Shown here piece after piece: positions 1 to 64,000 of a stretch of DNA of 64,000 nucleotides. A program made the position numbers and the translations under genes. The DNA lies in the NCBI GenBank assembly GCA_910585915.1, contig CAJUGF010000001.1, forward strand, positions 4,622 through 68,621, written 5' to 3'. Position 1 is the first letter of the stretch, and every line of letters starts with the position of its first letter. Under the pieces are notes generated by a model, which was not told where the DNA came from, ran no database searches, and saw nothing but the letters and a program-made list of their open reading frames with translations. The DNA is from an uncultured Bacilli bacterium (lineage in GTDB: Bacteria > Bacillota_I > Bacilli_A > RF39 > UBA660).

Positions 1-63
1 ATGATATGTTGATATTATAAATAATAAAATCAAGTAAAATAGTTGATTATAAGGAAGTATTGT

Positions 64-1548
64 ATGGAAAAGAAAAAAGTGTGGTTGTTAGTAAGTATTA
101 TGGGAGTATTTTTAGTAGCAGTGGGAGTGAGTTTTGCTCTTTGGTATATGAGGGCAGAACAAACAAGTACGAATGAAGTAATGAGTGATTGTTTTAAAAT
201 TGAATTTGAAAGTGGTATTGGTATTACTTTGAATCAAGCATATCCGATGATTGATAAAGAGGGGTTAAAAAATGATCCATATACTTTTACTTTGAAGAAT
301 ATATGTAATAGTAGTGCTAGGTATCAAATTAATTTAGAAACCTTGAATGTAAGTGGAAAAGCATTACCAGATGGATATTTAAAAGTTAATCTAGAAGAAG
401 ATGGTGTTTCAGTCATTACAACGAAGTTAGAAGAAAGTATTCAAGTGGATGTAACAATAGAAGGGGCTATGAAAGCCTATAAATTATTAACTGAAGTACT
501 GGGTCCAAACGAAGAAAAAGAATTTAATTTAAGACTATGGATGCATGAAGATGTTGGAGTAAGTGATGATAGTATGAATGCTAGTTTTGCTGGAAAAATT
601 AGTGTGACTACAAGTTATAAGAAAACGGAGCCAACCATAGCAGATGCAATAAAAAGTATGCCTATTGTAACAAGTGGGACTGGATTGTATGAAGTGAATC
701 ATCCAGAAAGTGAGTTTATTGAAGAACTTTCTCAGGAATTATCTGAAAAACAAAAAGCTAATTTAAAGATGACAGAATATCGTTATGCTGGAAGGAATCC
801 CAATAATTATGTTAGTTTTAATAATGAGTTATGGCGCATTATAGGTTTAGTAAATACCCCAGAAGGGCAACGCGTTAAAATTAGATCCACTGGTTCGGCT
901 ATCACAGCAGCGTGGAACACAAATGGATCTACTACAGAGCACGATGCGAATGAATGGGGAAATTCTACTTTGATGACCTATTTCAATCATGGGAATTATT
1001 TTAATAATAGTCTTACAAGTGAAGCTAAAGAAATGATTGATACAATTACATGGAATACAGGAAGCACAGGGGATTATAGTAATATTAATGTTATGTCTTT
1101 TTATAACTTAGAGAGAAGTAATCAAAAGAATTGTAGTACAGGAGATTCCTGTAATGACATTATAGTGAAACCTACTATTTGGAAAGGTAATGTAGCATTA
1201 ATGTATCCAAGTGATTATGGCTATTCTACAAGTGGTAATGATGCAGATCATAGGCTTACTTGTTTAAATACATCTTTAGATAGTGGATGGTTATATAATT
1301 GGAGTTGCATGAACAATTCTTGGATTTTTTATACTGCTTACATATGGACACTTACAGCAGCTGCGAGAACAAGTAGTGCCTCAGGAGTATTTGGCATGGA
1401 TCAAGGGGGACATGTATATGATTCGACTGCTTCAAGAGAAACATGGAGTTATCCAGTTGTTTATCTAAAATTAAATATCGATATTACATCGGGTGATGGG
1501 ACAGTGGGAGCGCCTTATGAGCTAACTTATAGAAATGAAGAATTATAA
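64..1548 (+). CDS. Secreted/surface-anchored protein, mosaic paralog family member (N-domain A + C-domain B)
   Basis: RBS AAGGAAG then ATG at 64. Lys-rich N-terminus then a hydrophobic segment (signal peptide or signal anchor). Residues about 30-200 resemble the N-terminus of the 49767 protein. Residues about 215-500 resemble the C-terminus of the 43215 protein (YRYAG.NPNNYV.FNNELWR.IGLVNTPEGQR.KI). Confidence 0.6.
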   Translation: MEKKKVWLLVSIMGVFLVAVGVSFALWYMRAEQTSTNEVMSDCFKIEFESGIGITLNQAYPMIDKEGLKNDPYTFTLKNICNSSARYQINLETLNVSGKALPDGYLKVNLEEDGVSVITTKLEESIQVDVTIEGAMKAYKLLTEVLGPNEEKEFNLRLWMHEDVGVSDDSMNASFAGKISVTTSYKKTEPTIADAIKSMPIVTSGTGLYEVNHPESEFIEELSQELSEKQKANLKMTEYRYAGRNPNNYVSFNNELWRIIGLVNTPEGQRVKIRSTGSAITAAWNTNGSTTEHDANEWGNSTLMTYFNHGNYFNNSLTSEAKEMIDTITWNTGSTGDYSNINVMSFYNLERSNQKNCSTGDSCNDIIVKPTIWKGNVALMYPSDYGYSTSGNDADHRLTCLNTSLDSGWLYNWSCMNNSWIFYTAYIWTLTAAARTSSASGVFGMDQGGHVYDSTASRETWSYPVVYLKLNIDITSGDGTVGAPYELTYRNEEL

Positions 1549-1617
1549 ATCTTTTTATATTTCGGTGATAGGATTTTTAAGCTTGCTTTTTTAAAAATTT
1601 TCAGTTATTATAATCCA

Positions 1618-3231
1618 ATGAAATGGGTGGTAATTATGAATTTAAAGACAAGAAAGAGAATATTGGCTTCTATTTTGTCAATTACAGTACCTTTTGGGAT
1701 GAATGATATAGAATATGTTTCTAATGACATAGTGAATTCTAAAGAAAACGGGCAAAATTCAACATCGTCTGATTATCCTTTTTGTGAAAATAACACTTAT
1801 GGTGATTTCAATTTGTATGAAGCAAAGGCGTTAATGAAACAAAATTTGATTCAAGAATTTTTAGATTATTATGAAAATTTATCAATTTCTTATTATAATG
1901 CTAATATTCATTCTTCAAAAGAAGAAATATCTGCTTTTTTTCAAAATGTACAAAATAAACAGCAATGTGATTATGTTTTTGATGGTAAAGAAGAAGAATT
2001 AATTCAAACAATTCAAGCTAATTCTCGTGATGTTGCCAATGCCAATTCAAAGTATGTTTCAATTTTTGAGGGAGAAAACGAGGATCTTTCTAATTTTGTT
2101 TTTCAACGCATTCTTTCAAAAATCATTGCTCATTCCTTTAATAATGTTAATGAAGATCTTTGTCGATTTCAAGATTTAGGAATTGTATTTGGAAATGTAA
2201 ATGGCTCTACCCAGGAGCAAGGATTTAATATTTTTACTTTTATTTACAATCCAGAACAAAATATTTTGGTTTTGGATAAAGAAGCGATGGAAAAAGTTGC
2301 TTTCGCTGAAAATATTACTTATCCAGAGGAATTTGAGCATGTTTTGCTCCATGGATTAAATCGTGCACGAATGTTTTCTTGTTCTATCGATCAATTCTAT
2401 ATTCCTAGTGCCGTTCTTTTAGAAGCGGCTTCGGAAACAGAATTGTATTATTCTGAAAAGGATCAAACTGGCTATTTGAATCATTTTGGTAACTTATTAT
2501 ATTATCGAAAATTAAATCATGAAGCTCTTCTTTTGCTTCTTGGTGTGTTTCAAGAAAATTTTAGTATGGAGGAATATTATCGAGCTATTTGTGATAGTGA
2601 TGTTGCTTCATTTCAATCCTTGTTTGGATTAGAAACGAAAGAGGATGCAGTAGAGTTTTATCATATTTTAGAGTCAATGGATTTTGTTTTTCATGGTAAT
2701 GATTATTATAATCAACATTCTCAAGGATTGACTTTAAATGATACGATAAAGGAAGCGGGAATGGGATATCGTGCTAAAATATTTCAAAAATTTTTAATTT
2801 CGATGTTGCATTATAAAGAAAAGCATGTTGATTTTTCTTTGAATGACCAATTGCTATTCCTTGCTATTGCTAGAAATTTGATTATTCAAGATGTTAACTA
2901 CTATGAAAATGATAGAGCTTATTGTGATTTAGAGTTTGCAAAAATGATTTATGATATGGAAGAACAATATATTTCTTTTTTGAGTCAATATTATGAAAAA
3001 AGTATTGATGCAATTCGCTATTGCGATGGAGAGAATGATTCTTTTATTGAGGATCTTGGATTATTTTATAGAGAACATCGTCAAACATATAAAGTACGAA
3101 AATTGTTTGAACAATATCCTGTTTTAAGTGTTATTTGCTATGAAAGTGAATGTAAGGTAAGAGATTATCGAAGATTTTTAGAAGAAAATGATTTTGCGAT
3201 GAAGCGAACTATTTATCAAGGAGATTTGTGA
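1618..3231 (+). CDS. Hypothetical protein, probable secreted/lipoprotein (signal-peptide-like N-terminus); start may be the ATG at 1636
   Basis: Long ORF with AT-rich codon usage matching neighbours. N-terminus KTRKRILASILSITVPFG is signal-like. No recognisable catalytic motifs. Confidence 0.45.
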   Translation: MKWVVIMNLKTRKRILASILSITVPFGMNDIEYVSNDIVNSKENGQNSTSSDYPFCENNTYGDFNLYEAKALMKQNLIQEFLDYYENLSISYYNANIHSSKEEISAFFQNVQNKQQCDYVFDGKEEELIQTIQANSRDVANANSKYVSIFEGENEDLSNFVFQRILSKIIAHSFNNVNEDLCRFQDLGIVFGNVNGSTQEQGFNIFTFIYNPEQNILVLDKEAMEKVAFAENITYPEEFEHVLLHGLNRARMFSCSIDQFYIPSAVLLEAASETELYYSEKDQTGYLNHFGNLLYYRKLNHEALLLLLGVFQENFSMEEYYRAICDSDVASFQSLFGLETKEDAVEFYHILESMDFVFHGNDYYNQHSQGLTLNDTIKEAGMGYRAKIFQKFLISMLHYKEKHVDFSLNDQLLFLAIARNLIIQDVNYYENDRAYCDLEFAKMIYDMEEQYISFLSQYYEKSIDAIRYCDGENDSFIEDLGLFYREHRQTYKVRKLFEQYPVLSVICYESECKVRDYRRFLEENDFAMKRTIYQGDL

Positions 3232-3297
3232 TTTTTCTTTGAAATTCTAATATAATCTGTTATAATACATATGGATTTAAAAGGAGGCAAGAAAAGT

Positions 3298-3471
3298 ATG
3301 GCTAAAAATATAAATAGACAATATGTTGGTCTTAAATGTAGTAGATGTGGCAAACAAATTCGTCCTACTGTAAAAAATAAGAAAAATACGACTGATAAAT
3401 TAGAATTAAAAAAGTATTGCCCTAATTGTCGTAAAGCAGTAGTATTTAAAGAAACTAAATTAGGTAAATAA
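3298..3471 (+). CDS. rpmG: 50S ribosomal protein L33
   Basis: RBS AAAGGAGG upstream of ATG at 3298. Small basic protein with two CxxC pairs (CSRCGK ... CPNCRK) and KKYCPxC, typical of L33. Confidence 0.8.
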   Translation: MAKNINRQYVGLKCSRCGKQIRPTVKNKKNTTDKLELKKYCPNCRKAVVFKETKLGK

Positions 3472-3490
3472 TAGAAAAAGGTGAGTCATA

Positions 3491-4051
3491 ATGCTTATTA
3501 ATATTAATGATATTAAAAATGGAATGACAGTTATTGTTGATGGGAATTTGTGTTTAATTCAAGAGTTTCAACATGTTAAACCTGGTAAAGGAAGTCCATT
3601 TATTAAAATTAAATTGAAAAATTTAAGAACAGGAAGTATTGTAGAAAATACTTATAATACGAATATTAAAATTGAAAGAGCACATGTAGATAAGATGCCA
3701 ATGCAGTTTTTATATGCTGATGGATCTAATTATGTATTTATGAATACAGAAACATATGAGCAATTAGAAGTTCCTGCTACTAAATTAGAAAGTGAATCTA
3801 GATTTTTAAAAGAGGGTATGGAAATTCAGATTGATCAATATGAAGGTGAAATTTTGGGGGTAACTTTACCAGAAAAGATTGAATTTGAGATTGTAGAAAC
3901 AGAACCAGCTGTCAAAGGAAATACTACGAATAATGCAATGAAGGATGCTACAATCGAAACTGGCTATGTTGTTAAAGTACCTTTGTTTATTAATCAAGGA
4001 GAAAAGATTGTTATTTCTACTAGTGATGGAAAGTATTCTGGAAGAGCTTAA
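3491..4051 (+). CDS. efp: Elongation factor P
   Basis: RBS AAGGTGA. Motif EFQHVKPGKGSPFIKIKLKNLRTGS, with the conserved KPGKG loop, and overall EF-P length and domain order. Confidence 0.93.
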   Translation: MLININDIKNGMTVIVDGNLCLIQEFQHVKPGKGSPFIKIKLKNLRTGSIVENTYNTNIKIERAHVDKMPMQFLYADGSNYVFMNTETYEQLEVPATKLESESRFLKEGMEIQIDQYEGEILGVTLPEKIEFEIVETEPAVKGNTTNNAMKDATIETGYVVKVPLFINQGEKIVISTSDGKYSGRA

Positions 4052-4065
4052 AGCTCTTTTTTTTC
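4043..4065 (+). terminator. Intrinsic terminator after efp
   Basis: Hairpin AGAGCT-taa-AGCTCT followed by a T8 run; the efp stop codon lies in the loop. Confidence 0.6.
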
Positions 4066-4100
4066 GTCATTTTTTTTGTTATACTATTTAAAATAGGGAA

Positions 4101-5774
4101 GTGTTGAGTGTGAAAGAAAATATACGCATGTTTCAAGAGTGGTATCGTCTTTGTAAGCCAAATAAAGCTTATTGGTTTTTTCAGTTTGCTACAGTAATTG
4201 TTATTAGTATTTGTTTGGTTTGTGAATCGATGTATGTAGCTAAGGTTACTACTAGTTTGGCTGAGGGAAATATTAGAATGGCAATATTTTGCTTGACACT
4301 TGGACTTTTATTTGTTTTGTTGCGTCAATTTTCTTGGATACTTAATTATAAAAATATGTATCATTTGATTGGTGATATTTATAAACGCTTGGAAATGAAA
4401 ATATTTCACAAAATAATTCATGGTAAAGAGAAAAATTTTGAAGCAATATCGAAAGAAAAATTAATTAATATTTTTCATAGTGATGCTTATGAAACCGCTA
4501 AATTTAGTGATCATATCTGTTCTAGATTTCGTTATTTGCTTTCTACATTATTAACTTTGGGTTACGTTTGTACAGTTTCTCTTCCAATTGCATTTGTTAT
4601 TCTTTTGATTATTATGGTTAATTACAAAATTCTTAATTGGATTAATGGGCGTATTAGTTTAGCAACAAAAGAAACAAAAGAAGCTGTCGATGCAGAATTT
4701 GAAACATTTTCTGAAATAATTTTATCTAAAAATATGATTGATTCTTATGATTTAACAAAGAAGATGGAACGAGAATTTCGAAAGAAAAATGATAATTTTA
4801 TGGTTCTTCAACAAAAGAAGAATATGGCTACTTCTATGTTAGAAAATAACTTTTTTGGTTATTATAAAACTGTTATTTACGGTATTACTTTGCTTTTAAT
4901 ATATTTGTTATCTTCTGGCAATCTTTCTTTAACTGTATATTTAATTGTAGTGTCTTATTTGACAGATAGTATTACAAATAGTAAAGATTTTATGGGAATT
5001 TTAACGGAATTAAAAAATGCTTATGTTACTTGTAATCGAGTTAATATTATTTTGAATTTTGATGAAAAAGAGGAGTTCTCTTTTGGTAATATTAAAGTGA
5101 ATGATATTTTGGGAGAAATAGATTTTATGAATGTTTCAGTGAATGCTTCTGAGATATTTGATTTTGAAGTGAATGATTTAAAAAATGTAAGTTTCCATAT
5201 TTCTTCCAATCAAACTGTTTTATTTCATGGAGCAAGGAGTAGTGGAAAACGAACGATATTTTATTTGCTTCGTCGGGTGATTATGCCAATGGAAGGTGAG
5301 ATATACGTTGATAAATATAAAATACAAGATTATCAGGAAAAAGTATATCGTAGAAATGTAAATTATTTAACAACTAAACCATTTTTTTATCATGGTTCTA
5401 TTCTCAGTAATTTAAAGTTAGTTCAATCAAATAATGAAAAAATAATTGATAGTTTGAAGGAAGTGGAACTATATGATTATATTATGGGTCTTCCGATGGG
5501 ATTAAAGTCAGAGGCGAATGCTTTACCACCTCGTGAGCAATATTTATTGGGGTTGGCCAGACTTTTACTTATGAATAGTGAAATTCTAGTTTTATATGAA
5601 TTTCCTAATTATTTAAGCAGTAAAGATAAGATGTTTATTAAAAATATTTTAATGAATATGCATGGTAAAAAAACCATTCTAGTGTTTTCGGCTAATGTAG
5701 ATATTGCTGATATTGCCGATCAGGTTTATGAGGTTGAACGTGGACGAGTTAATCTACATACTAAAAGAAGTTAA
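4101..5774 (+). CDS. ABC exporter-like half transporter (TMD+NBD) with degenerate ATPase motifs; start ambiguous (GTG at 4101/4110 or ATG at 4128)
   Basis: N-terminal 6-TM exporter-type domain. C-terminal NBD-like region with Walker A GARSSGKRT (K-R instead of K-S/T), signature LPPREQ instead of LSGGQ, Walker B ILVLYE (D to Y), and the H-loop His missing (TILVFSANV). Confidence 0.6.
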   Translation: MLSVKENIRMFQEWYRLCKPNKAYWFFQFATVIVISICLVCESMYVAKVTTSLAEGNIRMAIFCLTLGLLFVLLRQFSWILNYKNMYHLIGDIYKRLEMKIFHKIIHGKEKNFEAISKEKLINIFHSDAYETAKFSDHICSRFRYLLSTLLTLGYVCTVSLPIAFVILLIIMVNYKILNWINGRISLATKETKEAVDAEFETFSEIILSKNMIDSYDLTKKMEREFRKKNDNFMVLQQKKNMATSMLENNFFGYYKTVIYGITLLLIYLLSSGNLSLTVYLIVVSYLTDSITNSKDFMGILTELKNAYVTCNRVNIILNFDEKEEFSFGNIKVNDILGEIDFMNVSVNASEIFDFEVNDLKNVSFHISSNQTVLFHGARSSGKRTIFYLLRRVIMPMEGEIYVDKYKIQDYQEKVYRRNVNYLTTKPFFYHGSILSNLKLVQSNNEKIIDSLKEVELYDYIMGLPMGLKSEANALPPREQYLLGLARLLLMNSEILVLYEFPNYLSSKDKMFIKNILMNMHGKKTILVFSANVDIADIADQVYEVERGRVNLHTKRS

Positions 5775-5775
5775 A

Positions 5776-5816
5776 AATAAAAAACAAGCTTAGTTCATCT
5801 GAGCTTGTTTTTCATC
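5776..5816. terminator. Bidirectional intrinsic terminator between convergent ABC-like gene and murC
   Basis: Stem AAACAAGCT / AGCTTGTTT with an 11-nt loop, flanked by an A-run upstream and a T-run downstream. Confidence 0.6.
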
Positions 5817-7187
5817 TTTTAATGTATAACCAATTTGGTTTATTGTCCCTGCACCAATGGTGATGATGATATCATTTTCTTTAATGTTATCTTTTAGGTA
5901 ATTTAATATTTTTTCATAACTATTTAGAAAGATACAGTTTGTATTTTTCTTTTTTATTATAGTTTCCAAATCTTTGGAAGAGATATTATTTTCATTGGTT
6001 TCTCTGGCTGCATAGATCTCAGAAAGAATAATATGATCAAATTGTGATAAAATTTCAGCAAATTCATTTAAATGAGCTGTAGTTCTAGAGTAAGTGTGGG
6101 GTTCAAATATAGCCCAAGTTTCATGATGAGGTATGTCTTGACTACATTTATAAGTTGCTTCAATTTCAGTTGGATGGTGAGCATAATCATCAAAAATAGG
6201 AATATTTTTATATGTTCCAATTTTTTCAAATCGGCGATTTGCTCCTGTAAATTGTAATAGGCCATTTTGAATATTCTTTAAGTTTATTTTATATAAATCA
6301 CAGGTAGCAATTGTAGCTAGAGCATTTTGTATGTTATGAGTACCTAACACATTTAATTCAAAGGTTCCATAAAAATTTTGTTCTTTTAAAACATCAAATT
6401 TCGGAAATCCAAATTTATTTTTTTGAATGTTGATGGCTGTAAATGTAGCTTTGGGATTTTCTATTCCATAAGAAATCAAATTATGTGTTGTGTTTTTGAT
6501 AATATCGTAAGTGTTTTCATCATCAAGATTAGCAATAATTGTACCTGTTTCATTTAATCTTTCTGTAAATTTTTGAAATGATTTTTTGATGTTATCAATG
6601 TTTTGAAAATAATCTAAATGATCGTTATCTATATTTAGGATTATCTCTGTGTGAGGATGAAATTTAAGAAAAGAATCTACATATTCACAAGCTTCTAAAA
6701 TAAAGTATTCACTTTTTCCAGTTTTATTATTTCCTTTTATTTGTTTTAAATAAGCTCCTACTTCAATCGTAGGGTCTAGATTGGCTTCTAAAAAACAGGT
6801 GGCAATCATAGACGTAGTTGTCGTTTTTCCATGTGTTCCACTGATACATATACATTCTTGATAGCACTTGGTAAGTTCCCCTAAAAATTCACTGCGTTCC
6901 ATCATTGGTTTTCCCACTTGTTTTGCATACATGTATTCTTCATCGTTTGCTGGAATAGCAGCTGTATAAACTACTAAATCTGCTTGATCAATTATTTTAT
7001 TCTGATGACCAATCGTGATATTAATTCCTATCTTTTGAAGATGTTTTGTATTCTCGCTTTCTTTCGCATCGCTTCCTGTAATTATAAAGCCGAAATGGGT
7101 TAGGTGTTCTGCAAGACCACTCATACTTACACCACCAATTCCAATCATATGAATTTTATTCCATTGTTTTAAATTGTCTAATGTCAT
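5790..7187 (-). CDS. murC: UDP-N-acetylmuramate--L-alanine ligase
   Basis: N-terminus IHMIGIGGVSMSGLA (Mur ligase Rossmann), GTHGKTTTTSMIA P-loop, overall MurC length. ATG at 7187 is preceded by AAAAGAGGT. Confidence 0.9.
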   Translation of the reverse strand: MTLDNLKQWNKIHMIGIGGVSMSGLAEHLTHFGFIITGSDAKESENTKHLQKIGINITIGHQNKIIDQADLVVYTAAIPANDEEYMYAKQVGKPMMERSEFLGELTKCYQECICISGTHGKTTTTSMIATCFLEANLDPTIEVGAYLKQIKGNNKTGKSEYFILEACEYVDSFLKFHPHTEIILNIDNDHLDYFQNIDNIKKSFQKFTERLNETGTIIANLDDENTYDIIKNTTHNLISYGIENPKATFTAINIQKNKFGFPKFDVLKEQNFYGTFELNVLGTHNIQNALATIATCDLYKINLKNIQNGLLQFTGANRRFEKIGTYKNIPIFDDYAHHPTEIEATYKCSQDIPHHETWAIFEPHTYSRTTAHLNEFAEILSQFDHIILSEIYAARETNENNISSKDLETIIKKKNTNCIFLNSYEKILNYLKDNIKENDIIITIGAGTINQIGYTLKDEKQAQMN

Positions 7188-7335
7188 AAAAAAACCTCTT
7201 TTCACTCATTATTATATCGTATGTCTTGATAATGTAAAAGGCACAATTTTTGTTTTTCTTGGAAGATTGTTTAGAGTTTTAAGATTTAAGCTTTGTGTTT
7301 TTTCTGTCAAATTTGGTATTTTTGTTTTTCTATAC

Positions 7336-7364
7336 TTTACAATCATATTAAAATCATGTACTAT
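7336..7364 (+). promoter_or_regulatory. Candidate sigma-A promoter of the mraZ/dcw operon
   Basis: TTTACA (-35), 17-bp spacer, TACTAT (-10), immediately upstream of the MraZ box array. Confidence 0.45.
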
Positions 7365-7365
7365 A

Positions 7366-7401
7366 GTGGTAGATAGTGGCACAAGGTGGAAGAAAGTGGG
7401 G
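7366..7401 (+). promoter_or_regulatory. MraZ operator: four direct GTGG(G) repeats at exact 10-bp periodicity
   Basis: GTGG at 7366, 7376, 7386 and 7396 (the last is GTGGGG), 9 bp before the mraZ start. This matches the known MraZ binding architecture of direct TGGG-type repeats on a 10-bp period upstream of mraZ. Confidence 0.7.
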
Positions 7402-7408
7402 CAAAGAA

Positions 7409-7843
7409 ATGTTCTTAGGGGAATATCATCATAATATTGATGAGAAAGGGCGTATTGTATTGCCTTCTAAATTTCGTACAGAACTTAAGGATAAATTTAT
7501 CATTGCCCGTGGTCTTGAAAAGTGCTTGTATGTTTATTCTTTAGATGATTGGAATGAACTAGTAAGTAAATTAAATTCTCTACCTTTTACTAAAAAAGAT
7601 GCCAGGGCCTTTGTCCGTTCTTTTTTCTCTGGTGCTACTTTCTGCGAGTTCGATAGTCAAGGAAGAACTTGCATAACCTCCCCACTTGTTAGTTATGCCG
7701 GTTTAACGAAAGAATGTGTTATAATCGGCGCTAACAATCGTATTGAAATATGGGATAAAAGTGCTTGGGAGGAAGTACTTCAATATAGTGAAGATCATTT
7801 ATCTGATATTGCAGAAAACTTATTTATGGATGTGAATGTATGA
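7409..7843 (+). CDS. mraZ: Transcriptional regulator MraZ
   Basis: MFLGEYHHNIDEKGRIVLPSKFR with the duplicated MraZ/SpoVT-AbrB fold; first gene of the dcw cluster. Confidence 0.93.
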   Translation: MFLGEYHHNIDEKGRIVLPSKFRTELKDKFIIARGLEKCLYVYSLDDWNELVSKLNSLPFTKKDARAFVRSFFSGATFCEFDSQGRTCITSPLVSYAGLTKECVIIGANNRIEIWDKSAWEEVLQYSEDHLSDIAENLFMDVNV

Positions 7844-8784
7844 AACATTATTCAGTGTTGAAGATGGAATCATTAGAATACTTAAATATTAAAGAAGATG
7901 GTATTTATGTTGATGCAACGCTTGGATATGCAGGTCATTCTAGTGAAATTTTGAAACGAATTCCAAATGGATATTTATATGCTTTTGATGCGGATATGGA
8001 AGCAATACGATATTCCGATTCTGTATTGAAAGAGATTGGAACAAATTATGAAATTATTCATGCAAATTATGAGGATATGAAAGAGGAACTTTTGAAACGG
8101 GGAGTACAAGTGGTTGATGGAATACTGTTTGATCTTGGTGTATCAAGTCCACAGATTGATTCTATGACAAGAGGTTTTTCTTTTATGAGAGAAGAAATTT
8201 TGGATATGCGGATGGATCAAACACAAGATTTTGATGCAAAGATTCTTTTAAATACGTATTCTTATGAGGCATTACGTGATATTTTCTTTCAATTTGGAGA
8301 AGAAAAGAAGAGCGCTTTGATTGCTAAAAAAATAGTGGATGTAAGAAATAAAAAACGATTTGAAACAACGATAGAGCTTGTAGAAGTAATTAAAGAAGCA
8401 GTTGGAGCAAATTATTTTTATAAAAATCATCCAGAGCGAAAAATTTTTCAAGCAATTCGTATTGAAGTGAATCATGAACTTTCTAGTTTAGAGTGTGTAT
8501 TACCAGATGCAATATCATTACTTAAACAAGGGGGAAGAATTAGTGTTATTACATTTCATTCATTAGAAGATCGTATTACCAAAAAAGTTTTTAAACAATT
8601 TAGTGAAGTAGATGACATGGTAAAAGGGTTACCTGAAATACCATATGAGTATCAACCAATGATTCAGTTGGTTCTTCGTAAACCGCTTTTGCCTAGTGAT
8701 AAAGAAGTTAATGAAAATAGTCGAAGTAAGAGTGCAAAGCTTCGAGTTATTGAAAGGATAAAAGAAAATGAAAAAGAGAAATAA
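7840..8784 (+). CDS. rsmH: 16S rRNA (cytosine1402-N4)-methyltransferase RsmH (MraW)
   Basis: HYSVL ... YVDATLGYAGHS SAM-binding motif; position after mraZ; 4-nt overlap. Confidence 0.93.
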   Translation: MKHYSVLKMESLEYLNIKEDGIYVDATLGYAGHSSEILKRIPNGYLYAFDADMEAIRYSDSVLKEIGTNYEIIHANYEDMKEELLKRGVQVVDGILFDLGVSSPQIDSMTRGFSFMREEILDMRMDQTQDFDAKILLNTYSYEALRDIFFQFGEEKKSALIAKKIVDVRNKKRFETTIELVEVIKEAVGANYFYKNHPERKIFQAIRIEVNHELSSLECVLPDAISLLKQGGRISVITFHSLEDRITKKVFKQFSEVDDMVKGLPEIPYEYQPMIQLVLRKPLLPSDKEVNENSRSKSAKLRVIERIKENEKEK

Positions 8785-9061
8785 TACAGTAAAAATTTTA
8801 AGAGGAGAAAAAATTATTTATGGAATGATTTTTTTATTAATTATTTCTATGCCTATTTGTACAGTACTTACAAAAGCCTTTTTGTCTGAAAGTAATATTC
8901 AAGTAGAACAAATGAAGTCCAAAATTGAAACCCAGACAGATAAAAATGAATCTCTAAGTATGCAGATTGATGAGTTAGCAAGTCTTGATAAAGTACAAGA
9001 AGTTGCAAGTGAAAAAGGATTGAGTTATAATAATGATAATGTTAAAGTAATTACAGAATAG
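8768..9061 (+). CDS. ftsL: Cell division protein FtsL
   Basis: 97 aa, single TM (IIYGMIFLLIISMPICTVL) followed by a coiled-coil; located between rsmH and a PBP. Confidence 0.75.
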   Translation: MKKRNNTVKILRGEKIIYGMIFLLIISMPICTVLTKAFLSESNIQVEQMKSKIETQTDKNESLSMQIDELASLDKVQEVASEKGLSYNNDNVKVITE

Positions 9062-9071
9062 GATCATTTTT

Positions 9072-11192
9072 ATGAAGAAGAGAAAAGGCAGATTTAAAAT
9101 TACAATGAATATCAATTTAAAGATAACATTGCTTGTCTTTTCTTTTTTGTTTTTGTTCATCATTATTAAACTTGCTTATGTTGTTTTAAGTGATAATGTT
9201 GATGGTATTAATTTGACTGAGTTTGCTAATAATCGAAATACTACTAAACAGACTTTGTATGCTTCGCGAGGATCAATTTATGACGTTAACGGAGATGAAC
9301 TTGCTAAAAATGTGAAGTCTTATACGGTCATTGCTTATTTGTCTTCTAGTAGAACAACGAACGAAAAGAAGCCAGAACATGTGGTGGATCCTGAGGGAAC
9401 GGCAAAGGCTTTAGCACCAATTATTCATATGAGTGAAGAAGCCATTTTGAAGTTATTAAGCCAAAAGTTATATCAAGTAGAACTTGGCCCTGGAGGAAGA
9501 GGTATTACTGAAGATACTAAAAAACAAATTGAAGATTTAGAACTTCCAGGGATTAGTTTTATTACTAGTATGAAGCGCTTTTATAAAAATAAGAGTTATG
9601 CTTCTTATTTAGTTGGTTATGCTCGAAGTGATGATAGTGGTGAGATTAAAGGTCAGATGGGGGTTGAATCTTACTATGATGATCTTTTAAAAGGAACAGA
9701 TGGTTATACAGAGTATCAACAAGATGCTGCTGGATATCCAATGCCTAATACACAGATTACAAAAGAAGCAGAAAGTGGAGCAGACATTTATTTGACAATC
9801 AATAATAATATTCAATTAATTTTGGAGAATGTATTAACCAAACTAAAAAATGAGCATAGTTTGGAGTGGGCACAGTTTTCAGTGATGGATGCTAAAACTG
9901 GAGCAATTGTAGGAAGTGCTACCGTTCCTAATTTTGATCTAAATACTTTAAAAGGGATTACTTCTTATTTGAATCCTTTAACAAGTTATCAATATGAACC
10001 TGGTTCAACGATGAAAATATTTTCTTTTATGGCAGCGATTGAAAATGGAATTTATAAGGGCGATGATACTTTTCAGTCAGGGCATATTATTTTGAATGAT
10101 GGAACACGTATTAATGATTTTAATAATGTTGGATGGGGAACTATTAATTATGATACTGGTTTTTCTTACTCTTCTAATGTAGCTGCTACTAAACTTGCTC
10201 TTAATTTAGGTGTTTCAAAGTTAAAAGATTTTTATGAAACTTGTGGTTTTGGAAAGAAAACTGGAATTACTTTACCAAGTGAAAGTATAGGATCTATTAA
10301 TTTTAATTATGAAAGTGAATTAGCTAACGCGAGTTTTGGGCAAGGGATGAGTGTTACACCAATTCAAATGCTACAGGCATTGTCAAGTCTTGTAAATGAT
10401 GGAATTATGATTAAGCCTTATATTGTTTCTAAGGTGGTTAATTCTAAAGGGGAGATCATTCAAAGTGGTCAACGAGAAGAAGTTGGACGAGTTGCTAGTG
10501 TAACTACTATTTCGCGCATGAAGAAAATGATGTATGATGTTGTTTATAATGGTTTTTCTTATAATAAAGGGTATGCTCCTAGCAATGTGACGATTGCTGG
10601 TAAAACAGGTACAGCACAGATTGCTAGTCCAAAAGGTGGCTATTTAACTGGGGAATACGATTATATTAAGAGTTTTGCTGGATTTTTTCCTTATGAAGAT
10701 CCCCAATATGTTTTATATTTTTCAACGAAACAGTTAGTTAGTAGTAGTGCAGATATTATGCAAGTTGTTTCTTCCACAATTGGAGAAATTGCAAAAGTCA
10801 TGAGTATTCAAGATAATAGTAGCGATGAGACTGTTCAAAAAGTGGTTATTATGAATAATTATATTTCTCAACAATTGGATAGTAGTCTTGAGGATTTGAA
10901 AAAATTACAATTAAACCCTATTGTATTAGGAGAAGGTAGTCATGTTATTTCACAGTATCCTAAAGTTGGAAGTAGTGTTTTACAAAAATCTAAGGTGTTT
11001 TTGCTTACTAATGATACAACTTATAAAATGCCAGATGTAATTGGTTGGAGTACGAATGATTTAATTCGTTTTTGTAATATGATTGGTCTTTCTTATCATA
11101 TGAATGGATATGGAAAAGTTGTTAGTACTAATATAGAAGCAGGTAGTATCATTGATTTGAATGTCCCTTTAGAAATTCAACTTGGAATTTAA
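9072..11192 (+). CDS. Class B penicillin-binding protein (FtsI/PBP2B-like transpeptidase) with C-terminal PASTA domains
   Basis: N-terminal TM, PBP dimerisation region, transpeptidase motifs STMK (SxxK) and SSN, KTGT(A) box, and two C-terminal PASTA-like repeats. Confidence 0.88.
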   Translation: MKKRKGRFKITMNINLKITLLVFSFLFLFIIIKLAYVVLSDNVDGINLTEFANNRNTTKQTLYASRGSIYDVNGDELAKNVKSYTVIAYLSSSRTTNEKKPEHVVDPEGTAKALAPIIHMSEEAILKLLSQKLYQVELGPGGRGITEDTKKQIEDLELPGISFITSMKRFYKNKSYASYLVGYARSDDSGEIKGQMGVESYYDDLLKGTDGYTEYQQDAAGYPMPNTQITKEAESGADIYLTINNNIQLILENVLTKLKNEHSLEWAQFSVMDAKTGAIVGSATVPNFDLNTLKGITSYLNPLTSYQYEPGSTMKIFSFMAAIENGIYKGDDTFQSGHIILNDGTRINDFNNVGWGTINYDTGFSYSSNVAATKLALNLGVSKLKDFYETCGFGKKTGITLPSESIGSINFNYESELANASFGQGMSVTPIQMLQALSSLVNDGIMIKPYIVSKVVNSKGEIIQSGQREEVGRVASVTTISRMKKMMYDVVYNGFSYNKGYAPSNVTIAGKTGTAQIASPKGGYLTGEYDYIKSFAGFFPYEDPQYVLYFSTKQLVSSSADIMQVVSSTIGEIAKVMSIQDNSSDETVQKVVIMNNYISQQLDSSLEDLKKLQLNPIVLGEGSHVISQYPKVGSSVLQKSKVFLLTNDTTYKMPDVIGWSTNDLIRFCNMIGLSYHMNGYGKVVSTNIEAGSIIDLNVPLEIQLGI

Positions 11193-11259
11193 GGAATTAT
11201 AATTCTCATCCTAAGAAAAAATAAAATTATACGAATTGGGAAGGAGAAAAGTGATTCTT

Positions 11260-12009
11260 ATGGTAAAACATTTTATTATTATGGGAAGTTCTTATGAAAC
11301 AAAACGAAAAATTGCATTAGATGTAGTTGGAGAAGAACGAGTTTGTGAAAAGGAAGTTCGTTCTATTATGGATTATTTGAAAGAAAATTGTCTTTTAAGT
11401 TCTATTTCTACACATATGATTATTACCGATTCTCCAACTTTTCAATCTGTACAAAATCATGATCATTTTTTTTCTAATGTTAGTCTAATTTCAACAAAAG
11501 AAGAATTTGTTAATCTAATTAATAAAGATCGATATTTAAAAGGAATTGATGTAGCTAATTATATAAAAACACGTATTTCTTGTACTCATTTAAAAATTGA
11601 AAAATTAACTTATCTTTGTTATGCTGATTATCTTTGTGCTTATCATAAGCCTTTATTTCAAGATAAAATATTCGCTTATGCTAAGGGACCAGTGGTACAA
11701 TCCGTTTATCGAAAGTTTAAAGGCATAAAATCTTTATTAAATGTGAGTGAGGATGATAAGAAGGAATATTCTAATAAAAGTGCTTATATGTCTGTACGTA
11801 GTAGAATTATGGTTTCAGAAGATGGATTATATAAATTGGATAGTATTAATAAAACTTTAGAGAAGTATGGCCATTTGAAAGGTCAAGAATTAGTAGAATT
11901 GACACATAGAGTGGATAGTCCATGGGTTTATTCGGGAAGTGGAAAGAAAAAATATCAAAAAATTACAGATGATATTATTTTGAAATATCATTGTAATGAG
12001 ATTCTTTGA
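11260..12009 (+). CDS. Panacea/GepA-like (DUF4065) domain protein, solo; ORF track starts at 11236 (TTG)
   Basis: Core LKIEKLTYLCYADYLCAYHKPLFQDKIFAYAKGPVVQSVYRKFKG closely matches the Panacea/SocA-GepA domain consensus (KLQKLLYyaq ... PLF.d.i.AW.yGPVvpsvY). Flanked by novel N- and C-terminal extensions. RBS GGAAGGAG. Confidence 0.75.
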   Translation: MVKHFIIMGSSYETKRKIALDVVGEERVCEKEVRSIMDYLKENCLLSSISTHMIITDSPTFQSVQNHDHFFSNVSLISTKEEFVNLINKDRYLKGIDVANYIKTRISCTHLKIEKLTYLCYADYLCAYHKPLFQDKIFAYAKGPVVQSVYRKFKGIKSLLNVSEDDKKEYSNKSAYMSVRSRIMVSEDGLYKLDSINKTLEKYGHLKGQELVELTHRVDSPWVYSGSGKKKYQKITDDIILKYHCNEIL

Positions 12010-12104
12010 TATTGTGATGTTGTGTATTTTGAAACTGGAAAAATTATCGCTTAAAGATAATTTTTTTTCTTTTAGTAATAAAAATGTTATAAATTCCATA
12101 ATTT

Positions 12105-12215
12105 GGGCTCGACAAATTTAAAAAATGTGATAAAATAACAACTTAATTAATCATTTTATGGGGGTTGTGATGTATTTTCGACAAATTGCGACAAATGTGG
12201 TGACAAATGTGTGTT
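12105..12215 (+). promoter_or_regulatory. Array of four GACAAAT direct repeats upstream of the polysaccharide locus (candidate transcription-factor binding sites)
   Basis: (C/T)GACAAAT at 12111, 12180, 12190 and 12202; the last three are on a 10-12 bp (helical) period and followed by GTG. They sit in the 290-bp intergenic region before the initiating sugar transferase gene. Confidence 0.5.
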
Positions 12216-12301
12216 AAGTTAATGTTATGATCTGTGAAGTAAAGTAGATTAATGTTATACTTTTATTAAGTTAAAGGGGATTTAAAAGGAGAGGTTGGTT
12301 T

Positions 12302-12979
12302 ATGAATCAAGAAAAGGTTTTAATTGAAAGTACGCATAGTGGAATTGCTACTTTTAAGAAGATTTGTTATGTTTGTAGTAAAAGAACATTTGATGTTTTA
12401 GTGAGTCTGATTGGAATGTTATGGTTACTTCCACTTGCTATTATTATTAAAGTAATTTATGTGTGTACAGGGGATTTTCATAGTATTTTTTATAAGCAAG
12501 AGAGAATTGGCCTTCATGGAAAAACTTTTATGCTTTATAAGTTTCGTACAATGAAACCACATGCAGATGAGTTACTTAAAATTATTCTTGCAAATAATGA
12601 AGATTTGCGTAATGAATATGAAGAAAATAAAAAAATGAAAAATGATCCTCGTATTACGAAAGCTGGTAAAATAATTCGTAAACTTTCTTTGGATGAATTT
12701 CCTCAATTTATTAATATTTTTAAGGGAGATATGAGTTTGGTTGGAAATCGTCCTTATTTACCACGTGAGAAAGAAGATATGGGAAGTTATTATAAATATA
12801 TTATTAAAACAAAACCCGGTCTTACTGGATATTGGCAAGTGAATGGTAGAAGTAATACAACGTTTATTGATCGACTTAGAATGGAGAAAAAGTATAGTAA
12901 TATTCAAAGTTTTGGTTTAGATGTCAAGATCATTTTTAAAACAATGGAACAATTTATTAAACATAATGGAGCTATGTAA
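12302..12979 (+). CDS. Polyprenyl-phosphate sugar phosphotransferase (bacterial sugar transferase, WbaP/CpsE C-terminal domain type)
   Basis: Single N-terminal TM then the Bac_transf domain motifs (KFRTM, DELPQ-like DEFPQFINIFKGDMSLVGNRP, YWQV). RBS AAAGGAGAGG. Confidence 0.88.
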   Translation: MNQEKVLIESTHSGIATFKKICYVCSKRTFDVLVSLIGMLWLLPLAIIIKVIYVCTGDFHSIFYKQERIGLHGKTFMLYKFRTMKPHADELLKIILANNEDLRNEYEENKKMKNDPRITKAGKIIRKLSLDEFPQFINIFKGDMSLVGNRPYLPREKEDMGSYYKYIIKTKPGLTGYWQVNGRSNTTFIDRLRMEKKYSNIQSFGLDVKIIFKTMEQFIKHNGAM

Positions 12980-13054
12980 TTTTATAGCTTTTTTTATTGA
13001 AAAGTTTTGAAAATTTTGGATAGTATGTTAAAATTATATTGGAAGGTAAGTTTT

Positions 13055-14233
13055 ATGAAACACGTTTTTATTATTGGATCTAAAGGTATTCCAGCTAATT
13101 ATGGAGGATATGAAACTTTTGTACATAAATTAACTGAATACCAAAAGAATAAACATCTTAAATTTCATGTAGCATGTGCAGTGGATGATTTGTCTAAACA
13201 TTCAATTGAGTTTGAATTTAATGGAGCGCATTGTTTTAATATTGAATGGCGCAGGCTTGGATCTGCACGAGCTATTTTTTATGATGTGGATGCATTAAAA
13301 TGGGCTATTCAATATGTTAAAGCCAATAAAATAGAAAAACCAATTTTTTATATTTTGGCATGTCGAATGGGGCCATTTATTCATAAATATAAGAAAATTA
13401 TTTCTAGTTTAGGTGGAAAACTTTATGTTAATCCAGATGGTCATGAATGGTTACGAAGTAAATGGAGTTTGCCAGTTAGAAAATATTGGAAGATTTCAGA
13501 AAGTTTAATGATAAAACATGCTGATTTAGTAATATGTGATAGTAAAAATATTGAAGAATATATTCATAAAGAATATAAAAAATATCATCCTAATACAACT
13601 TATATTGCTTATGGTGCAGAAACTTCTCCATCTACTTTATCTGATGATGATAATAAATGGAAGGAATGGCTTAGTAAAAATCAAGTAAAATCTAATCAAT
13701 ATTATTTGATTGTGGGAAGATTTGTACCAGAGAATAATTATGAAACTATGATTAGAGAATTTTGTAATTCAAATATTTCAAAGGATTTGGTTATTATAAC
13801 TGGGGTAAAATCTAATGATAAATTTTTTGATTATTTGAGTCAAACTACAAATTTTCAAAAGGATAAGCGTGTAAAGTTTGTTGGAACAGTTTATGATCAA
13901 GATCTTTTAAAAAAAATTCGTGAAGAAGCTTATGGATATTTGCATGGACATGAGGTTGGAGGTACCAATCCAAGTTTATTAGAAGCTTTAGGTTTAACAA
14001 AGCTAAATCTTTTATTCGATGTCGGTTTTAATCGAGAAGTGGCACTTGATACTGCTTATTATTGGACCAAAGAAAAAAATAATTTATCTAAACTTTTAGA
14101 AAAGTGCGAAAATTTGAGTGCAGCAGAGATCAATGATATTTCTAAATCTGCGAAAAAGATTATTCGGGAAAAATATAGTTGTGAGTACATTAACGAACGA
14201 TATGAAAGGTTGTTTTATGATGGAGAAAAATGA
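13055..14233 (+). CDS. Glycosyltransferase family 4 with DUF1972-type N-terminus (WchF/Cps2T-like rhamnosyl/glycosyl transferase)
   Basis: N-terminus MKHVFIIGSKGIPANYGGYETFV is typical of DUF1972-GT4 enzymes. C-terminal GT4 E..GG..P..LEA-type region (HGHEVGGTNPSLLEA). Confidence 0.75.
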   Translation: MKHVFIIGSKGIPANYGGYETFVHKLTEYQKNKHLKFHVACAVDDLSKHSIEFEFNGAHCFNIEWRRLGSARAIFYDVDALKWAIQYVKANKIEKPIFYILACRMGPFIHKYKKIISSLGGKLYVNPDGHEWLRSKWSLPVRKYWKISESLMIKHADLVICDSKNIEEYIHKEYKKYHPNTTYIAYGAETSPSTLSDDDNKWKEWLSKNQVKSNQYYLIVGRFVPENNYETMIREFCNSNISKDLVIITGVKSNDKFFDYLSQTTNFQKDKRVKFVGTVYDQDLLKKIREEAYGYLHGHEVGGTNPSLLEALGLTKLNLLFDVGFNREVALDTAYYWTKEKNNLSKLLEKCENLSAAEINDISKSAKKIIREKYSCEYINERYERLFYDGEK

Positions 14234-15047
14234 TTTTTTGTTGCAGATTCAGTCTTTAGAACTGGAAGCTTTAAAAGAATTAAAATCGTTTTGTGATAAG
14301 CATCAAATAAAGTTCTTTTTACGTGGTGGTAGTGTTATGGGAGCAATTAAGTATTCAGGATTTGTTCCTTGGGATGATGATGCAGATATTGCTATTCCTA
14401 GAGATCAGTATGATAAGTTAATAAGTCTTTGTCAGACAGAAGAATGGTCCGAAAAATTCTATATTGCCAGTTATCATTATAATTCAGAAATACATTGTTA
14501 TTTCCCAAGAGTTTTAGTTAAAAATGAGGTTTTAGAACAATTGCAATTACCAAAGAATAATCATTTAGGTTTAACCATTATTGATATTTTGCCATTAGAT
14601 GGTGCTCCAAAAAGTCGCTTTGCTCGGGAATTATATTTTTTCAAAGTTTATGTTTTAAGAGCGTTAGCAGGGGTTCATACTCTTAGTATTAAAGAAACTG
14701 TTGATATGCATGATAGCAAAAAAAGACTTGTTTTAAAATTATTAAAATTTTTTCATGTTGATTCTTTGTATTCTCAAGATCAAATATATCATGCTCTTGA
14801 TCGCTTATATAAAAGATATGACTATAAAACTTGCAAACATATAGGTACTCTTACTGGATCTTTGTATAAGAAAGAAATTTTTCCAAGAGATTATTGGGGG
14901 GAAGGCGTTTATCATAAATTTTGTGATACTGAATTTTTAGTTCCAGATGAATATGATAAATATTTGCAACAATTATATGGAAAGGATTATATGACTACTA
15001 TACCAACAGAAGAGAAGATTGCAGCAAAAAAACATATAAAAGAGTAG
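14217..15047 (+). CDS. LicD-family phosphotransferase (phosphocholine/polyol-phosphate transfer to glycopolymers)
   Basis: LRGGSVMGAIKYSGFVPWDDDADIAIPR matches the LicD nucleotidyltransferase-fold DxD motif; overlaps the upstream gene by 17 nt. Confidence 0.8.
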   Translation: MMEKNDFLLQIQSLELEALKELKSFCDKHQIKFFLRGGSVMGAIKYSGFVPWDDDADIAIPRDQYDKLISLCQTEEWSEKFYIASYHYNSEIHCYFPRVLVKNEVLEQLQLPKNNHLGLTIIDILPLDGAPKSRFARELYFFKVYVLRALAGVHTLSIKETVDMHDSKKRLVLKLLKFFHVDSLYSQDQIYHALDRLYKRYDYKTCKHIGTLTGSLYKKEIFPRDYWGEGVYHKFCDTEFLVPDEYDKYLQQLYGKDYMTTIPTEEKIAAKKHIKE

Positions 15048-15059
15048 TATGAGAAATTT

Positions 15060-15935
15060 ATGATAGGGTTTGTTATTTTACATTATATGGCTTATGATGA
15101 AACCATAAAATGTACAGAGAAAATTTTAGAAAATGTGAGAGAAGAAAAAAAAATTGTAATTGTTGATAATGCGTCTAGTAATGGTTCAGGGCAAAAGTTA
15201 AAAGAATATTTTGCTAATAATGATGATGTTATTGTAATTTTACAATCATCTAATTTAGGATTTGCTAAAGGAAATAATATTGGATTTCAATATATAAAGA
15301 GTAATTTTAATTGTGATTATTTAGTGATACTTAATAACGATGTAGAGATATCTGATCAATGTTTTAAAGAAAAATTGGATGATGCTTATCAAAAATATGA
15401 TTTTGATGTTTTGGGACCTGATATTTATTGTACCACTTTAGATGTTCATCAAAGTCCTAAAAGGTTATCTTCTTATACTTACAATGAAGTTGTAAGTGAA
15501 TTAGATAAATATAGAAAAAAATCTCAAAGCAAGTATGTTACTGCATTTAAATGTTATTTGAAGAAAATTCCTTTTTTAAAGAAAATGGTACATGGGAAAA
15601 GACGTGGAAGACAGCAGATTGATTATAATAAAACTTATTTTAATGTTCCATTACATGGCTCTTGTGTTGTTTATTCAAAAAAATTTATAGAAAAAAGATC
15701 CTATGCTTTTTTTGATCAAACTTTTATGTATTTTGAGTTAGAAATATTGGATTATGAATGTCATAGAGATTCTATGAAAACGGTGTATTATCCAGCTATT
15801 AAAGTTTTACATCATCATAATGTTTCAACTAATCTGGCATATAAATCTGAACTTCAAAAAGTTCATTTTATGAATCAATGTATATGTGAATCATTAGAAA
15901 AATTTGTAGAACTAATGGAAAAGGATAGAAATTAA
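15060..15935 (+). CDS. Glycosyltransferase family 2
   Basis: VIVDNASSNGS, LNNDVE (DxD-like) and the GT-A architecture. Confidence 0.8.
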   Translation: MIGFVILHYMAYDETIKCTEKILENVREEKKIVIVDNASSNGSGQKLKEYFANNDDVIVILQSSNLGFAKGNNIGFQYIKSNFNCDYLVILNNDVEISDQCFKEKLDDAYQKYDFDVLGPDIYCTTLDVHQSPKRLSSYTYNEVVSELDKYRKKSQSKYVTAFKCYLKKIPFLKKMVHGKRRGRQQIDYNKTYFNVPLHGSCVVYSKKFIEKRSYAFFDQTFMYFELEILDYECHRDSMKTVYYPAIKVLHHHNVSTNLAYKSELQKVHFMNQCICESLEKFVELMEKDRN

Positions 15936-15949
15936 AAGAGGGTGAATTA

Positions 15950-17293
15950 ATGGAATACTTAGTATTACTGTTTATTACAGAAATTTTCTTTTTAATGATT
16001 TCTTATTTTTCGACTGGGAGAGATATTTTAAGACCTATAAATGTTATGCTTGGAATGTTTTGTTTAAGTACTTTCATTGCGCTTTTGAATGTATTTAATT
16101 GGAATATTGTTTATTCATGGCGCTCTTATTTTATTCTTTCCACAGGGTTATTAGTAGCTTTAATGGCAGATGTTTTTGCTTATAAAAAAAATGATAAGAA
16201 GGCTATTGTTTCAAAAAGAGAGTTAAAAAAAATTGACATTTCTACTTATAAAATTTATTTTATTATTTTGGTTGAATTGGTGATTCTTTTCTTGTATTAT
16301 CGAGAAATAAGACGGCTTGCTATTTTAGATGGTTATGTGGATGGTGCAAACTTATTATGGCATTTTCGAAATATTACTTCTTATACAAGTGAGGAGAGCT
16401 TACGAGGAATTATTAGTTTATTAATTAAATTCATTGATGCTGTTGCTTATGTTTTATCATTTGTTTTGATTAATAATTTATTTTCTAAAAAAATTAAAAA
16501 AAGTGAAGTAGTGCTTTTCTCAATTCCTATTTTATTGTTTGCAGGTAAGGTGTTAATGAGTTCTGCTAGAATGGAATTATTACGTTGGGGAGCTTATTCT
16601 TTTGTTGTAAGTTATATATTGTATAAATATAAAGTTGGATGGGATAAAAATACTACTAAGAGATATGTTACTAAAGGTCTAATTTTAATTCCTGTTGTTT
16701 TATTATTATTTTATTATGCTTCTAGTATTATTGGACGTTCAACAACACGTTCTATGTTTGATTATATATCTACTTATGCAGGTGGTTCTATTCAACATTT
16801 TAATCAATATATTGATTCACCTACCACGACTGAACATTTTGGAGAGGAGACTTTCCCTGCCGTTTATACTATGTTTAAAAGAATCGGATTAACTGATTAT
16901 AGTCGTCCTGTGCATTTGGAAATGCGTCAATTGGGAGTAACTCAGGGCAATGTTTATACTTTTTTTCGCAGACCTTATAATGATTTTGGATATTTTGGAA
17001 TGTTGATTTTTACTTTTATTTTGATTTTTTTCTTTTCTAATGTGTATTCAAAATTTAAGTATAAACACAATAGTTATAGAAATGATTGCGTAATAATTTT
17101 TTACAGTTATTTATTTTATTGGATTGTTCTTTCTTCAGTAGAGCAATATTCAATTGGTTTTGTATCAATGGGTACTGTTTTAACTCTTATTTATTTTCGA
17201 TTATTATATTTCTTTTTTATTCAACTAAAAATACAAAAGTCGAAAATTATTATATATAAAAGCAAAGAGGGGATTTTGAATGAAGGAGAGTAA
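15950..17293 (+). CDS. Polytopic membrane protein, probable Wzy-type polysaccharide polymerase
   Basis: About 10-12 predicted TM helices with one larger loop; its position between the glycosyltransferases and the flippase suggests Wzy. Functional call by context only. Confidence 0.5.
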   Translation: MEYLVLLFITEIFFLMISYFSTGRDILRPINVMLGMFCLSTFIALLNVFNWNIVYSWRSYFILSTGLLVALMADVFAYKKNDKKAIVSKRELKKIDISTYKIYFIILVELVILFLYYREIRRLAILDGYVDGANLLWHFRNITSYTSEESLRGIISLLIKFIDAVAYVLSFVLINNLFSKKIKKSEVVLFSIPILLFAGKVLMSSARMELLRWGAYSFVVSYILYKYKVGWDKNTTKRYVTKGLILIPVVLLLFYYASSIIGRSTTRSMFDYISTYAGGSIQHFNQYIDSPTTTEHFGEETFPAVYTMFKRIGLTDYSRPVHLEMRQLGVTQGNVYTFFRRPYNDFGYFGMLIFTFILIFFFSNVYSKFKYKHNSYRNDCVIIFYSYLFYWIVLSSVEQYSIGFVSMGTVLTLIYFRLLYFFFIQLKIQKSKIIIYKSKEGILNEGE

Positions 17294-18671
17294 ATTAACT
17301 AAAGGTATGCTATATGTTTTAATGGCAAATATTGTGAATTTAATTTTTACATTGGCTACTAATTTTTTACTTCCGAAATATTTGTCTGTTGATACTTATG
17401 CTGCTATTAAAACTTTTCAATTATATGTTACTTATATTGGCTTTTTTCATTTTGGTTTTGTAGATGGAGTTTATTTGAAATTTGGTGGAAAGAATTTAGG
17501 AGCTTTGGATAAAAAAGAAACTATGCGTTCTTTGGCTACTTTGCGTATTTTCCAATTTTTACTTTCATTGTTTTTCATTCTTTTTGCTTTGGTTATTGAT
17601 GATATGATTTTGTTAATGTTTTCATTAGCCATTCTTCCTTTAAATGTAACTTCTTATTTTAAAATGCTTTATCAGTCAGTGGGGGAATTCCAAAAATATA
17701 GTAAGATTACTAATTATGTTGCAGTTTTAACTTTTGTAGTAAATATGATTTTATTATTCTTTTTCCGTAGTGCATCGTTTATGGCTTATTTATTTTGGTA
17801 TGTTTTAATAGATTTGTTTGTTTGGTTTCTTTTAGAATTTAGTTTTTGTAAAGTTTTAAATGAAAAAATTCGTCTATTTTATTTTTCTTTTCAAGAATTC
17901 TTTTCTAATATAAAATCTGGTTTTTCTTTGATGCTTGGAAATTTTGCTTCATTTATTTTAACAGGGCTTGACCGTTGGTTTGTAAAAATATTGATGTCTA
18001 CTATATCATTTGCTCAATATTCGTTTGCTGTGAGTGTCGAAAATATGCTTAACGTGGCTTTGACACCTATCTCTATACCTTTATATAATTATTTTTGTAA
18101 TGAAGATTCCTCTAAAAAAATAAATTTTGTATATCAAGGTATGGTTTTATTTGGGGTAGTTATTGTTTCATCAGCTTTTGTTGTTAAATTTATTCTGGAA
18201 GTATTTTTGACTAATTATTTAGATTCATCTGTCATTATATTTTATTTATTTGCTGCTCAAATATTTCAAATTTTAATTAAGTCTGTGTATGTCAATTTAT
18301 ATAAGGCTAGGAAGCAACAAAAGAAGTATTTTCATCGTTTGTTGTTCGTTGTTTTTTCAGGAATTGTTTTTAATATTGTTTTTTATCTTTTATTAAAAAA
18401 TATTTCAGCTTTTGCCATTGGAACTTTATTTTCTTCTATTTTGTGGTTTCTTTTTTCAAGATGGGATTTTAAAGATATTGGAAATCAATTTCAACTTTTT
18501 CTATTTTTAATTTTAGAAACATTGTTATTTTTATCTTGTGGAATTTTGTTAAATTCTATATGGGGATTTTTATGTTATGTGATAGGTTCTCTTTTCTTTA
18601 GTTTTATTTTTATGGGGGATTATATTATTAACTTATTTAAAATGCTTAAAAGTAAAATTTTGTCAAAATGA
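17280..18671 (+). CDS. Polysaccharide flippase (Wzx / MOP superfamily)
   Basis: 463 aa with about 12-14 TM helices and the Lys-rich N-terminus typical of Wzx; locus context. Confidence 0.6.
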   Translation: MKESKLTKGMLYVLMANIVNLIFTLATNFLLPKYLSVDTYAAIKTFQLYVTYIGFFHFGFVDGVYLKFGGKNLGALDKKETMRSLATLRIFQFLLSLFFILFALVIDDMILLMFSLAILPLNVTSYFKMLYQSVGEFQKYSKITNYVAVLTFVVNMILLFFFRSASFMAYLFWYVLIDLFVWFLLEFSFCKVLNEKIRLFYFSFQEFFSNIKSGFSLMLGNFASFILTGLDRWFVKILMSTISFAQYSFAVSVENMLNVALTPISIPLYNYFCNEDSSKKINFVYQGMVLFGVVIVSSAFVVKFILEVFLTNYLDSSVIIFYLFAAQIFQILIKSVYVNLYKARKQQKKYFHRLLFVVFSGIVFNIVFYLLLKNISAFAIGTLFSSILWFLFSRWDFKDIGNQFQLFLFLILETLLFLSCGILLNSIWGFLCYVIGSLFFSFIFMGDYIINLFKMLKSKILSK

Positions 18672-18758
18672 TTTACATAAAATGTTAATTTTTTATGTAA
18701 TTTTATTTGAAATAGATTATAATCATGATATATTCAATATAGTGTGGAGGGATTTTTA

Positions 18759-19460
18759 ATGGAAGAAATTAATATTGGAGAATTTTTCTCATTTGTTAAG
18801 AAACATTTAATCTTTTTTGTTTCTATGATTTTAATGATTTTAGTTATTTGTATTTTGTATTTTATAGTAATTAAAAAGCCAATATATTCATCTGATGTAT
18901 CTTTAACTTTAACTGGAGTTAATGATTCTCAAGGTAGAGTTACAACCAATGATATTACTTTAAATACAAAAATGTTACCTACCTATCAAGAGGTAATTAC
19001 AAGTCGTAAGGTACTTGATCAAGTAATTAATAATTTAAAGCTTAATAAAACCGTTTCCGAGCTTGTTGGACATATTAAAATTCAAGCTAATACGGATTCG
19101 ATGGTTTTAAATATTACGGTTACGGATGAGAATCGAGTGATTGCTAAAGATATTGCTAATGAAGTGGCTAGTATTTTTGGGGAAGAAATTAAAATTTATG
19201 GTATTACGAGTGTTACTATTTTAGATAAGGCTATTGTAAATGATACACCTATAAATATTAATTATACTAAATCAATTTTGATTAGTTTGTTGGCTGGAAT
19301 ATTTATTTCTTTGGTTTGTTTGTTTATTGTCTTTTATTTAGATACTACGGTAAAAGGTATGGAACAAGTTAATACAAAGTTAGGTCTTGTTGTCTTGGGT
19401 GGAGTTCCACTTCATACAGAAAATACCAAGGGAGTTAGAAAGGGGTTAAAACGTAAATGA
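18759..19460 (+). CDS. Chain-length determinant / BY-kinase modulator (CpsC/YwqC-like Wzz domain)
   Basis: N-terminal TM, periplasmic Wzz-like region, second TM near the C-terminus, basic tail (KGVRKGLKRK); the stop overlaps the start of the kinase gene. Confidence 0.75.
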   Translation: MEEINIGEFFSFVKKHLIFFVSMILMILVICILYFIVIKKPIYSSDVSLTLTGVNDSQGRVTTNDITLNTKMLPTYQEVITSRKVLDQVINNLKLNKTVSELVGHIKIQANTDSMVLNITVTDENRVIAKDIANEVASIFGEEIKIYGITSVTILDKAIVNDTPININYTKSILISLLAGIFISLVCLFIVFYLDTTVKGMEQVNTKLGLVVLGGVPLHTENTKGVRKGLKRK

Positions 19461-20131
19461 AAAATGAATTAATTGTTGATCAAAATCCTAAATCTTCAGT
19501 AGCAGAAGCAATTCGTATTGTTCGTACTAATCTTCAATTTTCTTCAGCAGATAAAGAAGTTAAAACAATTTTAGTAACTTCGTCGATCGCAGGAGAAGGA
19601 AAAAGTTTTATTAGTTCTAATTTGGCTATTGCTTTTGCTCAAAATGGAAAAAAAGTATTATTAATTGATTGTGATTTACGAAGAGGCCGTTTACATCGAA
19701 TTTTTAATCTTGAAAATGATAAAGGGCTTTCTAATCTTTTGATTTCTGATATTCAAGCAAATTTTTCAGGATATTTACAGAAGACTAGAATTAAAAATTT
19801 ATTTTTATTGTCTAGTGGTAGTGTTCCTCCAAATCCTAGTGAACTTTTGGATTCTAAGAAAAATGAAACTCTTATTGAACTTTTAAGTAAAAAGTTTGAT
19901 TATATTATTTTTGATGGAACTCCAGTTGGAGGATTAACTGATTCGGTTATTATGGCTAAATATGTAGATAAGGTAGCTATTGTATGTGCTGTTAATTATA
20001 CAAAGGTTGATCAACTTGTTAATACACAAAAGACTTTAGAGAATATTGAAGCAGATATTGCAGGTGTTATTGTTAATAAGATTCCTGATATGCATAGTAG
20101 TTATTATGGCAATTATTATGTAGAAGATTAA
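19457..20131 (+). CDS. Tyrosine-protein kinase (CpsD/YwqD BY-kinase, P-loop ATPase)
   Basis: Walker A SSIAGEGKSF, Walker A' LLIDCDLRR, and a C-terminal Tyr cluster YYGNYYVED. Confidence 0.88.
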   Translation: MKNELIVDQNPKSSVAEAIRIVRTNLQFSSADKEVKTILVTSSIAGEGKSFISSNLAIAFAQNGKKVLLIDCDLRRGRLHRIFNLENDKGLSNLLISDIQANFSGYLQKTRIKNLFLLSSGSVPPNPSELLDSKKNETLIELLSKKFDYIIFDGTPVGGLTDSVIMAKYVDKVAIVCAVNYTKVDQLVNTQKTLENIEADIAGVIVNKIPDMHSSYYGNYYVED

Positions 20132-20176
20132 TTGAAACTGGATTATAATTTTCAGTTTTTTCTTTTGGAGGATTGT

Positions 20177-20611
20177 ATGAAATATAAACGTGTATTAAAA
20201 TGGATATTTTTATTATTTTGGATGATTCTTATTTTTTCTTTTTCTTCTCAAAATGGTAGTACAAGTTCTTCTGTTTCTAATTTTTTTGTTTCTTTTTTTG
20301 AAAATCATTGTTTTTTGGCAGTTGATTTAGTATTTTTAATACGAAAGGGTGCTCATTTTTTTGAATATTTTATTTTAGGTGTTTTAGTTCTTTTTTTAAT
20401 TCGAGAATATGTTCTACAGGAATGGAGAGCATTATTGTATTCTTTTTGTTGTTGTCTTTTTTATGCTATTAGTGATGAGATTCATCAGCTTTTTGTTGTT
20501 GGAAGAAGTGGAAGAGTTATGGATGTTATTATTGATGGTTGTGGAGCACTTTTAGGAATTTTAATTTTTAGTTTTCTTCTGCTATTGAAAAAAAAGTCAA
20601 GAAAAAATTGA
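20177..20611 (+). CDS. VanZ-family membrane protein
   Basis: 4 TM; GAHFFEY ... DEIHQLFVVGRSGRVMDVIIDGCGALLG matches the VanZ-like signature. Confidence 0.7.
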   Translation: MKYKRVLKWIFLLFWMILIFSFSSQNGSTSSSVSNFFVSFFENHCFLAVDLVFLIRKGAHFFEYFILGVLVLFLIREYVLQEWRALLYSFCCCLFYAISDEIHQLFVVGRSGRVMDVIIDGCGALLGILIFSFLLLLKKKSRKN

Positions 20612-20875
20612 TATTTTGTCATTTTTGGTGTAAACTATGTAGTATAGTAGAGGGATTTGTCGAATGCCTTTTGTTGCATTGTCCTCTTTGCTTTTTATAA
20701 TAGTTTTTTTGAGGTGACTGGTATGATTTTTTTTCTTATAGGTAGTTTCTTTTTTTGTTATTCTTTTTGCGTTTCAGCATCTAAAGAAACTGTTGAGTTG
20801 GAGGAATGTTAATCTAAAGTTTGCATTCTGAGTGCTTTTTTGATATAGTTGTTCAGAAAGATAGTAGGGATGTTT

Positions 20876-22330
20876 ATGGCAAAAAGTAAGGGAAACAATA
20901 GATTAAGTACTAATACTTTTCGTATTTTTCGTATTGGTGGTTATGTAAGTTTTTTGCTCCTTATGATTTTTGATTATTTTTTATATCAGTTGGATGTATT
21001 GCCAAGCAAATATTTATTTTTGCTTTTGATTGTGACTTTATTAGTGGAGTTATTTGCTATTGGAGCAATTTTATTTTTTAAGAAGCCTCTTAAGATTGCA
21101 GGATTTGTTGTTGTTATAATTTTTGGCCTATTTAGTGGAATCGGTATTTATTATGGATATCATGCAAATTCTTTTTTAAATGATTCTTTTCGAAATAGTA
21201 AGCTTAATTCTTCTGCTACTTATTATATAATTGTTCCAAATGATAGTAATATCTCTTCAATAAACGATATTGATTCAACCTTTTCTTATTTGTCTGGAAC
21301 TTATTTAATTGATCAAGCTCTTATTAGTTTTCAGGAGAAAAAAAATATTCAAATGACTTCTTATGATGATGCACTTACTATGTTTCAGGATTTAAAAAGT
21401 CATTTGATTTTAGGTGCTTTAGTAGATCAGACTTCTTATCAATTGATTTTAGAAATGAAAAATGAATTTGTAGAAAGTGATTTTAAAGTAATTGATTCTT
21501 TTGAGGTTCAAATGGAAGTAGAAAATGATACGATTAGTAATAGTTCTGATAAGTTTCAAGTTTATATTGGGGGAAATGATTTTACGAATAGTTTAATGGA
21601 CTTTAATATGATTGTGACTATTAATACGAAGAGTCATCGAATTTTATTTACGAGTATTCCTCGTGATTATTATATTCCAGTTTTTGGATATGATGGAAGA
21701 CGTGATACATTAAGTTTTATGGGTGCCCGAGGTATTGAAGTTAATCGTAGGTCTTTGGCTGATTTTTTAGGAATGGATTTAAATTATTTTATGAAGCTTG
21801 AAACGAAGAGTTTGGTAGGTATTGTAGATCAAGTGGGGGGAATTACTTATTGTTCTGATCGAAGTTTTACTACTACGCATGCAACAATATTGGATACTTA
21901 TGATGATTCTAAGGGGAATAAGTTAGATGTTAAAAAAGGATGCCAGAAATTAAATGGGATTGAAGCTTTGACTGTTGCTCGTGAACGCCTTGCATTTCCA
22001 GGTGGAGATCGTCAACGTCAAAAGAATTGTCAACAAATTATTATGGCAATTTTCAAACAACTGATTAGCACTAATACTATTACTAATTATAATAATATTT
22101 TAAGTTCTTTAAGTGATTTATATCAAACTAATATTCCAAGAGAGATCATTACTGATTTAATTAAAGAAACCATTGCTGGAGCAGAGTGGGATATAGAGAA
22201 TCAATCTATGGATGGAAGTGATTCTAATAATTTTGTTCATTTGTCTAATTTAAGAAGCTATGTTATGATTCCTAACCCTGATTCTGTGGAAGAAGCAAAA
22301 ATAAAAATGAAGGATATTTTAGATTCTTAG
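20876..22330 (+). CDS. LytR-CpsA-Psr (LCP) family glycopolymer-peptidoglycan ligase
   Basis: N-terminal TM segments then the LCP core (ILFTSIPRDYYIPVFGYDGRRDTLSF ... LVGIVDQVGGI). Confidence 0.85.
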   Translation: MAKSKGNNRLSTNTFRIFRIGGYVSFLLLMIFDYFLYQLDVLPSKYLFLLLIVTLLVELFAIGAILFFKKPLKIAGFVVVIIFGLFSGIGIYYGYHANSFLNDSFRNSKLNSSATYYIIVPNDSNISSINDIDSTFSYLSGTYLIDQALISFQEKKNIQMTSYDDALTMFQDLKSHLILGALVDQTSYQLILEMKNEFVESDFKVIDSFEVQMEVENDTISNSSDKFQVYIGGNDFTNSLMDFNMIVTINTKSHRILFTSIPRDYYIPVFGYDGRRDTLSFMGARGIEVNRRSLADFLGMDLNYFMKLETKSLVGIVDQVGGITYCSDRSFTTTHATILDTYDDSKGNKLDVKKGCQKLNGIEALTVARERLAFPGGDRQRQKNCQQIIMAIFKQLISTNTITNYNNILSSLSDLYQTNIPREIITDLIKETIAGAEWDIENQSMDGSDSNNFVHLSNLRSYVMIPNPDSVEEAKIKMKDILDS

Positions 22331-22404
22331 GAATTTATATATCTTTTTTTCTTGGTAATTGGAAGCATACGTGTTATAATATTTCCACTTTTGGTGGGGT
22401 GCAT

Positions 22405-22950
22405 ATGAATATTTTAAACGATAAACATATTTCAAAAATGGATGCGATTACTTTGGATTATACTTATAAGTATCCTAGAGAGTATCCAGGGAAAACTATG
22501 TGTGGGGTTTCTTCTGATAGTCTTCAATATCATTATGAAATTTTACTTCAAATGATGTTAAAAGAGCAAATTCCAGATATTTTTTCTATTTTTAAATTAC
22601 TTCAAGGGTACGAAGTATTTAAGGCACAAGAAGAACTTGCTAGTCTTGGAGATATGTCATTGCATAGAGTTATAGGTGATGAAAATTTTAGTGGTTTCTT
22701 TTGCTTTTTTTGCCCATTAAAATTATCAGATAGTCAATTATTAAGATTACGAATGTGGTATGAATATACTAAAATTAGATCGTGTTGTTTGAATTTTCAT
22801 GTCTTATCTTATCAAGGATTTGTTGATTATGAAGCTACTTCTGATGTTCAATCTTATTTTCAACAACAACAAATTATGGATGATGAATTTGTGTTATCTC
22901 TTGTTAAAAAATATCCTAATTATTGTGATTTTTATGATATAGCATCTTAA
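22405..22950 (+). CDS. Hypothetical protein
   Basis: ORF with RBS GGTGGGGTG; Cys-rich; no recognisable domain. Confidence 0.4.
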   Translation: MNILNDKHISKMDAITLDYTYKYPREYPGKTMCGVSSDSLQYHYEILLQMMLKEQIPDIFSIFKLLQGYEVFKAQEELASLGDMSLHRVIGDENFSGFFCFFCPLKLSDSQLLRLRMWYEYTKIRSCCLNFHVLSYQGFVDYEATSDVQSYFQQQQIMDDEFVLSLVKKYPNYCDFYDIAS

Positions 22951-23014
22951 ATATTAAATATGGGTGTTTGTTCTAAAACATGATATTTTCTATATATTTT
23001 ATATAGGTGATACC

Positions 23015-24922
23015 ATGTTTTTTAATGATGTTCATACTAGAATTCGTTTTGTTTTTTTAGTGGTTTTATGTATTTTACTTGCGATTGTGATTCGGGTATT
23101 TTATATTCAAGTATTTCAATATGAAAAACTTCATGATTTAGCATCTTCATTATGGAGTAGGGAACTTCCTATTACAGCCGATCGAGGAGAAATTGTGGAT
23201 CGTAATGGAAAAGTCTTAGCAACTAATATTACGACGACTTCTTTGGTTATTATTCCTAATCAGGTTGTTAATCCAGAAGAGGTCTCCAAAAAGCTTTCTG
23301 ATATTTTAAAGTGTGATTATGAAGCAATGCTTCGTCATGTTACAAAGAAGACAAGTATTGAACGAGTTCATCCAGAGGGACGTCAGCTTTCTTATGATAT
23401 TGCTTCACAAATTGATGATTTGAATTTGGATGGGGTTTATTTGGTTAAGGAAAGTAAACGATATTATCCTTATGGAAATGTTCTTTCACATGTTTTAGGT
23501 TATGTAGGAATTGATAATCAAGGTTTATCAGGTCTTGAAATGACTTATGATCAATATTTAACAGGAGAAAATGGAGCAATTAAGTATTTTTCAGATGGTA
23601 AGGGAAATCGTTTGGAAATGACAGAGGTATATGAGGAGCCTCAAAATGGAATTAATTTGCAATTAACAATTGATTTAGATATTCAGCTTGCGGTTGAACG
23701 TGAACTTGATAATATTATGACTAAGTATACACCAGAACATGCTCTTATTATGGCAATGAATCCAAAAACTGGTGAAATTTTAGCAATGGGTAGTCGTCCT
23801 AGTTTTGATTCAAATGATTATCAATCTTATTCTACTGAGGTTATTAATCGAAATTTACCTATTTGGATGACTTATGAACCAGGATCAACTTTTAAAATCA
23901 TGACGCTTGCTGCTTCGATGGAAGAAAAAACGATTAATTTGTTTGAGGATCAATATTTTGATGGAGGAGCAATTACAGTTGAAGGTGCCACCATTCATTG
24001 TTGGAAACATGGTGGACATGGAGCACAAACATTTTTAAATGTAGTTGAAAATTCTTGCAACCCTGGGTTCGTTGTAATGGGACAGAAACTAGGGACAGAA
24101 ACACTTATGAAGTATATTCGAAATTTTGGTTTTGGGTCTAAAACTGGTATTGATTTAAATGGAGAAAGTAATGGTATTTTATTTAAAAATGAAAATATGG
24201 GGCCCGTAGAGCTTGCAACAACTAGTTTTGGGCAAGGTATTTCGGTTACTCCGATTCAACAAGTTACAGCAGTATCTGCAGTAGTAAATGGTGGAACTCT
24301 TTATCAGCCTTATATTGTTGGAAGTATGTTAGAGCCAGAAACTAATTCCATAATCCAAAAAAATGAACCAAAGGTAGTTCGTCAGGTGATTAGCGAAGAA
24401 TCTAGTAAGATGGTGCGTTATGCTCTTGAAAGTGTTGTGGCTCATGGAAGTGGAAGAAATGCTTATATTGAAAATTATCGTGTTGGGGGAAAAACGGGAA
24501 CGGCGCAAAAGGTTTTAAATGGAGCATATCAAGCGGGAAATTATATTTTATCTTTTATTGGATTTATGCCAGCAGATGATCCTGAAATTGTGGTTTATGT
24601 AGCTGTAGATCATCCTGTTGGAGTTGTGCAATATGGAGGAACTGTATCTGCACCTATTGCTAAAAGTGTCTTACAAACGGCCATTGAAGTACTCGATATT
24701 GATCCAAGTAGTGAAGGTATGGAAAAAGAGTATAATTGGATGGACACAAAATATGTGACTTTACCTGATGTTACAGGGATGACTTTGGATGAAGCTAAGA
24801 AAGTTTTAAAAGGATTTAATTTGGAATATTCTGGAGATGGAGAAACTGTTTTGTATCAAAGTCCAAGTGCAGGGTATTATGTTCGAGAGGGAGGAACAGT
24901 TAAATTAATGCTTCAATCATAA
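23015..24922 (+). CDS. Class B penicillin-binding protein (second FtsI/PBP2x/SpoVD-like transpeptidase) with C-terminal PASTA domain
   Basis: TM anchor, STFK (SxxK), SCN, KTGTA, and a C-terminal PASTA-like segment (VTLPDVTGMTLDEAKKVLKG). Confidence 0.88.
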   Translation: MFFNDVHTRIRFVFLVVLCILLAIVIRVFYIQVFQYEKLHDLASSLWSRELPITADRGEIVDRNGKVLATNITTTSLVIIPNQVVNPEEVSKKLSDILKCDYEAMLRHVTKKTSIERVHPEGRQLSYDIASQIDDLNLDGVYLVKESKRYYPYGNVLSHVLGYVGIDNQGLSGLEMTYDQYLTGENGAIKYFSDGKGNRLEMTEVYEEPQNGINLQLTIDLDIQLAVERELDNIMTKYTPEHALIMAMNPKTGEILAMGSRPSFDSNDYQSYSTEVINRNLPIWMTYEPGSTFKIMTLAASMEEKTINLFEDQYFDGGAITVEGATIHCWKHGGHGAQTFLNVVENSCNPGFVVMGQKLGTETLMKYIRNFGFGSKTGIDLNGESNGILFKNENMGPVELATTSFGQGISVTPIQQVTAVSAVVNGGTLYQPYIVGSMLEPETNSIIQKNEPKVVRQVISEESSKMVRYALESVVAHGSGRNAYIENYRVGGKTGTAQKVLNGAYQAGNYILSFIGFMPADDPEIVVYVAVDHPVGVVQYGGTVSAPIAKSVLQTAIEVLDIDPSSEGMEKEYNWMDTKYVTLPDVTGMTLDEAKKVLKGFNLEYSGDGETVLYQSPSAGYYVREGGTVKLMLQS

Positions 24923-25031
24923 TTTAGTGATTTTTCTATATAATAAAATAGGTGTAAAATTGTGTCAAAAAGTAAAGCAGATCAAAGGTTTGTCACAAGA
25001 GCATGTTATAATAAGATATGAGGTGAGCGTT

Positions 25032-26024
25032 ATGCTAATTCTTGCCAAAGCAGCCATGGCGATGATGCTTGGATTTATTTTTTCAATTTTGTGTGCATTA
25101 ATTTTAATTCCACTTCTTCGGAAATTGCATGTTGGACAAAGTGTTAGTAAAACGCTTGGTGAGCGTCATTTGAAAAAAGATGGTGTCCCTACAATGGGAG
25201 GGCTCATTTTTATTATTCCAGTGATCGTTTCGTTAGTTTTTTTATATTTTAATAAAAGCATTCAAATAAATCATAATTTGATTATTTTGGTTTTGGTCTT
25301 TTTAGCATATGCTGGACTGGGATTTATTGATGATTTTTTAAAAATTCATTTTCGAAATAATACTGGACTTAAAATAACTAGTAAGTTATTAATTCAAATG
25401 GTGATTGCTCTTGTATTTTTTTATATTTTTATGAAAAATGGTGGAGAACCTATTCTTCGAATTACATCACTCCGTTTGGTTATTCCAATGGGGTGGATGT
25501 TTGGTTTATTTATTTTATTCTTGTTAGTTGGTACTAGTAATGCTGTTAATATTACTGATGGATTGGATGGATTAGCTGGGGGACTTTGTGTTATTGCTTT
25601 CTTTGCATTTGGAGTCATTTCTTGGAATACTGGATGGATGGAAGGATACCAAGAGATTGCCATTTTCTGCTTTATTTTAGTAGGAAGTTTGCTTGGATTT
25701 TTACTTTTTAATACACATCCTGCAAAAATTTTTATGGGTGATTTAGGGAGCCTTGCGTTAGGAGGAGCTCTTGCTACTATTGCTATTTTAACACGACATG
25801 AATTGTCTTTGGGCCTTGTTGGAGGGGTATTTGTAGTGGAGACGATTTCTTCATTTATTCAAATTGTTTCCATTCGCAAATTTCATAAAAAAATATTTAA
25901 AATGGCACCTTTGCATCATCATTTTGAACAACTTGGATGGGCAGAAACAGATATTGTTAAATTGTTTTGGGTTATTGGTCTTATTTTGGCAATGGCAGCG
26001 ATTACGTATGGAGTGTGGATTTAA
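25032..26024 (+). CDS. mraY: Phospho-N-acetylmuramoyl-pentapeptide-transferase
   Basis: RBS GAGGTGA; 10-TM MraY fold, with DD motif region (NAVNITDGLDGLA) and HHHFE. Confidence 0.92.
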   Translation: MLILAKAAMAMMLGFIFSILCALILIPLLRKLHVGQSVSKTLGERHLKKDGVPTMGGLIFIIPVIVSLVFLYFNKSIQINHNLIILVLVFLAYAGLGFIDDFLKIHFRNNTGLKITSKLLIQMVIALVFFYIFMKNGGEPILRITSLRLVIPMGWMFGLFILFLLVGTSNAVNITDGLDGLAGGLCVIAFFAFGVISWNTGWMEGYQEIAIFCFILVGSLLGFLLFNTHPAKIFMGDLGSLALGGALATIAILTRHELSLGLVGGVFVVETISSFIQIVSIRKFHKKIFKMAPLHHHFEQLGWAETDIVKLFWVIGLILAMAAITYGVWI

Positions 26025-26047
26025 CAGATAGTTTATCTGTTTTTTGT
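26025..26047 (+). terminator. Intrinsic terminator after mraY
   Basis: ACAGATA-gtt-TATCTGT hairpin plus a T6 run. Confidence 0.55.
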
Positions 26048-26098
26048 TGTAAATTTTTACTTTTTGTTTTATTATAATCCCAATTTGGGAGGATTAAG

Positions 26099-27004
26099 AT
26101 GAGTGACCAATTTAATGAAGCAGTAACGCAAAATATGGAAAAATCTTATGAGCGTGAGGATCAATTTTTTTTAGAATATTATAATTATTTAAAACAGTAT
26201 CCCACTGTTATTTCACGATTTCACCGACTTTGTCGAAATCTTTCAAGAGATTTAAGGATTATTTTAAAAGCTGAAATTTTGCCAACTCTTTCTTTTTATG
26301 ATCAACAGAAATACTATGATATGTTATCAGATTTTGATATGCGTATTTTGGACGAAGCTTTAGATTGTATTCGTGAAATTGCAACTTCAAAAGATTCACA
26401 AAAGGAATTAAGAAAATGGGCAAAACTTCCTTGGTTTGATATTCAAAATTATGATGATGAATATTATACTGTAACTTTTTTAGGGCATCAATATTCTTTT
26501 CAATCACTTCGATTTCTTTATGGTAGTGATGTAGAGAAAATTTGTGATTTTCATCGAATGGAACATTACTCTGTTCATGATGAAGTAGGGTATGATGCAT
26601 ATGCACCTGGAAATTTGGATTATGCTTGTCATTTTTCTAGTTATCATTTTGCATTGATGCATCCAAATCTTTATGCTATGACTAGTTTATGTCCTCATAC
26701 AGTAAATGATGGTGTCTGGTATCATAGTTATAATCTGTCTGGTAATGAAAAGACAGTGTATGATGTTGCGAATGGATTTATTATGGATTATGATTGTTTT
26801 CAAAAACTTTTGGAACCAATTAATTTGGATCAAACTTTAGGTGCAAGCATTTTAGAAAGAGAAAAGGAATTACTTCAGGCAGATAATTTTTTTTACCAGA
26901 TGTATGGCGATTATTGCCCATTAAAAGGGTTTGCTTTCCAAAATTTCGATCGAATGGAACAAGCTGAACAGGCAAAACTTTTAAAAAATATTTCCAGATT
27001 TTAA
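26099..27004 (+). CDS. Hypothetical protein (Cys/His/Tyr-rich, no TM)
   Basis: RBS GGGAGGA; no recognisable domain. It occupies the slot where murD is commonly found between mraY and ftsW. Confidence 0.45.
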   Translation: MSDQFNEAVTQNMEKSYEREDQFFLEYYNYLKQYPTVISRFHRLCRNLSRDLRIILKAEILPTLSFYDQQKYYDMLSDFDMRILDEALDCIREIATSKDSQKELRKWAKLPWFDIQNYDDEYYTVTFLGHQYSFQSLRFLYGSDVEKICDFHRMEHYSVHDEVGYDAYAPGNLDYACHFSSYHFALMHPNLYAMTSLCPHTVNDGVWYHSYNLSGNEKTVYDVANGFIMDYDCFQKLLEPINLDQTLGASILEREKELLQADNFFYQMYGDYCPLKGFAFQNFDRMEQAEQAKLLKNISRF

Positions 27005-27021
27005 AAAGGGGAGGATTTTCT

Positions 27022-27837
27022 ATGACGCAGTATTCTGTGCTACCAAAAAAATATCAATTTGACCTATTACCTCAAATTGATAGCTATTCTCATTGTCGTA
27101 TTTATGACAATGAACTTATTATTAAAGAATATGAATCATGTTGTTATAATTTGTCAGTGCTTGATCAAATTATTCATTTGGATTTGCCTGGATATTCTTT
27201 TGCAGAAAGAATTTATTGTAATGAGGATTTATCTAAATTTTATCTTGTTGGTCCATTTTATAAAGATTATTGTAGTATAAGCGATGCTAATTTTATTATA
27301 TCTGATAAGGTTAATGGATTAATTGTTATGAAAAAAATGTTACTTCATTTAAAAGAGGCACATAAAAAAGGTTTTAATCCTTATGATAATCATGGAGGAA
27401 ATTATATAGTAAATTCTTTTTTGAATGTTTTAGGAATTGACTGTGATTATTCTTGTTTTCGAAAGCAATTTACTTTTGTTATTGATTCTATTCCAGCATA
27501 TTTTGAAGATTTTTTTGATAATGATATGTTTATAGATTTTCAATTTTCATCTTATTATTTGAACCTATTTGATAAGTTTCAGATGTTAGATATGTTCTTT
27601 TATTATCTTCGATTTAATGAATTTAGAAGGTATAATATTTTTGGAATTGAGGTTTTGAATCAAATTAAACCTATTTTAAGAGATATTCCTTTACCCAATA
27701 ATGTTCAAAATTATTTACAAAAGTTATTTTGTGGAATGATACCAAATTTCGATGATTATTTTATTGAAGAACTTATTGATCCTTTGATTTGTTACTATGC
27801 TAATCAAAATGTGAGAAAGAGAAAAGGAGAAGAATAA
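27022..27837 (+). CDS. Hypothetical protein with possible protein-kinase-like (PKL) fold
   Basis: RBS GGGGAGGA. HLKEAHKKGFNPYDNHGGNYIVN resembles the catalytic-loop pattern of APH/Kdo/RIO-type kinases (H..D....N.hv). The following LGIDCDYS resembles the DFG-equivalent IDxD. Tentative. Confidence 0.35.
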   Translation: MTQYSVLPKKYQFDLLPQIDSYSHCRIYDNELIIKEYESCCYNLSVLDQIIHLDLPGYSFAERIYCNEDLSKFYLVGPFYKDYCSISDANFIISDKVNGLIVMKKMLLHLKEAHKKGFNPYDNHGGNYIVNSFLNVLGIDCDYSCFRKQFTFVIDSIPAYFEDFFDNDMFIDFQFSSYYLNLFDKFQMLDMFFYYLRFNEFRRYNIFGIEVLNQIKPILRDIPLPNNVQNYLQKLFCGMIPNFDDYFIEELIDPLICYYANQNVRKRKGEE

Positions 27838-27886
27838 TCTTCTTTTTTTTTCATAATATTTTATAGGCGTCAAAAGGAGGAGAAAA

Positions 27887-28972
27887 ATGAAAAATAAGAA
27901 AATGGATTATTTTTTGTTTTTTGCTGTTCTTTTGATTGGAGTCTTTGGAATGATTATGATTTATTCTGCAAGTAGTATTTGGGCAGAATATAGGTTTCAT
28001 GATGCATTTAAATTTGTGAAAGCACAAGCCGTTTTCTTTCTTGTAGGGATTATACTTATCAATGTGATATCAAAGATTGATTATCATTTGTATCTTAAAT
28101 ATTCAAATAAAATTTTAGCCATTTGTTTTCTTTTACTAGTGTTAGTATTAATTCCTGGCATCGGAACAATTCGAAATGGATCTCGAAGTTGGTTTGGGCT
28201 TGGTGGTTTTGGTATTCAACCTTCTGAGTTTGCTAAGATTGGTTTAATTATTTATACTGCTAAGTATTTATCAAAGCACCAAAGAGAGATGCGAGATATT
28301 AAGAAGGGTGTTTTACCAATTTTGATGGTTATTGGCGTTTTTTTCTTACTTATTATGTTGGAACCTGATTTTGGAACAGCTATGGTTATTGTTTTAACAT
28401 TAGTGTGTATGATTTTTGTAAGTGGCGTTAAGATTTCCTTCTTTGTAAAAATGGGCCTTTTAGGGATTTTAGGAATTGTTGCACTTATTATTGTTGCACC
28501 ATATCGAATGGCAAGAATTGTTTCATTTTTAAATCCATGGACAGATCCTTTAGGAAGTGGATTTCAAATTATTCAATCGCTTTATGCAATTGGACCTGGG
28601 GGATTACTTGGGCAAGGATTTTTGAATAGTCATCAAAAGCATTTTTATTTGCCAGAGCCACAAACAGATTTTATTTTTTCAATTATTAGTGAAGAATTCG
28701 GCTTTCTTGGTGTTTTGATTGTGGTTAGTTTTTTCTTTTTCATTTTTTATCGTACTTTAAAGATTAGCATGAGTACAAATGATGCTTTTGGAAAATATTT
28801 ATCTTTTGGTCTTTCTTTTGGTATTATTATTCAAGCTGTTTTGAATTTATGTGTTGTTATTGGATTAATTCCTGTCACAGGAGTTACTTTGCCATTTTTA
28901 TCTTATGGAGGAAGTAGTTTACTCGTAAGTATGGCGAGTATTGGAATTATTTTAAATATTAGCAAAAATTAA
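27887..28972 (+). CDS. ftsW: SEDS-family peptidoglycan glycosyltransferase FtsW/RodA
   Basis: RBS AAAGGAGG; 10-TM SEDS protein with PFLSYGGSSLL-type C-terminal motif. Confidence 0.9.
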   Translation: MKNKKMDYFLFFAVLLIGVFGMIMIYSASSIWAEYRFHDAFKFVKAQAVFFLVGIILINVISKIDYHLYLKYSNKILAICFLLLVLVLIPGIGTIRNGSRSWFGLGGFGIQPSEFAKIGLIIYTAKYLSKHQREMRDIKKGVLPILMVIGVFFLLIMLEPDFGTAMVIVLTLVCMIFVSGVKISFFVKMGLLGILGIVALIIVAPYRMARIVSFLNPWTDPLGSGFQIIQSLYAIGPGGLLGQGFLNSHQKHFYLPEPQTDFIFSIISEEFGFLGVLIVVSFFFFIFYRTLKISMSTNDAFGKYLSFGLSFGIIIQAVLNLCVVIGLIPVTGVTLPFLSYGGSSLLVSMASIGIILNISKN

Positions 28973-29072
28973 CTATAGTTATAATGATTAGATTTTTATG
29001 AGTTTTTTGAAATTTTAGTGTTGCCAAACTAACTGTTCAATGTCATAATAATTTTCGAAGGTGATTTTTAAC

Positions 29073-32000
29073 ATGAAATTAACAAAGGAACAACAAAAAT
29101 TGTGGAATGTATATCATTATGCTTTTCCCTCTATAGATCAATTTTTAGATTTTTATAATCATGCTTTTAATGATTCGAAGCAAAATGTGAAGATAAGTTT
29201 TCAACAGTTGATGCAGCAGTATTTAAAAAAACATATGAATGTTGATTTAATGATGAATTATCTTAATCAGTTGAATATCAATTATAATTCTTCTAGTCAA
29301 GAAATTCGTATTAAATTACGTCCTTTTTATCAATTATTAGATCAATTGGATTATTGTTTAGCAATGGATGATGCAGCAGTATTAATTGAGTATCCTTTGT
29401 TTCAAACTTTATTTTCTAAACTTTTTGGTCAAAATAAAATAATAGCTGAGGATCAATTTCAAAAATTGGCGAATGATAGTATTTATTTTGAAATTTTATG
29501 TCGTGTTTATTTAGATTGTCATGATATTGAAGTAGATGAATCTTTAAATAATAAAGATGATAGAACTTTATCTAAGACAAAGATTTTGACTCATGAGGAG
29601 GAAATTGAATTAGCGAAAAGAATTGAAGCTGGTGATATAAAGGCTCAAGAAACTTTTATTTTAGCAAATCAACAATTAGTTAAGTATGTTGCAAAGAGTT
29701 ATATTGGAAATGGTCTTGAATTTGATGATTTGTTTCAAGAAGGAATCATAGGACTTATGACAGCTATTCAAAAGTTTGATTATCAAAAAGGTTATAAATT
29801 TTCTACTTATGCTGTTTGGTGGATTCGTCACGCAATATATCATGCTATAAGAAAGGCTAGAGCGATTCCAGTACCAACTTATCGCGAACAAGAATATAAT
29901 CATATTATGAAGGTGCATGCTCAACTGGTGAATGAGCTTCAACGGAAACCATCTTTAGATGAATGGGCAAATCATTTAGGAATGGAGAAAGAAAGCTTGC
30001 AAGAAATAGTCAACTCTATTCCTAATGTAGTATCATTCGAAAGCAAAGTATCGAGTGAAGATGATAAAGAACTTGGGGATTTTTATGAAGATTCAAAGGC
30101 ACGTTTTGAGGAAGATGTCGTTCAAAGACAATATGTTTCGGAAATATTAAAATTGAGTAAAGAAATATTAAGTGAAAAAGAATATCAAGTTTTATTACTT
30201 CGATTTGGATTAGCTGATGGAACCAGTTATACTTTAGAAGAAGTTGGAAGAAAATTTAATGTAACAAGAGAAAGAATTCGTCAAATTGAAGCTAAGGCAT
30301 TAATAAAATTGAAGCATAGTTTGAAATATGAAAAGAATAAAACATTACATTTAGCTGAGAATGAACCTAACTTAGAAGAAGTTGGAAAAAAATTTAATGT
30401 AACGAGAGAGAGAACTCGTCAAATTGAGAACGCTATGAATGAACCTAGCTTAGAAGAAGTTGGAAATAAATTTAATGTAACAAGTGAGAGAACTTGTCAA
30501 ATTGAGAACACTATGAATGAACCTAACTTAGAAGAAGCTGAGAAAAAAATTAATGTAACAAGAGAGAGAACTTGTCAAATTGAGAACGTTATGAATGAAC
30601 CTAACTTAGAAGAAGCTGGGAAAAAAATTAATGTAACAAGAGAGAGAACTTGTCAAATTGAGAACACTATGAATGAACCTAGTTTAGAAGCGAAAAAAAA
30701 ATATACAAAGTTTGATATTCATCTTCTTCATTCTTCCCTTTCTATATCTTTACTTGTGGATTTTATTAAACTTTTTCCAAAACATGATCAAAAACTGTAT
30801 TGCTGTTTGAGAGGAATTCAGTTGTCTCAAAAAGATATCGTTCCAATAGAAGATGATTCATTTAATGATAAACAAAAGAAATATATCACTATTATTGAAA
30901 ACGATCTGAAGGCTATGGCATGTGAATATTTTTATTATATTAAAAAACGAAAATGTGATAAGGAAGTTGCTTTAAAGCATCTTGCAAAAGTTATGGTAAT
31001 AAAATTTCTTCGTTTTCGATATCCTAATTCTACACTATCTATGATTATGGATGCAGTGAAAAAACTTCCGTTAGAACAACGTCAGGCTATATATCGAGTG
31101 CATGGTGAAGATTTGTGTTCTTATTTGTTAGGTGTAGGTGTCAGACAAAAAAAATCAAGTTTGTTAAATCTTGCCTATAAAGATATTGCTGCTATTTTAA
31201 ATGAACATGAAGTGGTTCATATCAAGACAAGAAGTAATACTTTGTTTTTACTTATGGAGAAATATCCAGAGATTTCTTTAGAACAATGGATTTTAAATAT
31301 ACAATCTTTGCCAAAAAAACAAAGAGAAATTATGCAGTATGTTCATGGAGAGAGCCTCGATCAGAATCGATCTTTTTCAAGTCAAGACAAAGTGAGGCAA
31401 TATGCTAACTATCAAAATGGACTTCGAAGTTTAGAACAATTGGCAAATGGAACTAGAAGAGTTATTACACTAAAGGAACAAAAGAAAAATATGCTGTTTT
31501 TACTTATGGAGAAATATCCAGAGATTTCTTTAGAACAATGGATTTTAAATATACAATCTTTGCCAAAAAAACAAAGAGAAATTATGCAGTATGTTCATGG
31601 AGAGAGCCTCGATCAGAATCGATCTTTTTCAAGTCAAGACAAAGTGAGGCAATATGCTAACTATCAAAATGGACTTCGAAGTTTAGAACAATTGGCAAAT
31701 GGAACTAGAAAAGTTATTACACCAAAAGAAAAATTGTTCAAAATATTGAAAGTTGATAATGTTCAGATTTTAAATGAAGCATTAGAGCAACTTGAACTTT
31801 TTGAAAGGGATGTATTTTATTCTGTACATGGACAAACATTTGAAGAGTATCATGAGATTTCTAATTTTCAAGAGTATGAAAGAGTGTTTGAAAAACTAAG
31901 TGGAATAATGTTAGAAATACAAAAAGGGAAAAAGGATACCTTACTATCTTTACTTATGAAGAAGTATCCTGATATTACGAAAAAGCACTGGCATGTTTTT

Positions 32001-33080
32001 ATTAATGCTTTATCACCCAAGCAAAAGGAAGTTATTTATGAGGTAAATGGTGTAGATCTTGATGAAAGTAATTGGATTTCTAGGAATTTACCTTCCAAAA
32101 TTTATGAACGTTATTATTATGCAATTCAAAATTTGGAAGCACTAGCACAAAAAGCCTTTAATAAAACGGAGGAAAGAGATAAAAACATTATTGATGTTTA
32201 TGGAACTGAAAGAGTACGTTTTATTTTTCAATTTTTGAATAAAGAAGAATTATCTGTCTTTTTGTATCGTCATGGTGCTGATTTGAATGAATGCAATGAA
32301 TTTCCAGAACATTTAAATCATTTAAGAAATATGTATATTTGTACTATTGAAAAAATGAAAAATTTGTTAGAAATTTATACTGATTTATTGCAAGAATTTT
32401 TAGATTGTGTAGGACTTGCTTCTTTTGAAGAGGCACAGCATTTTATTTCGCTTTTAAGCATTGAAGAACAAGCAATTATTTATCAGCGGAGAGGAGAAAA
32501 ATTAAATACATTAAATTCTTTTATCTATGGTAAATCATTTGCTTATTATAAACGGCAGTATGATGATGCAGTGCAACATTTAAAAAAATTAAAGAAAGAA
32601 GATAATCAAAGAAAAGAATATAATCAAAGAAAAGAAGAAATTATTAATAGAGAAATTTTAGAATCTCAAAAGAAAATATTACTTGATGCAAAATTAAGTC
32701 AATATCAACAAAGTCTTTATTGTGAGTTTTTCCAATTATATGGAACTTTGATAAATGAATATGATTTAATGCGTGTTATTAATAAATCTCTTCTTTCTTA
32801 TACTTCTAGTGAGGGACTTTCTGTTGAAGTGTCAAGTCATTTTAAAGTTGAGACAGCGGTTTTAGAAATGTTAGTTTGTCAATATCAAATGGTGCAGAGT
32901 CAAGAATTGTTTGAGGCAATTAATAGTATTTTAAGTGTAAACTTAGCAGAAAAGTATTCATTTGTTAAAAAGAATATTATGTCTCCAGTGATTTATGCAG
33001 TGTTTCAAAAATATGTTGATCAACAGTTAATTTTTGAGGGGCTTGAAAAACCAGTTATTAAAGCTTATCAGATGAATTAA
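29073..33080 (+). CDS. Giant sigma-70-family protein: N-terminal unknown domain + complete sigma regions 2-4 + tandem region-4 repeats + ~900-aa C-terminal extension
   Basis: Residues about 175-420 carry canonical sigma regions 2.1-2.4 (DLFQEGIIGLMTAIQKFDYQKGYKFSTYAVWWIRHAI), region 3 and region 4 (LLLRFGLADGTSYTLEEVGRKFNVTRERIRQIEAKALIKLK). After that come ~4.3 in-frame 26-aa repeats (about four copies) re-copying the 4.2 helix, then multiple LPxxQRxxxxxxHGEDL-type modules. Confidence 0.8.
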   Translation: MKLTKEQQKLWNVYHYAFPSIDQFLDFYNHAFNDSKQNVKISFQQLMQQYLKKHMNVDLMMNYLNQLNINYNSSSQEIRIKLRPFYQLLDQLDYCLAMDDAAVLIEYPLFQTLFSKLFGQNKIIAEDQFQKLANDSIYFEILCRVYLDCHDIEVDESLNNKDDRTLSKTKILTHEEEIELAKRIEAGDIKAQETFILANQQLVKYVAKSYIGNGLEFDDLFQEGIIGLMTAIQKFDYQKGYKFSTYAVWWIRHAIYHAIRKARAIPVPTYREQEYNHIMKVHAQLVNELQRKPSLDEWANHLGMEKESLQEIVNSIPNVVSFESKVSSEDDKELGDFYEDSKARFEEDVVQRQYVSEILKLSKEILSEKEYQVLLLRFGLADGTSYTLEEVGRKFNVTRERIRQIEAKALIKLKHSLKYEKNKTLHLAENEPNLEEVGKKFNVTRERTRQIENAMNEPSLEEVGNKFNVTSERTCQIENTMNEPNLEEAEKKINVTRERTCQIENVMNEPNLEEAGKKINVTRERTCQIENTMNEPSLEAKKKYTKFDIHLLHSSLSISLLVDFIKLFPKHDQKLYCCLRGIQLSQKDIVPIEDDSFNDKQKKYITIIENDLKAMACEYFYYIKKRKCDKEVALKHLAKVMVIKFLRFRYPNSTLSMIMDAVKKLPLEQRQAIYRVHGEDLCSYLLGVGVRQKKSSLLNLAYKDIAAILNEHEVVHIKTRSNTLFLLMEKYPEISLEQWILNIQSLPKKQREIMQYVHGESLDQNRSFSSQDKVRQYANYQNGLRSLEQLANGTRRVITLKEQKKNMLFLLMEKYPEISLEQWILNIQSLPKKQREIMQYVHGESLDQNRSFSSQDKVRQYANYQNGLRSLEQLANGTRKVITPKEKLFKILKVDNVQILNEALEQLELFERDVFYSVHGQTFEEYHEISNFQEYERVFEKLSGIMLEIQKGKKDTLLSLLMKKYPDITKKHWHVFINALSPKQKEVIYEVNGVDLDESNWISRNLPSKIYERYYYAIQNLEALAQKAFNKTEERDKNIIDVYGTERVRFIFQFLNKEELSVFLYRHGADLNECNEFPEHLNHLRNMYICTIEKMKNLLEIYTDLLQEFLDCVGLASFEEAQHFISLLSIEEQAIIYQRRGEKLNTLNSFIYGKSFAYYKRQYDDAVQHLKKLKKEDNQRKEYNQRKEEIINREILESQKKILLDAKLSQYQQSLYCEFFQLYGTLINEYDLMRVINKSLLSYTSSEGLSVEVSSHFKVETAVLEMLVCQYQMVQSQELFEAINSILSVNLAEKYSFVKKNIMSPVIYAVFQKYVDQQLIFEGLEKPVIKAYQMN
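30358..30695 (+). repeat. In-frame tandem repeat, 78-bp unit x ~4.3, inside the giant sigma gene
   Basis: ATGAATGAACCTA(A/G)(C/T)TTAGAAGAAG ... recurs at 30435, 30513, 30591 and 30669, with a partial first copy at about 30358. It encodes NEP(N/S)LEE(V/A)GKK(F/I)NVTRERT(R/C)QIEN.M, a fragment of the region-4.2 HTH. Confidence 0.9.
31240..31745 (+). repeat. Near-perfect 252-bp tandem duplication (2 copies) inside the giant sigma gene
   Basis: A block of about 200 identical bases (AAATATCCAGAGATTTCTTTAGAACAATGG ... GGCAAATGGAACTAGAA) occurs at about 31257 and again at about 31509. It encodes LLMEKYPEISLEQWILNIQSLPKKQREIMQYVHGESLDQNRSF ... twice. Confidence 0.9.
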
Positions 33081-33201
33081 GTTATTTTTTGATCTTGTTT
33101 GTGATATAATTTTATTAGATTTATTCATACCTTTTACTTTTAATTTATTAATAGTCATTCGTGTACGGTTTAAATCAATATGTTTTGAAGGAGGTACTTG
33201 A

Positions 33202-33390
33202 GTGGCTGATAAGAATATAACTTGTAAGATGTGTGGACAAGAATTTACTTTTACTGTTGGAGAACAAGAATGGTATTCAGAGCGTAATTTGAATGAACCA
33301 AAGTATTGTAAGACTTGTCGTGCAGAAAGAAGAAAACAAAAAGAAAAACAAAATAATATTCATAATGATTCGGTAAAGAAAGCTGCATAG
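33202..33390 (+). CDS. Small zinc-ribbon protein (zf-trcl-like, CxxC ... CxxC)
   Basis: RBS GAAGGAGG then GTG. CKMCGQEFTFTVGEQEWY ... CKTCR matches the probable zinc-ribbon small-protein family. Confidence 0.6.
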   Translation: MADKNITCKMCGQEFTFTVGEQEWYSERNLNEPKYCKTCRAERRKQKEKQNNIHNDSVKKAA

Positions 33391-33455
33391 CTTTTTTTCT
33401 TTTTGATAAACAAATGAATATAATTATAGTATAATGTATAAAAGGAGTCGTTAAT

Positions 33456-34532
33456 ATGAAAATCATAGTATCGGCAGGTGGTAGTTTTGGACATATTAAT
33501 CCTGCTTTAGCGATTATAAAAAAATTTCAAGAAAAGGAAAAAGATTTGGAAGTTTTATATATTGGTACCCATAATCGAATGGAAAAGGAGATTGTTCCAA
33601 AGGAGGGTATTCCTTATGAAGAAATTGAGATTTATGGTTTTACTAAGAATATGAAGCGCAACTTTAAAAATATCGGTTGTATTTATCATGCTACTAAAAA
33701 AGTTGAAAAGATTATAGATAAGTTTCAGCCAGATGTTGTAATTGGAGTAGGCGGCTATGTTACTTATCCAGTTTTGAAAGCTGCTCATAAAAAACATGTT
33801 AAGACTTTTATTCATGAGCAAAATAGTATTCCAGGAAAGAGTAATAAGATGATTGCTCGTTATGCCGATTTGATTGGTGTTACTTTTCAGACTTCGAAGT
33901 CGTATTTTAAAACAAAAGGCAAAATTGTTTATACTGGACACCCTTGTGGAGCGCAGGCTTTGTTAGAACCTAAACTTAATAAAAGTGATTTTGGTCTTTC
34001 AAAAACAAAGAAACTTGTTATTGTTATGGCAGGAAGTCTTGGAAGTTCTTCTTTGAATCGAAAGATGAAAGAAATGTTATACCAAGTAGGTCGTGAAAAT
34101 TTTGAAGTTTTATATGTGACAGGAAAAGCAAATTATGAGGAGTTTATGGAGGGGAAAAAGTTTCCCGATAATGTTTTTGTAAGACCCTATATTGATCATT
34201 TAGTTGGACTATTGAAATCTGCTGATGTTGTTATTTCAAGAGCTGGAGCTGCGTCTTTGTATGAACTTATTGCACTTCACATTCCAAGTATTATTGTTCC
34301 AAGTCCGAATGTAGCAAATAATCATCAGTATTATAATGCGAAAGAGATGAGTGAAAAGGGAGCTTTTGTGATGATTGAAGAAAAAAATTTGAATGCGGCT
34401 TTGATACTTCAAAAAATAAAAGAAATGTTAGATGATAGTGCGAAACGCATAGAATTAATTCAAAATATGAAGAAGTTGTCTATATTGGATAGTTCAGAAA
34501 TCATCTATCGTGAAATAAAGGAAATGATCTGA
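33456..34532 (+). CDS. murG: UDP-N-acetylglucosamine--N-acetylmuramyl-(pentapeptide) pyrophosphoryl-undecaprenol N-acetylglucosamine transferase
   Basis: MKIIVSAGGSFGHINPALAI (GT28 N-domain G-loop) and the C-terminal GT28 domain. Confidence 0.92.
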   Translation: MKIIVSAGGSFGHINPALAIIKKFQEKEKDLEVLYIGTHNRMEKEIVPKEGIPYEEIEIYGFTKNMKRNFKNIGCIYHATKKVEKIIDKFQPDVVIGVGGYVTYPVLKAAHKKHVKTFIHEQNSIPGKSNKMIARYADLIGVTFQTSKSYFKTKGKIVYTGHPCGAQALLEPKLNKSDFGLSKTKKLVIVMAGSLGSSSLNRKMKEMLYQVGRENFEVLYVTGKANYEEFMEGKKFPDNVFVRPYIDHLVGLLKSADVVISRAGAASLYELIALHIPSIIVPSPNVANNHQYYNAKEMSEKGAFVMIEEKNLNAALILQKIKEMLDDSAKRIELIQNMKKLSILDSSEIIYREIKEMI

Positions 34533-35425
34533 TGAAAGAAACGCTTATGAATTTTGGAGAAGTATTAGAGAATGTTTCTCTAAAAAATTATAATACATTT
34601 CGAATTGGTGGAATGGCTTCTTTTATAATTTTTCCTAAAACGGTTTGTGATGTTCAAAATCTTATTTATTTTTTGAAAGAGAAAAACATTAAATATTTCG
34701 TTTTAGGAAATGGTTCTAATGTTATTTTTTCTGATCAACTATTTGATGGTGTGATTGTGAATTTAAAAAAAATGGATGCTATTATTTATCAGGGAACACA
34801 AGTTATTTGTGAATCGGGAGTTATGATGCCAAGGCTTGCGATGGATGTTATATCTCATGGGCTTAAGGGGTTTGAATGGGCAGCAGGTATTCCAGGCACT
34901 GTTGGAGGATGCGTTTATGGAAATGCCGAAGCCTACAAAGAATCAACGTTTGACTTTTTATTGGAAGTTCAAGTTTTAACTCCTGAAGGCGATTTAAAAA
35001 TTTTAAAAAAAGCAGATCTTTCTTATGGCTATCGTACTAGTTTTTTTAAAGAAAATCCAGGATATGTTTTATTAAGTGCTACTTTTTCTTTGGAATATGG
35101 TGACAAGGAAGAAAGTATGGAAAAAATATTATGCCGTAAGGAAAAGCGTATGGAGACTCAACCTTTGGACTATCCAAGTGCAGGAAGTGTTTTTCGAAAT
35201 CCATCTTCTGATAATCCAAGTGGAAAGATTATTGAGAGTATTGGGATGAAAGGATATATAATTGGTGGGGCAGAAGTGAGTAAAAAACATGCTAATTTTA
35301 TAGTTAATACAGGAAATGCTACTAGTAATGATGTTAGAAATTTGGTAGAATTAGTTCATCAGAGGGTTCAGAAAGAAACAAATATTGATTTAGTAATGGA
35401 ACAAGAATTCGTTGGGTGGGACTAA
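34532..35425 (+). CDS. murB: UDP-N-acetylenolpyruvoylglucosamine reductase
   Basis: FAD-binding NYNTFRIGG ... LGNGSNV and the C-terminal MurB domain; start overlaps the murG stop. Confidence 0.9.
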   Translation: MKETLMNFGEVLENVSLKNYNTFRIGGMASFIIFPKTVCDVQNLIYFLKEKNIKYFVLGNGSNVIFSDQLFDGVIVNLKKMDAIIYQGTQVICESGVMMPRLAMDVISHGLKGFEWAAGIPGTVGGCVYGNAEAYKESTFDFLLEVQVLTPEGDLKILKKADLSYGYRTSFFKENPGYVLLSATFSLEYGDKEESMEKILCRKEKRMETQPLDYPSAGSVFRNPSSDNPSGKIIESIGMKGYIIGGAEVSKKHANFIVNTGNATSNDVRNLVELVHQRVQKETNIDLVMEQEFVGWD

Positions 35426-35426
35426 G

Positions 35427-36134
35427 ATGAAAGAGAAAAAGACTAAAACAAAGCGTAAATTAAGACTTCATAATTTTTTTCGGATTTGTTTTGTTTTAGC
35501 TCTTTTTTTTGTTTTGGGTTGTTATTTTTATTTTCTTCCTATTAAAAATATTGTTATTACTGGAACAAATTACATTACTGACAATGAAATTATTGATGTA
35601 GCTGGGATCAAGAATTATCCTCCTTTATTTCAAACTAGTAGTCGTAAACTTATTCAGGATATTGAAACTTTGGATTTCGTATCATCTGTAAAAATTCATA
35701 AAAGTGTTTTTGGGCGATTGACTATTGAAGTTTTTGAGGAGAAGCCTTTATTTTATAGTAGAAATTCAGAAAAGCTGATTTTTGCTAGTGGTAAAGAGAT
35801 TATTTCACAGGAATTAAAGGGAGTAGCAGTACTTGTTAACTATGTTCCAAATGAAATTTATGAGAGATTACTTAAAGAGATGGATGCAACGAATTCAGAT
35901 GTTTTAAAAATGATTAGTGAGATTGAGTATCAGCCGTGGATGAGCGATGATGTAGTGATAGATGATACACGCTTTTTCCTTCGAATGAATGATGGAAATG
36001 TTGTCTATGTTAATCTTATTAATTTTGAAAAGTTAAATAATTATATGACCATTTATTCGACTCTAGGAGAAAATAGTGGTATATTACAATTGGATTCATC
36101 ATTAGGAAATGGCATTACATTTGCACCATTTTAA
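35427..36134 (+). CDS. divIB: Cell division protein DivIB/FtsQ
   Basis: Basic N-terminus, single TM, POTRA-like segment; position after murB. Confidence 0.75.
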   Translation: MKEKKTKTKRKLRLHNFFRICFVLALFFVLGCYFYFLPIKNIVITGTNYITDNEIIDVAGIKNYPPLFQTSSRKLIQDIETLDFVSSVKIHKSVFGRLTIEVFEEKPLFYSRNSEKLIFASGKEIISQELKGVAVLVNYVPNEIYERLLKEMDATNSDVLKMISEIEYQPWMSDDVVIDDTRFFLRMNDGNVVYVNLINFEKLNNYMTIYSTLGENSGILQLDSSLGNGITFAPF

Positions 36135-36143
36135 GGGGGATTT

Positions 36144-36752
36144 ATGAAAGAGAATTATCATAAAAAAATGCTAGAAATTATTTCAGAAAATCAAAAGAAG
36201 CAAATTATACCAACATTACTTTTACATACGTGTTGTGCACCATGTTCTACAACGGTTATTGCAAGATTGTCTTCTCATTTTAATATTACGGTATTTTATT
36301 ATAATCCTAATATTGAACCTTATGAGGAATATTTAAAGAGAAAGAGTGAACAGATTCGCTTTTTAGAGGAATTTGAATCTGTAAATCCAATCAATTTTTT
36401 AGATTGCGATTGGGATAATGATTCTTTTTTAGAAATGGCTGTTGGCTTAGAAGATGAGCCCGAAGGCGGAAAACGATGTCATAAATGTTATTATCATCGT
36501 CTTTTGAAAACAGCAGAGATTGCTAAAGAACAAAATTTTGATTATTTTACTACTTCTTTAACAATCAGTCCCTATAAAAATAGTCAAGTTATTAATAAGA
36601 TAGGGGAGCAGTTACAAAAACAGTATGGTGCCAGTTATTTATTTTCTGACTTTAAAAAAGAGAATGGTTATTTGGAAAGTATCATGAATAGTAAAAAATA
36701 TGAATTGTATCGTCAAGATTATTGTGGATGTCATTACTCTCAGAATAATTAA
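36144..36752 (+). CDS. queH: Epoxyqueuosine reductase QueH (DUF208)
   Basis: LLLHTCCAPCS ... CHKCYYHRL ... YCGCHYS cysteine pattern and the length of the QueH family. Confidence 0.8.
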   Translation: MKENYHKKMLEIISENQKKQIIPTLLLHTCCAPCSTTVIARLSSHFNITVFYYNPNIEPYEEYLKRKSEQIRFLEEFESVNPINFLDCDWDNDSFLEMAVGLEDEPEGGKRCHKCYYHRLLKTAEIAKEQNFDYFTTSLTISPYKNSQVINKIGEQLQKQYGASYLFSDFKKENGYLESIMNSKKYELYRQDYCGCHYSQNN

Positions 36753-36878
36753 TTTTTTTGAATTTTACTATTATTTTATCGATGTTAGAATCAACATTTA
36801 TTCTAAGAAAATAGATGGTCTTAACTGTGCAAAGTTATAGTGCTGTTTTATATCCTCATGAGCGAGAATTCTTCATCA

Positions 36879-37586
36879 TTATTGTTTTCTTTTTCGGATC
36901 ATAATAGGGAATTTTTCTATGTGATTTGGATAGGATTCAATTTTGATTTCTTTACCATATTCTTCATGATAATATATACAGACATCTTCGCACCAATAGT
37001 CACCAATCCATTTAGGAATTCTGGAGTTAGAGTGATTGCATCCACAAAATGCTATTAATAAATTTTTATTTTCTTGAATTGCTTTATCAATTATTGTTGT
37101 TGTAGCTTTGCATGGGTGATGAGCGAAGAGAGTATCAATGTTCTCGATATTAGTATTTAATGTGAAGTTTTCTCTTATAAGATTAATATCTGGAAGAATA
37201 CTTGGAATGGTTTTGGGATCATAGATAGTTAAATTCTTTTTATTTTCTCTTAAAACTGGGAGAATTAGGGAAGATATTTGTGGGTATTTTCCTGCACCTA
37301 TTTCACAGCAGTTTCCGTTAAGGAATCCTAATTCTTTTAATCTATTAGCAAGATATTTGTATTGATCATATTTAGGATGTAAGATGTTAAATTTAGAAAG
37401 AATTTGTCTACAAGAGTCTGGAGTGTAACCATTTATTCCTATAAATTCTGGATTTTTTAAGATAAATAATATATCTTTTGTTAATTCTGGATCATAGAAT
37501 TCTTGATATTCTTTTAAGTAGTTTAAAATATTTTCTTTTTGCTCTAAAAGTAATTGGATATTAATTTTTTCTTTGATTGTGTTCAT
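36879..37586 (-). CDS. Hypothetical protein, possible class I SAM-dependent methyltransferase-like with Cys-rich C-terminus
   Basis: CCEIGAGKYPQIS resembles methyltransferase motif I. Acidic residue after a beta-strand (LTIYDP). C-terminal CGCNHSNS ... CEDVC may bind metal. Tentative. Confidence 0.35.
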   Translation of the reverse strand: MNTIKEKINIQLLLEQKENILNYLKEYQEFYDPELTKDILFILKNPEFIGINGYTPDSCRQILSKFNILHPKYDQYKYLANRLKELGFLNGNCCEIGAGKYPQISSLILPVLRENKKNLTIYDPKTIPSILPDINLIRENFTLNTNIENIDTLFAHHPCKATTTIIDKAIQENKNLLIAFCGCNHSNSRIPKWIGDYWCEDVCIYYHEEYGKEIKIESYPNHIEKFPIMIRKRKQ

Positions 37587-37725
37587 AATAAAGTTCTGTC
37601 TCCTTTTTTAACTTTTTTTATTCTAATCTTATTATTTTAAAAGTCAATATAAATTTTTTTGTTATCTTTTGTCAAAAGCATTTTTTGTTTTTTTGAAAAA
37701 TGCTACAGTATTTGTGGTGATTTTT

Positions 37726-37953
37726 ATGCGATTTTATTATAAGAATGAAACTTTGTATGTGGATGTGGAGATGAAGCTTGATGAGGAGAATAGAAAACGT
37801 TTTAAACGAAGAATTTTTCGGATTATTGATGATTATGATATTGACCATGTTGTAGTGAGAAATTATCAGATTAGTTTAGAGCAAAAAAAAATTCTCCAAG
37901 AAATTAAAGATGAATATCATCAAAAATTTGATGGAGAATTAGTAATTACTTAA
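37726..37953 (+). CDS. Small hypothetical protein
   Basis: Short ORF (ORF track 37669..37953); charged; no recognisable domain. Confidence 0.3.
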   Translation: MRFYYKNETLYVDVEMKLDEENRKRFKRRIFRIIDDYDIDHVVVRNYQISLEQKKILQEIKDEYHQKFDGELVIT

Positions 37954-37965
37954 TTGTTTTTTTTA

Positions 37966-39162
37966 TTATTCTTTCAATAGTTTTGTTATCATCATTGTTG
38001 ATGGGACGTCTCCTGTTGCATTTAAACATGTAGCTGGAGCATCGATTAACCAAGCAATGGTAGTCAGAATTAAGTAGGCTTCAGCTGGGAATCCAAAGAT
38101 GGATAGAATTAGCATTTCACTGATTAATCCTCCAGAAGGTATTCCTGACATAGCCATACATATAAATGTTGAAAGTAAAATAGTAATGATTATATTTGTT
38201 GGTGTAAAAAAGTTTCTTCCAAAAATGGCAAATAAGAACATTATTTTTAATACTGTTCCCATACTTGACCCTTCCATATGGGTAGCAGCACCAATTGATA
38301 AACTAACACTACTAATTTCTTCTTTAATTTTTAATTTTTTTGTTGTTTCAATGTTTACTGGAAGTGTTGCAATGGAAGAACAAGTAGCAAGAGAGGTTAG
38401 AGCAGGAGAAGAAATATTTTTCCATAGTGCTTTGACACCTTTTTTTCCTTTTGCAAAAAATGCATATAAACTATAGAATGCAACAAAATATATGAGACAT
38501 GCAATTAGATAAATAATCAAGTATGATGCATAGGATCCAATTAATTCAGGTCCCATCTCAGCAATTAAATTAGCGAAGAAAGCTAAAATTCCAATTGGAG
38601 CATAGTACATAATGATATCAATCATTTTTAATAAACTTTCTGTTCCAGCTTCTAAGATCTTTCGCATTGCTTCTCCTTTTTCTTTTGCTGCAGAGACGCC
38701 AAAACCAAATAAACTAGCAAAAATAATTAGTGGAATTAGATTTTTTCTTGATAATATTTCAGAAAAGTCTGAAACTGTAAAGGTGTCAACAATTTTTTCT
38801 GTAATATCTACTGAATCCATCTCTACTGTTTCAGTAGGAATGGTTGTTTCAATTTTGGGTTTTGTAATACTAAATGTTCCTAGCATAAAGATGGAACTAA
38901 TTAAACTGGTTGTTAAAAAGACAATGAGTGTTGTTTTTACAAGACGGCCAAATTTTTTGCCACTACCAAATTTGGCAATTGCACTTGCTATTAGAAAAAA
39001 TACTAAAGGAACAACAATTGTAAATAAAAGATTTACGAAAATGTCACCGAGTGGTTTAATATAATGTACATGATCTTTCCAGAATAACCCTAAGAGGGTT
39101 CCTAGAATCATGGCGATGATTAAGACATAGGATGATTTCCATTTGAATTTAAATTTTTTCAT
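37966..39162 (-). CDS. Dicarboxylate/amino acid:cation symporter (DAACS family; SstT/GltP-like)
   Basis: 398 aa polytopic protein with DAACS-like re-entrant-loop regions (SGGLISEMLIL, ATHMEGSSMGT). Confidence 0.7.
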   Translation of the reverse strand: MKKFKFKWKSSYVLIIAMILGTLLGLFWKDHVHYIKPLGDIFVNLLFTIVVPLVFFLIASAIAKFGSGKKFGRLVKTTLIVFLTTSLISSIFMLGTFSITKPKIETTIPTETVEMDSVDITEKIVDTFTVSDFSEILSRKNLIPLIIFASLFGFGVSAAKEKGEAMRKILEAGTESLLKMIDIIMYYAPIGILAFFANLIAEMGPELIGSYASYLIIYLIACLIYFVAFYSLYAFFAKGKKGVKALWKNISSPALTSLATCSSIATLPVNIETTKKLKIKEEISSVSLSIGAATHMEGSSMGTVLKIMFLFAIFGRNFFTPTNIIITILLSTFICMAMSGIPSGGLISEMLILSIFGFPAEAYLILTTIAWLIDAPATCLNATGDVPSTMMITKLLKE

Positions 39163-39448
39163 AAATTCCCTCCTATCCTCATTATATCTATAGATTTAGC
39201 AAAATAGAAACAAAAATTTACAGAATTTGACACTTTTGGGTGTTTATTTCTTGAAAATTGCTATTTTTTGCGAATGAAACTTATACTTTGGACATAAAAA
39301 TGCTTGTAGATATGTAAAGTTTTTGATAAAATACAAGTGGCTTTTAGTAAGCAAATAGACATGTAGTTTGAAAATTATATTCGAGTGCCGAAGAGGTGTA
39401 TATAGTTTGGTGATAATTACAGATGTTTAAACAAAGGAGGATTTTATT

Positions 39449-40384
39449 ATGGCCGTAGTTTCTATGAGTAATCTTTTAGAAGCTGGAGTTCATTTTGGAC
39501 ATCAAACAAAAAGATGGAATCCAAAGATGAAACCTTATATCTTTGCAGCAAGAGAAGATATTTATATAATTGACTTGCAAAAGACAGCTGAAAAGCTTGA
39601 AGAAGCTTATCCAGTAGTGAAAACCATTGCTGAAAATGGTGGTACTTTTCTTTTTGTAGGTACTAAAAAACAAGCGAGTGAAGTAGCCAAAGAAGAAGCT
39701 TTAAGAAGTAATTCATTTTATGTTACTGAAAGATGGCTTGGTGGAACACTTACAAATTTCCGTACTATTCGTAGACGTGTAAAACGTTTAGAAGAAATTG
39801 AAGCAATGGAGAAAAATGGTACATTTGAAGTGTTACCAAAAAAAGAAGTTATTGGACTTAAGAAAGAATATGAAAAGTTAAATCGTTTACTTTCAGGTAT
39901 TCGTGGCATGGTTAAGATACCACAAGCTATGATTATTGTAGATCCTAAGAAGGAAATTAATGCAATTCGTGAAGCACGTAAACTTAATATTCCAGTATTT
40001 GGTTTAGTAGATACCAATTGTGATCCTGATGACGTTGATTATGTAATTCCTGGTAATGATGATGCAGTTCGTTCTGTTAAAGTTGTTTTAGGAGTTTTAA
40101 ATAATGCTATTTGTGAAGCCAATCATTTAGAAATGGTTGATTATGTTACAGAAGAGGATAAGAAAAAAGTAAAAGAAGTGAAGGATGAAGTAAAAACTTC
40201 TGATGTTATGGGGACTGCTTTGCAAGAAGAAAAGAAGGAAGTAAAGGAAGTAGCAAAAGAAGATAACAATGAAGATCTTTCTAAAAAAACTTTGACTGAG
40301 CTAAAAGCTATGGCGAAAGAAGCAAATGTTAAAGGGTATAGTACTATGAAAAAGGATGAACTTATTGCATCTTTAACAAAATAA
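39449..40384 (+). CDS. rpsB: 30S ribosomal protein S2 with Lys/Glu-rich C-terminal extension
   Basis: [32 protein letters not shown]; RBS AAAGGAGG; about 60 extra residues ([14 protein letters not shown] ...) relative to typical S2. Confidence 0.95.
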
Positions 40385-40404
40385 GATAATAGGAGGAATA
40401 ACTT

Positions 40405-41280
40405 ATGATTACCGCAGAAATGGTAAAAAATTTAAGAGAAGCAACTGGTGCTGGCATGATGGATTGTAAGAAAGCATTATCTGAGTGTAACGGAGATATG
40501 GATGCTGCAATTGATTTTTTAAGAGAAAAAGGAATTGCAAAAGCTAATAAAAAAGAATCTCGTATTGCAGCAGAAGGTCTTGCTAGTATTTTTATTGATG
40601 GAAATAAGGCTGTTATTTTAGAAGTGAATTCTGAAACTGATTTTGTTAGTAAAAATGAAGAATTCCAAGGTATGATTGAAGAAATTGGATCTGCTATTTT
40701 ATCAGGAACAGCAACTACAATGGAAGAGGCTTTAGCGCTTTCTTGTAATGGAGGGACTGTTCAAGATTTGATTGTATCTAAGACTGCAAAAATTGGAGAA
40801 AAATTATCTTTTCGTCGTTTCGTTGTTATGGAAAAGAGTGATGATGAAGTTTTTGGAGCTTATTTACATTTAGGTGGAAGAATTGCAGCTTTATCAAAAC
40901 TATCTAATACAAGTGAAGATGTGGCAAAAGATGTTTCAATGCAAGCAGCTGCTATGAGTCCTCGTTATGTATTTAGAACTGATGTACCAGAGGATGAAGT
41001 TGCACGTGAAAAAGAAGTGTTAAAAGAGCAAGCAATGAATGAAGGAAAAACTGAAGAAATCGCTGCTAAGATGGTTGATGGAAGACTTCATAAGTTCTTT
41101 AAAGAAATTTGTCTTGCAGAACAAGCTTTCATTAAAGATGGCGATGTTGATGTTCAAACATATGTAAAAAATAACGGTGGAGAAATTAAAGAAGTCGTTC
41201 GTTATGAAGTAGGAGAAGGCATTGAAAAAAAGCAAGAAGATTTTGCACAAGAAGTAATGAATCAAGTCAATGGAAATTAG
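40405..41280 (+). CDS. tsf: Elongation factor Ts
   Basis: MITAEMVKNLREATGAGMMDCKKAL UBA-like N-terminus and the EF-Ts dimerisation core. Confidence 0.93.
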   Translation: MITAEMVKNLREATGAGMMDCKKALSECNGDMDAAIDFLREKGIAKANKKESRIAAEGLASIFIDGNKAVILEVNSETDFVSKNEEFQGMIEEIGSAILSGTATTMEEALALSCNGGTVQDLIVSKTAKIGEKLSFRRFVVMEKSDDEVFGAYLHLGGRIAALSKLSNTSEDVAKDVSMQAAAMSPRYVFRTDVPEDEVAREKEVLKEQAMNEGKTEEIAAKMVDGRLHKFFKEICLAEQAFIKDGDVDVQTYVKNNGGEIKEVVRYEVGEGIEKKQEDFAQEVMNQVNGN

Positions 41281-41285
41281 TTTTT

Positions 41286-41318
41286 AAAGAAGTTTTATTG
41301 AAAAACTTCTTTTTTTTG
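41286..41318 (+). terminator. Intrinsic terminator after tsf
   Basis: AAAGAAGTTTT-attg-AAAACTTCTTT hairpin plus a T7 run. Confidence 0.65.
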
Positions 41319-41379
41319 ACACTATCTTTAAGAGATAGACTTTTTTTCACTTCTTCTTTTTGTTATACTAGTTTTAGAG

Positions 41380-41982
41380 ATGATATTTATGAATACAAAA
41401 AAGCCAATGTCTAGTTTGCAAAAGTGCTTTTATGCAGTAAGTTTTATAGTACTGATTGCAGCTTTTGTTTTTCTTGGTACAAAAAATTATAAAATTAAGG
41501 AATTGTCTGATGCAGAACAATTTTCGCGAGAATATCGGACAGTTTCTTCTGATAATTTGTTTCAGGTATTTGATTCTGCGGAAGCTTTGACATTTTTAGA
41601 AAAAGGAACAGGTATTCTATTTTTGGGATTTCCAGATAATAAGTGGAGTTCTAGTATTGCAGAAATGCTTGATCAAGTGAGTCACGAGTATAATTACCCA
41701 GTAAATTATTTTAATTTTTATGATGAACGTGAGAATAGACATGATAATTATTTGGGGATTTTAACTGAAGTAGATGAGTATTTGAATTTGGATGATAAAG
41801 GTAGACTTAACTTGTATGCTCCAACGATTATTGGTGTAGTAAAAGGGGATGTTATTTATTTTGATGATGAGACAACTTTTATGAATCAAAAAATGGAACC
41901 AAGTGATTATTGGACACCTTCTCAAAAAGAGAAGAAAATGTTGCGTTTACGCTCACTTTTTTTAGAAATGAAAGGAAAGTAG
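41380..41982 (+). CDS. Membrane-anchored hypothetical protein, possible thioredoxin-like fold with degenerate CxxC (WSSS)
   Basis: N-terminal TM. GILFLGFPDNKWSSSIAEMLDQ resembles the thioredoxin active-site region (FWA.WCGPC) with Cys replaced by Ser. Tentative. Confidence 0.35.
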   Translation: MIFMNTKKPMSSLQKCFYAVSFIVLIAAFVFLGTKNYKIKELSDAEQFSREYRTVSSDNLFQVFDSAEALTFLEKGTGILFLGFPDNKWSSSIAEMLDQVSHEYNYPVNYFNFYDERENRHDNYLGILTEVDEYLNLDDKGRLNLYAPTIIGVVKGDVIYFDDETTFMNQKMEPSDYWTPSQKEKKMLRLRSLFLEMKGK

Positions 41983-41985
41983 AAT

Positions 41986-42483
41986 ATGGATGAGAAAGTT
42001 GTAAAGGTTATATCTTGTTCGGTTGCGGTGGCAGTGATGATTTTATTGCTTAGTGGGGATATGATTATATCTCAGTTTATTCGAGTTAATCCTAATCAAG
42101 ATATGATAGTAGAGGAAACTAGTTTTTGTGAGCAAAGATTTTGTTTGCAAGCTTTATCTAATCAAATAAAATATCATGATACTGTTTTTGTGCTTATTGG
42201 TCAAAGCGAAGAAGAATCTTGTAGTCAAATTCTTTCTATATTTGAAGAGACCATTGCAGAATATCCAGCAGTTTATGGGTCTTATTTTGATTTTCAACAG
42301 TTTATTTTTGAAGAGGATGAGTATCAAGCTTTTTTGGCTTTGATTAATGATGAGTCTTTGTTATCACAATCTTTTTCTGTTTTGATTTTTCAAGGTGGTG
42401 AATTTAAGGAATTGATAGATATATCTTCTTTAGAAAGATTGAAAGAACAATTAATTGATAAAATTCAATTGTATTCGAATTAA
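41986..42483 (+). CDS. Membrane-anchored hypothetical protein, weak paralog of the preceding gene (SEEESCS instead of CxxC)
   Basis: N-terminal TM; DTVFVLIGQSEEESCSQILSIFEE aligns loosely with the corresponding segment of the upstream protein. Confidence 0.3.
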   Translation: MDEKVVKVISCSVAVAVMILLLSGDMIISQFIRVNPNQDMIVEETSFCEQRFCLQALSNQIKYHDTVFVLIGQSEEESCSQILSIFEETIAEYPAVYGSYFDFQQFIFEEDEYQAFLALINDESLLSQSFSVLIFQGGEFKELIDISSLERLKEQLIDKIQLYSN

Positions 42484-42603
42484 GGGGAGTTATCTTTTTC
42501 ATAATCTAGGTTTATTGGGGTAAGATAAGAATGGTTTTTGTTGATTATGTTTTCTTAGTTTTATATAATAACAATATAGAAAAAAATTAGAAAGAGAGTT
42601 TTT

Positions 42604-43137
42604 ATGATATCAGAAATTGAACAAAAAATGAAAAAAACAATTGATGCTCTGGAGGGAAGATTATTAAATATTCGAGCAGGGAGAGCAAATCCAGCAATGT
42701 TAAATGGCATTATGGTAGAGTATTATGGAGTTCCAAGCGCTATTACAGCACTAGCAAATGTTACAGTGCCAGAGGCTCGGCAACTTATGATTAAACCTTT
42801 TGATAAAAGTGTTTTAAAAGAAATTGAAAGAAGTATTAATGAAGCAAATATGGGAATTACTCCTATTAATAATGGAGAGGTTATCATTTTAACAATTCCT
42901 GAACTTACAGAGGAAAGACGAAAAGATTATGTAAAGCAAGCAAAAAGTATTTGTGAGGATGCGAAAGTAGCACTTAGAAATATTCGTCAAGATGCAAATA
43001 ACGAAATTAAAAAAGCAGAGTTTCCTGAAGATCAAGAAAAAGCTGAACTAAGTAATGTTCAAGATTTGATTCAAGAATATAACAAAGTAGTTGATGAAAA
43101 GTTAAGGGAAAAAGAGCAAGAGTTAATGAAATTTTAA
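42604..43137 (+). CDS. frr: Ribosome recycling factor
   Basis: MKKTIDALEGRLLNIRAGRANPAMLNGIMVEYYG and overall RRF length. Confidence 0.93.
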   Translation: MISEIEQKMKKTIDALEGRLLNIRAGRANPAMLNGIMVEYYGVPSAITALANVTVPEARQLMIKPFDKSVLKEIERSINEANMGITPINNGEVIILTIPELTEERRKDYVKQAKSICEDAKVALRNIRQDANNEIKKAEFPEDQEKAELSNVQDLIQEYNKVVDEKLREKEQELMKF

Positions 43138-43214
43138 AAGAATAAAAATACTTTTTACAAAGTGTGTTTTTTATGATAGACTATTGTTAGTATAGATGAT
43201 TTGGTGATGATGCT

Positions 43215-44849
43215 ATGAACTATAAAAATATGTTAAAGAGAGAAACTAAAGTTATTGCTTACGTTGTTATTTGTTTAACTCTCGTAGTAATTGGTGTTAG
43301 TTATGCCATGTTTTTGCAAGTTAATAAGAATACTGATAATCAAGTAGTGGAAACAGGTTCTTTAGTTATTACTTATAAAAATGGCAACGGGGAAATGATT
43401 CAAGATAATGCTTGTTTGGAACCAATGACAGATGAGGATGCTTCTATTATGATAGAATGTAGTTATCAGTTAAGCATTTTAAACAGTGGATCTTTGCCTG
43501 CTAATTATAAATTGAATATTTTTGATAATTTGGAAGGTTTAAGTGGAAATGAAGTTTTTGTTAGCCATGATATTTTACGTGTTGGATTGAAAAAAGGGGT
43601 TGAGACTTTAAATCCTTTTAAGATAGAAACATTGTCTAATTTGCCACATACTGATGAAACAGCGTCTGAAACGGCTCAGAATAATATTCGTTATATATTA
43701 GATACTGGGGTATTAGAGCCTGGTGAAAATATTACTTATAGTGTTCAGATTTGGCTGAATGATGATAAGGCTAGTACAGCACTTTCGAATCAATTTGTTT
43801 CTTTGAAAATTGAAGTTGATAGTGTTGTTGCTGAGAATGTTGATGTTGGCAATGATAATTCTAGTGAAATCAAAGGTTTTTTTGAAGAAAAAGTGGTCAC
43901 TAATGGAGAAGGAGTATACAAAGTAGAACATCCTGATAGTGAATTAACAGAAGCTTTTTCAAATGATTTGTCAGAAGCTCAAAAAAATAATTTAAAGCAA
44001 ATAGAGTATCGATATGCTGGGGCTAATCCAAATAATTATGTAACATTTAACAATGAGTTATGGCGGGTGATTGGCTTAGTAAATACCCCAGAAGGACAAA
44101 GAATTAAAATAATAAGAAATGAAAGTATTGGAGAGTATTCTTGGGATAGTAGTGACAGTAGTACTAATGATGGATATGGAATTAATGAATGGAGTCAAGC
44201 AGACATAATGCATTTATTAAATGATGGTCCATACTACAATCGTACTAGTGGAATTTGTTATAATGCTCAAAATAATGCTACTATAGATTGTGACTTTAGT
44301 AATTCTGGTTTAAGTGATCAAGCAAAGAATATGATCGAAACAATCACTTGGAATACTGGAAGTAATGACGTAGCAACACATACATATGAACATATTAATA
44401 CAACAGAATTTTATAGTTTTGAACGAAGTGGAAATACTGGAAAAGTTTGTAATAGTGGAACTTATTGTAATGATACATTAACAAGAACAACTACATGGAA
44501 AGGTATGATTGGGTTAATGTATTCAAGTGACTATGGATATGCTACGAGTGGTGGGACAACAATAAATAGGATATCTTGTTTAAATTCTGAATTGTATAAT
44601 TGGAATAATAGTGAAGATTGTTATCAAAATAATTGGTTAAATAATTCAAGCATTTCTCAATGGATTATATCTCCTATAGCTGATGCAGATCTTGCTCATA
44701 GTTCTTTTGTTGTAGGAGTTAATAAACGCGTTGGAAATGGTATTGTTGCTGGGGCACGTGGTGTTAAACCAACTTTATTTCTTAAATCTAATATAAAAAT
44801 AGTTGATGGATTAGGAACACAAGAAAATCCTTATCAATTAAAAGCTTAA
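43215..44849 (+). CDS. Secreted/surface protein, mosaic paralog family member (divergent N-domain A + C-domain B)
   Basis: N-terminal signal/anchor. C-terminal about 330 aa homologous to the C-terminal half of the 64..1548 protein (EYRYAGANPNNYVTFNNELWRVIGLVNTPEGQRIKI, ITWNTGS). Confidence 0.6.
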   Translation: MNYKNMLKRETKVIAYVVICLTLVVIGVSYAMFLQVNKNTDNQVVETGSLVITYKNGNGEMIQDNACLEPMTDEDASIMIECSYQLSILNSGSLPANYKLNIFDNLEGLSGNEVFVSHDILRVGLKKGVETLNPFKIETLSNLPHTDETASETAQNNIRYILDTGVLEPGENITYSVQIWLNDDKASTALSNQFVSLKIEVDSVVAENVDVGNDNSSEIKGFFEEKVVTNGEGVYKVEHPDSELTEAFSNDLSEAQKNNLKQIEYRYAGANPNNYVTFNNELWRVIGLVNTPEGQRIKIIRNESIGEYSWDSSDSSTNDGYGINEWSQADIMHLLNDGPYYNRTSGICYNAQNNATIDCDFSNSGLSDQAKNMIETITWNTGSNDVATHTYEHINTTEFYSFERSGNTGKVCNSGTYCNDTLTRTTTWKGMIGLMYSSDYGYATSGGTTINRISCLNSELYNWNNSEDCYQNNWLNNSSISQWIISPIADADLAHSSFVVGVNKRVGNGIVAGARGVKPTLFLKSNIKIVDGLGTQENPYQLKA

Positions 44850-44855
44850 TTTTGG

Positions 44856-44882
44856 AAAAAAGATCAAAATGATCTTTTTTCT
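44856..44882 (+). terminator. Intrinsic terminator
   Basis: AAGATC-aaaat-GATCTT hairpin plus a T6 run. Confidence 0.55.
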
Positions 44883-44964
44883 TTTGTTTTCTAGAAAAAA
44901 TTGTTGATTGGAAGAAAAACTGGTGATATAATTTATGGTAGAAATTGAAGGGAGGGTATAATTT

Positions 44965-45150
44965 ATGACTAAAGTTGTAGTAACTAATAATAATATTGAT
45001 GGAGCTTTAAAGAAATTTAAAGTAAAAGTTGCTAGAAGTGGTGTCCCTTCTGAATTAAAGAAAAGAAAACACTATGAAAAACCAGGCGTTAAGAGAAGAG
45101 AAGCGAAGAAAGAAATGATTCGTAATGCTAGAAAACATAGAAGTTATTAG
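44965..45150 (+). CDS. rpsU: 30S ribosomal protein S21
   Basis: 61 aa, basic, KRREAKKEMIRNARKHRSY C-terminus typical of S21; RBS GAAGGGAGGG. Confidence 0.85.
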   Translation: MTKVVVTNNNIDGALKKFKVKVARSGVPSELKKRKHYEKPGVKRREAKKEMIRNARKHRSY

Positions 45151-45158
45151 GTGATTTT

Positions 45159-45611
45159 ATGTCTTTAACAGAAATTATTTCCAATGATTTTAAAACATGT
45201 ATGAAAGAACAAGATAAATTCTCTCTAGGTGTTTTAAGAATGCTTAAAAGTGCATTACAAATGGAACAAATTAATAAGAAACATGATTTATGTGATGATG
45301 AAGTATTAGCTGTTATTAAAAAACAAGTGAAGGTTCGTAAAGATTCTATTTTAGAGTATCAAAAATATGATCGCAAGAATGAAATTGAAATGTTAGAAAA
45401 GGAAATTAATGTTTTATCAAAATATTTGCCAGAAGAATTGAGTGAAGAAGTTGTTTTGAATGAAATTGATTGTGTATTTTCAGAAATTCAGCCAACTAGT
45501 ATGAAAGATATGGGACGGGTGATGAAGCTTTTAACTGAGCGAATTGGTAGTCAAACAGATATGTCCCACGTTAGTTTTCTTGTTAAAGAACGAATTATGA
45601 AAGGTAGCTAA
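45159..45611 (+). CDS. GatB/YqeY-domain protein
   Basis: Conserved pairing with rpsU in Firmicutes; the N-terminal helical YqeY domain pattern. Confidence 0.7.
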   Translation: MSLTEIISNDFKTCMKEQDKFSLGVLRMLKSALQMEQINKKHDLCDDEVLAVIKKQVKVRKDSILEYQKYDRKNEIEMLEKEINVLSKYLPEELSEEVVLNEIDCVFSEIQPTSMKDMGRVMKLLTERIGSQTDMSHVSFLVKERIMKGS

Positions 45612-45695
45612 TTGCTATTTTTTCTTTTTATTTGAAAAAAATGAAATTTTATGTATAATATTGTTAGTATATTTTATTTAAAGGGGGAGTAATCC

Positions 45696-46265
45696 ATGAA
45701 AAAGAAACAGTTTTTGGCGGTTGCAATCGTTTTTTGTTTAATCGTTTTATCATTTTCTGTTAGGAGTACTTTTGCTAAGTATAAGTCTTCTGTTACTGTA
45801 ACAGATGATACTAGGGTTGCTAGATGGGGTATTAATATGTCAAATGAGATTAATTTGCTTGAGAATTCCTCTTTGGTTGGAGAGACTACTACTATTGCTC
45901 CAGGAAGTTCTGGCATCTATCGTTTTCGTGTTGATGGAACAACTGAAACGAGTCATAAGTTAAAAATAAATGTATCTGGGGAAGATCATGTAGGTCGGAT
46001 TGTGTATTATTTGGATGATCCAAATAAACAGATGGGAATGGATTTTGACACTTTAAAAGTTTTTTTACAGGGTATTGTAACTGATGAAGTTATTGAACCT
46101 AATGGAAAACCTATGTTTGATTTTGATCATACTATTACTTGGGAATGGCCTATGGGGGATGCTGATTCTACTGATTATAGTATTTTTAAAGATAAAGATG
46201 GAAATACTGTTCAACCTTTTGTAACTTTGAATGTTGAGGTTATTGCTGAACAAGTAACTAAGTAG
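45696..46265 (+). CDS. Small secreted protein (possible TasA/camelysin-like beta-sandwich; tentative)
   Basis: RBS AAGGGGGAG. Signal peptide MKKKQFLAVAIVFCLIVLSF followed by STFAKYKSS, reminiscent of the FAxFSD motif of TasA-family N-termini. Followed by a signal peptidase gene. Confidence 0.4.
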   Translation: MKKKQFLAVAIVFCLIVLSFSVRSTFAKYKSSVTVTDDTRVARWGINMSNEINLLENSSLVGETTTIAPGSSGIYRFRVDGTTETSHKLKINVSGEDHVGRIVYYLDDPNKQMGMDFDTLKVFLQGIVTDEVIEPNGKPMFDFDHTITWEWPMGDADSTDYSIFKDKDGNTVQPFVTLNVEVIAEQVTK

Positions 46266-46286
46266 GTTTCTGATGGGAGAATAAAA

Positions 46287-46817
46287 ATGGATTGGTTAGA
46301 GATTAAGGAATTTTTAAAAGATACTTTTAAAGTTGTCTTTTTTATTGTTATTGTGTTATTTTTTATTCAATATGTTTTTTCGGTTACAACGGTTGTAGGG
46401 GATTCTATGAATCCCACCTTACATAATGAAGAATATCTTTTTTTAAATAAATTGAAGTATCGTATTTCTGATATTAAAAGAGGAGATGTTATTTCATTAA
46501 AGTATGAAAATACAAAATATTTGATAAAGCGTGTTATTGGTTTGCCTGGAGATACAGTACTGATTCAAAATAATCACGTTTATATCAATGGAACGATGTA
46601 CGAAGAATCATATTTATCTAGTGATTTGGAATATGATGATTTCTCTTTATCTAGTTTAGGATATGATAAAATACCAGAAGATATGTATTTTGTTTTAGGT
46701 GATAATCGAAGTAATTCTATGGATAGTAGAGAAATTGGCTTAATATCTCGAGATGATGTTATAGGAGAAATAGTATTTCGCTTTTGGCCACTTAATCGAT
46801 TTAAATTCGTTTCTTAG
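46287..46817 (+). CDS. lepB: Signal peptidase I (S26, bacterial P-type)
   Basis: N-terminal TM, catalytic GDSMNPTL (Ser) and KRVIGLPGD (Lys) boxes, and GDNRSNSMDSR box E. Confidence 0.88.
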   Translation: MDWLEIKEFLKDTFKVVFFIVIVLFFIQYVFSVTTVVGDSMNPTLHNEEYLFLNKLKYRISDIKRGDVISLKYENTKYLIKRVIGLPGDTVLIQNNHVYINGTMYEESYLSSDLEYDDFSLSSLGYDKIPEDMYFVLGDNRSNSMDSREIGLISRDDVIGEIVFRFWPLNRFKFVS

Positions 46818-47020
46818 AACTTACATTTTTTTGTAAGTTTTTTACATATTTAGACATATTATATAAACATTTTAATAGTTTATTTTTTCTTTTGGGCATT
46901 TTCTTTCCCTTGTTTATTGCGTTTTTTTCTGTCAAGTGATTTTCTTTAAAAAAATGTAACTTTTTGTTGCAGTTTTTTTTGTTTCAACGTATAATTATTA
47001 TGATAGGAAGGGTAAGATAT

Positions 47021-49252
47021 ATGAATAAACGTAAAGGAACTATTATTGCAATTTTATTGATTCTTTTTTTAGGAACAGGATCATTTGTTTTCGCTAATCC
47101 TAGTGAGAAAGAACTTGATAAAGGAAATAGCAATAATAGAAATACTACCAATAGTAATAGTGAAAAGAAGGAAAATAAAAAGGAAAGTGGTATCACTATA
47201 GATAATGATTCTGAAATTAACGATGATGATCAAGATGATAGTGATAGTATGGGCGTTTTAGCTCCTGTTCTTGAAACAACTACTTATCAGGGAAATCGTA
47301 ATCATTATGGTAGTGGTAATATAACTTCTTCAAATAATGTTGTTGATTCTAATAAACCAGGAAATGATAATACGGTTTCAACTGATCATAATTATGACAA
47401 TGCGTATAAAGCAGTTGATGAAGCTAATGCTTCTATGACAGAAGAAAATTATCAAAAAGCTTTAGAAATTGTCAATCAATTGCCTGATGGCCCAAAGAAA
47501 GATGAATTGTTAGAACAATTGGATGTTATACATAAACTAATTCAAATTTCTTCTATGTTAAATGAATTAAAAGTTATGGTTCAAAGTGCTTCAGGAAAGA
47601 GTGACATCCAAAAAGCTCAAGAGTTTTTGGAGAAGAATGATTTAGAGAAAAAGATTCAATCTCTACCAAATAGTGAAAAAAAGCAAGCATTTATGAATGA
47701 ATTAAATCAAATTTTGAATATTTTAAATGATAACGATGCGCCATCTGTTACAGGTATTCGTAATGGTGAAGTGATTAATCATAATTTGAATGTTAAAGTT
47801 ACAGATAATCTTGAAACAAGTATTCTTTTAAATGATCAAGAGATGTCTTTAGAAGAATTAAATGGTGATTTAGCTGAGGGTGAATATGATCTTGTTGTTA
47901 TTGATCAATCATTTAATGAAACTAATCTTCATTTTATTGTAGATAAAACGGCACCTGTTATTTCTGGTATTTTAAATCAAGCGCTTTATAATGCATCAGA
48001 TATTGTTAAAATTCAAGTAGAGGATGCTCATGGATTTGTTTATCATTTTGAGAGAAATGGTAAAGCAGAGGAATATACTTTAGGGCAGAGTATTTTAGAA
48101 GATGGAGAGTATTCTTTCTATGCTTATGATGAGGCTGGTAATGTTAGTGAACTTTATGGTTTTACAATCGATAGAGTAGCACCAACAGCATCTGTTTCTT
48201 ATAATATTACAGATCGCACTAATCAGGATGTAATCGGAACTCTTATTAATCCTTCTGAGGAAATAACTGTATTAAATAATGGTGGAAGTTTATCTTATAC
48301 TTTTGCAGAAAATGGTGAATTTGTATTTGAGATTTCTGATAAAGCTGGAAATAAAACTGAAATAGTTGCCAATGTTAAAAATATTGATAAAGATGCACCA
48401 CTTGTTAAAGATTTTGGTATTTTGAATTATAGTCGAGTTGGTACTAATCAAAAACTATCAGTTGCTTCTTATAAAGATGTAATTTGGGCTTATACTGTAT
48501 TTGAAGAAAAATTAGGTACAGCTCCAACAATGAAATTTTATGATCAAGAGGTAAATAGCCAATTTAGTGAGGAATATTCTACTGATGGTAAATATGTTTA
48601 TATTGCTTCTTATGAAGTTCCTTTGGATGTAGAAGAAGGAGAAGTGTTGATTGCAGTTTCTAATTATGCAGATGATCTTGGTAATGTTGGAAGTGTGCTT
48701 TCTAATCAAAGTATCATTTCTTCAGAATATGCTTCTGTTTATGTTTTGAATACTCCTGGATTTATATTCCAAAATAAAGGATATTTTAATCAAAAAGAGA
48801 TCCTTATCAAAGATCCTGATTATGATTATATGATGGTACGTAGTATTACTCCACCTATGATGAAAAAGGTAGAGGAAAATCATTTTACTATTCCTGATGG
48901 AGCATCTGTGTTTATGTTTATTGTATATTACAAAGATGGCTCTTCTGTACCATTTACTATGACATATGATGGTTTCTCTCCTCAAATTAATGGTACAGGT
49001 GTACAAGAAAATGATACACTTAATATTACCGATGGTGGAAGTTATCAAGAGGTTAATTTATCTGTTTATGATCAATATTTAGATCACGTTATCGTATCAA
49101 AAACGGTAAATGGTGTAACAACAGAAGATAAATTTGAGTTTACTGATTTATATGCAACCAAGGATTTACATTATGATGAAAGTGGAGATTATAATATTGT
49201 TGCTTATGATCGAGCTGGTAATGAAACAAGTATTCAATTTACAATTCAATGA
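47021..49252 (+). CDS. Large secreted adhesin-like protein with Asn/Ser/Asp-rich linker and three Big_5-like Ig domains (DxAGN motifs)
   Basis: Signal peptide ending FVFA-NPSE; low-complexity N-region. Repeated modules end in YAYDEAGNVSE ... DRVAP, ISDKAGNKTE ... DKDAP and VAYDRAGNETS, the conserved motif of bacterial Ig-like Big_5-type domains. Confidence 0.65.
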   Translation: MNKRKGTIIAILLILFLGTGSFVFANPSEKELDKGNSNNRNTTNSNSEKKENKKESGITIDNDSEINDDDQDDSDSMGVLAPVLETTTYQGNRNHYGSGNITSSNNVVDSNKPGNDNTVSTDHNYDNAYKAVDEANASMTEENYQKALEIVNQLPDGPKKDELLEQLDVIHKLIQISSMLNELKVMVQSASGKSDIQKAQEFLEKNDLEKKIQSLPNSEKKQAFMNELNQILNILNDNDAPSVTGIRNGEVINHNLNVKVTDNLETSILLNDQEMSLEELNGDLAEGEYDLVVIDQSFNETNLHFIVDKTAPVISGILNQALYNASDIVKIQVEDAHGFVYHFERNGKAEEYTLGQSILEDGEYSFYAYDEAGNVSELYGFTIDRVAPTASVSYNITDRTNQDVIGTLINPSEEITVLNNGGSLSYTFAENGEFVFEISDKAGNKTEIVANVKNIDKDAPLVKDFGILNYSRVGTNQKLSVASYKDVIWAYTVFEEKLGTAPTMKFYDQEVNSQFSEEYSTDGKYVYIASYEVPLDVEEGEVLIAVSNYADDLGNVGSVLSNQSIISSEYASVYVLNTPGFIFQNKGYFNQKEILIKDPDYDYMMVRSITPPMMKKVEENHFTIPDGASVFMFIVYYKDGSSVPFTMTYDGFSPQINGTGVQENDTLNITDGGSYQEVNLSVYDQYLDHVIVSKTVNGVTTEDKFEFTDLYATKDLHYDESGDYNIVAYDRAGNETSIQFTIQ

Positions 49253-49263
49253 GGTAATTAACT

Positions 49264-49659
49264 ATGGCTTATATGAAGTTTAAAGAGCTGACAAAATATT
49301 TTGATTTTAAGGAGGAGATAACAAAACTTGATTTGTTACCTCCTTATACAAAAGAGTACGTAAATGACAAGGAACATGTTTTTTTGGCTTATAAAAATAG
49401 TAAAGATTATATTGTTTTTACTGATAAAAAATTGATTTTATTCGATCGTGATCCATTAGCAATGTATTATAAAAAGGTCCATATTGTTCCTTATAAATCT
49501 ATATCTACTAGTGCAATTAATTTTTTGCCTGGTAAAGTAGAACTTTTATTTAGTTTGGATAGTGGTTATCAATTGCATCTTAATTTTGTTTCAATGAATC
49601 ATGAAAAGAAGGAAAATCTAAAACAAATTTATAATGTGATGATGAATTATAATTTGTAA
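49264..49659 (+). CDS. Small hypothetical protein (possible bacterial PH-like domain)
   Basis: 131 aa, no TM. The KKLILFDRD ... VPYKSIS pattern is compatible with bPH-type beta-sandwiches. Tentative. Confidence 0.3.
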   Translation: MAYMKFKELTKYFDFKEEITKLDLLPPYTKEYVNDKEHVFLAYKNSKDYIVFTDKKLILFDRDPLAMYYKKVHIVPYKSISTSAINFLPGKVELLFSLDSGYQLHLNFVSMNHEKKENLKQIYNVMMNYNL

Positions 49660-49686
49660 AGAAGCAAAAATTGCTTCTTTTTTTTA
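49660..49686 (+). terminator. Intrinsic terminator
   Basis: GAAGCAA-aaatt-TTGCTTC hairpin plus a T9 run. Confidence 0.65.
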
Positions 49687-49766
49687 CAGTTTTTTAATTA
49701 TTACTGGATATTTTTGTATCAGTGTGATATATTCATTTTAGGATAGAGATGGATCAAGGTGAGATT

Positions 49767-51389
49767 ATGAATAAGAAGAAGGTATGGTTATTTTCTGGAA
49801 TTATAGGGATATTATTATTATCAATGGGAATTAGTTTTGCATTATGGTTTCAAGTTTTTGAACAACAGGATACCAATGTTGTTCAATCTGCATGTTTTAA
49901 AGTAGAATTTACAGAAGGAAATGGAATTTCTTTAAGTAATGAGTTTCCAGTTTCTGATTCAGAAGGTTTACTTAAGACTCCTTATACTTTTTCTATAAAG
50001 AATATTTGTGATGATAGTGCAAGTTATCAAATTAATTTAGAATCGTTGATTCCTGAAGGAACGAGATTACCAGATCAATATTTAAAAGTTAATTTACAAG
50101 AAAATAATATATCAAGGGTAACAACAAAATTAGACAAGGAAGTTAATGTAGAAATGGAAACCGCAGTAACTATTAGTGGTGCTACTGATGCTTATAAATT
50201 ATATACAGGAATTTTAAATCCAAACGAAACCATAGAATTTAGTTTGAGATTATGGATGGATCATACGGTTACACAGCATGATGAAAATAGTATGAATGCT
50301 AATTTTTCAGCAAAGATTAATGTAATTACTGGATATTATCAGGATAGACGTGGTACTATGATGGCTGTTGTTTATAATCAACCTGTTGCTTATTTTTCAT
50401 ATCGAGAAGATATTACTAAAGTTATTATAGAAGATGTAATGGAACCAAAAGAAACTGAATTATTTTGGGATGTATCTGAGAATCAAGATGGTAGTGTTAT
50501 GAGTTATTTAATACCAAATGATGATAGTACAACTTACACTTTGTATTTGCAATCGGATGGTGGTATTAAGGCTAATCCTAAATCATCCCATTTGTTTTAT
50601 CGTTTTTCTAAGTTAGAGACTATTGAGGGATTGGAGCATTTAGATACTAGTAATGTTACAAGGATGAATGCTATGTTTTATGAGTGCTATAATCTACAAG
50701 AACTTGATTTAAAAACTTTTGATACTAGTAAAGTTATCGATATGTCTTTACTTTTTGCTGATTGTCAAAAGTTAACAAAGCTAGAAGTGGGATATTTAGA
50801 TACTAGTAATGTTACTAGTATGAAATCAATGTTTTATGGTTGCAGAGTTTTAACCAGTTTAGATTTAAGTCATTTTGATACCAGTAAGGTAACTGATATG
50901 CTTGGAATGTTTTCATATTGTTCTAAATTAAAATCTCTTGATTTAAGTCATTTTGATACAAGTAATGTTACTAGTATGGAATCAATGTTTTATTCTTGTG
51001 TCGAGTTAGTATCTTTAACTTTTGGAGATTCCTTTTTCACTAACAATGTTTTGAATATGAGTAAAATGTTTTATAGCTGTTCTAGTATTACTGATTTAAA
51101 CTTATCTGGTTTTGACACAAGTAAAGTTACTACTATGGGGGGAATGTTTGTATATTGTATTTCATTAGAGAAATTAGATTTAAGTTCTTTTAATACACAA
51201 AATGTTTCAAGTTATAATTCATATCATTTAGATTCAAATTATGGAATGTTTTATGGATGTTCTAAATTATCTAATATTATTTATGGAGATAATTTTGTTT
51301 ATAAGGAAGGTGCTCATGTTGATTCTATGTTTGATCGATGCCCTGCTAATCATCCATCACATGAATCATGGAATGGAGTGTCTTTCTAG
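49767..51389 (+). CDS. Surface protein: paralog-family N-domain A fused to BspA-type leucine-rich repeats
   Basis: N-terminus closely parallels the 64..1548 protein (CFK.EF..G.GI.L ... YQINLE.L ... YLKVNL). The C-terminal half has about 8 repeats of the LD(L/T)S.FDTSNVT.M..MFY.C pattern, the BspA/LRR_5 signature. Confidence 0.75.
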   Translation: MNKKKVWLFSGIIGILLLSMGISFALWFQVFEQQDTNVVQSACFKVEFTEGNGISLSNEFPVSDSEGLLKTPYTFSIKNICDDSASYQINLESLIPEGTRLPDQYLKVNLQENNISRVTTKLDKEVNVEMETAVTISGATDAYKLYTGILNPNETIEFSLRLWMDHTVTQHDENSMNANFSAKINVITGYYQDRRGTMMAVVYNQPVAYFSYREDITKVIIEDVMEPKETELFWDVSENQDGSVMSYLIPNDDSTTYTLYLQSDGGIKANPKSSHLFYRFSKLETIEGLEHLDTSNVTRMNAMFYECYNLQELDLKTFDTSKVIDMSLLFADCQKLTKLEVGYLDTSNVTSMKSMFYGCRVLTSLDLSHFDTSKVTDMLGMFSYCSKLKSLDLSHFDTSNVTSMESMFYSCVELVSLTFGDSFFTNNVLNMSKMFYSCSSITDLNLSGFDTSKVTTMGGMFVYCISLEKLDLSSFNTQNVSSYNSYHLDSNYGMFYGCSKLSNIIYGDNFVYKEGAHVDSMFDRCPANHPSHESWNGVSF

Positions 51390-51467
51390 TAAAGAGTAAA
51401 TATATTTTTATATTTGCTTTTTTTTAATGAAATTTCATTTTTTTCATATACTTTAGTGGTGAAGAAT

Positions 51468-51710
51468 ATGCAATTGATTAATCGAGTGCGCAATTTTTTA
51501 GTTGATCAAAATTATTATATTGATATTTATGAAAATAAAGTTCATATTTTTCATTATGTTGATATTATTAAATTACAGGATGAAGAGATTGTGCTACAAA
51601 TGGATGGCTTTCAAATTGTTTTAACAGGAGCAAATTTTCGGGTGGGGCGTTTAGAAAATCGTGAAATTTTAATTTCTGGTATTATAGAAAATTTGAAATT
51701 TGTGAGATGA
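51468..51710 (+). CDS. yqfC: YqfC/YabP-family sporulation protein
   Basis: About 80 aa. QDEEIVLQMDGFQIVLTGANFRVGRLENREILISGIIENLKF matches the YabP/YqfC beta-barrel family; followed by yqfD. Confidence 0.7.
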   Translation: MQLINRVRNFLVDQNYYIDIYENKVHIFHYVDIIKLQDEEIVLQMDGFQIVLTGANFRVGRLENREILISGIIENLKFVR

Positions 51711-52849
51711 AACATTATATTTGGATGGAAGTAAAAACAACGAATGAAAGTCGTTTGTTAGTAAAACTATTTAAAGCTGGCATTAATGTGTATGGTATTA
51801 CTTATGGAAATGGTGTTATTCGGTTTCAAATATGTGTAGAGGATCGAAAGTTATTAAAAAAAATTCCGGGATATGCGTTTCACAAAGTTCGAGATAGTGG
51901 TTTGTTTGCATTACTTGCTTATTTTAAAAAAAGAATTTTAGTATTATTGGGGATTATTTTGTTTGTTCTTTTTCTTTTTTTGGTTTCTCATGTGATGGTA
52001 TCTGTTCAAGTCATTCATTCTAATAAAGAAATTCGAGATTTGGTAACAAAATCTTTAGAGGATTATGGTATTCATCGACTTACATGGAAGAAAAATTTTC
52101 AGGAAATTGAAAATATTAAACAGCAAATTTTAAATGATTATCCTAATCAATTAGAATGGTTGGAAATAGAAGTAAGTGGGATGAAGTATATTGTCAGGAT
52201 TGAAGAACGTATTATTACGAATCCAGATGAAAAGAAGAAGCAATGTCATTTGATTGCAACAAAGTCTGCTATTGTTAAAAAAATGTTGTTTTCAAGTGGG
52301 GAAGCTAAGGTTTTAGTGAATGACTTTGTAAAAGATGGAGACATTTTAATTAGTGGAGAGCTAATTCATAATGAAGAGGTGAAAGGATTTGTTTGTGCAA
52401 CGGGGGATGTTTATGGGGAAGTTTGGTATACAGTGAAGGTAAGTTTACCACTTATTTATGAGGAAACAGAAGAAACTGGTAAAGTACGATGGAACTTTGG
52501 ATGGTCTAAAGGAGATCTTGATCATATTGTTTTTCGACCACGAGTTCAAAGTTATATAACCGAGAAAAAGCCATTGTTTACTCTTTTTGGAATTCAGTTT
52601 TCCTTTTTGAAGCAAAAGGAGGTTACCATTACACAGAAGACTTATACTGAAGAAGAAGCCATTAATAAAGCCCTTTTACTTGTTGATGAGAAAATGAAAC
52701 AGCAAATTGATCAAAATGATGAAATAACTACAAAAAAAGTTTTGAAAAAACAGCTGAATGATAGTACAATGGATATAGAAGTTTTTGTGTCTGTTGTTGA
52801 AAAAATTAGTAGACAGGAAGAATTTCAAGAGATCAAAGAAGAGGGTTAA
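51707..52849 (+). CDS. yqfD: Sporulation protein YqfD-like (stage IV sporulation family)
   Basis: About 380 aa with a single central TM; conserved pairing with yqfC upstream of ybeY/era, as in Bacillus. Confidence 0.65.
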   Translation: MKHYIWMEVKTTNESRLLVKLFKAGINVYGITYGNGVIRFQICVEDRKLLKKIPGYAFHKVRDSGLFALLAYFKKRILVLLGIILFVLFLFLVSHVMVSVQVIHSNKEIRDLVTKSLEDYGIHRLTWKKNFQEIENIKQQILNDYPNQLEWLEIEVSGMKYIVRIEERIITNPDEKKKQCHLIATKSAIVKKMLFSSGEAKVLVNDFVKDGDILISGELIHNEEVKGFVCATGDVYGEVWYTVKVSLPLIYEETEETGKVRWNFGWSKGDLDHIVFRPRVQSYITEKKPLFTLFGIQFSFLKQKEVTITQKTYTEEEAINKALLLVDEKMKQQIDQNDEITTKKVLKKQLNDSTMDIEVFVSVVEKISRQEEFQEIKEEG

Positions 52850-52852
52850 ATT

Positions 52853-53470
52853 ATGATACTAAATTTACTAACGAATGCAATTGCTAAGGTATGGCCGATG
52901 ATGACTATTTTTTTAGTAGTGTTGATTGCTATTCGTATTTCTTATATTCGTATTAATCATGAACGTTTTTGTTTTTATCGAGAGTTTTGGAATTTAATTT
53001 TTGTGGTTTATGCTATGATTTTATTCCAGCTTTTAACTGACTCTGAGATTAATACTAGTGGAGGATTAAATTTAGTTCCTTTTACTGAAATGTTTCGTTA
53101 TAAATTTGGTAGCACTTTGTTTTATTCTAATGTGGTAGGAAACATTTTGATTTTTTTGCCTTTTGGTTATTTTGTATCTGGCTATGTAAAGGCTACTAAA
53201 ATTAGTCATATATTGTTTTTGAGTGCAATTAGTAGTTTGACAGTTGAATTGGTACAATTACAAATTGGAAGAAGTTTTGACATTGATGATATCATATTAA
53301 ACGTAGTAGGGGCTATTCTTGGTTTTTTACTTTATGTTGCTTTGAATGCAATCAAGAAGCATATGCCTAAAATTCTTCAGAGTGATCTTTTTTATAATAT
53401 TATTTGTATTGTTTTATGTGTTATTTTTGTATTATATTTTATAAAGATTATTGGACTTGGGTGGTTATGA
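52853..53470 (+). CDS. VanZ-like family membrane protein
   Basis: Polytopic; C-terminal GRSFDIDDIILNVVGAILGF is the VanZ-like signature. Confidence 0.65.
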   Translation: MILNLLTNAIAKVWPMMTIFLVVLIAIRISYIRINHERFCFYREFWNLIFVVYAMILFQLLTDSEINTSGGLNLVPFTEMFRYKFGSTLFYSNVVGNILIFLPFGYFVSGYVKATKISHILFLSAISSLTVELVQLQIGRSFDIDDIILNVVGAILGFLLYVALNAIKKHMPKILQSDLFYNIICIVLCVIFVLYFIKIIGLGWL

Positions 53471-53910
53471 TGAAAAATGTTATCATTAATGATAGTTATG
53501 GTTATGAAGATTATGATTATTTAAATGAAGTATTAGAAGAAACTTTAAAGCATGAAGGGGCTACTGGGTCTATTCTATCCATTGTTTTTGTTGATGAAGA
53601 GGAGATACAAGATCTTAATCGTGAGTATCGTGGACGAGATGCAGTTACTGATGTTATTAGTTTTGCTTTTGAAGATAATGAGAATCACTTGCCAAATGAT
53701 GTACGTGTTTTAGGAGATATTTATATTTGTATTCCAAGAATGAAAGAACAGGCGAAGGAGTATGGCCATAGTGAAAAGCGGGAGTTATCTTTTTTAGTAG
53801 TGCATGGAATGCTTCATTTACTTGGATATGATCATATGGATGCTTTAGAAGAAAAAAGGATGTTTGCTTTGCAAGATGAAATTTTAGAAAGTCTTGACAT
53901 TCTTCGGTAG
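53467..53910 (+). CDS. ybeY: Endoribonuclease YbeY (rRNA maturation factor)
   Basis: HGMLHLLGYDH zinc-binding motif; about 148 aa; precedes era. Confidence 0.9.
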   Translation: MMKNVIINDSYGYEDYDYLNEVLEETLKHEGATGSILSIVFVDEEEIQDLNREYRGRDAVTDVISFAFEDNENHLPNDVRVLGDIYICIPRMKEQAKEYGHSEKRELSFLVVHGMLHLLGYDHMDALEEKRMFALQDEILESLDILR

Positions 53911-53929
53911 TTTGTAGTAGGAGGGTTTT

Positions 53930-54817
53930 ATGAAAAGTGGTTTTGTAAGTTTAATTGGTCGCCCTAATGTTGGAAAAAGTACACTTTTAAATACATTAAT
54001 TAATGAAAAGATTGCGATTACTTCTAATAAAGCACAAACAACAAGAAATATTATTCAAGGGATTTATAATGAGCCAGGATATCAGATTGTTTTCATGGAT
54101 ACTCCAGGTATTCATAAACCACAAGGAAAACTTGGAAAAATTTTGAATAAAGAGTCTTATTCTTTGACGAAAGATGTTGATGTGGTGCTTTTTGTGATTG
54201 ATGCTTCTACAGGGATTGGTCCTGGGGATAAGTTTATTATGGAAAGTTTAAAAACTAGCAAAGTTCCTGTTATTTTGGTAATGAATAAGATTGATAAAAT
54301 TTCTGATGAACAATTGATTTTGATGATTAATGAGTACAAAGACTATTTTAATTTTTCTGATATTGTACCAATTAGTGCGATTAAAAATGATAATGTAGAT
54401 CGTTTGGTCAATGTAATTAAAAAGTATTTAAAAGATGATGTCATGTATTTTGATGAAAAGACAAAAACGAGTAATAGTATTTATTTTATGGTTAGTGAAC
54501 TGGTTCGAGAGAAGCTTTTGCATGTTACGATTGAAGAAGTTCCTCATAGTTTGACTTGTATTACTACAAATTATGAAGAGGAAAAAGATTTGGTACGTAT
54601 TGCGGTTGATATTATTGTGGATCGTGATTCGATTAAGAAAATTGTTATTGGTCGTCATGGAGAACGTTTAAAAAAAGTAGGTACTCTTGCACGAAAAGAA
54701 ATGGAAGCGATGGTTCATAAAAAAGTGTATTTGGAGCTTTATGTAAAGACGGTTAAGAATTGGCGAGAAAAGGAAAAATATTTAAAGGAATTGGGTTTTC
54801 AAGATTTTGAAGCATAA
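53930..54817 (+). CDS. era: GTPase Era
   Basis: G1 GRPNVGKST, G3 DTPG, G4 NKID, and the C-terminal KH domain. Confidence 0.93.
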   Translation: MKSGFVSLIGRPNVGKSTLLNTLINEKIAITSNKAQTTRNIIQGIYNEPGYQIVFMDTPGIHKPQGKLGKILNKESYSLTKDVDVVLFVIDASTGIGPGDKFIMESLKTSKVPVILVMNKIDKISDEQLILMINEYKDYFNFSDIVPISAIKNDNVDRLVNVIKKYLKDDVMYFDEKTKTSNSIYFMVSELVREKLLHVTIEEVPHSLTCITTNYEEEKDLVRIAVDIIVDRDSIKKIVIGRHGERLKKVGTLARKEMEAMVHKKVYLELYVKTVKNWREKEKYLKELGFQDFEA

Positions 54818-54972
54818 AATATAAAACTTATGAATAGAATTCTATCATGGGAAGCATAATAATATTAGAAAAGGTGATAGAATGAATGCAAAAGAATTGT
54901 GGAATATGTTTCGAAAAACGGGGAAAATTGAATATTATTTAGCATATAAAAAAGCAGAAAAGAAGTGAGAGA

Positions 54973-55704
54973 ATGATTACAAAGGTGGAAGGTTTTATCC
55001 TAAGTGAAGTAAGTTATGGAGAAACTTCTAAGGTAATCAATATCTTAACAAAAGAATATGGCCTGGTAGGCGTCATGTGTAAGGGTGCGAAAAGTATGAA
55101 AAGTAAATTACGTGCTCTTACGATGCGTTTTACTTATGGCTTTTTTTATCTTTATAAAAAAGAAGGAAAACTATCTTTACTAAAAGATGTTGATATAATT
55201 GATTCTTTTGATCATCTTCATACTGATATTTTTCTAATTGGATATCTAAATTACTTATCAGAACTTACAGGACAAGTTTATAAAGAAAGCCATGATTTGT
55301 CACTGTTTTCTCTTTTTTTGGAAACTATTCGAAAAATTGATTCAGGATTAGATCCAATGGTACTTACTAATATTTTAGAAGTAAAGTATTTGGATTATTT
55401 GGGTGTAGGTCTTAATTTAGATGGTTGTAATAAGTGTGGCAGAACGAATGGGATTGTGACAATTGATCCTGATATTGGTGGGTATTTATGTGATCATTGT
55501 TTAAAGGATGAAAGGGTTGTTTCATTAAAGACAGTTAAGATGTTACGCATGTATTATTATGTGGATATTAAAAGTATTACTGAACTTAAAATTAGTGATG
55601 AAGTGAAACAGGACATTAATCTTTTTTTGAATCGTTATTATGACCGATATACAGGAATTTATTTAAAAAGTAAGGATTTTTTGTTTAAATTAAAAAATTT
55701 ATGA
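54973..55704 (+). CDS. recO: DNA repair protein RecO
   Basis: N-terminal OB fold (GFILSEVSYGETSKVINILTKEYGLV) and C-terminal zinc finger CNKCG ... CDHC. Confidence 0.85.
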   Translation: MITKVEGFILSEVSYGETSKVINILTKEYGLVGVMCKGAKSMKSKLRALTMRFTYGFFYLYKKEGKLSLLKDVDIIDSFDHLHTDIFLIGYLNYLSELTGQVYKESHDLSLFSLFLETIRKIDSGLDPMVLTNILEVKYLDYLGVGLNLDGCNKCGRTNGIVTIDPDIGGYLCDHCLKDERVVSLKTVKMLRMYYYVDIKSITELKISDEVKQDINLFLNRYYDRYTGIYLKSKDFLFKLKNL

Positions 55705-55753
55705 TTCCCTTTTTCAAAAAAGTATGGTACTATCTTGTTTACGGGTGATTTTT

Positions 55754-56443
55754 ATGACATTGAATGATTTTAAGCAAGAAGCAATATTAGAGGTAAAAAA
55801 ACAAGCTTTAAACCATGTTTTTTATGCAGAGGATATTAAAAATAACTTTTCTAATGTACGAAAGTTTGAAGAAAAATATCAAATATCATTGTTAGAAGCT
55901 GAACAAGTTTTAGAATATTGGAATCAATTAGTGAGAGAACAAAAGTATTCTTCAATGGTGGCTTTGAATGCAAAAGAATATCTTAATTTAATAACAGAAG
56001 AGCAAGGAAGAAATTTTTTGATGAATGCTTTAAGAATAATGGTTCCTATTTCTGGGAATGAAGATTTTTGGATTGCGCGATTGTATCAATGTAATGGTTT
56101 ATTTGAAATTATCAAGGCAATGATAGAACCAAGTATGGTAGCATCTGAAAAAGCTTATCAATTTATTACGTCTCATTTTTCTTTTACATCTCAAGTAATG
56201 GATCAAATGGATGAATCCATTAGCCCATTATTGTTAAATGAAGAGTTTTTAAAGTATTGTAGTTATTTGTTAAAAAGTAATTCTCCTTTGTTACAAGAGG
56301 ATGGTTTTGTAAGGCAACTGTTGCTTTTAATGCGTGTAAACGGAATGCATGAGGGATATTGTTATAATGATTTATCATCTTTAAAAGCTAATTTCTTTCA
56401 TATGAATCGAAATTTAGCAAGAAGAATTACTGATAATTTTTAG
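55754..56443 (+). CDS. Hypothetical protein, tandem paralog A
   Basis: Shares motifs with the next gene (QEAILEVKKQALNHVFYAEDIKNNF vs NQAIDAVGQQALHHIFYAKNFRENL; EEFLKYCSYLLKSNSPLLQEDGF vs DQFLSYCNYLINHRSALMLENEY). Confidence 0.45.
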   Translation: MTLNDFKQEAILEVKKQALNHVFYAEDIKNNFSNVRKFEEKYQISLLEAEQVLEYWNQLVREQKYSSMVALNAKEYLNLITEEQGRNFLMNALRIMVPISGNEDFWIARLYQCNGLFEIIKAMIEPSMVASEKAYQFITSHFSFTSQVMDQMDESISPLLLNEEFLKYCSYLLKSNSPLLQEDGFVRQLLLLMRVNGMHEGYCYNDLSSLKANFFHMNRNLARRITDNF

Positions 56444-56462
56444 AATAATTAGGAGGTAGATT

Positions 56463-57197
56463 ATGGAGTTAAGATCTTTTTCTAATCAGGCAATTGATGC
56501 GGTAGGGCAGCAAGCATTACATCATATATTTTATGCAAAGAATTTTCGCGAAAATTTAGAGGAAGTTATTAATTTTGAACAAGAGCAAGGTGTTTATCTT
56601 CATCATTTGATTGATATTTGGTATTATTTGCTTGGAATTAGTGAAGATAATTTGTATATGCCAATCGTTCGTCAAAATGTAGAACAGTATATTCGATATT
56701 ATTGGCTTAAGCATCGTGTGGTACCATTAGAGAAGTTTTACATGACAGATAAAATATTAAAGGGTAATCGTGAAATATTTCTAAAAGATTTTCCAAGTTT
56801 TGCAATTTGGAAGGAAAAAGCGTGTTTCGAAAGTTTAAGAAGTCGTAAGTTTTTGTATTTTTTTGCTAGTCACAAAAAAATAACACAAGAAGTTTTAGAT
56901 TTTTATTTTTCAATGTTTGGAATTACAACAGCTATTATGAGTGAGGAAAAAAAAGAATTTTTACGTTTGATTTGTGATGATCAGTTTTTGTCATATTGTA
57001 ATTATTTGATTAATCATCGTTCTGCTTTGATGTTGGAAAATGAGTATTTTTTTAAGGTGAGAGAAGTTTTAGAAGCCAATATGGATTATACTTTTACTAG
57101 TGCTCCTCATGCTATTTCTGGAACTTTTTTTGAGGAAAATGAACGTGTATTAAAACGTGTAAATGAATTAAATCCAACAGATGATATTTACAGATGA
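56463..57197 (+). CDS. Hypothetical protein, tandem paralog B
   Basis: RBS AGGAGG; paralogous to 55754..56443. Confidence 0.45.
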   Translation: MELRSFSNQAIDAVGQQALHHIFYAKNFRENLEEVINFEQEQGVYLHHLIDIWYYLLGISEDNLYMPIVRQNVEQYIRYYWLKHRVVPLEKFYMTDKILKGNREIFLKDFPSFAIWKEKACFESLRSRKFLYFFASHKKITQEVLDFYFSMFGITTAIMSEEKKEFLRLICDDQFLSYCNYLINHRSALMLENEYFFKVREVLEANMDYTFTSAPHAISGTFFEENERVLKRVNELNPTDDIYR

Positions 57198-57209
57198 TGA
57201 TTCTGTTTC

Positions 57210-57239
57210 TTGACTTTTTTCGTTTTTTTATTTTATAAT
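57210..57239 (+). promoter_or_regulatory. Sigma-A-type promoter for the T-box leader
   Basis: TTGACT (-35), 18-bp spacer, TATAAT (-10). Confidence 0.6.
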
Positions 57240-57245
57240 TTGGTT

Positions 57246-57385
57246 ATACAAGCGTTGAAGGCCTTGGAAAGCTAGAGCTATATAATTTAAGAGAGATTCT
57301 TCCAATGAATAAGTAGGGTGGAACCGCGGCTGAAACCGTCCCTATGAATTTTTTGGAGTTTTTTTATTTAGAGAGGGAGATGTTT
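57246..57385 (+). promoter_or_regulatory. T-box riboswitch leader (candidate Gly specifier GGC) upstream of the LOG-GNAT-glyQS operon
   Basis: Conserved T-box sequence AATGAATAAGTAGGGTGGAACCGCGG at 57305-57329. An AGAGA element at about 57290. A GGC codon in the upstream stem region (about 57260). U-runs (GAATTTTTTGGAGTTTTTTT) before the first ORF. Confidence 0.65.
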
Positions 57386-57386
57386 T

Positions 57387-57902
57387 TTGAATATTTTTGT
57401 TGGATGTTCTTCTAGAGAAGAAATTGCAAAAGATTATTTAGATCTTGCTACAGAAGTAGGAGATCGTTTAAAAGGAGTTCATTTCATTATTGGTGGATCT
57501 TTACATGGTATGATGGGTAGTGTAGTTAAACATATTCCTAAACCAGATATTACACAAATTATTTTAAAAGATTATGTGAATGAAGGAGAATCTTATTCAT
57601 CAAGTTATCAAATTTGTGAAACTTCTTTTGAAAGAATGGAACACATTTGGAATGCTACTGATATTTTTTTAATTTTACCAGGTGGAACAGGAACACTTGG
57701 AGAAATTATTACTTTTTTAGAAGAAAATCGAATGAAGAAAGAAAAGAAAAAAATTATAGTATTTAATTATCAAGGATTTTATGATGATATTATAGCATTT
57801 GTAGAAAAAACTAAGGAAAAGAAATTTTGTAATGATGATATTTTGGCTGGACTTTCTTTTGCAAATTGTTTGGATGAAGTTGTAGAATTGATGAAAGGAT
57901 AA
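57387..57902 (+). CDS. LOG-family (TIGR00730) nucleotide-binding protein / putative nucleotide 5-prime-monophosphate nucleosidase
   Basis: IIGGSLHGMMGSV and PGGTGTLGEI motifs characteristic of LOG/YvdD Rossmann proteins; TTG start in the ORF track. Confidence 0.7.
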   Translation: MNIFVGCSSREEIAKDYLDLATEVGDRLKGVHFIIGGSLHGMMGSVVKHIPKPDITQIILKDYVNEGESYSSSYQICETSFERMEHIWNATDIFLILPGGTGTLGEIITFLEENRMKKEKKKIIVFNYQGFYDDIIAFVEKTKEKKFCNDDILAGLSFANCLDEVVELMKG

Positions 57903-57906
57903 GCAT

Positions 57907-58437
57907 ATGAAATATTTTAAAAAAATTGATGGTGAACGTATTTATTTGTCACCAGTATCTATAGATGATGCAGAGATTTATACAAAATGGATGAATGATG
58001 AAACGATTTGTAAGAATACAAATGCTCTTGCAAGGATTGTGCCACTTCAAAAGGAACAAGAATTTCTTAATCAAGCGAATGATATTTTAGCAATTGTTCG
58101 AAAAGAAGATGATGAACTTTTAGGAAATATTAGTTTTGGGCGAGTTGATTATCATAATCGTAATGCCGAAATTGGTTTGTTTATAGGAGAGATGGAAAAT
58201 CGTCATAAAGGATATGGCACAGAAGCTTTGAAATTAATGTTAGATTATGGTTTTAATCAATTAAATTTTCATGCCATAACATTAAGCGTTTTATCTTTTA
58301 ATGAAGAAGCTATTCAATGTTATGAAAAATTAGGATTTCAAGTTGTTGGTAGGATTAAAGAGGTAATGTATTATCATAATGTTTATTATGATCGAATTAT
58401 TATGGAAATATTAGAAAGTGATTGGAGGAATTTATGA
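57907..58437 (+). CDS. GNAT-family N-acetyltransferase
   Basis: HKGYGTEALKLMLDYGF (acetyl-CoA binding Q/RxxGxG/A-like) and the RimJ/RimL-like architecture. Confidence 0.7.
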   Translation: MKYFKKIDGERIYLSPVSIDDAEIYTKWMNDETICKNTNALARIVPLQKEQEFLNQANDILAIVRKEDDELLGNISFGRVDYHNRNAEIGLFIGEMENRHKGYGTEALKLMLDYGFNQLNFHAITLSVLSFNEEAIQCYEKLGFQVVGRIKEVMYYHNVYYDRIIMEILESDWRNL

Positions 58438-59822
58438 TGCGTGCGCAAACAATGGAAGAATTGGTTAATTATTGTAAACAATATGGTTTTATATTTCAAG
58501 GAAGTGAAATTTATGGGGGGTTATCTAATACTTGGGATTATGGTCCATTGGGAATTGAGCTTAAGGAGAATGTAAGAAGAGCTTGGTGGAAGAAATTTAT
58601 ACAAGAAAATCCATATAATTATGGAATTCAAAGTGCAATTTTGATGAATCCTAAGGTTTGGGAAGCGACTGGACATGTTCAAAATTTTCATGATCCTTTA
58701 ATGGATTGTAAAAAATGTAAGATGCGTCATCGTGCTGATAAGATTGTTGATGCTTATTTACATGAACAAGGTTTAGAGGAAAGTAGTGATGGTTGGAGTA
58801 ATGAAAAATTAGAAAGTTTTATTAAAGAAGCTGGTATTACTTGTCCTAATTGTGGAGCTTGTGATTTTACAGAAATTCGTCAATTTCAAATGATGTTTAA
58901 AACTTTTATGGGAGTTACAGAAGATGCGACATCTACTATTTATTTAAGACCAGAAACAGCACAAGGAATGTTTGTTAATTTTTTGAATGTTCAAAGGAGT
59001 ATGAGGCTTAAACTTCCTTTTGGAATTGGGCAGACTGGTAAGAGTTTTCGTAATGAAATAACCCCAGGAAATTTTACGATTCGTACTCGTGAATTTGAAC
59101 AAATGGAATTAGAATTCTTTTGTAAACCTGGAGAGGATTTGGAATGGTTTGGATATTATAAAAGTTTTTGTATGGATTTTTTGACTAGTCTTGGGCTTAG
59201 TAAAGAGAATTTAAGATATCGTGATCATAAGAAAGAGGAGTTATCTTTTTATTCTGTAGCTACGACAGATATTGAATACCGCTATACTCATGGCTTTGAT
59301 GAATTGTGGGGAATAGCGGATCGAACAGATTATGATTTGTCTGTTCATCAGGACTATTCTAATAATGATTTACGTTATTTAGATCCTGAAACAAATGAAA
59401 AATATTTACCTTATGTTATTGAACCAGCTGTGGGCCTTGATCGAATGATTTTAGCTTTTTTAACGGAAGGTTATCAAAAGGAAATGCTAGAAGGAGAGGA
59501 ACGGACCGTTTTAAAAATTCATCCTTTTTTAGCACCAATTAAGGTGACAGTTCTTCCATTGATTAAGAAGATACATGGAAATAAAGCACGAGAGATTTAT
59601 GGGGATCTTGCAAAGTATTTTCAAGTATCTTATGATGAAGCTGGAAGTATTGGTAAGAGATATCGTAGAAGTGATGCTATTGGTACTCCTTTTTGCATTA
59701 CTATTGATGATGAAACGTTAAATAATAAAACGGTTACAGTCAGGGATCGAGATACAATGGAGCAAATTACTTTACCGATTTCTGAGTTAAATGATTATAT
59801 TTTGGAGCGAATTCAATTTTAA
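58434..59822 (+). CDS. glyQS: Glycine--tRNA ligase (alpha2 dimeric class II type)
   Basis: N-terminus MEELVNYCKQYGFIFQGSEIYGGLSNTWDYGPLG, class II motifs (FRNEITPGNFTIRTREFEQMELEFF), and a zinc-knuckle C..C ... C..C insertion; ATGA overlap with the GNAT gene. Confidence 0.93.
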   Translation: MMRAQTMEELVNYCKQYGFIFQGSEIYGGLSNTWDYGPLGIELKENVRRAWWKKFIQENPYNYGIQSAILMNPKVWEATGHVQNFHDPLMDCKKCKMRHRADKIVDAYLHEQGLEESSDGWSNEKLESFIKEAGITCPNCGACDFTEIRQFQMMFKTFMGVTEDATSTIYLRPETAQGMFVNFLNVQRSMRLKLPFGIGQTGKSFRNEITPGNFTIRTREFEQMELEFFCKPGEDLEWFGYYKSFCMDFLTSLGLSKENLRYRDHKKEELSFYSVATTDIEYRYTHGFDELWGIADRTDYDLSVHQDYSNNDLRYLDPETNEKYLPYVIEPAVGLDRMILAFLTEGYQKEMLEGEERTVLKIHPFLAPIKVTVLPLIKKIHGNKAREIYGDLAKYFQVSYDEAGSIGKRYRRSDAIGTPFCITIDDETLNNKTVTVRDRDTMEQITLPISELNDYILERIQF

Positions 59823-59846
59823 ATAAAATATATGATAAAATGATTG

Positions 59847-59888
59847 AAATCCTATTTCTTGTTTGAGTAAGAAATAGGATTTTATTTT
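59847..59888 (+). terminator. Intrinsic terminator after glyQS
   Basis: AATCCTATTTCT / AGAAATAGGATT 12-bp stem followed by a T-rich run. Confidence 0.7.
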
Positions 59889-59911
59889 CAATTTGTTAAA
59901 AATGAGGAGAT

Positions 59912-60622
59912 ATGGTAAGATATGGTAAGGATTTTGGGGTGTACTGTATGAATCAAAAAAGATTTGCTGAAGGTATTTGTTTTACAAAATTATTTTGGAT
60001 TTTTTTACTTGGCTCAATTTTTGGTGCATATTATGAACAAATCTTAAATTTATTTATTCATTATCATTACCATCACGAGTTTGTTTGGCAATTACGTCGT
60101 GGCGTTATTTATGGTCCTATCAGCCCAATTTACGGTGTAGGAGCGGTTTTGTTTACTATTTTATTACTTCGTAAGGAAAAAAGTAATTTTAGTATCTTTT
60201 TAAAAGGGGCTTTGATTGGTGGATCTTTTGAATATTTGATTAGTTTTTTTCAGGAAACTTTTTTTGGTACTATTTCGTGGGATTATAGTCAGGATTTTTT
60301 AAATATTAATGGAAGGACTACGATTCCGTATATGATTGTGTGGGGACTTTTAGCGCTTTTATTTGCTAAAGTTATATATCCTACGATTTCTAATATTATT
60401 GAATCTTTTCCGCAAAAATTTGGAGATGTTTTTACTGGTATTTTGGTAGTGTTGTTAGTTTTAGATTTTTTTGTTTCTTGGGGATCTTTAATTCGACAAA
60501 CATTACGTCATAAGGGATATGAACCAATTACATTTGTGGGAACATTTTTTGACAAACATTATAATGACGAAGTATTACGACAATATTATGCAAATATGAA
60601 GGTTATTAAAGTGAATAAGTGA
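59912..60622 (+). CDS. Polytopic membrane protein (possibly DUF1113 / putative ABC-transporter type IV family)
   Basis: 5-6 TM; YGPISPIYGVGA segment. Family assignment tentative. Start may be the ATG at 59948. Confidence 0.45.
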   Translation: MVRYGKDFGVYCMNQKRFAEGICFTKLFWIFLLGSIFGAYYEQILNLFIHYHYHHEFVWQLRRGVIYGPISPIYGVGAVLFTILLLRKEKSNFSIFLKGALIGGSFEYLISFFQETFFGTISWDYSQDFLNINGRTTIPYMIVWGLLALLFAKVIYPTISNIIESFPQKFGDVFTGILVVLLVLDFFVSWGSLIRQTLRHKGYEPITFVGTFFDKHYNDEVLRQYYANMKVIKVNK

Positions 60623-60717
60623 TGTTCCTTGTTCTAATTCAACATAGGCTTTTCCTTAAAGTTTAAGTAAGGATTTATGTTTTTTTTATGAAAGGCTGAG
60701 TGATAGGTGAAGTATTT

Positions 60718-61521
60718 ATGATGATTAAAAATGTGGAGTTAACCAGTGATATTCAAAGGGATTATGTACAAATGGTACATAAAATTCCGAAACTTACTGT
60801 CAAGGAAGAAAAATCTTTATTTGAGGGATATTATAATAGTAAAGATTCTCATCTTAAAGATGAAAATTCAATGTTGGAATTTAGTTATGAAGGAAAATCT
60901 TTTCATTTTGATAAAAATGATATTTCATCTTATGAATTTATGGCAGTATGTAAAGAAATTTTGAAACCTTCTTACTATCTTGTTTTATATTATCGTTATT
61001 TTTGTCTTGATCCAAAGTCTTTAAGTTTTATTGCTCATATGTTTTTTTCAACAAGACAGAATATTTCGGTTTTAATTGAGCGTGCTTTTTATGTGTTGAA
61101 ACCTTATTTAAATTGTTCAAAGGAGTATTTAAGAGTCCTTGAATGCTTAATGTCTAAGGAAGGGGATAATTTTAAATATTTGAATGTGCATCCGATTGAT
61201 CCAAAGGATATTGTTCGGTTTTGGTATGCATATCCTTATTTGAATTTGAAAGAACGAGAAGTTTTAAGAGAACACTTGCTTGGAAAGTATGATGTGTTAA
61301 CTTTTCCACTTTATCAATTGCTTGAAATGTCTAAAAAAGAATATAGTGTATGTTTGAATTCTTTACAAGAAAAGTTGGAAGTAATATTTTCTGATTATCA
61401 AAAATATTATAAGCAAGAAGAGTTATGTATTCGTGCATACAAAACAAAGATTTATAATATGGATTTGAATAGTAAGTTTTGTTTTTTTGATGATGATATT
61501 AAACGACGTTTAACTATATAA
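60718..61521 (+). CDS. Sigma-factor-like protein lacking region 2 (paralog of the C-terminal part of the next gene)
   Basis: Region-1.2-like N-terminus (DYVQMVHKIPKLTVKEEKSLFEGY), a region-4-like HTH (STRQNISVLIERAFYVLK), and a shared C-terminal module (DIVRFWYAYPYLNLKEREVLREHLLGKYD). No region 2 core. Confidence 0.55.
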   Translation: MMIKNVELTSDIQRDYVQMVHKIPKLTVKEEKSLFEGYYNSKDSHLKDENSMLEFSYEGKSFHFDKNDISSYEFMAVCKEILKPSYYLVLYYRYFCLDPKSLSFIAHMFFSTRQNISVLIERAFYVLKPYLNCSKEYLRVLECLMSKEGDNFKYLNVHPIDPKDIVRFWYAYPYLNLKEREVLREHLLGKYDVLTFPLYQLLEMSKKEYSVCLNSLQEKLEVIFSDYQKYYKQEELCIRAYKTKIYNMDLNSKFCFFDDDIKRRLTI

Positions 61522-61601
61522 AGAGAGTAAGATAATATTTTTTAGAAGAACTCTTGTTATTCAAATCTTTTTCTTTTATAATACTTTTCGAGGTGGGGGG
61601 A

Positions 61602-62831
61602 ATGGTTTCTAATAATAGCATGTTTTCTTTTTCTAATTTAGAAACTGATTATTTAACGATGATACACGGTATTCCGCTTCTTTCTTCTAATCAACTACTT
61701 GCATTGTTTTCTGAATATAAAAGTACATTAAATGAAGATATTTTGAAGCAAATTGTGGAGCATAACTTGCGATTAGTACCTGGAATCGCGAAATTGTATT
61801 TGAATAAATGTAATCATTTGAAATTCATGGATCTTATTCAAGAGGGAAATTATGGTCTTATGAAAGCAGCACGATCCTTTGATCCAAATTATGGTACTGC
61901 TTTTTCCACATTTGCTACTTCTTATATTCATGGATATATTAAGAATGCAATTGCAATGCAAGAGCGTTTGATTAAAGAAGATCCACGCTTTGTTAGTCAA
62001 TTGATGCGATATCAAAAACTAAAAAGGAAATATCAAAATTGTGAAGAGGAAGCACCTTCTGATGAAGAATTATGTTCTATATTAGGTGTTTCTTTTGATA
62101 CTTTACGATTGTTTGAAGAAGTTAATGTTAGAAAAATTACAAGTCTTGATGCCAAACTTAAAGAAGATGCTGATGATTGTTTGCTTGATGTCATTTCAAG
62201 TGCGGAAGATGTGTCTACTGAGATGGTTGATAATTATATGGATCAAGAAATTATGGTTTTATGTAAATGGCTTTTAAAATCTGTTTCATATTTTGTGTTA
62301 TATTATCAATATTTTTCGAAGAAAGTAATACTTTTAAGTGATCTTGGAAATCTTATGGGGAGTAGACGTCAGAATGCTTCTCAATATCTTAAAAAAGCAA
62401 TTCAACAACTAAAACCTTATTTTACGTCTTCTTCACTTTATTCTGAAACTTTACAAGCTATTAAAACGAGGGAAGGTAAGAATTATAGTTTTTTATCTTT
62501 GAAACCAATTTCTCCTCAAGATATTACTAAATATCTTTATGCTTATCCTTTTTTGATGCCTATAGAACAGAAAGTGCTTTATTGGGAATTGTTTGGAAAG
62601 TATGAAAGAGAATGTCCTTTTGTTTATGATTTACTTTGTATGAGTAAAGGTGAATATTATTCAACTTTGTCTTCTTTACAGTTTAGATTAAAAGAAATAT
62701 TCCAGAATTATAAAATGTATAAAGACTATGAAAAACAATGTATTGAAACTCATAAAGCGAAAATTTATAAACTTGATTTGCATTATGAGTTAGTAGATAA
62801 TAAGCTTGTTAAATCTTTTAATTCAAAGTAA
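61602..62831 (+). CDS. Atypical sigma-70-family factor with ~150-aa C-terminal extension
   Basis: RBS GAGGTGGGGGG. Region 2 (LRLVPGIAKLYLNKCNHLKFMDLIQEGNYGLMKAARSFDPNYGTAFSTFATSYIHGYI). Region-4-like HTH (SRRQNASQYLKKAIQQLK). The C-terminal module (DITKYLYAYPFLMPIEQKVLYWELFGKYE) is shared with the 60718 protein. Confidence 0.7.
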   Translation: MVSNNSMFSFSNLETDYLTMIHGIPLLSSNQLLALFSEYKSTLNEDILKQIVEHNLRLVPGIAKLYLNKCNHLKFMDLIQEGNYGLMKAARSFDPNYGTAFSTFATSYIHGYIKNAIAMQERLIKEDPRFVSQLMRYQKLKRKYQNCEEEAPSDEELCSILGVSFDTLRLFEEVNVRKITSLDAKLKEDADDCLLDVISSAEDVSTEMVDNYMDQEIMVLCKWLLKSVSYFVLYYQYFSKKVILLSDLGNLMGSRRQNASQYLKKAIQQLKPYFTSSSLYSETLQAIKTREGKNYSFLSLKPISPQDITKYLYAYPFLMPIEQKVLYWELFGKYERECPFVYDLLCMSKGEYYSTLSSLQFRLKEIFQNYKMYKDYEKQCIETHKAKIYKLDLHYELVDNKLVKSFNSK

Positions 62832-62902
62832 TTAGTTTGCGAGGGAGTTTTTAGCGTGTTATAATAAGTGTATCGAATTTCTATTTTGGAAAGAGGATTA
62901 TT

Positions 62903-64000
62903 ATGAGAGATGTAGAAATAAAAAATGTAAAAGGTACCTTTGATTATTTACCCAAAGAACAAAAAATGAGAGATTATGTTACCAGAACTTTATCTGATGT
63001 TTTTGAAATGTTTGGGTATTTGCCAGTTGTTACTCCTACACTTTGTTATTATGATGTTTTAGCTAGTAAGTATGGTGGAGGAGCAGAAATATTAAAAGAG
63101 GTTTATAAGTTGTCTGATCAAGGTAAAAGGGATCTTGCTCTTCGCTATGATTTAACAGTTCCGTTTGCTAAGCTAATTGCTTTGACAAAAGATTTATCTA
63201 TGCCATTTAAACGATATGAAATTGGGAAAGTTTTTAGAGATGGTCCAGTAAAAATAGGAAGAAATCGTGAGTTTATTCAATGTGATGTTGATGTAGTAGG
63301 AATTAAAGATGTTTTGGTAGATGCAGAACTTATTAGTCTTTATGTTTTTGCATTTGATTCGTTTGGTATTGATTATGTGGTTGACTATAATAATCGGAAG
63401 TTAATGACAGGTATTTTAGAAGAATGTGGAGTTTGTCATGAAAAAATGACAGAAGTTATTACAATTATAGATAAGTTTAAGAAATTAACTAAAGAAGATA
63501 TTCAAAAGGAATTCCAAAATGTTGGAATGAGTCATGAGCAAATTGAAAGTTTGTATGAGTATTTTAATTTAGGCTTTGATGGTATTTTAGAACGTTTTCG
63601 AAATACATCAAATGAAATGGTTCAAATGGGTATTCAAGAACTTCAAGAAGTTCAAAATTATTTGAAAGCTTTAGGAATTCAAGAACACACCAATATTGAT
63701 TTGACGCTTGCTCGAGGGCTTAATATTTATACAGGAACTGTTTTTGAAGTATTTGCAAAAAATAGTAAAGTAACTTCCGCTATTGGTGGTGGGGGAAGAT
63801 ATGATAATATTATTACTAATTTTGTGGATGATGGGAATGAATATCCAGCGATTGGATGTAGTTTTGGATTAGATGCTATAGTGGAAGTGTTGAAAGAACA
63901 AGATGAAAATCGTTTCCGTAATAATTTGGATTTATTTATTGTTCCTTTAAATACTAAAAAAGAATCTTTGAAATTGGCTAATGAGTTACGAAAGTTTGGA
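62903..64000 (+). CDS. hisS: Histidine--tRNA ligase (5-prime partial in window; continues beyond 64000)
   Basis: RBS AAGAGGA. MRDVEIKNVKGTFDYLP ... LRYDLTVPFAKLIA (class II motif 1/2, HisRS-specific), ... GGGGRYD. Confidence 0.9.
   Translation, partial: MRDVEIKNVKGTFDYLPKEQKMRDYVTRTLSDVFEMFGYLPVVTPTLCYYDVLASKYGGGAEILKEVYKLSDQGKRDLALRYDLTVPFAKLIALTKDLSMPFKRYEIGKVFRDGPVKIGRNREFIQCDVDVVGIKDVLVDAELISLYVFAFDSFGIDYVVDYNNRKLMTGILEECGVCHEKMTEVITIIDKFKKLTKEDIQKEFQNVGMSHEQIESLYEYFNLGFDGILERFRNTSNEMVQMGIQELQEVQNYLKALGIQEHTNIDLTLARGLNIYTGTVFEVFAKNSKVTSAIGGGGRYDNIITNFVDDGNEYPAIGCSFGLDAIVEVLKEQDENRFRNNLDLFIVPLNTKKESLKLANELRKFG

What the first reader, a model, noticed from the sequence alone, without database searches (positions are those of the whole stretch)
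29073..33080. Giant (1336-aa) sigma-70-family protein embedded in the division/cell-wall cluster between ftsW and murG
Residues about 175-420 form an apparently intact sigma core (regions 2.1-2.4, 3 and 4). Before it sits about 170 aa of unknown sequence. After it sits about 900 aa containing at least six degenerate copies of a region-4-like module (LP.EQRQAIYRVHGEDL, LPKKQREIMQYVHGESL twice, LSPKQKEVIYEVNGVDL, LNKEELSVFLYRHGADL, LSIEEQAIIYQRRGEKL). Ordinary sigma factors are 180-400 aa, and I know of no described family with a polymerised region-4 tail. The gene lies where no regulator is expected (ftsW-X-zinc ribbon-murG). This suggests a sigma-like regulator, or an auto-inhibited or decoy sigma, coupled to envelope synthesis. 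It is the strongest candidate for something undescribed in this window.
Basis: partly seen in the sequence, partly recalled or inferred. Interest (0 to 1): 0.9.

Follow-up and report, generated by a model that had tools for sequence, protein, structure and literature searches.

The report
Giant sigma factor with sigma-4 repeats
A real 1,335-residue gene in an uncultured gut bacterium encodes an RNA-polymerase sigma factor whose long tail is built from at least seven degenerate copies of the sigma factor's own promoter-binding domain; hundreds of metagenomic proteins share these repeat modules, but neither the family databases nor the papers I searched describe them.

Summary
ORF 29073..33080 (+) is one intact gene for a 1,335-aa protein. 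It has a family-specific N-terminal domain, a complete RpoD-type sigma core (regions 1.2, 2, 3 and 4), four extra 26-aa copies of the region-4.2 helix-turn-helix, seven or eight ~72-aa modules, a 68-residue helix and a conserved C-terminal domain.

The core evolves 3-6 times faster than the neighbouring ftsW, murG and murB. It is therefore probably an alternative sigma, not the housekeeping one.

The dcw position is specific to this clade. Six more distant relatives sit directly after a Flp/Tad pilus operon and before ruvAB. The module profile finds 419 protein clusters, some with up to 19 modules and some with no sigma core.

My best reading is an alternative sigma factor whose region-4-derived tail is a protein-interaction or regulatory appendage, not a promoter reader. 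I found no description of this architecture. I rate it a new variant of a known kind; its mechanism is unknown.

The parts
29021..29049 (+). Promoter-like site TTGCCA-17-CATAAT with TG extension, upstream of the gene
   Evidence: Consensus scan and sequence. Equivalent TTGnnn-17-TATAAT sites, mostly preceded by a terminator hairpin, lie upstream of the orthologues in L002, L003, L084 and L085. Function is inferred, not shown.
29057..29064 (+). Shine-Dalgarno-like AAGGTGA, 8 nt before the ATG at 29073
   Evidence: Read directly from the sequence.
29073..33080 (+). Coding sequence of the 1,335-aa giant sigma-70-family protein (stop codon included)
   Evidence: ORF list. An identical protein is recorded from MAG GCA_949518705.1. 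Full-length homologues are P0003, P0004 and P0124-P0128.
29073..29546 (+). Family-specific N-terminal all-alpha domain (aa 1-158) where region 1.1 would be; acidic, pI 5.1
29568..29636 (+). Sigma region 1.2, C-terminal half only (aa 166-188)
   Evidence: Pfam PF00140 at 30.4 bits, profile positions 10-32 of 34. The DPVRMYLKEIG half present in P0008-P0013 is missing in the window clade.
29658..29861 (+). Sigma region 2 (aa 196-263)
   Evidence: Pfam PF04542 at 79.5 bits. FSTYAVWWIRHAIYH keeps the aromatic melting residues, but the following 2.4 positions differ from the canonical WWIRQAITR.
29895..30116 (+). Sigma region 3 (aa 275-348)
   Evidence: Pfam PF04539 at 56.3 bits.
30168..30317 (+). 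Sigma region 4 (aa 366-415) with canonical VTRERIRQIEAKAL recognition helix
   Evidence: Pfam PF04545 best stretch 366-415; sequence.
30359..30690 (+). Tandem array of 78-bp units (4.3 copies) encoding 26-aa copies of the region-4.2 helix-turn-helix (NEPNLEEVGKKFNVTRERTRQIEN)
   Evidence: TRF reports 92% matches. Pfam counts 4 r4 stretches. The sigma-core HMM hits positions 215-236 four more times. A second assembly (P0002) lacks exactly one unit, aa 491-516. The array is absent from P0003-P0013.
30693..30983 (+). Linker domain, possibly a degenerate eighth module (aa 541-637; contains LFPKHDQKLYCCLRGIQL)
   Evidence: Weak module-HMM match, E 0.005 against a 3-sequence set. Conserved in P0003-P0006 and P0009. 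It also matches the C-terminal half of the 413-aa sigma of L088.
30984..31202 (+). Sigma-4-derived module M1 (aa 638-710)
   Evidence: Iterated HMM, domain E 6e-17. Pfam Sigma70_r4_2 gives a sub-threshold hit at aa 657-679.
31227..31448 (+). Module M2 (aa 719-792)
   Evidence: Domain E 2e-23. Part of the 252-bp tandem duplication 31243-31730.
31479..31700 (+). Module M3 (aa 803-876), near-identical duplicate of M2
   Evidence: Domain E 3e-23. The duplicated unit aa 724-807 is absent from P0002.
31710..31913 (+).
   Evidence: Domain E 4.5e-15.
31929..32150 (+). Module M5 (aa 953-1026)
   Evidence: Domain E 3e-23. In the model it forms four helices, pLDDT about 80-93.
32163..32372 (+). Module M6 (aa 1031-1100)
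   Evidence: Domain E 1.5e-18; modelled.
32376..32597 (+). Module M7 (aa 1102-1175)
   Evidence: Domain E 9e-22; modelled.
32538..32741 (+). Single 68-residue helix (aa 1156-1223), charged; candidate coiled coil or stalk
   Evidence: AlphaFold model helix 204-271, pLDDT 92-98.
32679..33077 (+). Conserved C-terminal helical domain (aa 1203-1335)
   Evidence: Aligned in 11 homologues. CTD HMM 146 bits; present in 29 of the 160 proteins scanned. pLDDT about 85-97, except the last ~15 residues. No Pfam hit.

Best explanation
The gene encodes a functional, non-housekeeping, RpoD-type (group 1/2-like) sigma factor of an uncultured low-G+C gut member of the Bacilli.

Core. Its regions 1.2-4 should bind core RNA polymerase. 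They should read promoters with a TTGACA-like -35 element and a somewhat altered -10 element.

N terminus. A family-specific acidic helical domain replaces region 1.1.

Tail. After region 4 the protein continues for about 900 residues. These residues arose by repeated tandem duplication of region 4. The youngest copies are four bare helix-turn-helix units. The older copies are seven or eight ~72-aa four-helix modules. They keep the sigma-4 fold but have lost the arginine/glutamine DNA-reading residues. The modules are strung like beads on a flexible chain. The chain ends in a long helix and a conserved helical domain.

Proposed mechanism (inferred, not shown). The tail does not read promoters. 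It is a protein-interaction and regulatory appendage. It could be a stalk of variable length that presents the conserved C-terminal domain. It could equally be a multivalent set of sigma-4 look-alikes that bind, or compete for, partners that normally dock on sigma-4, such as anti-sigma-type proteins or the beta-flap. Either way it would control when or where this sigma is active.

History. The family's ancestral genomic partner is the Flp/Tad pilus operon. In the window's clade the gene has moved into the dcw cluster.
For: Shown:
- The sigma core is complete and above Pfam cut-offs, and its best NCBIfam hits are RpoD models.
- The modules are real repeats.
- Their N-terminal half aligns to region 4.1 (hhalign probability 80%, E 1.5e-5).
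- In poly-repeat relatives, module-HMM positions 13-73 and sigma-core-HMM positions ~185-245 (region 4) fall on the same residues.
- Pfam gives summed Sigma70_r4 / r4_2 scores above cut-off on core-less module arrays.
- The model of M5-M7 plus the C-terminal domain has pLDDT 87.7 but pTM 0.47, meaning confident domains with loose arrangement.
- It is one gene. P0003 (42% identical, 100% coverage), P0004 and P0124-P0128 keep the order NTD, core, modules, CTD.
- NTD, core, modules and CTD all have dN/dS of 0.27-0.33.

Not housekeeping:
- Among three lineages whose FtsW is 91-93% and MurG 81-90% identical, the sigma core is only 55-61% identical.
- dN/dS is 0.29 for the core against 0.055-0.11 for the neighbours.
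- Region 2.4 differs even among these three lineages.
- The RpoD equivalog score is 293 against a cut-off of 572.
- No dnaG lies nearby.

The tail is unlikely to read DNA:
- The last helix of the modules is Y/N-rich (Y.NY..AI.NL) instead of RER.RQIE.
- Module pI ranges from 4.9 to 9.9.

Modular and tunable:
- Homologues carry 2 to 19 modules.
- One 84-aa module and one 26-aa unit differ between two assemblies that are otherwise 100% identical.
- Core-less 18-module proteins exist.

Tad linkage.
Against: - No experiment or expression data exist, and no partner has been identified.
- No interaction of the tail with anything was tested; both structure-prediction jobs went on single domains.
- Foldseek on the whole tail model gave no match at E <= 0.001.
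- Pfam does not call region 4 in the window's own modules (best r4_2 19.2 bits against a cut-off of 25.7).
- dS is near saturation (0.7-1.5), so the dN/dS values are approximate.
- I could not inspect the rest of the MAG. The presence of a separate canonical sigA is therefore inferred, not seen.
- The Tad adjacency is separated by a terminator-like hairpin and an own promoter. It may reflect conserved synteny and not function.
- The window itself holds no Tad genes.
Confidence: 0.5

Rival explanations
1. It is the primary (housekeeping) sigma factor of this reduced-genome lineage, which has acquired a lineage-specific N-terminal domain and C-terminal tail.
For: - The best family hits are RpoD models, and the architecture runs from region 1.2 to region 4.
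- The -35-reading helix is canonical.
- The gene has its own sigmaA-type promoter, conserved in relatives.
- The only other sigma-like gene in the 64 kb (61602-62831) is still more divergent.
- In relatives P0008-P0013 the core is almost canonical SigA, including a full region 1.2 and the C-terminal RHPSRSK-like motif (core HMM 416 bits against 268 for the window protein).
Against: - The core evolves 3-6 times faster than FtsW, MurG, MurB, DivIB and QueH in the same three genomes. That is the opposite of what established knowledge of primary sigmas predicts.
- Region 2.4 varies among close relatives, and half of region 1.2 is lost.
- The RpoD equivalog score is half the cut-off.
- The gene is never next to dnaG in 10 contexts.
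Confidence: 0.15
2. The tail modules are still DNA-binding helix-turn-helix domains. The protein would be a sigma factor with a built-in array of DNA readers that binds repeated upstream sites or coats DNA.
For: - The fold matches sigma-4, including sigmaE region 4 bound to -35 DNA.
- Several modules are basic: M1 pI 9.9, M3 9.1, M5 8.9; the tail overall is 8.5.
- The four 26-aa units keep the TRER.RQIE reading residues.
- Relatives have arrays of better-preserved region-4 repeats.
Against: - The module 'recognition' helix has lost the conserved Arg/Gln pattern.
- M4, M6 and the C-terminal domain are acidic.
- The 26-aa units lack the rest of the domain, are confined to one species, and vary in copy number.
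- No repeated DNA motif was sought or found near the gene.
Confidence: 0.15
3. It is a component of a conflict or defence system (like the sigma-containing MZA system), or otherwise under arms-race pressure. That would explain the fast evolution and the repeat polymorphism.
For: - MzaA is among the NCBIfam and PADLOC hits.
- dN/dS is several-fold above the neighbours.
- Repeat copy number is strain-level polymorphic.
- The adjacent lineage-specific ORFs are also fast evolving (unk271 dN/dS 0.38).
Against: - The MzaA match covers only the sigma core (model positions 411-660 of 683; 241 bits against a cut-off of 800).
- No other defence-gene hit occurs in the neighbours.
- The gene sits among core housekeeping genes in conserved synteny.
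- dN/dS is well below 1 in every segment.
Confidence: 0.07
4. It is an assembly, frameshift or gene-fusion artefact, or a decaying pseudogene whose tail is junk.
For: - The source is a short-read MAG.
- Two internal tandem repeats (92% and 98% identical) are the kind of sequence that assemblers miscount.
- Copy number differs between two assemblies.
Against: - The same NTD-core-modules-CTD order, 975-1,447 aa long, recurs in independent assemblies and species.
- The tail has the same dN/dS as the core.
- The domains fold with high confidence.
- Only the repeat copy numbers, not the gene, are open to assembly error.
Confidence: 0.02

Closest known systems
Group 1/2 sigma-70 factors (RpoD/SigA and primary-like sigmas such as RpoS, mycobacterial SigB and cyanobacterial group 2)
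   Same: - Regions 1.2, 2, 3 and 4 in the usual order.
- Canonical region 4.2 recognition helix.
- Aromatic melting residues of region 2.3.
- Best profile hits are RpoD models.
   Different: - Scores are about half the equivalog cut-offs.
- Region 1.1 is replaced by an unrelated 158-aa domain with no PDB match.
- About 900 residues follow region 4, where these sigmas end.
- It evolves much faster than neighbouring housekeeping genes.
ECF sigma factors with fused C-terminal regulatory extensions (ECF41, ECF42 and related groups; PMC3426412, PMC7826278)
   Same: - A sigma factor with a large domain fused after region 4.
- No obvious anti-sigma gene.
- In ECF41 the extension is crucial for sigma activity and is described as a fused regulatory domain (PMC3426412, abstract).
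- This is the best precedent for a tail that regulates its own sigma.
   Different: - Those are group 4 sigmas without region 3.
- Their extensions are SnoaL-like, TPR, Cys-rich or transmembrane (PMC7826278), and mostly far shorter.
- Here the core is RpoD-type with region 3, and the extension is a polymer of region-4-derived modules.
MzaA, the sigma-70-family protein of the MZA anti-phage system (NCBIfam NF041931, PADLOC PDLC02203)
   Same: A long protein (about 700 aa) containing an RpoD-like core. It is the highest-ranking NCBIfam hit whose model describes a long multi-domain sigma, not a plain RpoD-type one.
   Different: - Only the core matches.
- In MzaA the extra domain is N-terminal.
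- The score is 241 against a cut-off of 800.
- No Mza partner genes lie nearby.
FliA (sigma-28) and FlgM, the checkpoint for an envelope-spanning appendage
   Same: Analogy only. A sigma factor is genomically tied to the genes of a surface filament machine, and control acts through region 4: FlgM wraps sigma-28 including region 4 (established knowledge; 1sc5 and 1rp3 appear among the weak Foldseek hits).
   Different: - The FliA/WhiG family score is below cut-off (120 against 189.6).
- No FlgM-like gene was seen.
- The machine is a Tad pilus, not a flagellum.
- No functional link has been shown.
Stand-alone sigma-4-like proteins (YlxM/UPF0122, PDB 1xsv)
   Different: Those are single-domain proteins. 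Here 7-19 copies are strung in tandem, with or without a sigma core.

Membership tests
Sigma-70 family (Pfam regions 2, 3, 4; NCBIfam TIGR02937 superfamily) | Region 2 (core binding, -10 recognition) above the curated cut-off | tested here: met
   PF04542 at 79.5 bits against 24, aa 196-263. TIGR02937 at 112 bits against 42.9.
Sigma-70 family (Pfam regions 2, 3, 4; NCBIfam TIGR02937 superfamily) | Region 4 (helix-turn-helix for the -35 element) above the curated cut-off | tested here: met
   PF04545 at 112.3 bits against 24.1, best stretch aa 366-415; VTRERIRQIEAKAL present.
Sigma-70 family (Pfam regions 2, 3, 4; NCBIfam TIGR02937 superfamily) | Binds core RNA polymerase and directs promoter-specific initiation | not testable with these tools
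   Needs biochemistry. Only the conservation of the relevant regions is shown.
Groups 1-2 (RpoD-like) as opposed to groups 3-4 | Regions 1.2 and 3 present | tested here: met
   PF00140 at 30.4 bits against 22, though only profile positions 10-32. PF04539 at 56.3 bits against 25.3.
Primary sigma RpoD/SigA (NCBIfam equivalogs PRK09210, TIGR02393) | Score at or above the equivalog cut-off | tested here: not met
   PRK09210 at 293 against 572. TIGR02393 at 253 against 354.
Primary sigma RpoD/SigA (NCBIfam equivalogs PRK09210, TIGR02393) | Region 1.1 at the N terminus | tested here: not met
Primary sigma RpoD/SigA (NCBIfam equivalogs PRK09210, TIGR02393) | Housekeeping-level sequence constraint (a core more conserved than typical cell-wall enzymes) | tested here: not met
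   Core 55-61% identical where FtsW is 91-93% and MurG 81-90%. dN/dS 0.29 against 0.055-0.11.
Primary sigma RpoD/SigA (NCBIfam equivalogs PRK09210, TIGR02393) | It is the only RpoD-like gene, or is essential, in the genome; the usual Bacillota linkage is dnaG-sigA | tested here: inconclusive
   No dnaG next to it in 10 contexts. The rest of the MAG could not be searched.
ECF sigma factors (group 4), including those with C-terminal extensions | Only regions 2 and 4; no region 3 or 1.2 | tested here: not met
   Regions 1.2 and 3 are present.
MzaA (MZA anti-phage system) | Full-length match above cut-off, including the N-terminal MzaA domain, with Mza partner genes nearby | tested here: not met
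   241 bits against 800; only model positions 472-708 (NCBIfam) or 411-660 (PADLOC) match. The neighbours have no PADLOC hits.
FliA/WhiG (TIGR02479) | Score at or above the subfamily cut-off | tested here: not met
   120.2 against 189.6.
Sigma region-4 domain, applied to the tail modules | Pfam Sigma70_r4 or r4_2 above the gathering score on the window's own modules | tested here: not met
   Best is r4_2 at 19.2 bits against 25.7, aa 657-679, profile positions 3-25 only.
Sigma region-4 domain, applied to the tail modules | Homology detectable by profile-profile comparison and through intermediate sequences | tested here: met
   hhalign probability 80%, E 1.5e-5 over 26 columns (region 4.1). 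The iterated module HMM picks up the true region 4 of P0007 and P0011. Module and region-4 HMMs coincide on the same residues in P0159, P0161 and P0139. Pfam r4 and r4_2 sum to 48-112 bits on module arrays.
Sigma region-4 domain, applied to the tail modules | Sigma-4 three-dimensional fold | tested here: met
Sigma region-4 domain, applied to the tail modules | Reads -35 DNA through conserved Arg/Glu/Gln of the recognition helix | tested here: not met
   The module consensus for the last helix is Y.NY..AI.NL, with no RER.RQ pattern. Binding itself is not testable here.

The most novel reading that the evidence does not exclude
These proteins would define a new class of sigma factor in which polymerised, DNA-blind sigma-4 domains act as a built-in, copy-number-tunable decoy or docking array, in cis or as separate poly-module proteins. 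The array would couple sigma activity to the assembly state of a Tad/Flp pilus machine, a FlgM/FliA-like checkpoint for pili. In the window's clade it would have been rewired to the division and cell-wall machinery.

Alternatively, and equally unexpected, this 1,335-aa protein is the only primary sigma of the lineage.
Probability: 0.12. Interest if true: 0.85.

Novelty: new variant of a known kind. Interest (0 to 1): 0.62.

Why it matters
Sigma factors are among the best-studied bacterial proteins. Extensions after region 4 are described mainly for ECF sigmas and use unrelated domains. None of the papers I found describes one built by polymerising region 4 itself.

Here a sizeable family does exactly that. 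The module profile finds 419 clusters at 50% identity, with up to 19 modules and up to 1,862 aa. Copy number changes even between near-identical strains.

If the modules act as sigma-4 mimics, this would be a new way of regulating or localising RNA polymerase. The conserved position next to Tad pilus genes gives a concrete place to look for the partner.

The work also flags two confidently folded domains (N- and C-terminal) with no Pfam or NCBIfam match. The N-terminal domain also has no meaningful match among solved structures.

The practical limits are that the hosts are uncultured gut Bacilli and that nothing about function has been measured.

Tried and rejected
1. GTDB scan with the N-terminal-domain alignment. 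A four-sequence alignment without the core produced poor patterns and no confirmed locus. The family's distribution among named genomes therefore remains unknown.

The nearest matches are only 67% ('uncultured Bacilli bacterium', a Hadza gut MAG) and 63% ('uncultured Tenericutes' UMGS1372). The species itself is not in that collection.

3. The search for homologous proteins with the N-terminal-domain profile returned only two fragments. It was uninformative.

4. One contig look-up was wasted on a start codon that was one codon off.

5. The afdb50 fold library was unavailable, so no UniProt names or organisms could be obtained for the N-terminal domain.

6. Foldseek against PDB with the whole 383-residue tail model gave nothing at E <= 0.001. 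The multi-domain model is too loosely arranged for a global method.

7. The module HMM found no significant module in the window's second sigma-like protein or its neighbour.

8. PADLOC, PHROGs and Rfam gave nothing beyond the sigma core.

9. Four literature searches found no description of the architecture. The library lacks most subscription journals, so absence is weak evidence.

10. I compared promoters upstream of flp and of the sigma genes to look for a non-canonical motif. Both are ordinary TTGAC(T/A)-17-TATA(A/T)T types, so this gave no handle on the regulon.

11. I rejected 'coupled to the dcw cluster' as a family property, and I rejected the artefact reading.

Full report
**1. The observation**

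The ORF at 29073..33080 (+) is open for 1,335 codons plus a stop, in DNA of about 29% G+C. It has a Shine-Dalgarno-like AAGGTGA 8 nt before the ATG. A TTGCCA-17-(TG)tCATAAT promoter-like site lies at 29021-29049.

Pfam places Sigma70 region 1.2 at aa 166-188, region 2 at 196-263, region 3 at 275-348 and region 4 at 366-415. All are above their curated cut-offs. NCBIfam ranks RpoD models first, but at about half their equivalog cut-offs: PRK09210 scores 293 against 572.

The window comes from contig CATDNY010000001.1 of MAG GCA_949518705.1. EF-Ts is at best 67% identical to 'uncultured Bacilli' and 63% to 'uncultured Tenericutes' gut MAGs. The host is thus an uncultured, poorly represented gut lineage of Bacilli.

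**2. Anatomy of the rest of the protein**

- **26-aa repeats.** Directly after region 4 there are 4.3 tandem 78-bp units at 30359-30690 (92% matches). Pfam counts them as extra region-4 stretches.
- **Modules.** A linker follows at about aa 541-637; it may be a very degenerate module. Then come seven ~72-aa modules at aa 638-710, 719-792, 803-876, 880-947, 953-1026, 1031-1100 and 1102-1175. M2 and M3 are a 252-bp tandem duplication, 98% identical.
- **C-terminal end.** The AlphaFold model of aa 953-1335 has mean pLDDT 87.7 but pTM only 0.47. The domains are confident and their mutual arrangement is loose. Each module is four helices. They are followed by a single 68-residue helix (aa 1156-1223) and a helical C-terminal domain. 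That domain is conserved in the family.
- **Location.** No membrane-spanning segment is predicted.

**3. Are the modules really region-4 derivatives?**

Four lines of evidence agree.

- A profile of 53 modules aligns to a region-4 profile over 26 columns covering region 4.1 (hhalign probability 80%, E 1.5e-5). The iterated module HMM also picks up the genuine region 4 of two family members.
- The module profile was searched against 1.84 billion representatives. Many hits are arrays in which the module HMM (positions 13-73) and the region-4 part of a sigma-core HMM (positions ~185-245) fall on the same residues, repeat after repeat. These sequences bridge true region 4 and the window's more degenerate modules.
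- Pfam gives summed Sigma70_r4 / r4_2 scores of 48-112 bits on such arrays, even where no region 2 is present.

**4. Not an artefact**

P0003 (42% identical, full coverage), P0004, P0005, P0006 and P0124-P0128 keep the order N-terminal domain, core, modules, C-terminal domain, at 975-1,447 aa. An independent ENA assembly (P0002) is 100% identical over 1,225 aligned residues. It lacks exactly one 26-aa unit (aa 491-516) and one 84-aa module (aa 724-807). This is either true copy-number polymorphism or a miscount by the assembler. Only the copy numbers are uncertain.

I compared the window with locus L002 using Nei-Gojobori dN/dS. The values are 0.33 for the N-terminal domain, 0.29 for the core, 0.27 for modules M5-M7 and 0.31 for the C-terminal domain. 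Every part is under purifying selection, to a similar degree. dS is near saturation, so the values are approximate.

**5. Housekeeping or alternative?**

Three lineages share the dcw arrangement. Between them FtsW is 91-93% identical, MurG 81-90%, MurB 66-87%, and DivIB and QueH 71-82%. The sigma core is only 55-61% identical. The neighbours have dN/dS of 0.055-0.11.

Primary sigma cores are normally among the most conserved bacterial proteins (established knowledge). The 3-6-fold faster rate argues for a non-essential, alternative sigma. Several other facts point the same way:
- region 2.4 varies among these three lineages (RHAIYH, HQAVSR, HASIRQ against the canonical RQAITR);
- the first half of region 1.2 is lost;
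- no dnaG lies nearby in any of the contexts.

I could not search the rest of the MAG, so a separate sigA is inferred, not seen. In more distant relatives (P0008-P0013) the core is close to canonical SigA. I keep 'primary sigma' as a rival at about 0.15.

**6. Genomic context**

The ftsW-X-zinc-ribbon-murG-murB-divIB-queH position is shared by the window, P0003 and P0004.

Six other members (P0007, P0009, P0012, P0013, P0124 and P0127) all lie immediately after a Flp/Tad pilus operon: flp, tadE, an unknown gene, a CpaE-like ATPase, tadA, tadB and tadC. They lie before ruvA-ruvB-queA-tgt.

In a seventh locus, from a spore-former, tadC is followed by an 18-module protein without regions 2 or 3, then a 1,090-aa sigma, then an FtsW/SpoVE gene and spoIIP.

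The ancestral address is therefore the Tad locus, and the dcw address is a derived feature of one clade. In the window's species, the site syntenic with Tad-sigma-ruvAB lies between glyS and tgt. It now holds another divergent sigma-like gene and hisS. The 64-kb window has no Tad genes.

A terminator-like hairpin and a TTGnnn-17-TATAAT promoter precede most of the giant sigma genes. The flp promoter is a conserved TTGACT-17-TATATT. The sigma is thus not obviously co-transcribed with the pilus genes, and neither promoter is unusual. The linkage is conserved, but its meaning is unproven.

**7. How it most likely works**

- **Shown:** an intact RpoD-type core; a tail of sigma-4-derived, loosely connected helical modules of highly variable number; a conserved distal domain; purifying selection on all parts; cytoplasmic location.
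- **Inferred:** the core acts as a sigma with a TTGACA-like -35 preference and a modified -10 preference. The tail does not read promoters. It serves as a protein-interaction or regulatory appendage. It could be a length-variable stalk presenting the C-terminal domain. It could equally be a multivalent set of sigma-4 look-alikes for partners that dock on sigma-4.

Two observations make an appendage with its own function more likely than a mere linker. Core-less poly-module proteins exist beside a long sigma. ECF sigmas offer a precedent for fused C-terminal domains that regulate their own sigma (PMC3426412, PMC7826278).

I put about 0.85 on the structural description. I put about 0.75 on 'alternative, not primary'. 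I put only about 0.35 on the specific protein-interaction mechanism. The overall figure is 0.5.

**8. Comparison with what is known, and novelty**

The protein is a member of the sigma-70 family and resembles groups 1-2. It fails the RpoD, FliA and MzaA membership tests, and it is not an ECF sigma. The N-terminal domain, the modules and the C-terminal domain have no model in Pfam, NCBIfam, PADLOC or PHROGs. Four full-text searches found no description.

The module family is not small. There are 419 clusters at E <= 0.001, 205 at E <= 1e-10, up to 19 modules and up to 1,862 aa. Of the 160 proteins I scanned, 20 have the full window-type architecture and 44 are module-only, some of which may be fragments.

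I rate it a new variant of a known kind, with interest 0.62. The architecture would surprise a transcription specialist and gives a testable lead through the Tad linkage. The hosts are uncultured, and no functional evidence exists.

Noticed in passing
window 61602-62831 (+): A second, still more divergent RpoD/RpoS-like sigma gene (409 aa). Only region 2 reaches the Pfam cut-off, and the WW of region 2.3 is replaced (FSTFATSYIHGY). It carries a ~120-aa C-terminal extension in which the module HMM finds nothing significant. It lies at the site that is syntenic with the Tad-giant sigma-ruvAB locus of relatives (glyS ... tgt).
   Followed up: partly
window 60700-61521 (+): A 273-aa ORF with no family hit is a paralogue of the C-terminal half of the adjacent 409-aa sigma-like protein (42% identity over 179 aa). 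It is in effect a sigma fragment without region 2.
   Followed up: partly
window 26099-27004 and 27022-27837 (+): Two ORFs (301 and 271 aa) with no Pfam, NCBIfam, PADLOC or PHROGs hit lie between mraY and ftsW, where murD usually lies. They are conserved only in the three dcw-type loci. The 271-aa one evolves fast (dN/dS 0.38, 37-58% identity). They are candidate partners of the sigma.
   Followed up: partly
window 33202-33390 (+): A 62-aa zinc-ribbon protein (PF13451 zf_Tbcl, CxxC...CxxC) with its own GGAGG ribosome-binding site follows the sigma gene in all three dcw-type loci (64-76% identical). It is absent from the Tad-type loci. Whether it is a partner or anti-sigma-like factor is unknown.
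   Followed up: no
window 30359-30690 and 31243-31730: Two in-frame tandem duplications inside the gene (78 bp x 4.3 and 252 bp x 1.9). A second assembly with an otherwise identical protein has one unit fewer of each. This is either strain-level copy-number variation or repeat collapse by the assembler.
   Followed up: partly
L088 6316-7557: In one relative, a 413-aa sigma sits between tadC and the 1,406-aa giant sigma. Its C-terminal half matches the linker plus first module of the window protein (31% over 147 aa), so it looks like a short version of the giant.
   Followed up: partly
L089 10001-18096: In a spore-former locus (spoIIP nearby), tadC is followed by a 1,607-aa protein made of 18 modules with no sigma regions 2 or 3, then a 1,090-aa sigma with its own modules, then an FtsW/RodA/SpoVE gene. 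The module array can evidently exist in trans.
   Followed up: partly
L003 ~4990-5094, L084 ~4990-5094, L086 ~1095-1198, L088 ~1210-1315: The flp (pilin) genes of four divergent lineages share a nearly identical promoter and leader: ATTTGACTTTA...N...TATATT..ATGATAGTAGGTG. Such conservation of the leader suggests regulation beyond the promoter hexamers.
   Followed up: no
window 39449-40384 (+): The ribosomal protein S2 gene product (311 aa) carries a Rho_N (PF07498) hit in addition to Ribosomal_S2, according to the precomputed annotation of the contig. That is an unusual extension for S2.
   Followed up: no
window 1-64000: No Rfam family reaches its gathering score anywhere in the 64 kb, so there is no annotated riboswitch, leader or small RNA. 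Upstream of the dcw genes lies a capsule-type cluster (Wzz, tyrosine-kinase-like ParA ATPase, VanZ, LytR-CpsA-Psr).
   Followed up: no

What the first reader, a model, noticed from the sequence alone, without database searches (positions are those of the whole stretch)
30358..30695. 78-bp in-frame tandem repeats that re-copy the sigma region-4.2 recognition helix
About 4.3 copies of a 26-aa unit (NEPNLEE(V/A)GKK(F/I)NVTRERT(R/C)QIEN(A/T/V)M) follow the authentic region 4 (YTLEEVGRKFNVTRERIRQIEAKAL). They amount to serial duplications of the HTH fragment with point changes (R to C, F to I). Tandem coding repeats of this size are classic substrates for slipped-strand or recombinational length variation. 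Different copy numbers would alter the spacing between the sigma core and the C-terminal tail, or create multiple DNA-binding helices.
Basis: seen in the sequence. Interest (0 to 1): 0.7.

Follow-up and report, generated by a model that had tools for sequence, protein, structure and literature searches.

The report
Partial sigma-helix repeats in a giant sigma
A 1,335-residue sigma-70-type transcription factor from an uncultured gut bacterium carries four and a bit recent copies of part of its own DNA-reading helix in a flexible tether; the copies look like drifting spacer rather than extra DNA readers, and the more unusual feature is the protein's tail of seven degenerate sigma-domain-4 copies.

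Summary
A 78-bp unit repeats 4.3 times in frame at 30359-30690 with 92% matches. Its core is 86-93% identical in DNA to the gene's own region 4.2 at 30234-30289.

- Each unit copies only the 4.2 helix-turn-helix, without region 4.1.
- Core and DNA-contact residues are lost (I to T in every unit, R to C in three).
- Ten of 11 variable sites change the amino acid.
- AlphaFold gives the units pLDDT 30-47, against about 90 for the flanking domains.
- The units are absent from every orthologue examined. They stretch a normally 25-40 aa tether to about 130 aa.

A second assembly has one unit fewer and also lacks a 252-bp repeat copy. It is otherwise identical over 23.3 kb, so real variation and short-read collapse cannot be separated.

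My reading is a young, lineage-specific, near-neutral duplication in a tether. It is the newest layer of a gene family that grows by copying sigma domain 4.

The parts
29073..33080 (+). Giant sigma-70-family gene of 1,335 aa from ATG 29073. The ORF tool's GTG at 29061 lies inside the GAAGGTGA ribosome-binding site.
   Evidence: ORF list. Identical protein P0001 starts MKLTKEQ. Pfam regions 1.2, 2, 3 and 4. Best NCBIfam model is RpoD PRK09210, 293 bits against a 572-bit cut-off.
29073..29567 (+). N-terminal domain shared with close relatives, about 165 aa, where primary sigmas carry region 1.1.
   Evidence: No Pfam hit. The N-terminal sequence is visibly conserved in P0003-P0008.
29568..30116 (+). 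Sigma regions 1.2 (29568-29636), 2 (29658-29861) and 3 (29895-30116).
   Evidence: Pfam PF00140 3.9e-7, PF04542 1.6e-22, PF04539 3.6e-15.
30168..30317 (+). Authentic sigma region 4. Its 4.2 segment at 30234-30289 (LEEVGRKFNVTRERIRQIE) is the source of the repeats.
   Evidence: Pfam PF04545, residues 370-419. Repeat family D3. AlphaFold pLDDT about 90.
30359..30690 (+). The finding: a 78-bp in-frame array with four full units (30360-30671) and a partial fifth. Each unit is about 58 nt of region 4.2 plus about 20 nt copied from the tether tail (GCTGAGAATGAACCTAAC).
   Evidence: TRF. Unit sequences. Alignment of units with the source. pLDDT 30-47. Absent from orthologues.
30693..30701 (+). A9 homopolymer immediately after the array, at the junction with the C-terminal extension.
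   Evidence: Loss or gain of one A gives a 582- or 551-aa product without the tail. Only 4 runs of 9 or more occur in the window. The tract is not conserved in L083 or L085.
30702..31034 (+). Conserved 'head' of the C-terminal extension (YTKFDIH...RFRYPN).
   Evidence: Conserved in P0003, P0004, P0005 and P0007. pLDDT about 90 at its start. No Pfam hit.
31035..32591 (+). Seven sigma-domain-4-like modules of about 60 aa each: 31035-31202, 31272-31448, 31524-31700, 31770-31910, 31974-32147, 32199-32372, 32421-32591.
31243..31730 (+). 252-bp x 1.9 tandem repeat (98% matches), a very recent duplication of one whole module.
   Evidence: TRF. Modules 2 and 3 are identical in protein. There is a single copy in the other assembly.
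32587..32638 (+). 18-bp x 2.9 repeat (NQRKE...) in a charged, helical-looking stretch after the last module.
   Evidence: TRF. P0004 has one copy.
32592..33077 (+). Conserved C-terminal tail domain (LLDAKL...YQM...).
   Evidence: Conserved across P0003-P0008. No Pfam hit.
33202..33390 (+). 62-aa zinc treble-clef protein. It is a conserved downstream neighbour in the close orthologues.
   Evidence: PF13451 9.6e-17. Same position next to P0003 and P0004.

Best explanation
The array is a young, lineage-specific, in-frame tandem duplication. Its unit is a fragment of the gene's own region 4.2 helix-turn-helix plus the end of the following tether.

Inferred history:
- Unequal recombination or slippage between TTAGAAG in region 4.2 and TTAGAAG at the tether's end duplicated 138 nt.
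- The second copy lost about 60 nt, giving a 78-nt unit.
- That unit was then re-duplicated stepwise toward the 3' end. U1 is closest to the source. U2-U4 share R to C. U3 and U4 share V to A and F to I.

The units have since drifted without detectable protein-level constraint. They do not form extra sigma-4 domains. In practice they lengthen a flexible tether between the real domain 4 and the C-terminal extension, from about 30 aa to about 130 aa.

Shown: the repeats, their origin from region 4.2, their absence from orthologues, the lack of purifying selection, and the low fold confidence.
Inferred: the order of events, near-neutrality, and the spacer role.

The host gene belongs to a large unannotated group of proteins that carry arrays of degenerate sigma-domain-4 modules. 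This array, the 252-bp repeat and the 18-bp repeat are the latest products of that gene's tendency to duplicate internally.
For: - Source and units are 86-93% identical in DNA. Spacing is 138 nt, then 78 nt three times.
- The inter-unit junction (GCTATGAATGAACCTAGC) matches the unique tether tail before unit 1 (GCTGAGAATGAACCTAAC) at 15 of 18 positions.
- Ten of 11 variable sites among the units are nonsynonymous. Pairwise dN is roughly equal to dS, though the numbers are small.
- The units match only profile positions 24-44 of a region-4 HMM.
- AlphaFold gives pLDDT 30-47 across the units, against about 90 for sigma-4 and the head domain in the same model.
- Orthologues P0003, P0004, P0005 and P0007 go from region 4 to the FDIH head through 25-40 aa.
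- In the nearer relatives, the distance from sigma-4 end to first module is 122-141 aa. Here it is 238 aa.
- Of 155 module-bearing proteins examined, only P0001 and P0002 have tandem partial-4.2 hits.
- The three strongest high-identity tandem repeats in the 64 kb are all in this gene.
- Module number varies from 2 to 8 among relatives and reaches 19 elsewhere.
Against: - The AlphaFold alignment had no homologous rows over the units, so low confidence is partly expected.
- dN/dS rests on 11 sites.
- Persistence of four diverged units with an intact frame could mean the extra length is useful.
- A copy-number difference exists between two assemblies of one clone, which fits a less passive, variable element.
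- No expression or protein data exist for this uncultured organism.
Confidence: 0.68

Rival explanations
1. The array is a population-level length switch. Copy number of the 78-bp unit, and of the 252-bp module repeat, changes often by slippage or unequal recombination. This would tune the reach between sigma-4 and the tail and so create heterogeneity in sigma activity.
For: Contig SRR5927688_543 (L001, P0002) is identical to the window over 23.3 kb. The only differences are exactly one 78-bp unit and one 252-bp unit, with in-register U3/U4 and copy1/copy2 hybrids. The gene holds three separate in-frame repeats.
Against: Units differ by 4-12%, and frequent turnover would homogenise them. Both deletions sit in stretches identical between copies, which is what a de Bruijn short-read assembler collapses. 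Only two sequences of this species exist in the databases searched. All units are multiples of 3, so there is no on/off switching.
Confidence: 0.15
2. The units are functional extra recognition helices or sigma-4.2 mimics. They would bind DNA upstream of -35, compete for a sigma-4.2 partner, or serve as donor cassettes for gene conversion into the real region 4.2.
For: The motif VTRER.(R/C)QIE is largely retained, including the R, E and Q positions that contact the -35 element in sigma-70 (from my own knowledge of E. coli R584, E585, R588 and Q589). DNA identity to the source is 86-93% over 56 nt, enough for homologous exchange.
Against: There is no region 4.1 partner helix in the units. The core Ile becomes Thr in every unit, and R588-equivalent becomes Cys in three. 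One unit carries R to S. The C-terminal half of the helix is replaced and ends in Pro. There is no purifying selection, the model has low confidence, and the units are not conserved in any relative.
Confidence: 0.05
3. The array, or its copy number in this window, is an assembly artefact of a metagenome-assembled genome.
For: The window matches MAG GCA_949518705.1. Repeats are the classic place for assembly errors, and another assembly gives a different count.
Against: Each unit has its own diagnostic substitutions and the frame is intact. U1, U2 and the U3/U4 hybrid are reproduced exactly in the second assembly. The 4.3-copy protein is on record from two contigs, of 73,850 and 73,821 bases. 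Collapse is a far commoner error than expansion.
Confidence: 0.07

Closest known systems
Region 4.2 helix-turn-helix of primary and primary-like sigma-70 factors (RpoD/SigA; Pfam PF04545)
   Same: The units derive from it by DNA duplication (86-93% identity). They keep most of LEEVG..(F/I)NVTRER..QIE.
   Different: They carry only half of the domain, with no region 4.1. Core and contact residues are mutated, no confident fold is predicted, and they lie outside the sigma core in a tether.
Sigma factors with C-terminal extensions, such as ECF groups with fused sensor domains (for example SigG1 with SnoaL_2, PMC7730460; OrbS, PMC9023288) and clostridial SigI
   Same: A sigma core is followed by extra C-terminal sequence that probably modulates activity.
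   Different: Here the core is primary-like, with regions 1.2-4. The extension is about 900 aa and is built from repeated sigma-domain-4-like modules, not from a sensor or anti-sigma-binding domain of a described type.
Sigma mimicry by PhyR (a sigma-like domain used as a decoy for the anti-sigma factor NepR)
   Different: There is no receiver domain, no known partner, and the modules are arrays fused to a complete sigma. This is an analogy only and was not tested.
In-frame coding tandem repeats (VNTR-type) that vary in length, as in bacterial surface proteins and contingency loci
   Same: A unit of tens of bp, a multiple of three, head to tail in a coding region. One possible copy-number difference was seen.
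   Different: The protein is a cytoplasmic transcription factor. The units are 4-12% diverged. The variation is not established.

Membership tests
Sigma-70 family | Regions 2, 3 and 4 (and region 1.2 for groups 1 and 2) present in order | tested here: met
   PF00140 3.9e-7, PF04542 1.6e-22, PF04539 3.6e-15, PF04545 7.6e-33.
Housekeeping RpoD/SigA (NCBIfam equivalog PRK09210) | Score above the curated equivalog cut-off | tested here: not met
   293 bits against a 572-bit cut-off. The RpoD box is altered: WWIRHAIYHAIRKARAIPVP instead of [23 protein letters not shown] (the canonical sequence is from my own knowledge). More distant relatives P0006 and P0008 keep the canonical box.
Housekeeping RpoD/SigA | It is the only primary-like sigma of the genome | not testable with these tools
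   Only 64 kb is available. A second, more divergent sigma-70 gene lies at 61554-62831, and no canonical sigA is in the window.
Complete sigma domain 4 (DNA-binding helix-turn-helix), applied to the 26-aa units | Region 4.1 helices plus the 4.2 helix-turn-helix | tested here: not met
   The units match only profile positions 24-44 of a region-4 HMM.
Complete sigma domain 4, applied to the 26-aa units | Conserved core and -35 contact residues | tested here: not met
   I to T in all units, R to C in U2-U4, R to S in U2, and AKAL replaced by N(A/T/V)MN. Residue roles are from my own knowledge of sigma-70.
Complete sigma domain 4, applied to the 26-aa units | Confidently predicted fold | tested here: inconclusive
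   pLDDT 30-47 with patchy helices, but the alignment had no rows covering the units.
Hypervariable or contingency tandem repeat | Copy number differs among strains or within a population | tested here: inconclusive
   4.3 versus 3.3 units in two assemblies of one clone. This cannot be distinguished from short-read collapse, and no further sequences of the species were found.
Hypervariable or contingency tandem repeat | Near-identical units, the signature of frequent turnover | tested here: not met
   92% matches overall, with 3-9 differences per 78-nt pair.
Sigma-domain-4-like module array (undescribed; defined here), applied to the C-terminal extension | Repeated modules of about 60 aa with the L..L...QR..IY..HG..L motif and a sigma-4 fold | tested here: met

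The most novel reading that the evidence does not exclude
The tether repeats and the 252-bp module repeat really do vary in copy number within populations of this bacterium. If so, a sigma factor itself would be a length-variable locus. Recombination among sigma-4-derived repeats would continually retune the distance to, and number of, degenerate sigma-4 domains hanging off RNA polymerase. This gene would then be a live snapshot of how the undescribed poly-sigma-4 class builds its tail.
Probability: 0.12. Interest if true: 0.75.

Novelty: new variant of a known kind. Interest (0 to 1): 0.48.

Why it matters
Taken alone, the 78-bp array is a small evolutionary curiosity: a transcription factor that has copied part of its own promoter-reading helix into a tether. 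It matters mainly as a pointer to the host protein.

That protein is a primary-like sigma factor with an unannotated N-terminal domain and a tail of seven sigma-domain-4-like modules. The same module occurs in hundreds of unannotated protein clusters, up to 19 per protein. About half of those examined are fused to a complete sigma.

I found no description of this architecture in four full-text searches of the paper library held here. The Pfam and NCBIfam scans of this protein returned no dedicated model for the module; Pfam gave only a weak, sub-threshold partial match to region 4.

If the tail acts on RNA polymerase, on anti-sigma-like partners or on upstream DNA, it would be a new way of regulating sigma activity. 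The recent duplications in this gene show that the array is still evolving.

Tried and rejected
- **GTDB representative genomes** (family-specific peptide patterns). No relative was found, so the species and its near relatives are not among the representatives.
- **JGI metagenome contigs.** The protein patterns found nothing. A 22-nt unit pattern gave five chance matches only. No extra alleles were available for counting copies.
- **Word-indexed protein search with the C-terminal alignment.** It returned only 5 proteins and suggested a tiny family. The exhaustive HMM search overturned this with 434 representatives.
- **Word-indexed search with the repeat peptide.** It returned only short RpoD fragments, some apparently chimeric, and did not even list P0001. 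It is therefore not a valid negative.
- **Source names.** Cluster look-up gave none. A search for the accessions in papers gave nothing.
- **Literature searches** for multi-region-4 or repeat-bearing sigma factors found nothing relevant.
- **Rfam** on the whole window gave no hits, so there is no RNA element under the repeats.
- **Promoter and terminator scan.** Counts were at the shuffle expectation. The one terminator-like hairpin inside the array is on the minus strand and was ignored.
- **Giant sigma near rpsB.** I checked the closest genomes found through RpsB and found none within 10 kb.
- **Phase switch at the A9 tract.** I considered it, but the tract is not conserved in orthologues, so it is recorded only as a note.

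Full report
**1. The observation**

Tandem Repeats Finder reports a 78-bp period at 30359-30690, with 4.3 copies, 92% matches, no indels and score 545. The array lies in frame inside a single long ORF, 29061-33080 on the + strand.

The likely start is ATG 29073, preceded by GAAGGTGA. It gives the 1,335-aa protein P0001, which is on record for MAG GCA_949518705.1.

Codon-aligned, the units are:

| Unit | Sequence |
|---|---|
| U1 | NEPNLEEVGKKFNVTRERTRQIENAM |
| U2 | NEPSLEEVGNKFNVTSERTCQIENTM |
| U3 | NEPNLEEAEKKINVTRERTCQIENVM |
| U4 | NEPNLEEAGKKINVTRERTCQIENTM |
| U5 (partial) | NEPSLE |

The gene's own region 4.2 DNA (30234-30289, LEEVGRKFNVTRERIRQIE) is 93, 89, 86 and 88% identical to the four units. 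A region-4 HMM built from 112 unrelated sigma factors hits each unit, but only at profile positions 24-44.

**2. The host gene**

Pfam finds sigma-70 regions 1.2, 2, 3 and 4 at ORF residues 170-419. The best NCBIfam model is the firmicute RpoD equivalog, but it scores 293 bits against a 572-bit cut-off. The protein is primary-like but not a canonical SigA.

About 165 residues precede region 1.2, and about 900 follow region 4. Neither part has a Pfam match.

The window is 30% G+C. Its RpsB is closest to uncultured gut and rumen 'Tenericutes', Bacilli and Erysipelotrichaceae MAGs, at 59-73% identity.

The gene sits in the cell-division and cell-wall cluster. The order is PBP2B, mraY, two unknown genes, ftsW, the sigma gene, a 62-aa zinc treble-clef protein, murG, murB, divIB. 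The closest orthologues keep this order (P0003, P0004). More distant relatives (P0006, P0007, P0008) instead follow a tad/flp pilus operon and precede ruvAB.

**3. The C-terminal extension is an array of sigma-domain-4-like modules**

I started from the 84-aa unit of a second repeat in the gene (252 bp x 1.9, 31243-31730, 98% matches). An iterated HMM then found modules of about 60 aa in the relatives:

| Protein | Modules |
|---|---|
| Window protein | 7 |
| P0003 | 8 |
| P0004 | 6 |
| P0005 | 7 |
| P0006 | 4 |
| P0007 | 2 |
| P0008 | 3 |

Four lines of evidence tie the module to sigma domain 4.
- Its first half matches sigma region 4.1 (hhalign probability 81%, P 1.2e-5 over 26 columns).
- The module HMM also touches the genuine 4.1 of unrelated sigmas at E 1e-4 to 1e-3.
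- AlphaFold on a 36-sequence module alignment gives a four-helix model with pLDDT 92.4 and pTM 0.79.

In the model, the first helix of the helix-turn-helix is replaced by a loop at residues 40-53. Canonical DNA reading is therefore doubtful. This last point is my inference.

An exhaustive HMM search of 1.84 billion representatives finds 434 proteins at E <= 1e-3 and 193 at E <= 1e-10, with up to 19 matched stretches each. Of the 155 I examined, 70 carry a sigma region 2. In most of these, regions 2 and 4 lie N-terminal to the array; in a few (for example P0140, P0222, P0244) the modules come first. In other members, Pfam sums many partial region-4 matches (profile positions 1-20) to whole-protein E-values as low as 6.8e-33.

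This is a sizeable family with no source annotation and no dedicated model among the Pfam and NCBIfam hits. The four literature searches found no description of it.

**4. Where the 78-bp array sits and how it arose**

In orthologues the sequence runs from the end of region 4 to a conserved head (…FDIH…) through a 25-40 aa tether with no repeats. In the nearer relatives, the distance from the end of sigma-4 to the first module is 122-141 aa. In the window protein it is 238 aa. Among the 155 proteins, only P0001 and P0002 show tandem partial-4.2 hits. The array is therefore a lineage-specific insertion in the tether.

Each unit consists of about 58 nt of region 4.2 plus about 20 nt matching the unique tether tail before unit 1 (GCTGAGAATGAACCTAAC against GCTATGAATGAACCTAGC, 15 of 18). 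The source lies 138 nt upstream of unit 1. The array ends in TTAGAAG, the same heptamer that begins the copied 4.2 segment.

The simplest history, which is inferred, has three steps:
- a 138-nt tandem duplication between the two TTAGAAG sites;
- loss of about 60 nt from the second copy;
- stepwise re-duplication of the resulting 78-nt unit.

The pattern of shared substitutions supports growth toward the 3' end. I to T is present in all units, R to C in U2-U4, and V to A and F to I in U3-U4. U3 and U4 differ at only 3 sites.

**5. Are the units functional helices?**

Four observations argue that they are not.
- Ten of the 11 variable sites among U1-U4 change the amino acid. Pairwise dN (0.05-0.14) is about equal to dS (0-0.15). 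The numbers are small, but there is no sign of the strong conservation the genuine 4.2 shows between orthologues.
- The units lack region 4.1.
- From my own knowledge of sigma-70, the Ile in RERIRQ is a core residue and the following Arg contacts the -35 element. The Ile is Thr in every unit and the Arg is Cys in three. The end of the helix (AKAL) is replaced by N(A/T/V)MNEP.
- AlphaFold on ORF residues 345-600 gives pLDDT near 90 for sigma-4 and for the head domain, but 30-47 with patchy helices across the units.

One caveat applies to the last point. The alignment had no rows covering the units, so low confidence there is partly expected.

The best reading is a flexible spacer. 'Multiple DNA-binding helices' is not supported.

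**6. Is the copy number variable?**

The only other sequence of this species in 5.8 billion proteins is P0002, on ENA contig SRR5927688_543. That contig has no mismatch with the window over 23.3 kb, apart from two in-register deletions:
- one 78-bp unit, leaving a U3/U4 hybrid;
- one 252-bp unit.

Real unequal recombination would look like this. So would repeat collapse by a short-read assembler, because both breakpoints fall in stretches that are identical between copies. Two deletions in an otherwise identical clone make me lean toward collapse.

The 4-12% divergence between units also argues against rapid turnover. No further alleles could be found. The question stays open and can be settled from raw reads.

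**7. Verdict**

It is probably wrong on extra DNA-binding helices and on the array being a classic hypervariable locus.

The array is best explained as a young, near-neutral duplication that lengthens a tether. Its main value is that it flags an undescribed sigma-70 architecture: a primary-like sigma with a poly-sigma-4-like tail that is still growing by internal duplication. The three strongest high-identity tandem repeats in this 64-kb window all lie in this one gene.

Noticed in passing
window 31243-31730: A 252-bp x 1.9 tandem repeat (98% matches) duplicates one whole sigma-4-like module, making modules 2 and 3 identical in protein. The other assembly of the same clone has a single copy.
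   Followed up: yes
window 30693-30701: An A9 run lies directly after the repeat array. Losing or gaining one A would stop translation at 582 or 551 aa and give a sigma without its tail. Only four runs of 9 or more occur in 64 kb. The tract is not conserved in orthologues L083 and L085.
   Followed up: partly
window 32587-32638: An 18-bp x 2.9 in-frame repeat (NQRKE-type) lies in the charged stretch after the last module. It is the third tandem repeat in the same gene.
   Followed up: partly
window 61554-62831: This is a second, more divergent sigma-70-family gene (425 aa; region 2 by Pfam; best NCBIfam scores near 115 bits). Its C-terminal extension of about 130 aa contains a motif (PIEQKVLYWELFGK) that resembles the sigma-4-like module but falls below the HMM threshold.
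   Followed up: partly
window 50794-50993 (ORF 49749-51389): Another 78-bp period repeat (2.6 copies, 70% matches) belongs to a DUF285 / leucine-rich-repeat protein (PF03382, 2.1e-46). It is an ordinary protein-level repeat, unrelated to the sigma array.
   Followed up: yes
window 39449-40384: Ribosomal protein S2 is 311 aa, with a lysine/glutamate-rich C-terminal extension carrying a Rho_N hit. The extension is shared only with the closest uncultured Bacilli and 'Tenericutes' MAGs (matches over residues 1-309/311, against 1-230 elsewhere).
   Followed up: partly
L086, L092-L095 (relatives P0006, P0007, P0008): More distant members of the giant-sigma group lie directly downstream of a tad/flp pilus operon (sortase, Flp, TadE, a ParA-like ATPase, T2SSE, two T2SSF) and upstream of ruvAB, not in the cell-division cluster.
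   Followed up: partly
window 26099-27837: Two conserved genes (301 and 271 aa) between mraY and ftsW have no Pfam or NCBIfam match. One is also present next to the orthologous sigma genes (L083, L085).
   Followed up: no
P0006 residues 623-672: One relative carries a second, complete region 4 (LSQREYEVLELRFGLKDGKKRSIDEIGRVF...) between the real sigma-4 and the module array. It looks like an intermediate between a true sigma-4 and the degenerate modules. P0231, P0233 and P0242 also have extra region-4 hits.
   Followed up: partly

What the first reader, a model, noticed from the sequence alone, without database searches (positions are those of the whole stretch)
31240..31745. Perfect 252-bp tandem duplication inside the sigma gene C-terminal tail
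Two adjacent 84-aa units are identical over about 200 bp, differing only at the edges (RRVITLKEQKKNM vs RKVITPKEKLFKI). This implies a very recent duplication or ongoing gene conversion. It is also the kind of structure short-read assemblers collapse or expand, so the true copy number could differ.
Basis: seen in the sequence. Interest (0 to 1): 0.55.

Follow-up and report, generated by a model that had tools for sequence, protein, structure and literature searches.

The report
Duplicated sigma4-like module in giant sigma
The repeat is real: one 84-residue module is present twice in the long tail of an unusually large RNA polymerase sigma factor from an uncultured gut bacterium. That tail is built from sigma-domain-4-like modules, and the number of copies differs between two otherwise identical assemblies.

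Summary
Window 31243-31458 equals 31495-31710 exactly (216 bp), the period is 252 bp, and the repeat is in frame (84 aa). The next 22 bp carry 4 mismatches, and the last 14 bp of the junction are unrelated to either flank.

A second assembly (L001) is 100% identical over 23.3 kb, except that it lacks one 252-bp unit and one unit of a nearby 78-bp array. The 36-bp junction cannot be made by an assembler, so at least two copies exist in the source genome. The single copy in L001 could be a real deletion or a short-read collapse.

No single breakpoint pair explains the diverged junction. This favours an older duplication with later homogenisation of the core over one very recent event.

The protein family is rare (56 clusters among 1.84 billion representatives), carries 1-17 modules per protein, and I found no paper describing it. 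The DNA event is ordinary; the protein is unusual.

The parts
29021..29066 (+). Promoter-like site (TTGCCA, 17-nt spacer, TG-CATAAT; 29021-29049) and ribosome-binding site GAAGGTG (about 29058-29066) ahead of the ATG at 29073.
   Evidence: These are consensus matches only. The ATG start agrees with database protein P0001.
29073..33080 (+). Giant sigma-70 family gene. It encodes 1335 aa: an N-terminal family-specific domain (aa 1-165), a sigma core, repeat arrays, seven modules and a C-terminal helical domain.
29568..30347 (+). RpoD-like sigma core, regions 1.2-4.2 (aa 166-425). The authentic region 4 is aa 365-425 (30165-30347).
   Evidence: Pfam r1.2, r2, r3 and r4 score above cut-off. The best NCBIfam match is RpoD PRK09210, 293 bits, below its 572-bit cut-off.
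30359..30690 (+). A 78-bp (26-aa) in-frame array of 4.3 units. The units are amplified DNA copies of the gene's own region-4.2 helix-turn-helix segment (30231-30290). L001 has one unit fewer.
30990..31232 (+). Module 1 of the tail (aa 640-720), a sigma4-like module.
   Evidence: Module HMM; Pfam Sigma70_r4_2 partial hit at aa 661-683.
31242..31493 (+). Copy 1 of the 252-bp unit (aa 724-807, module A1). The perfect core is 31243-31458.
31459..31494 (+). Junction of 36 bp between the two perfect cores. The first 22 bp are homologous to the flank after copy 2 (4 mismatches). The last 14 bp are unrelated to either flank.
   Evidence: This sequence exists only if the repeat is tandem, so it shows at least two copies in the source DNA (inference).
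31494..31745 (+). Copy 2 of the 252-bp unit (aa 808-891, module A2). The perfect core is 31495-31710.
31725..32615 (+). Remaining modules: B (aa 885-953), A3 (aa 955-1032), C (aa 1031-1106) and D (aa 1104-1181). Each has a positional orthologue in related species.
32613..33080 (+). Coiled coil plus the family-specific C-terminal helical domain (aa 1181-1335). An 18-bp x2.9 repeat lies at 32587-32638.
   Evidence: The fold search found only generic helical bundles.

Best explanation
The 252-bp repeat is a genuine in-frame tandem duplication of one ~84-residue sigma-domain-4-like module. It lies in the modular C-terminal tail of a giant RpoD-like sigma factor from an uncultured, low-GC gut member of the Bacilli (a 'Tenericutes'-type MAG lineage).

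The tail is an array of seven such modules, all descended from sigma region 4. Such arrays grow and shrink by unequal recombination or replication slippage between neighbouring units. In this lineage the first A-type module was duplicated some time ago, and the linker between the copies has diverged since. The 216-bp core was then made identical recently, by gene conversion or by an unequal crossover between the copies.

The two perfect 216-bp direct repeats lie 36 bp apart and are a substrate for further gain or loss of whole modules. This would account for the one-copy version in the second assembly.

Shown: the repeat itself, the sigma4-like fold of the unit, the module array, and the copy-number difference between assemblies. 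Inferred: the two-step history, the recombination mechanism, and any effect on the protein.

The tail most likely serves as a protein-interaction scaffold or decoy rather than as extra DNA-binding domains. In the model, the first helix of the helix-turn-helix is replaced by a loop. This functional reading is inference and my confidence in it is low.
For: Repeat.

Host gene: sigma-70 regions 1.2-4 in Pfam; best NCBIfam match RpoD.

Module array: an iterated HMM finds 7 modules in the window protein and 6 in P0002, and 1-17 across the family.

Link between the module and sigma4:
- A PDB sequence-profile search has FliA region 4 (aa 179-236) as best hit, E = 0.022, aligned over the whole module.
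- hhalign against a region-4 alignment gives probability 76%, E = 2e-5, over 25 columns corresponding to region 4.1.
- The AF2 model has pLDDT 93.5.
- Most of the Foldseek hits are sigma domain 4, although none is significant.
- Pfam Sigma70_r4 and r4_2 pass their cut-offs on the module arrays of relatives P0160, P0130 and P0162.

History: 0 mismatches in 216 bp against 4 in 22 bp. If four differences fell at random over 238 bp, the chance that all lie in the last 22 bp is about (22/238)^4 = 7e-5 (my calculation). The best single-breakpoint model needs at least 11 substitutions in the junction. A1 and A2 are sisters in the module tree, next to the first A module of P0003; the other modules show positional orthology.

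Instability: L001 is identical over 23.3 kb except for one 78-bp unit and one 252-bp unit fewer. The crossover points fall inside a 46-bp and a 216-bp identical stretch. L001's 78-bp array contains k-mers absent from the window at k >= 49, so that difference is probably real.

Other family members also carry near-identical module pairs: P0134 98%, P0155 83%, P0162 80%.
Against: - No reads were available, so the true copy number (2 or more) is unverified, and so is the exact identity of the two cores.
- If a de Bruijn assembler walked one collapsed unitig twice, the cores would be identical by construction and small real differences would have been removed.
- The one-copy L001 version can be produced from window-type reads at any k up to 217.
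- The closest orthologues (P0004 and P0002: A-B-A-C) have no adjacent A-A pair. The one-copy state may therefore be ancestral and the duplication young, with a complex junction instead of an old one.
- The sequence evidence for sigma4 homology is marginal for this particular protein. Pfam r4_2 scores 19.2 bits against a 25.7-bit cut-off, and hhalign covers only the N-terminal third of the module.
- Nothing here tests what the tail does.
Confidence: 0.8

Rival explanations
1. One very recent tandem duplication arose from a one-copy ancestor like P0002, by slippage or unequal crossover. Nothing happened afterwards, and the one-copy assembly is the ancestral allele still present in the population.
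For: The related species P0004 and the one-copy form P0002 share the module order A-B-A-C. The 216-bp core is perfect. The two assemblies are otherwise identical over 23.3 kb, so the change is very young in one direction or the other.
Against: A simple duplication predicts a junction made of the downstream flank joined to the upstream flank. The best such model still has 11 mismatches in 36 bp, and 14 bp match neither flank. All four differences in the homologous span lie in its last 22 bp. A complex event with filler DNA would be needed.
Confidence: 0.25
2. It is an assembly artefact. The genome has one copy and the assembler expanded it; or it has two diverged copies that the assembler made identical; or it has more than two copies.
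For: The source is a metagenome-assembled genome (GCA_949518705.1). A 216-bp repeat is longer than usual k-mers. A second assembly shows one copy, and that is compatible with collapse at any k up to 217. Identity of the cores would follow by construction if one unitig was traversed twice (inference).
Against: The 36-bp junction (31459-31494) is unique sequence, with the end of the repeat on its left and the start of the repeat on its right. An assembler cannot invent it, so at least one tandem junction exists in real molecules (inference). The two-copy protein is on record on two contigs. The nearby 78-bp array also differs between the assemblies, in a way collapse cannot explain at k >= 49.
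Confidence: 0.1
3. The copy-number change is an adaptive switch. Gain and loss of modules tunes the sigma factor's activity, in the manner of a contingency locus.
For: Two repeat arrays in the same gene differ between two otherwise identical assemblies. Module number ranges from 1 to 17 across the family, with several young duplicates. All changes are in frame.
Against: There are no functional data. Only two assemblies of this species are on record. Long in-frame units do not switch expression on and off as short-repeat contingency loci do. Neutral instability of perfect direct repeats explains the same facts.
Confidence: 0.08

Closest known systems
Primary (group 1) sigma factor RpoD/SigA
   Same: The core has regions 1.2, 2, 3 and 4. 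Its recognition helix is near-canonical (VTRERIRQIEAKAL). The best NCBIfam matches are RpoD models, and the core is 47-50% identical to RpoD of other bacteria.
   Different: It scores below every RpoD cut-off (293 versus 572 bits; 253 versus 354 bits). It carries a 165-aa family-specific N-terminal domain and a 900-aa C-terminal tail. It lies in the dcw cell-division and cell-wall gene cluster between ftsW and murG, not next to dnaG. Whether it is the cell's housekeeping sigma could not be tested with 64 kb of sequence.
ECF sigma factors with fused C-terminal extensions (ECF41, ECF42, ECF44, ECF56 and similar)
   Same: In both, a sigma factor carries an extra C-terminal region thought to modulate its own activity (PMC3426412, PMC8999054, PMC4598750; found).
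   Different: The known extensions are single non-sigma domains of about 100 aa or more (for example SnoaL-like) on sigma2-sigma4 proteins. Here the core is RpoD-like with region 3, and the extension is an array of seven sigma4-like modules. Some distant family members (P0129, P0135) do have sigma2 plus sigma4 only.
Sigma-factor mimics such as PhyR
   Same: Sigma4-like (and sigma2-like) domains serve there as protein-binding decoys and not for promoter recognition (PMC4598750). This is the nearest precedent for a sigma4 fold that does not bind DNA.
   Different: PhyR is a separate response-regulator protein with one sigma-like domain. Here the sigma4-like domains are repeated and fused to a real sigma. 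No partner is known, and decoy function is only a hypothesis.
Tandem domain-repeat proteins with concerted evolution and copy-number polymorphism (for example bacterial surface proteins with long in-frame repeats)
   Same: The units are long and in frame and each encodes a whole domain. Neighbouring copies are near-identical, the edges have diverged, and copy number differs between isolates. All of this is explained by unequal recombination and gene conversion (general knowledge).
   Different: Here the protein is a cytoplasmic transcription factor, and only one pair of modules is homogenised. The other modules are old and positionally conserved.

Membership tests
Sigma-70 family (Pfam) | Regions 2, 3 and 4 (and 1.2) score above the Pfam gathering cut-offs. 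| tested here: met
   r4 112.2 bits (cut-off 24.1), r2 79.5 (24), r3 56.3 (25.3), r1.2 30.4 (22).
RpoD/SigA primary sigma (NCBIfam equivalogs PRK09210, TIGR02393) | The whole-protein score reaches the curated cut-off. | tested here: not met
   PRK09210 scores 293.3 bits against a 572 cut-off; TIGR02393 scores 253.1 against 354. These are the best-matching families but fall below threshold, so I call the core 'RpoD-like' and not RpoD.
RpoD/SigA primary sigma | It is the only group-1 sigma in the genome and is essential as the housekeeping sigma. | not testable with these tools
   Only 64 kb of the genome is available. The window holds a second, much weaker sigma-70 gene at 61554-62831.
Sigma region 4 domain (for the duplicated module) | Sequence match to Pfam Sigma70_r4 or r4_2 above cut-off. 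| tested here: inconclusive
   In the window protein only module 1 gives a partial r4_2 hit, 19.2 bits against 25.7. In relatives, the module arrays pass: P0160 r4_2 48.1 and r4 40.1; P0130 r4_2 28.7. hhalign gives probability 76% over 25 columns. FliA region 4 scores E = 0.022.
Sigma region 4 domain (for the duplicated module) | The sigma4 fold. | tested here: met
Sigma region 4 domain (for the duplicated module) | An intact helix-turn-helix with the -35 recognition residues. | tested here: not met
   In the model, residues 39-52 are a loop where the first helix of the helix-turn-helix would lie. The RERIRQIE motif is absent from the modules. DNA binding itself was not tested.
ECF sigma with C-terminal extension | The core consists of sigma2 and sigma4 only, with no region 3 or 1.2. 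| tested here: not met
   Regions 3 and 1.2 are present.
Phase-variable contingency locus | A short repeat unit whose copy-number change shifts the reading frame or the promoter spacing. | tested here: not met
   The units are 252 bp and 78 bp, both multiples of 3 and inside the coding region. All observed variants stay in frame.

The most novel reading that the evidence does not exclude
This is an undescribed class of sigma factors. A real sigma core is fused to a variable array (1-17 copies) of degenerate sigma-domain-4 modules plus a conserved C-terminal helical domain. The array acts as a built-in multivalent decoy or scaffold for partners that normally bind sigma4, such as the beta-flap, anti-sigma factors or activators. 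Rapid in-frame gain and loss of modules, seen here even between near-clonal genomes, would tune that function.
Probability: 0.15. Interest if true: 0.75.

Novelty: new variant of a known kind. Interest (0 to 1): 0.45.

Why it matters
As a DNA event this is ordinary: perfect direct repeats in a coding region that recombine and confuse short-read assemblers. Two things make it worth noting.

First, it is a concrete case where MAG-derived protein lengths for one strain differ by 110 residues between assemblies. Repeat copy number in this gene should therefore not be trusted without long reads.

Second, the unit is a whole sigma4-like domain, and the host protein belongs to a rare and apparently undescribed family of giant sigma factors in uncultured gut Bacilli. 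Their tails are arrays of such domains. If the tail regulates the sigma factor, this would be a new way of building regulation into a sigma factor. It would also be a natural example of domain-array evolution in a core transcription protein.

Tried and rejected
- **GTDB representative genomes, family-specific patterns.** 131 pattern matches were found, but none was a relative.
- **GTDB scan with RpsB.** This second scan gave only the approximate taxon: uncultured 'Tenericutes'/Bacilli gut and rumen MAGs, at most 73% identity.
- **JGI metagenomes, a 35-mer from the repeat core.** No hits, so no further copy-number data.
- **Cluster look-up.** It gave no names or accessions.
- **Literature.** Five searches found nothing on sigma factors with repeated region 4 or on these accessions.
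- **Two-module alignment for a tandem-module model.** MAFFT shifted the repeat registers (361 columns for ~160-aa sequences), so I dropped it.
- **Module HMM on the other two sigma-like genes of the window.** No hit, so I do not claim they share this tail.
- **Rfam.** Nothing in the window.
- **Local BLASTP self-comparison of the protein.** It printed nothing useful and I replaced it with the HMM approach.
- **Charge analysis of the modules.** No pattern.

Full report
**1. The observation.** Tandem Repeats Finder reports an array at 31243-31730 with period 252, 1.9 copies, 98% matches and no indels. A base-by-base comparison at offset 252 shows that 31243-31458 and 31495-31710 are identical over 216 bp. 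Mismatches follow at 31459, 31471, 31475 and 31479, and from 31480 onward the two sequences are unrelated. The period is a multiple of three.

**2. The gene.** The ORF 29073-33080 (+) has a GAAGGTG ribosome-binding site and a promoter-like site upstream and encodes 1335 aa. It is identical to database protein P0001 from MAG GCA_949518705.1.
- Pfam finds sigma-70 regions 1.2, 2, 3 and 4 at aa 170-420, all above cut-off.
- The best NCBIfam models are RpoD (PRK09210 293 bits, TIGR02393 253 bits), but both fall below their cut-offs. I therefore call the core RpoD-like and do not claim it is the housekeeping sigma.
- The gene lies in the dcw cell-division and cell-wall gene cluster: PBP2B, MraY, FtsW, the sigma gene, a 62-aa zinc-finger protein, MurG, MurB, FtsQ.
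- The window has 29.5% GC.
- Its RpsB is closest (at most 73% identity) to uncultured 'Tenericutes', Bacilli and Erysipelotrichaceae MAGs from human, rumen and rabbit gut.

**3. What the repeated unit is.** I seeded an HMM with the unit and iterated it on eight homologues. It finds seven modules in the window protein (six in P0002) and also touches the authentic region 4.1 of two homologues. Aligned modules share the pattern L-x3-Q/E-R/K-x-I/V-x-Y-x2-H-G-x2-L ... F/W-P ... Y-x2-A-x3-L. Several results tie the module to sigma region 4:
- A profile of 36 modules has FliA region 4 (aa 179-236) as its best PDB sequence match, aligned over the whole module, E = 0.022.
- hhalign against an alignment of authentic region 4 gives probability 76%, E = 2e-5, over the region-4.1 part.
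- The AlphaFold model of aa 721-798 is confident (pLDDT 93.5), with helices at 3-10, 16-24, 28-38 and 53-77.
- Foldseek E-values are not significant, but most of the listed hits are sigma domain 4.
- In relatives, Pfam Sigma70_r4 and r4_2 pass their cut-offs on the module arrays.

I conclude that the unit is one sigma4-like domain plus its linker. The segment that would form the first helix of the helix-turn-helix is a loop in the model, and the recognition motif is absent. Canonical -35 binding is therefore unlikely (inference).

**4. Real or artefact, and copy number.** The homologue search returned P0002 (1225 aa, ENA assembly of SRR5927688). It equals the window protein minus one 84-aa unit and minus one 26-aa unit.
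- At DNA level its locus L001 is 100% identical to the window over 23.3 kb outside the two arrays. The deletion or duplication end-points fall within the 216-bp and a 46-bp identical stretch.
- K-mer analysis shows that L001's single 252-bp copy could be produced from window-type reads at any k up to 217. Collapse therefore cannot be excluded.
- L001's shorter 78-bp array needs k-mers that do not exist in the window once k >= 49. That difference is probably real, and the two assemblies probably sample different clones.
- In the other direction, the 36-bp junction 31459-31494 is unique sequence flanked by the repeat's end and the repeat's start. No assembler can invent it, so at least two tandem copies exist in real molecules (inference).
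- Caveat: if the assembler traversed one collapsed unitig twice, the perfect identity of the cores follows by construction.

**5. History.** I joined the downstream flank to the upstream flank at every possible breakpoint. The best fit to the junction still has 11 mismatches in 36 bp. The first 22 bp of the junction are homologous to the downstream flank, and the last 14 bp are new. There are no differences in 216 bp but four in the adjacent 22 bp. By my calculation the chance of that clustering is about 7e-5. This pattern of two age layers fits an older duplication whose core was recently homogenised by gene conversion or unequal crossover. A one-step recent duplication would need a complex junction.

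In a module tree, A1 and A2 are sisters next to the first A module of P0003, while the other modules are positionally orthologous across species. Module order is A-A-B-A-C here, A-B-A-C in P0002 and P0004, and A-B-A-B-A-C in P0003. The pair is therefore lineage-specific, and I cannot fix the direction of the one-copy/two-copy difference.

**6. The family.** A profile of the conserved C-terminal region finds only 56 clusters among 1.84 billion representative proteins.
- Members have 1-17 modules.
- Several carry other young duplicates: P0134 98%, P0155 83%, P0162 80%, P0167 79%.
- Some members have a sigma2-plus-sigma4 core, or no detectable core.
- Gene context is conserved in the nearest species but not in a distant one.
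- The C-terminal domain models well but matches only generic helical bundles.
- Literature searches found no description of such proteins.
- The nearest concepts are C-terminal extensions of ECF sigmas and sigma mimicry by PhyR (PMC4598750).

**7. Verdict.** The DNA-level event is ordinary. The notable point is that the unit is a whole sigma4-like domain in a rare, apparently undescribed giant sigma factor whose repeat arrays differ between near-identical genomes. The function of the tail remains a hypothesis.

Noticed in passing
window 30359-30690: A 78-bp (26-aa) in-frame array of 4.3 units follows region 4. The units are about 90% identical DNA copies of the gene's own region-4.2 helix-turn-helix segment at 30231-30290 (LEEVGRKFNVTRERIRQIE becomes LEEVGKKFNVTRERTRQIE and similar variants). 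Orthologues P0003 and P0004 lack the array. The second assembly has one unit fewer, and that difference cannot be a k-mer collapse at k >= 49.
   Followed up: partly
window 32587-32638: An 18-bp x2.9 repeat (NQRKEY/NQRKEE) lies in the charged coiled-coil segment before the C-terminal domain.
   Followed up: no
window 60700-61521 and 61554-62831: Two adjacent sigma-related genes. The 425-aa one is a weak sigma-70 family member. The 273-aa one is its paralogue (42% identity over 179 aa) but lacks regions 2-3. Both share a C-terminal extension after region 4. The tail-module HMM does not hit them.
   Followed up: partly
window 39449-40384: Ribosomal protein S2 is 311 aa, with a lysine- and glutamate-rich C-terminal extension that carries a Pfam Rho_N hit. 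The same long form occurs in the nearest gut MAGs, but typical Bacilli match only residues 1-230.
   Followed up: no
window 27887-36131: The giant sigma gene and a 62-aa zinc-finger gene (33202-33390, Pfam zf_Tbcl) sit inside the dcw cell-division and cell-wall gene cluster between ftsW and murG. The arrangement is syntenic in the P0004 species (L084) but not in the P0008 species, where the gene lies between T2SS-type genes and ruvAB (L083).
   Followed up: partly
proteins P0160, P0157, P0129, P0135 (family members, not in the window): Some relatives have up to 17 modules with no detectable sigma2/sigma3 (P0160; no Pfam hit at all for P0157). Others have an ECF-like sigma2-plus-sigma4 core with the same tail. 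The module array is therefore not tied to one type of sigma core. Some of these may be truncated gene calls.
   Followed up: no
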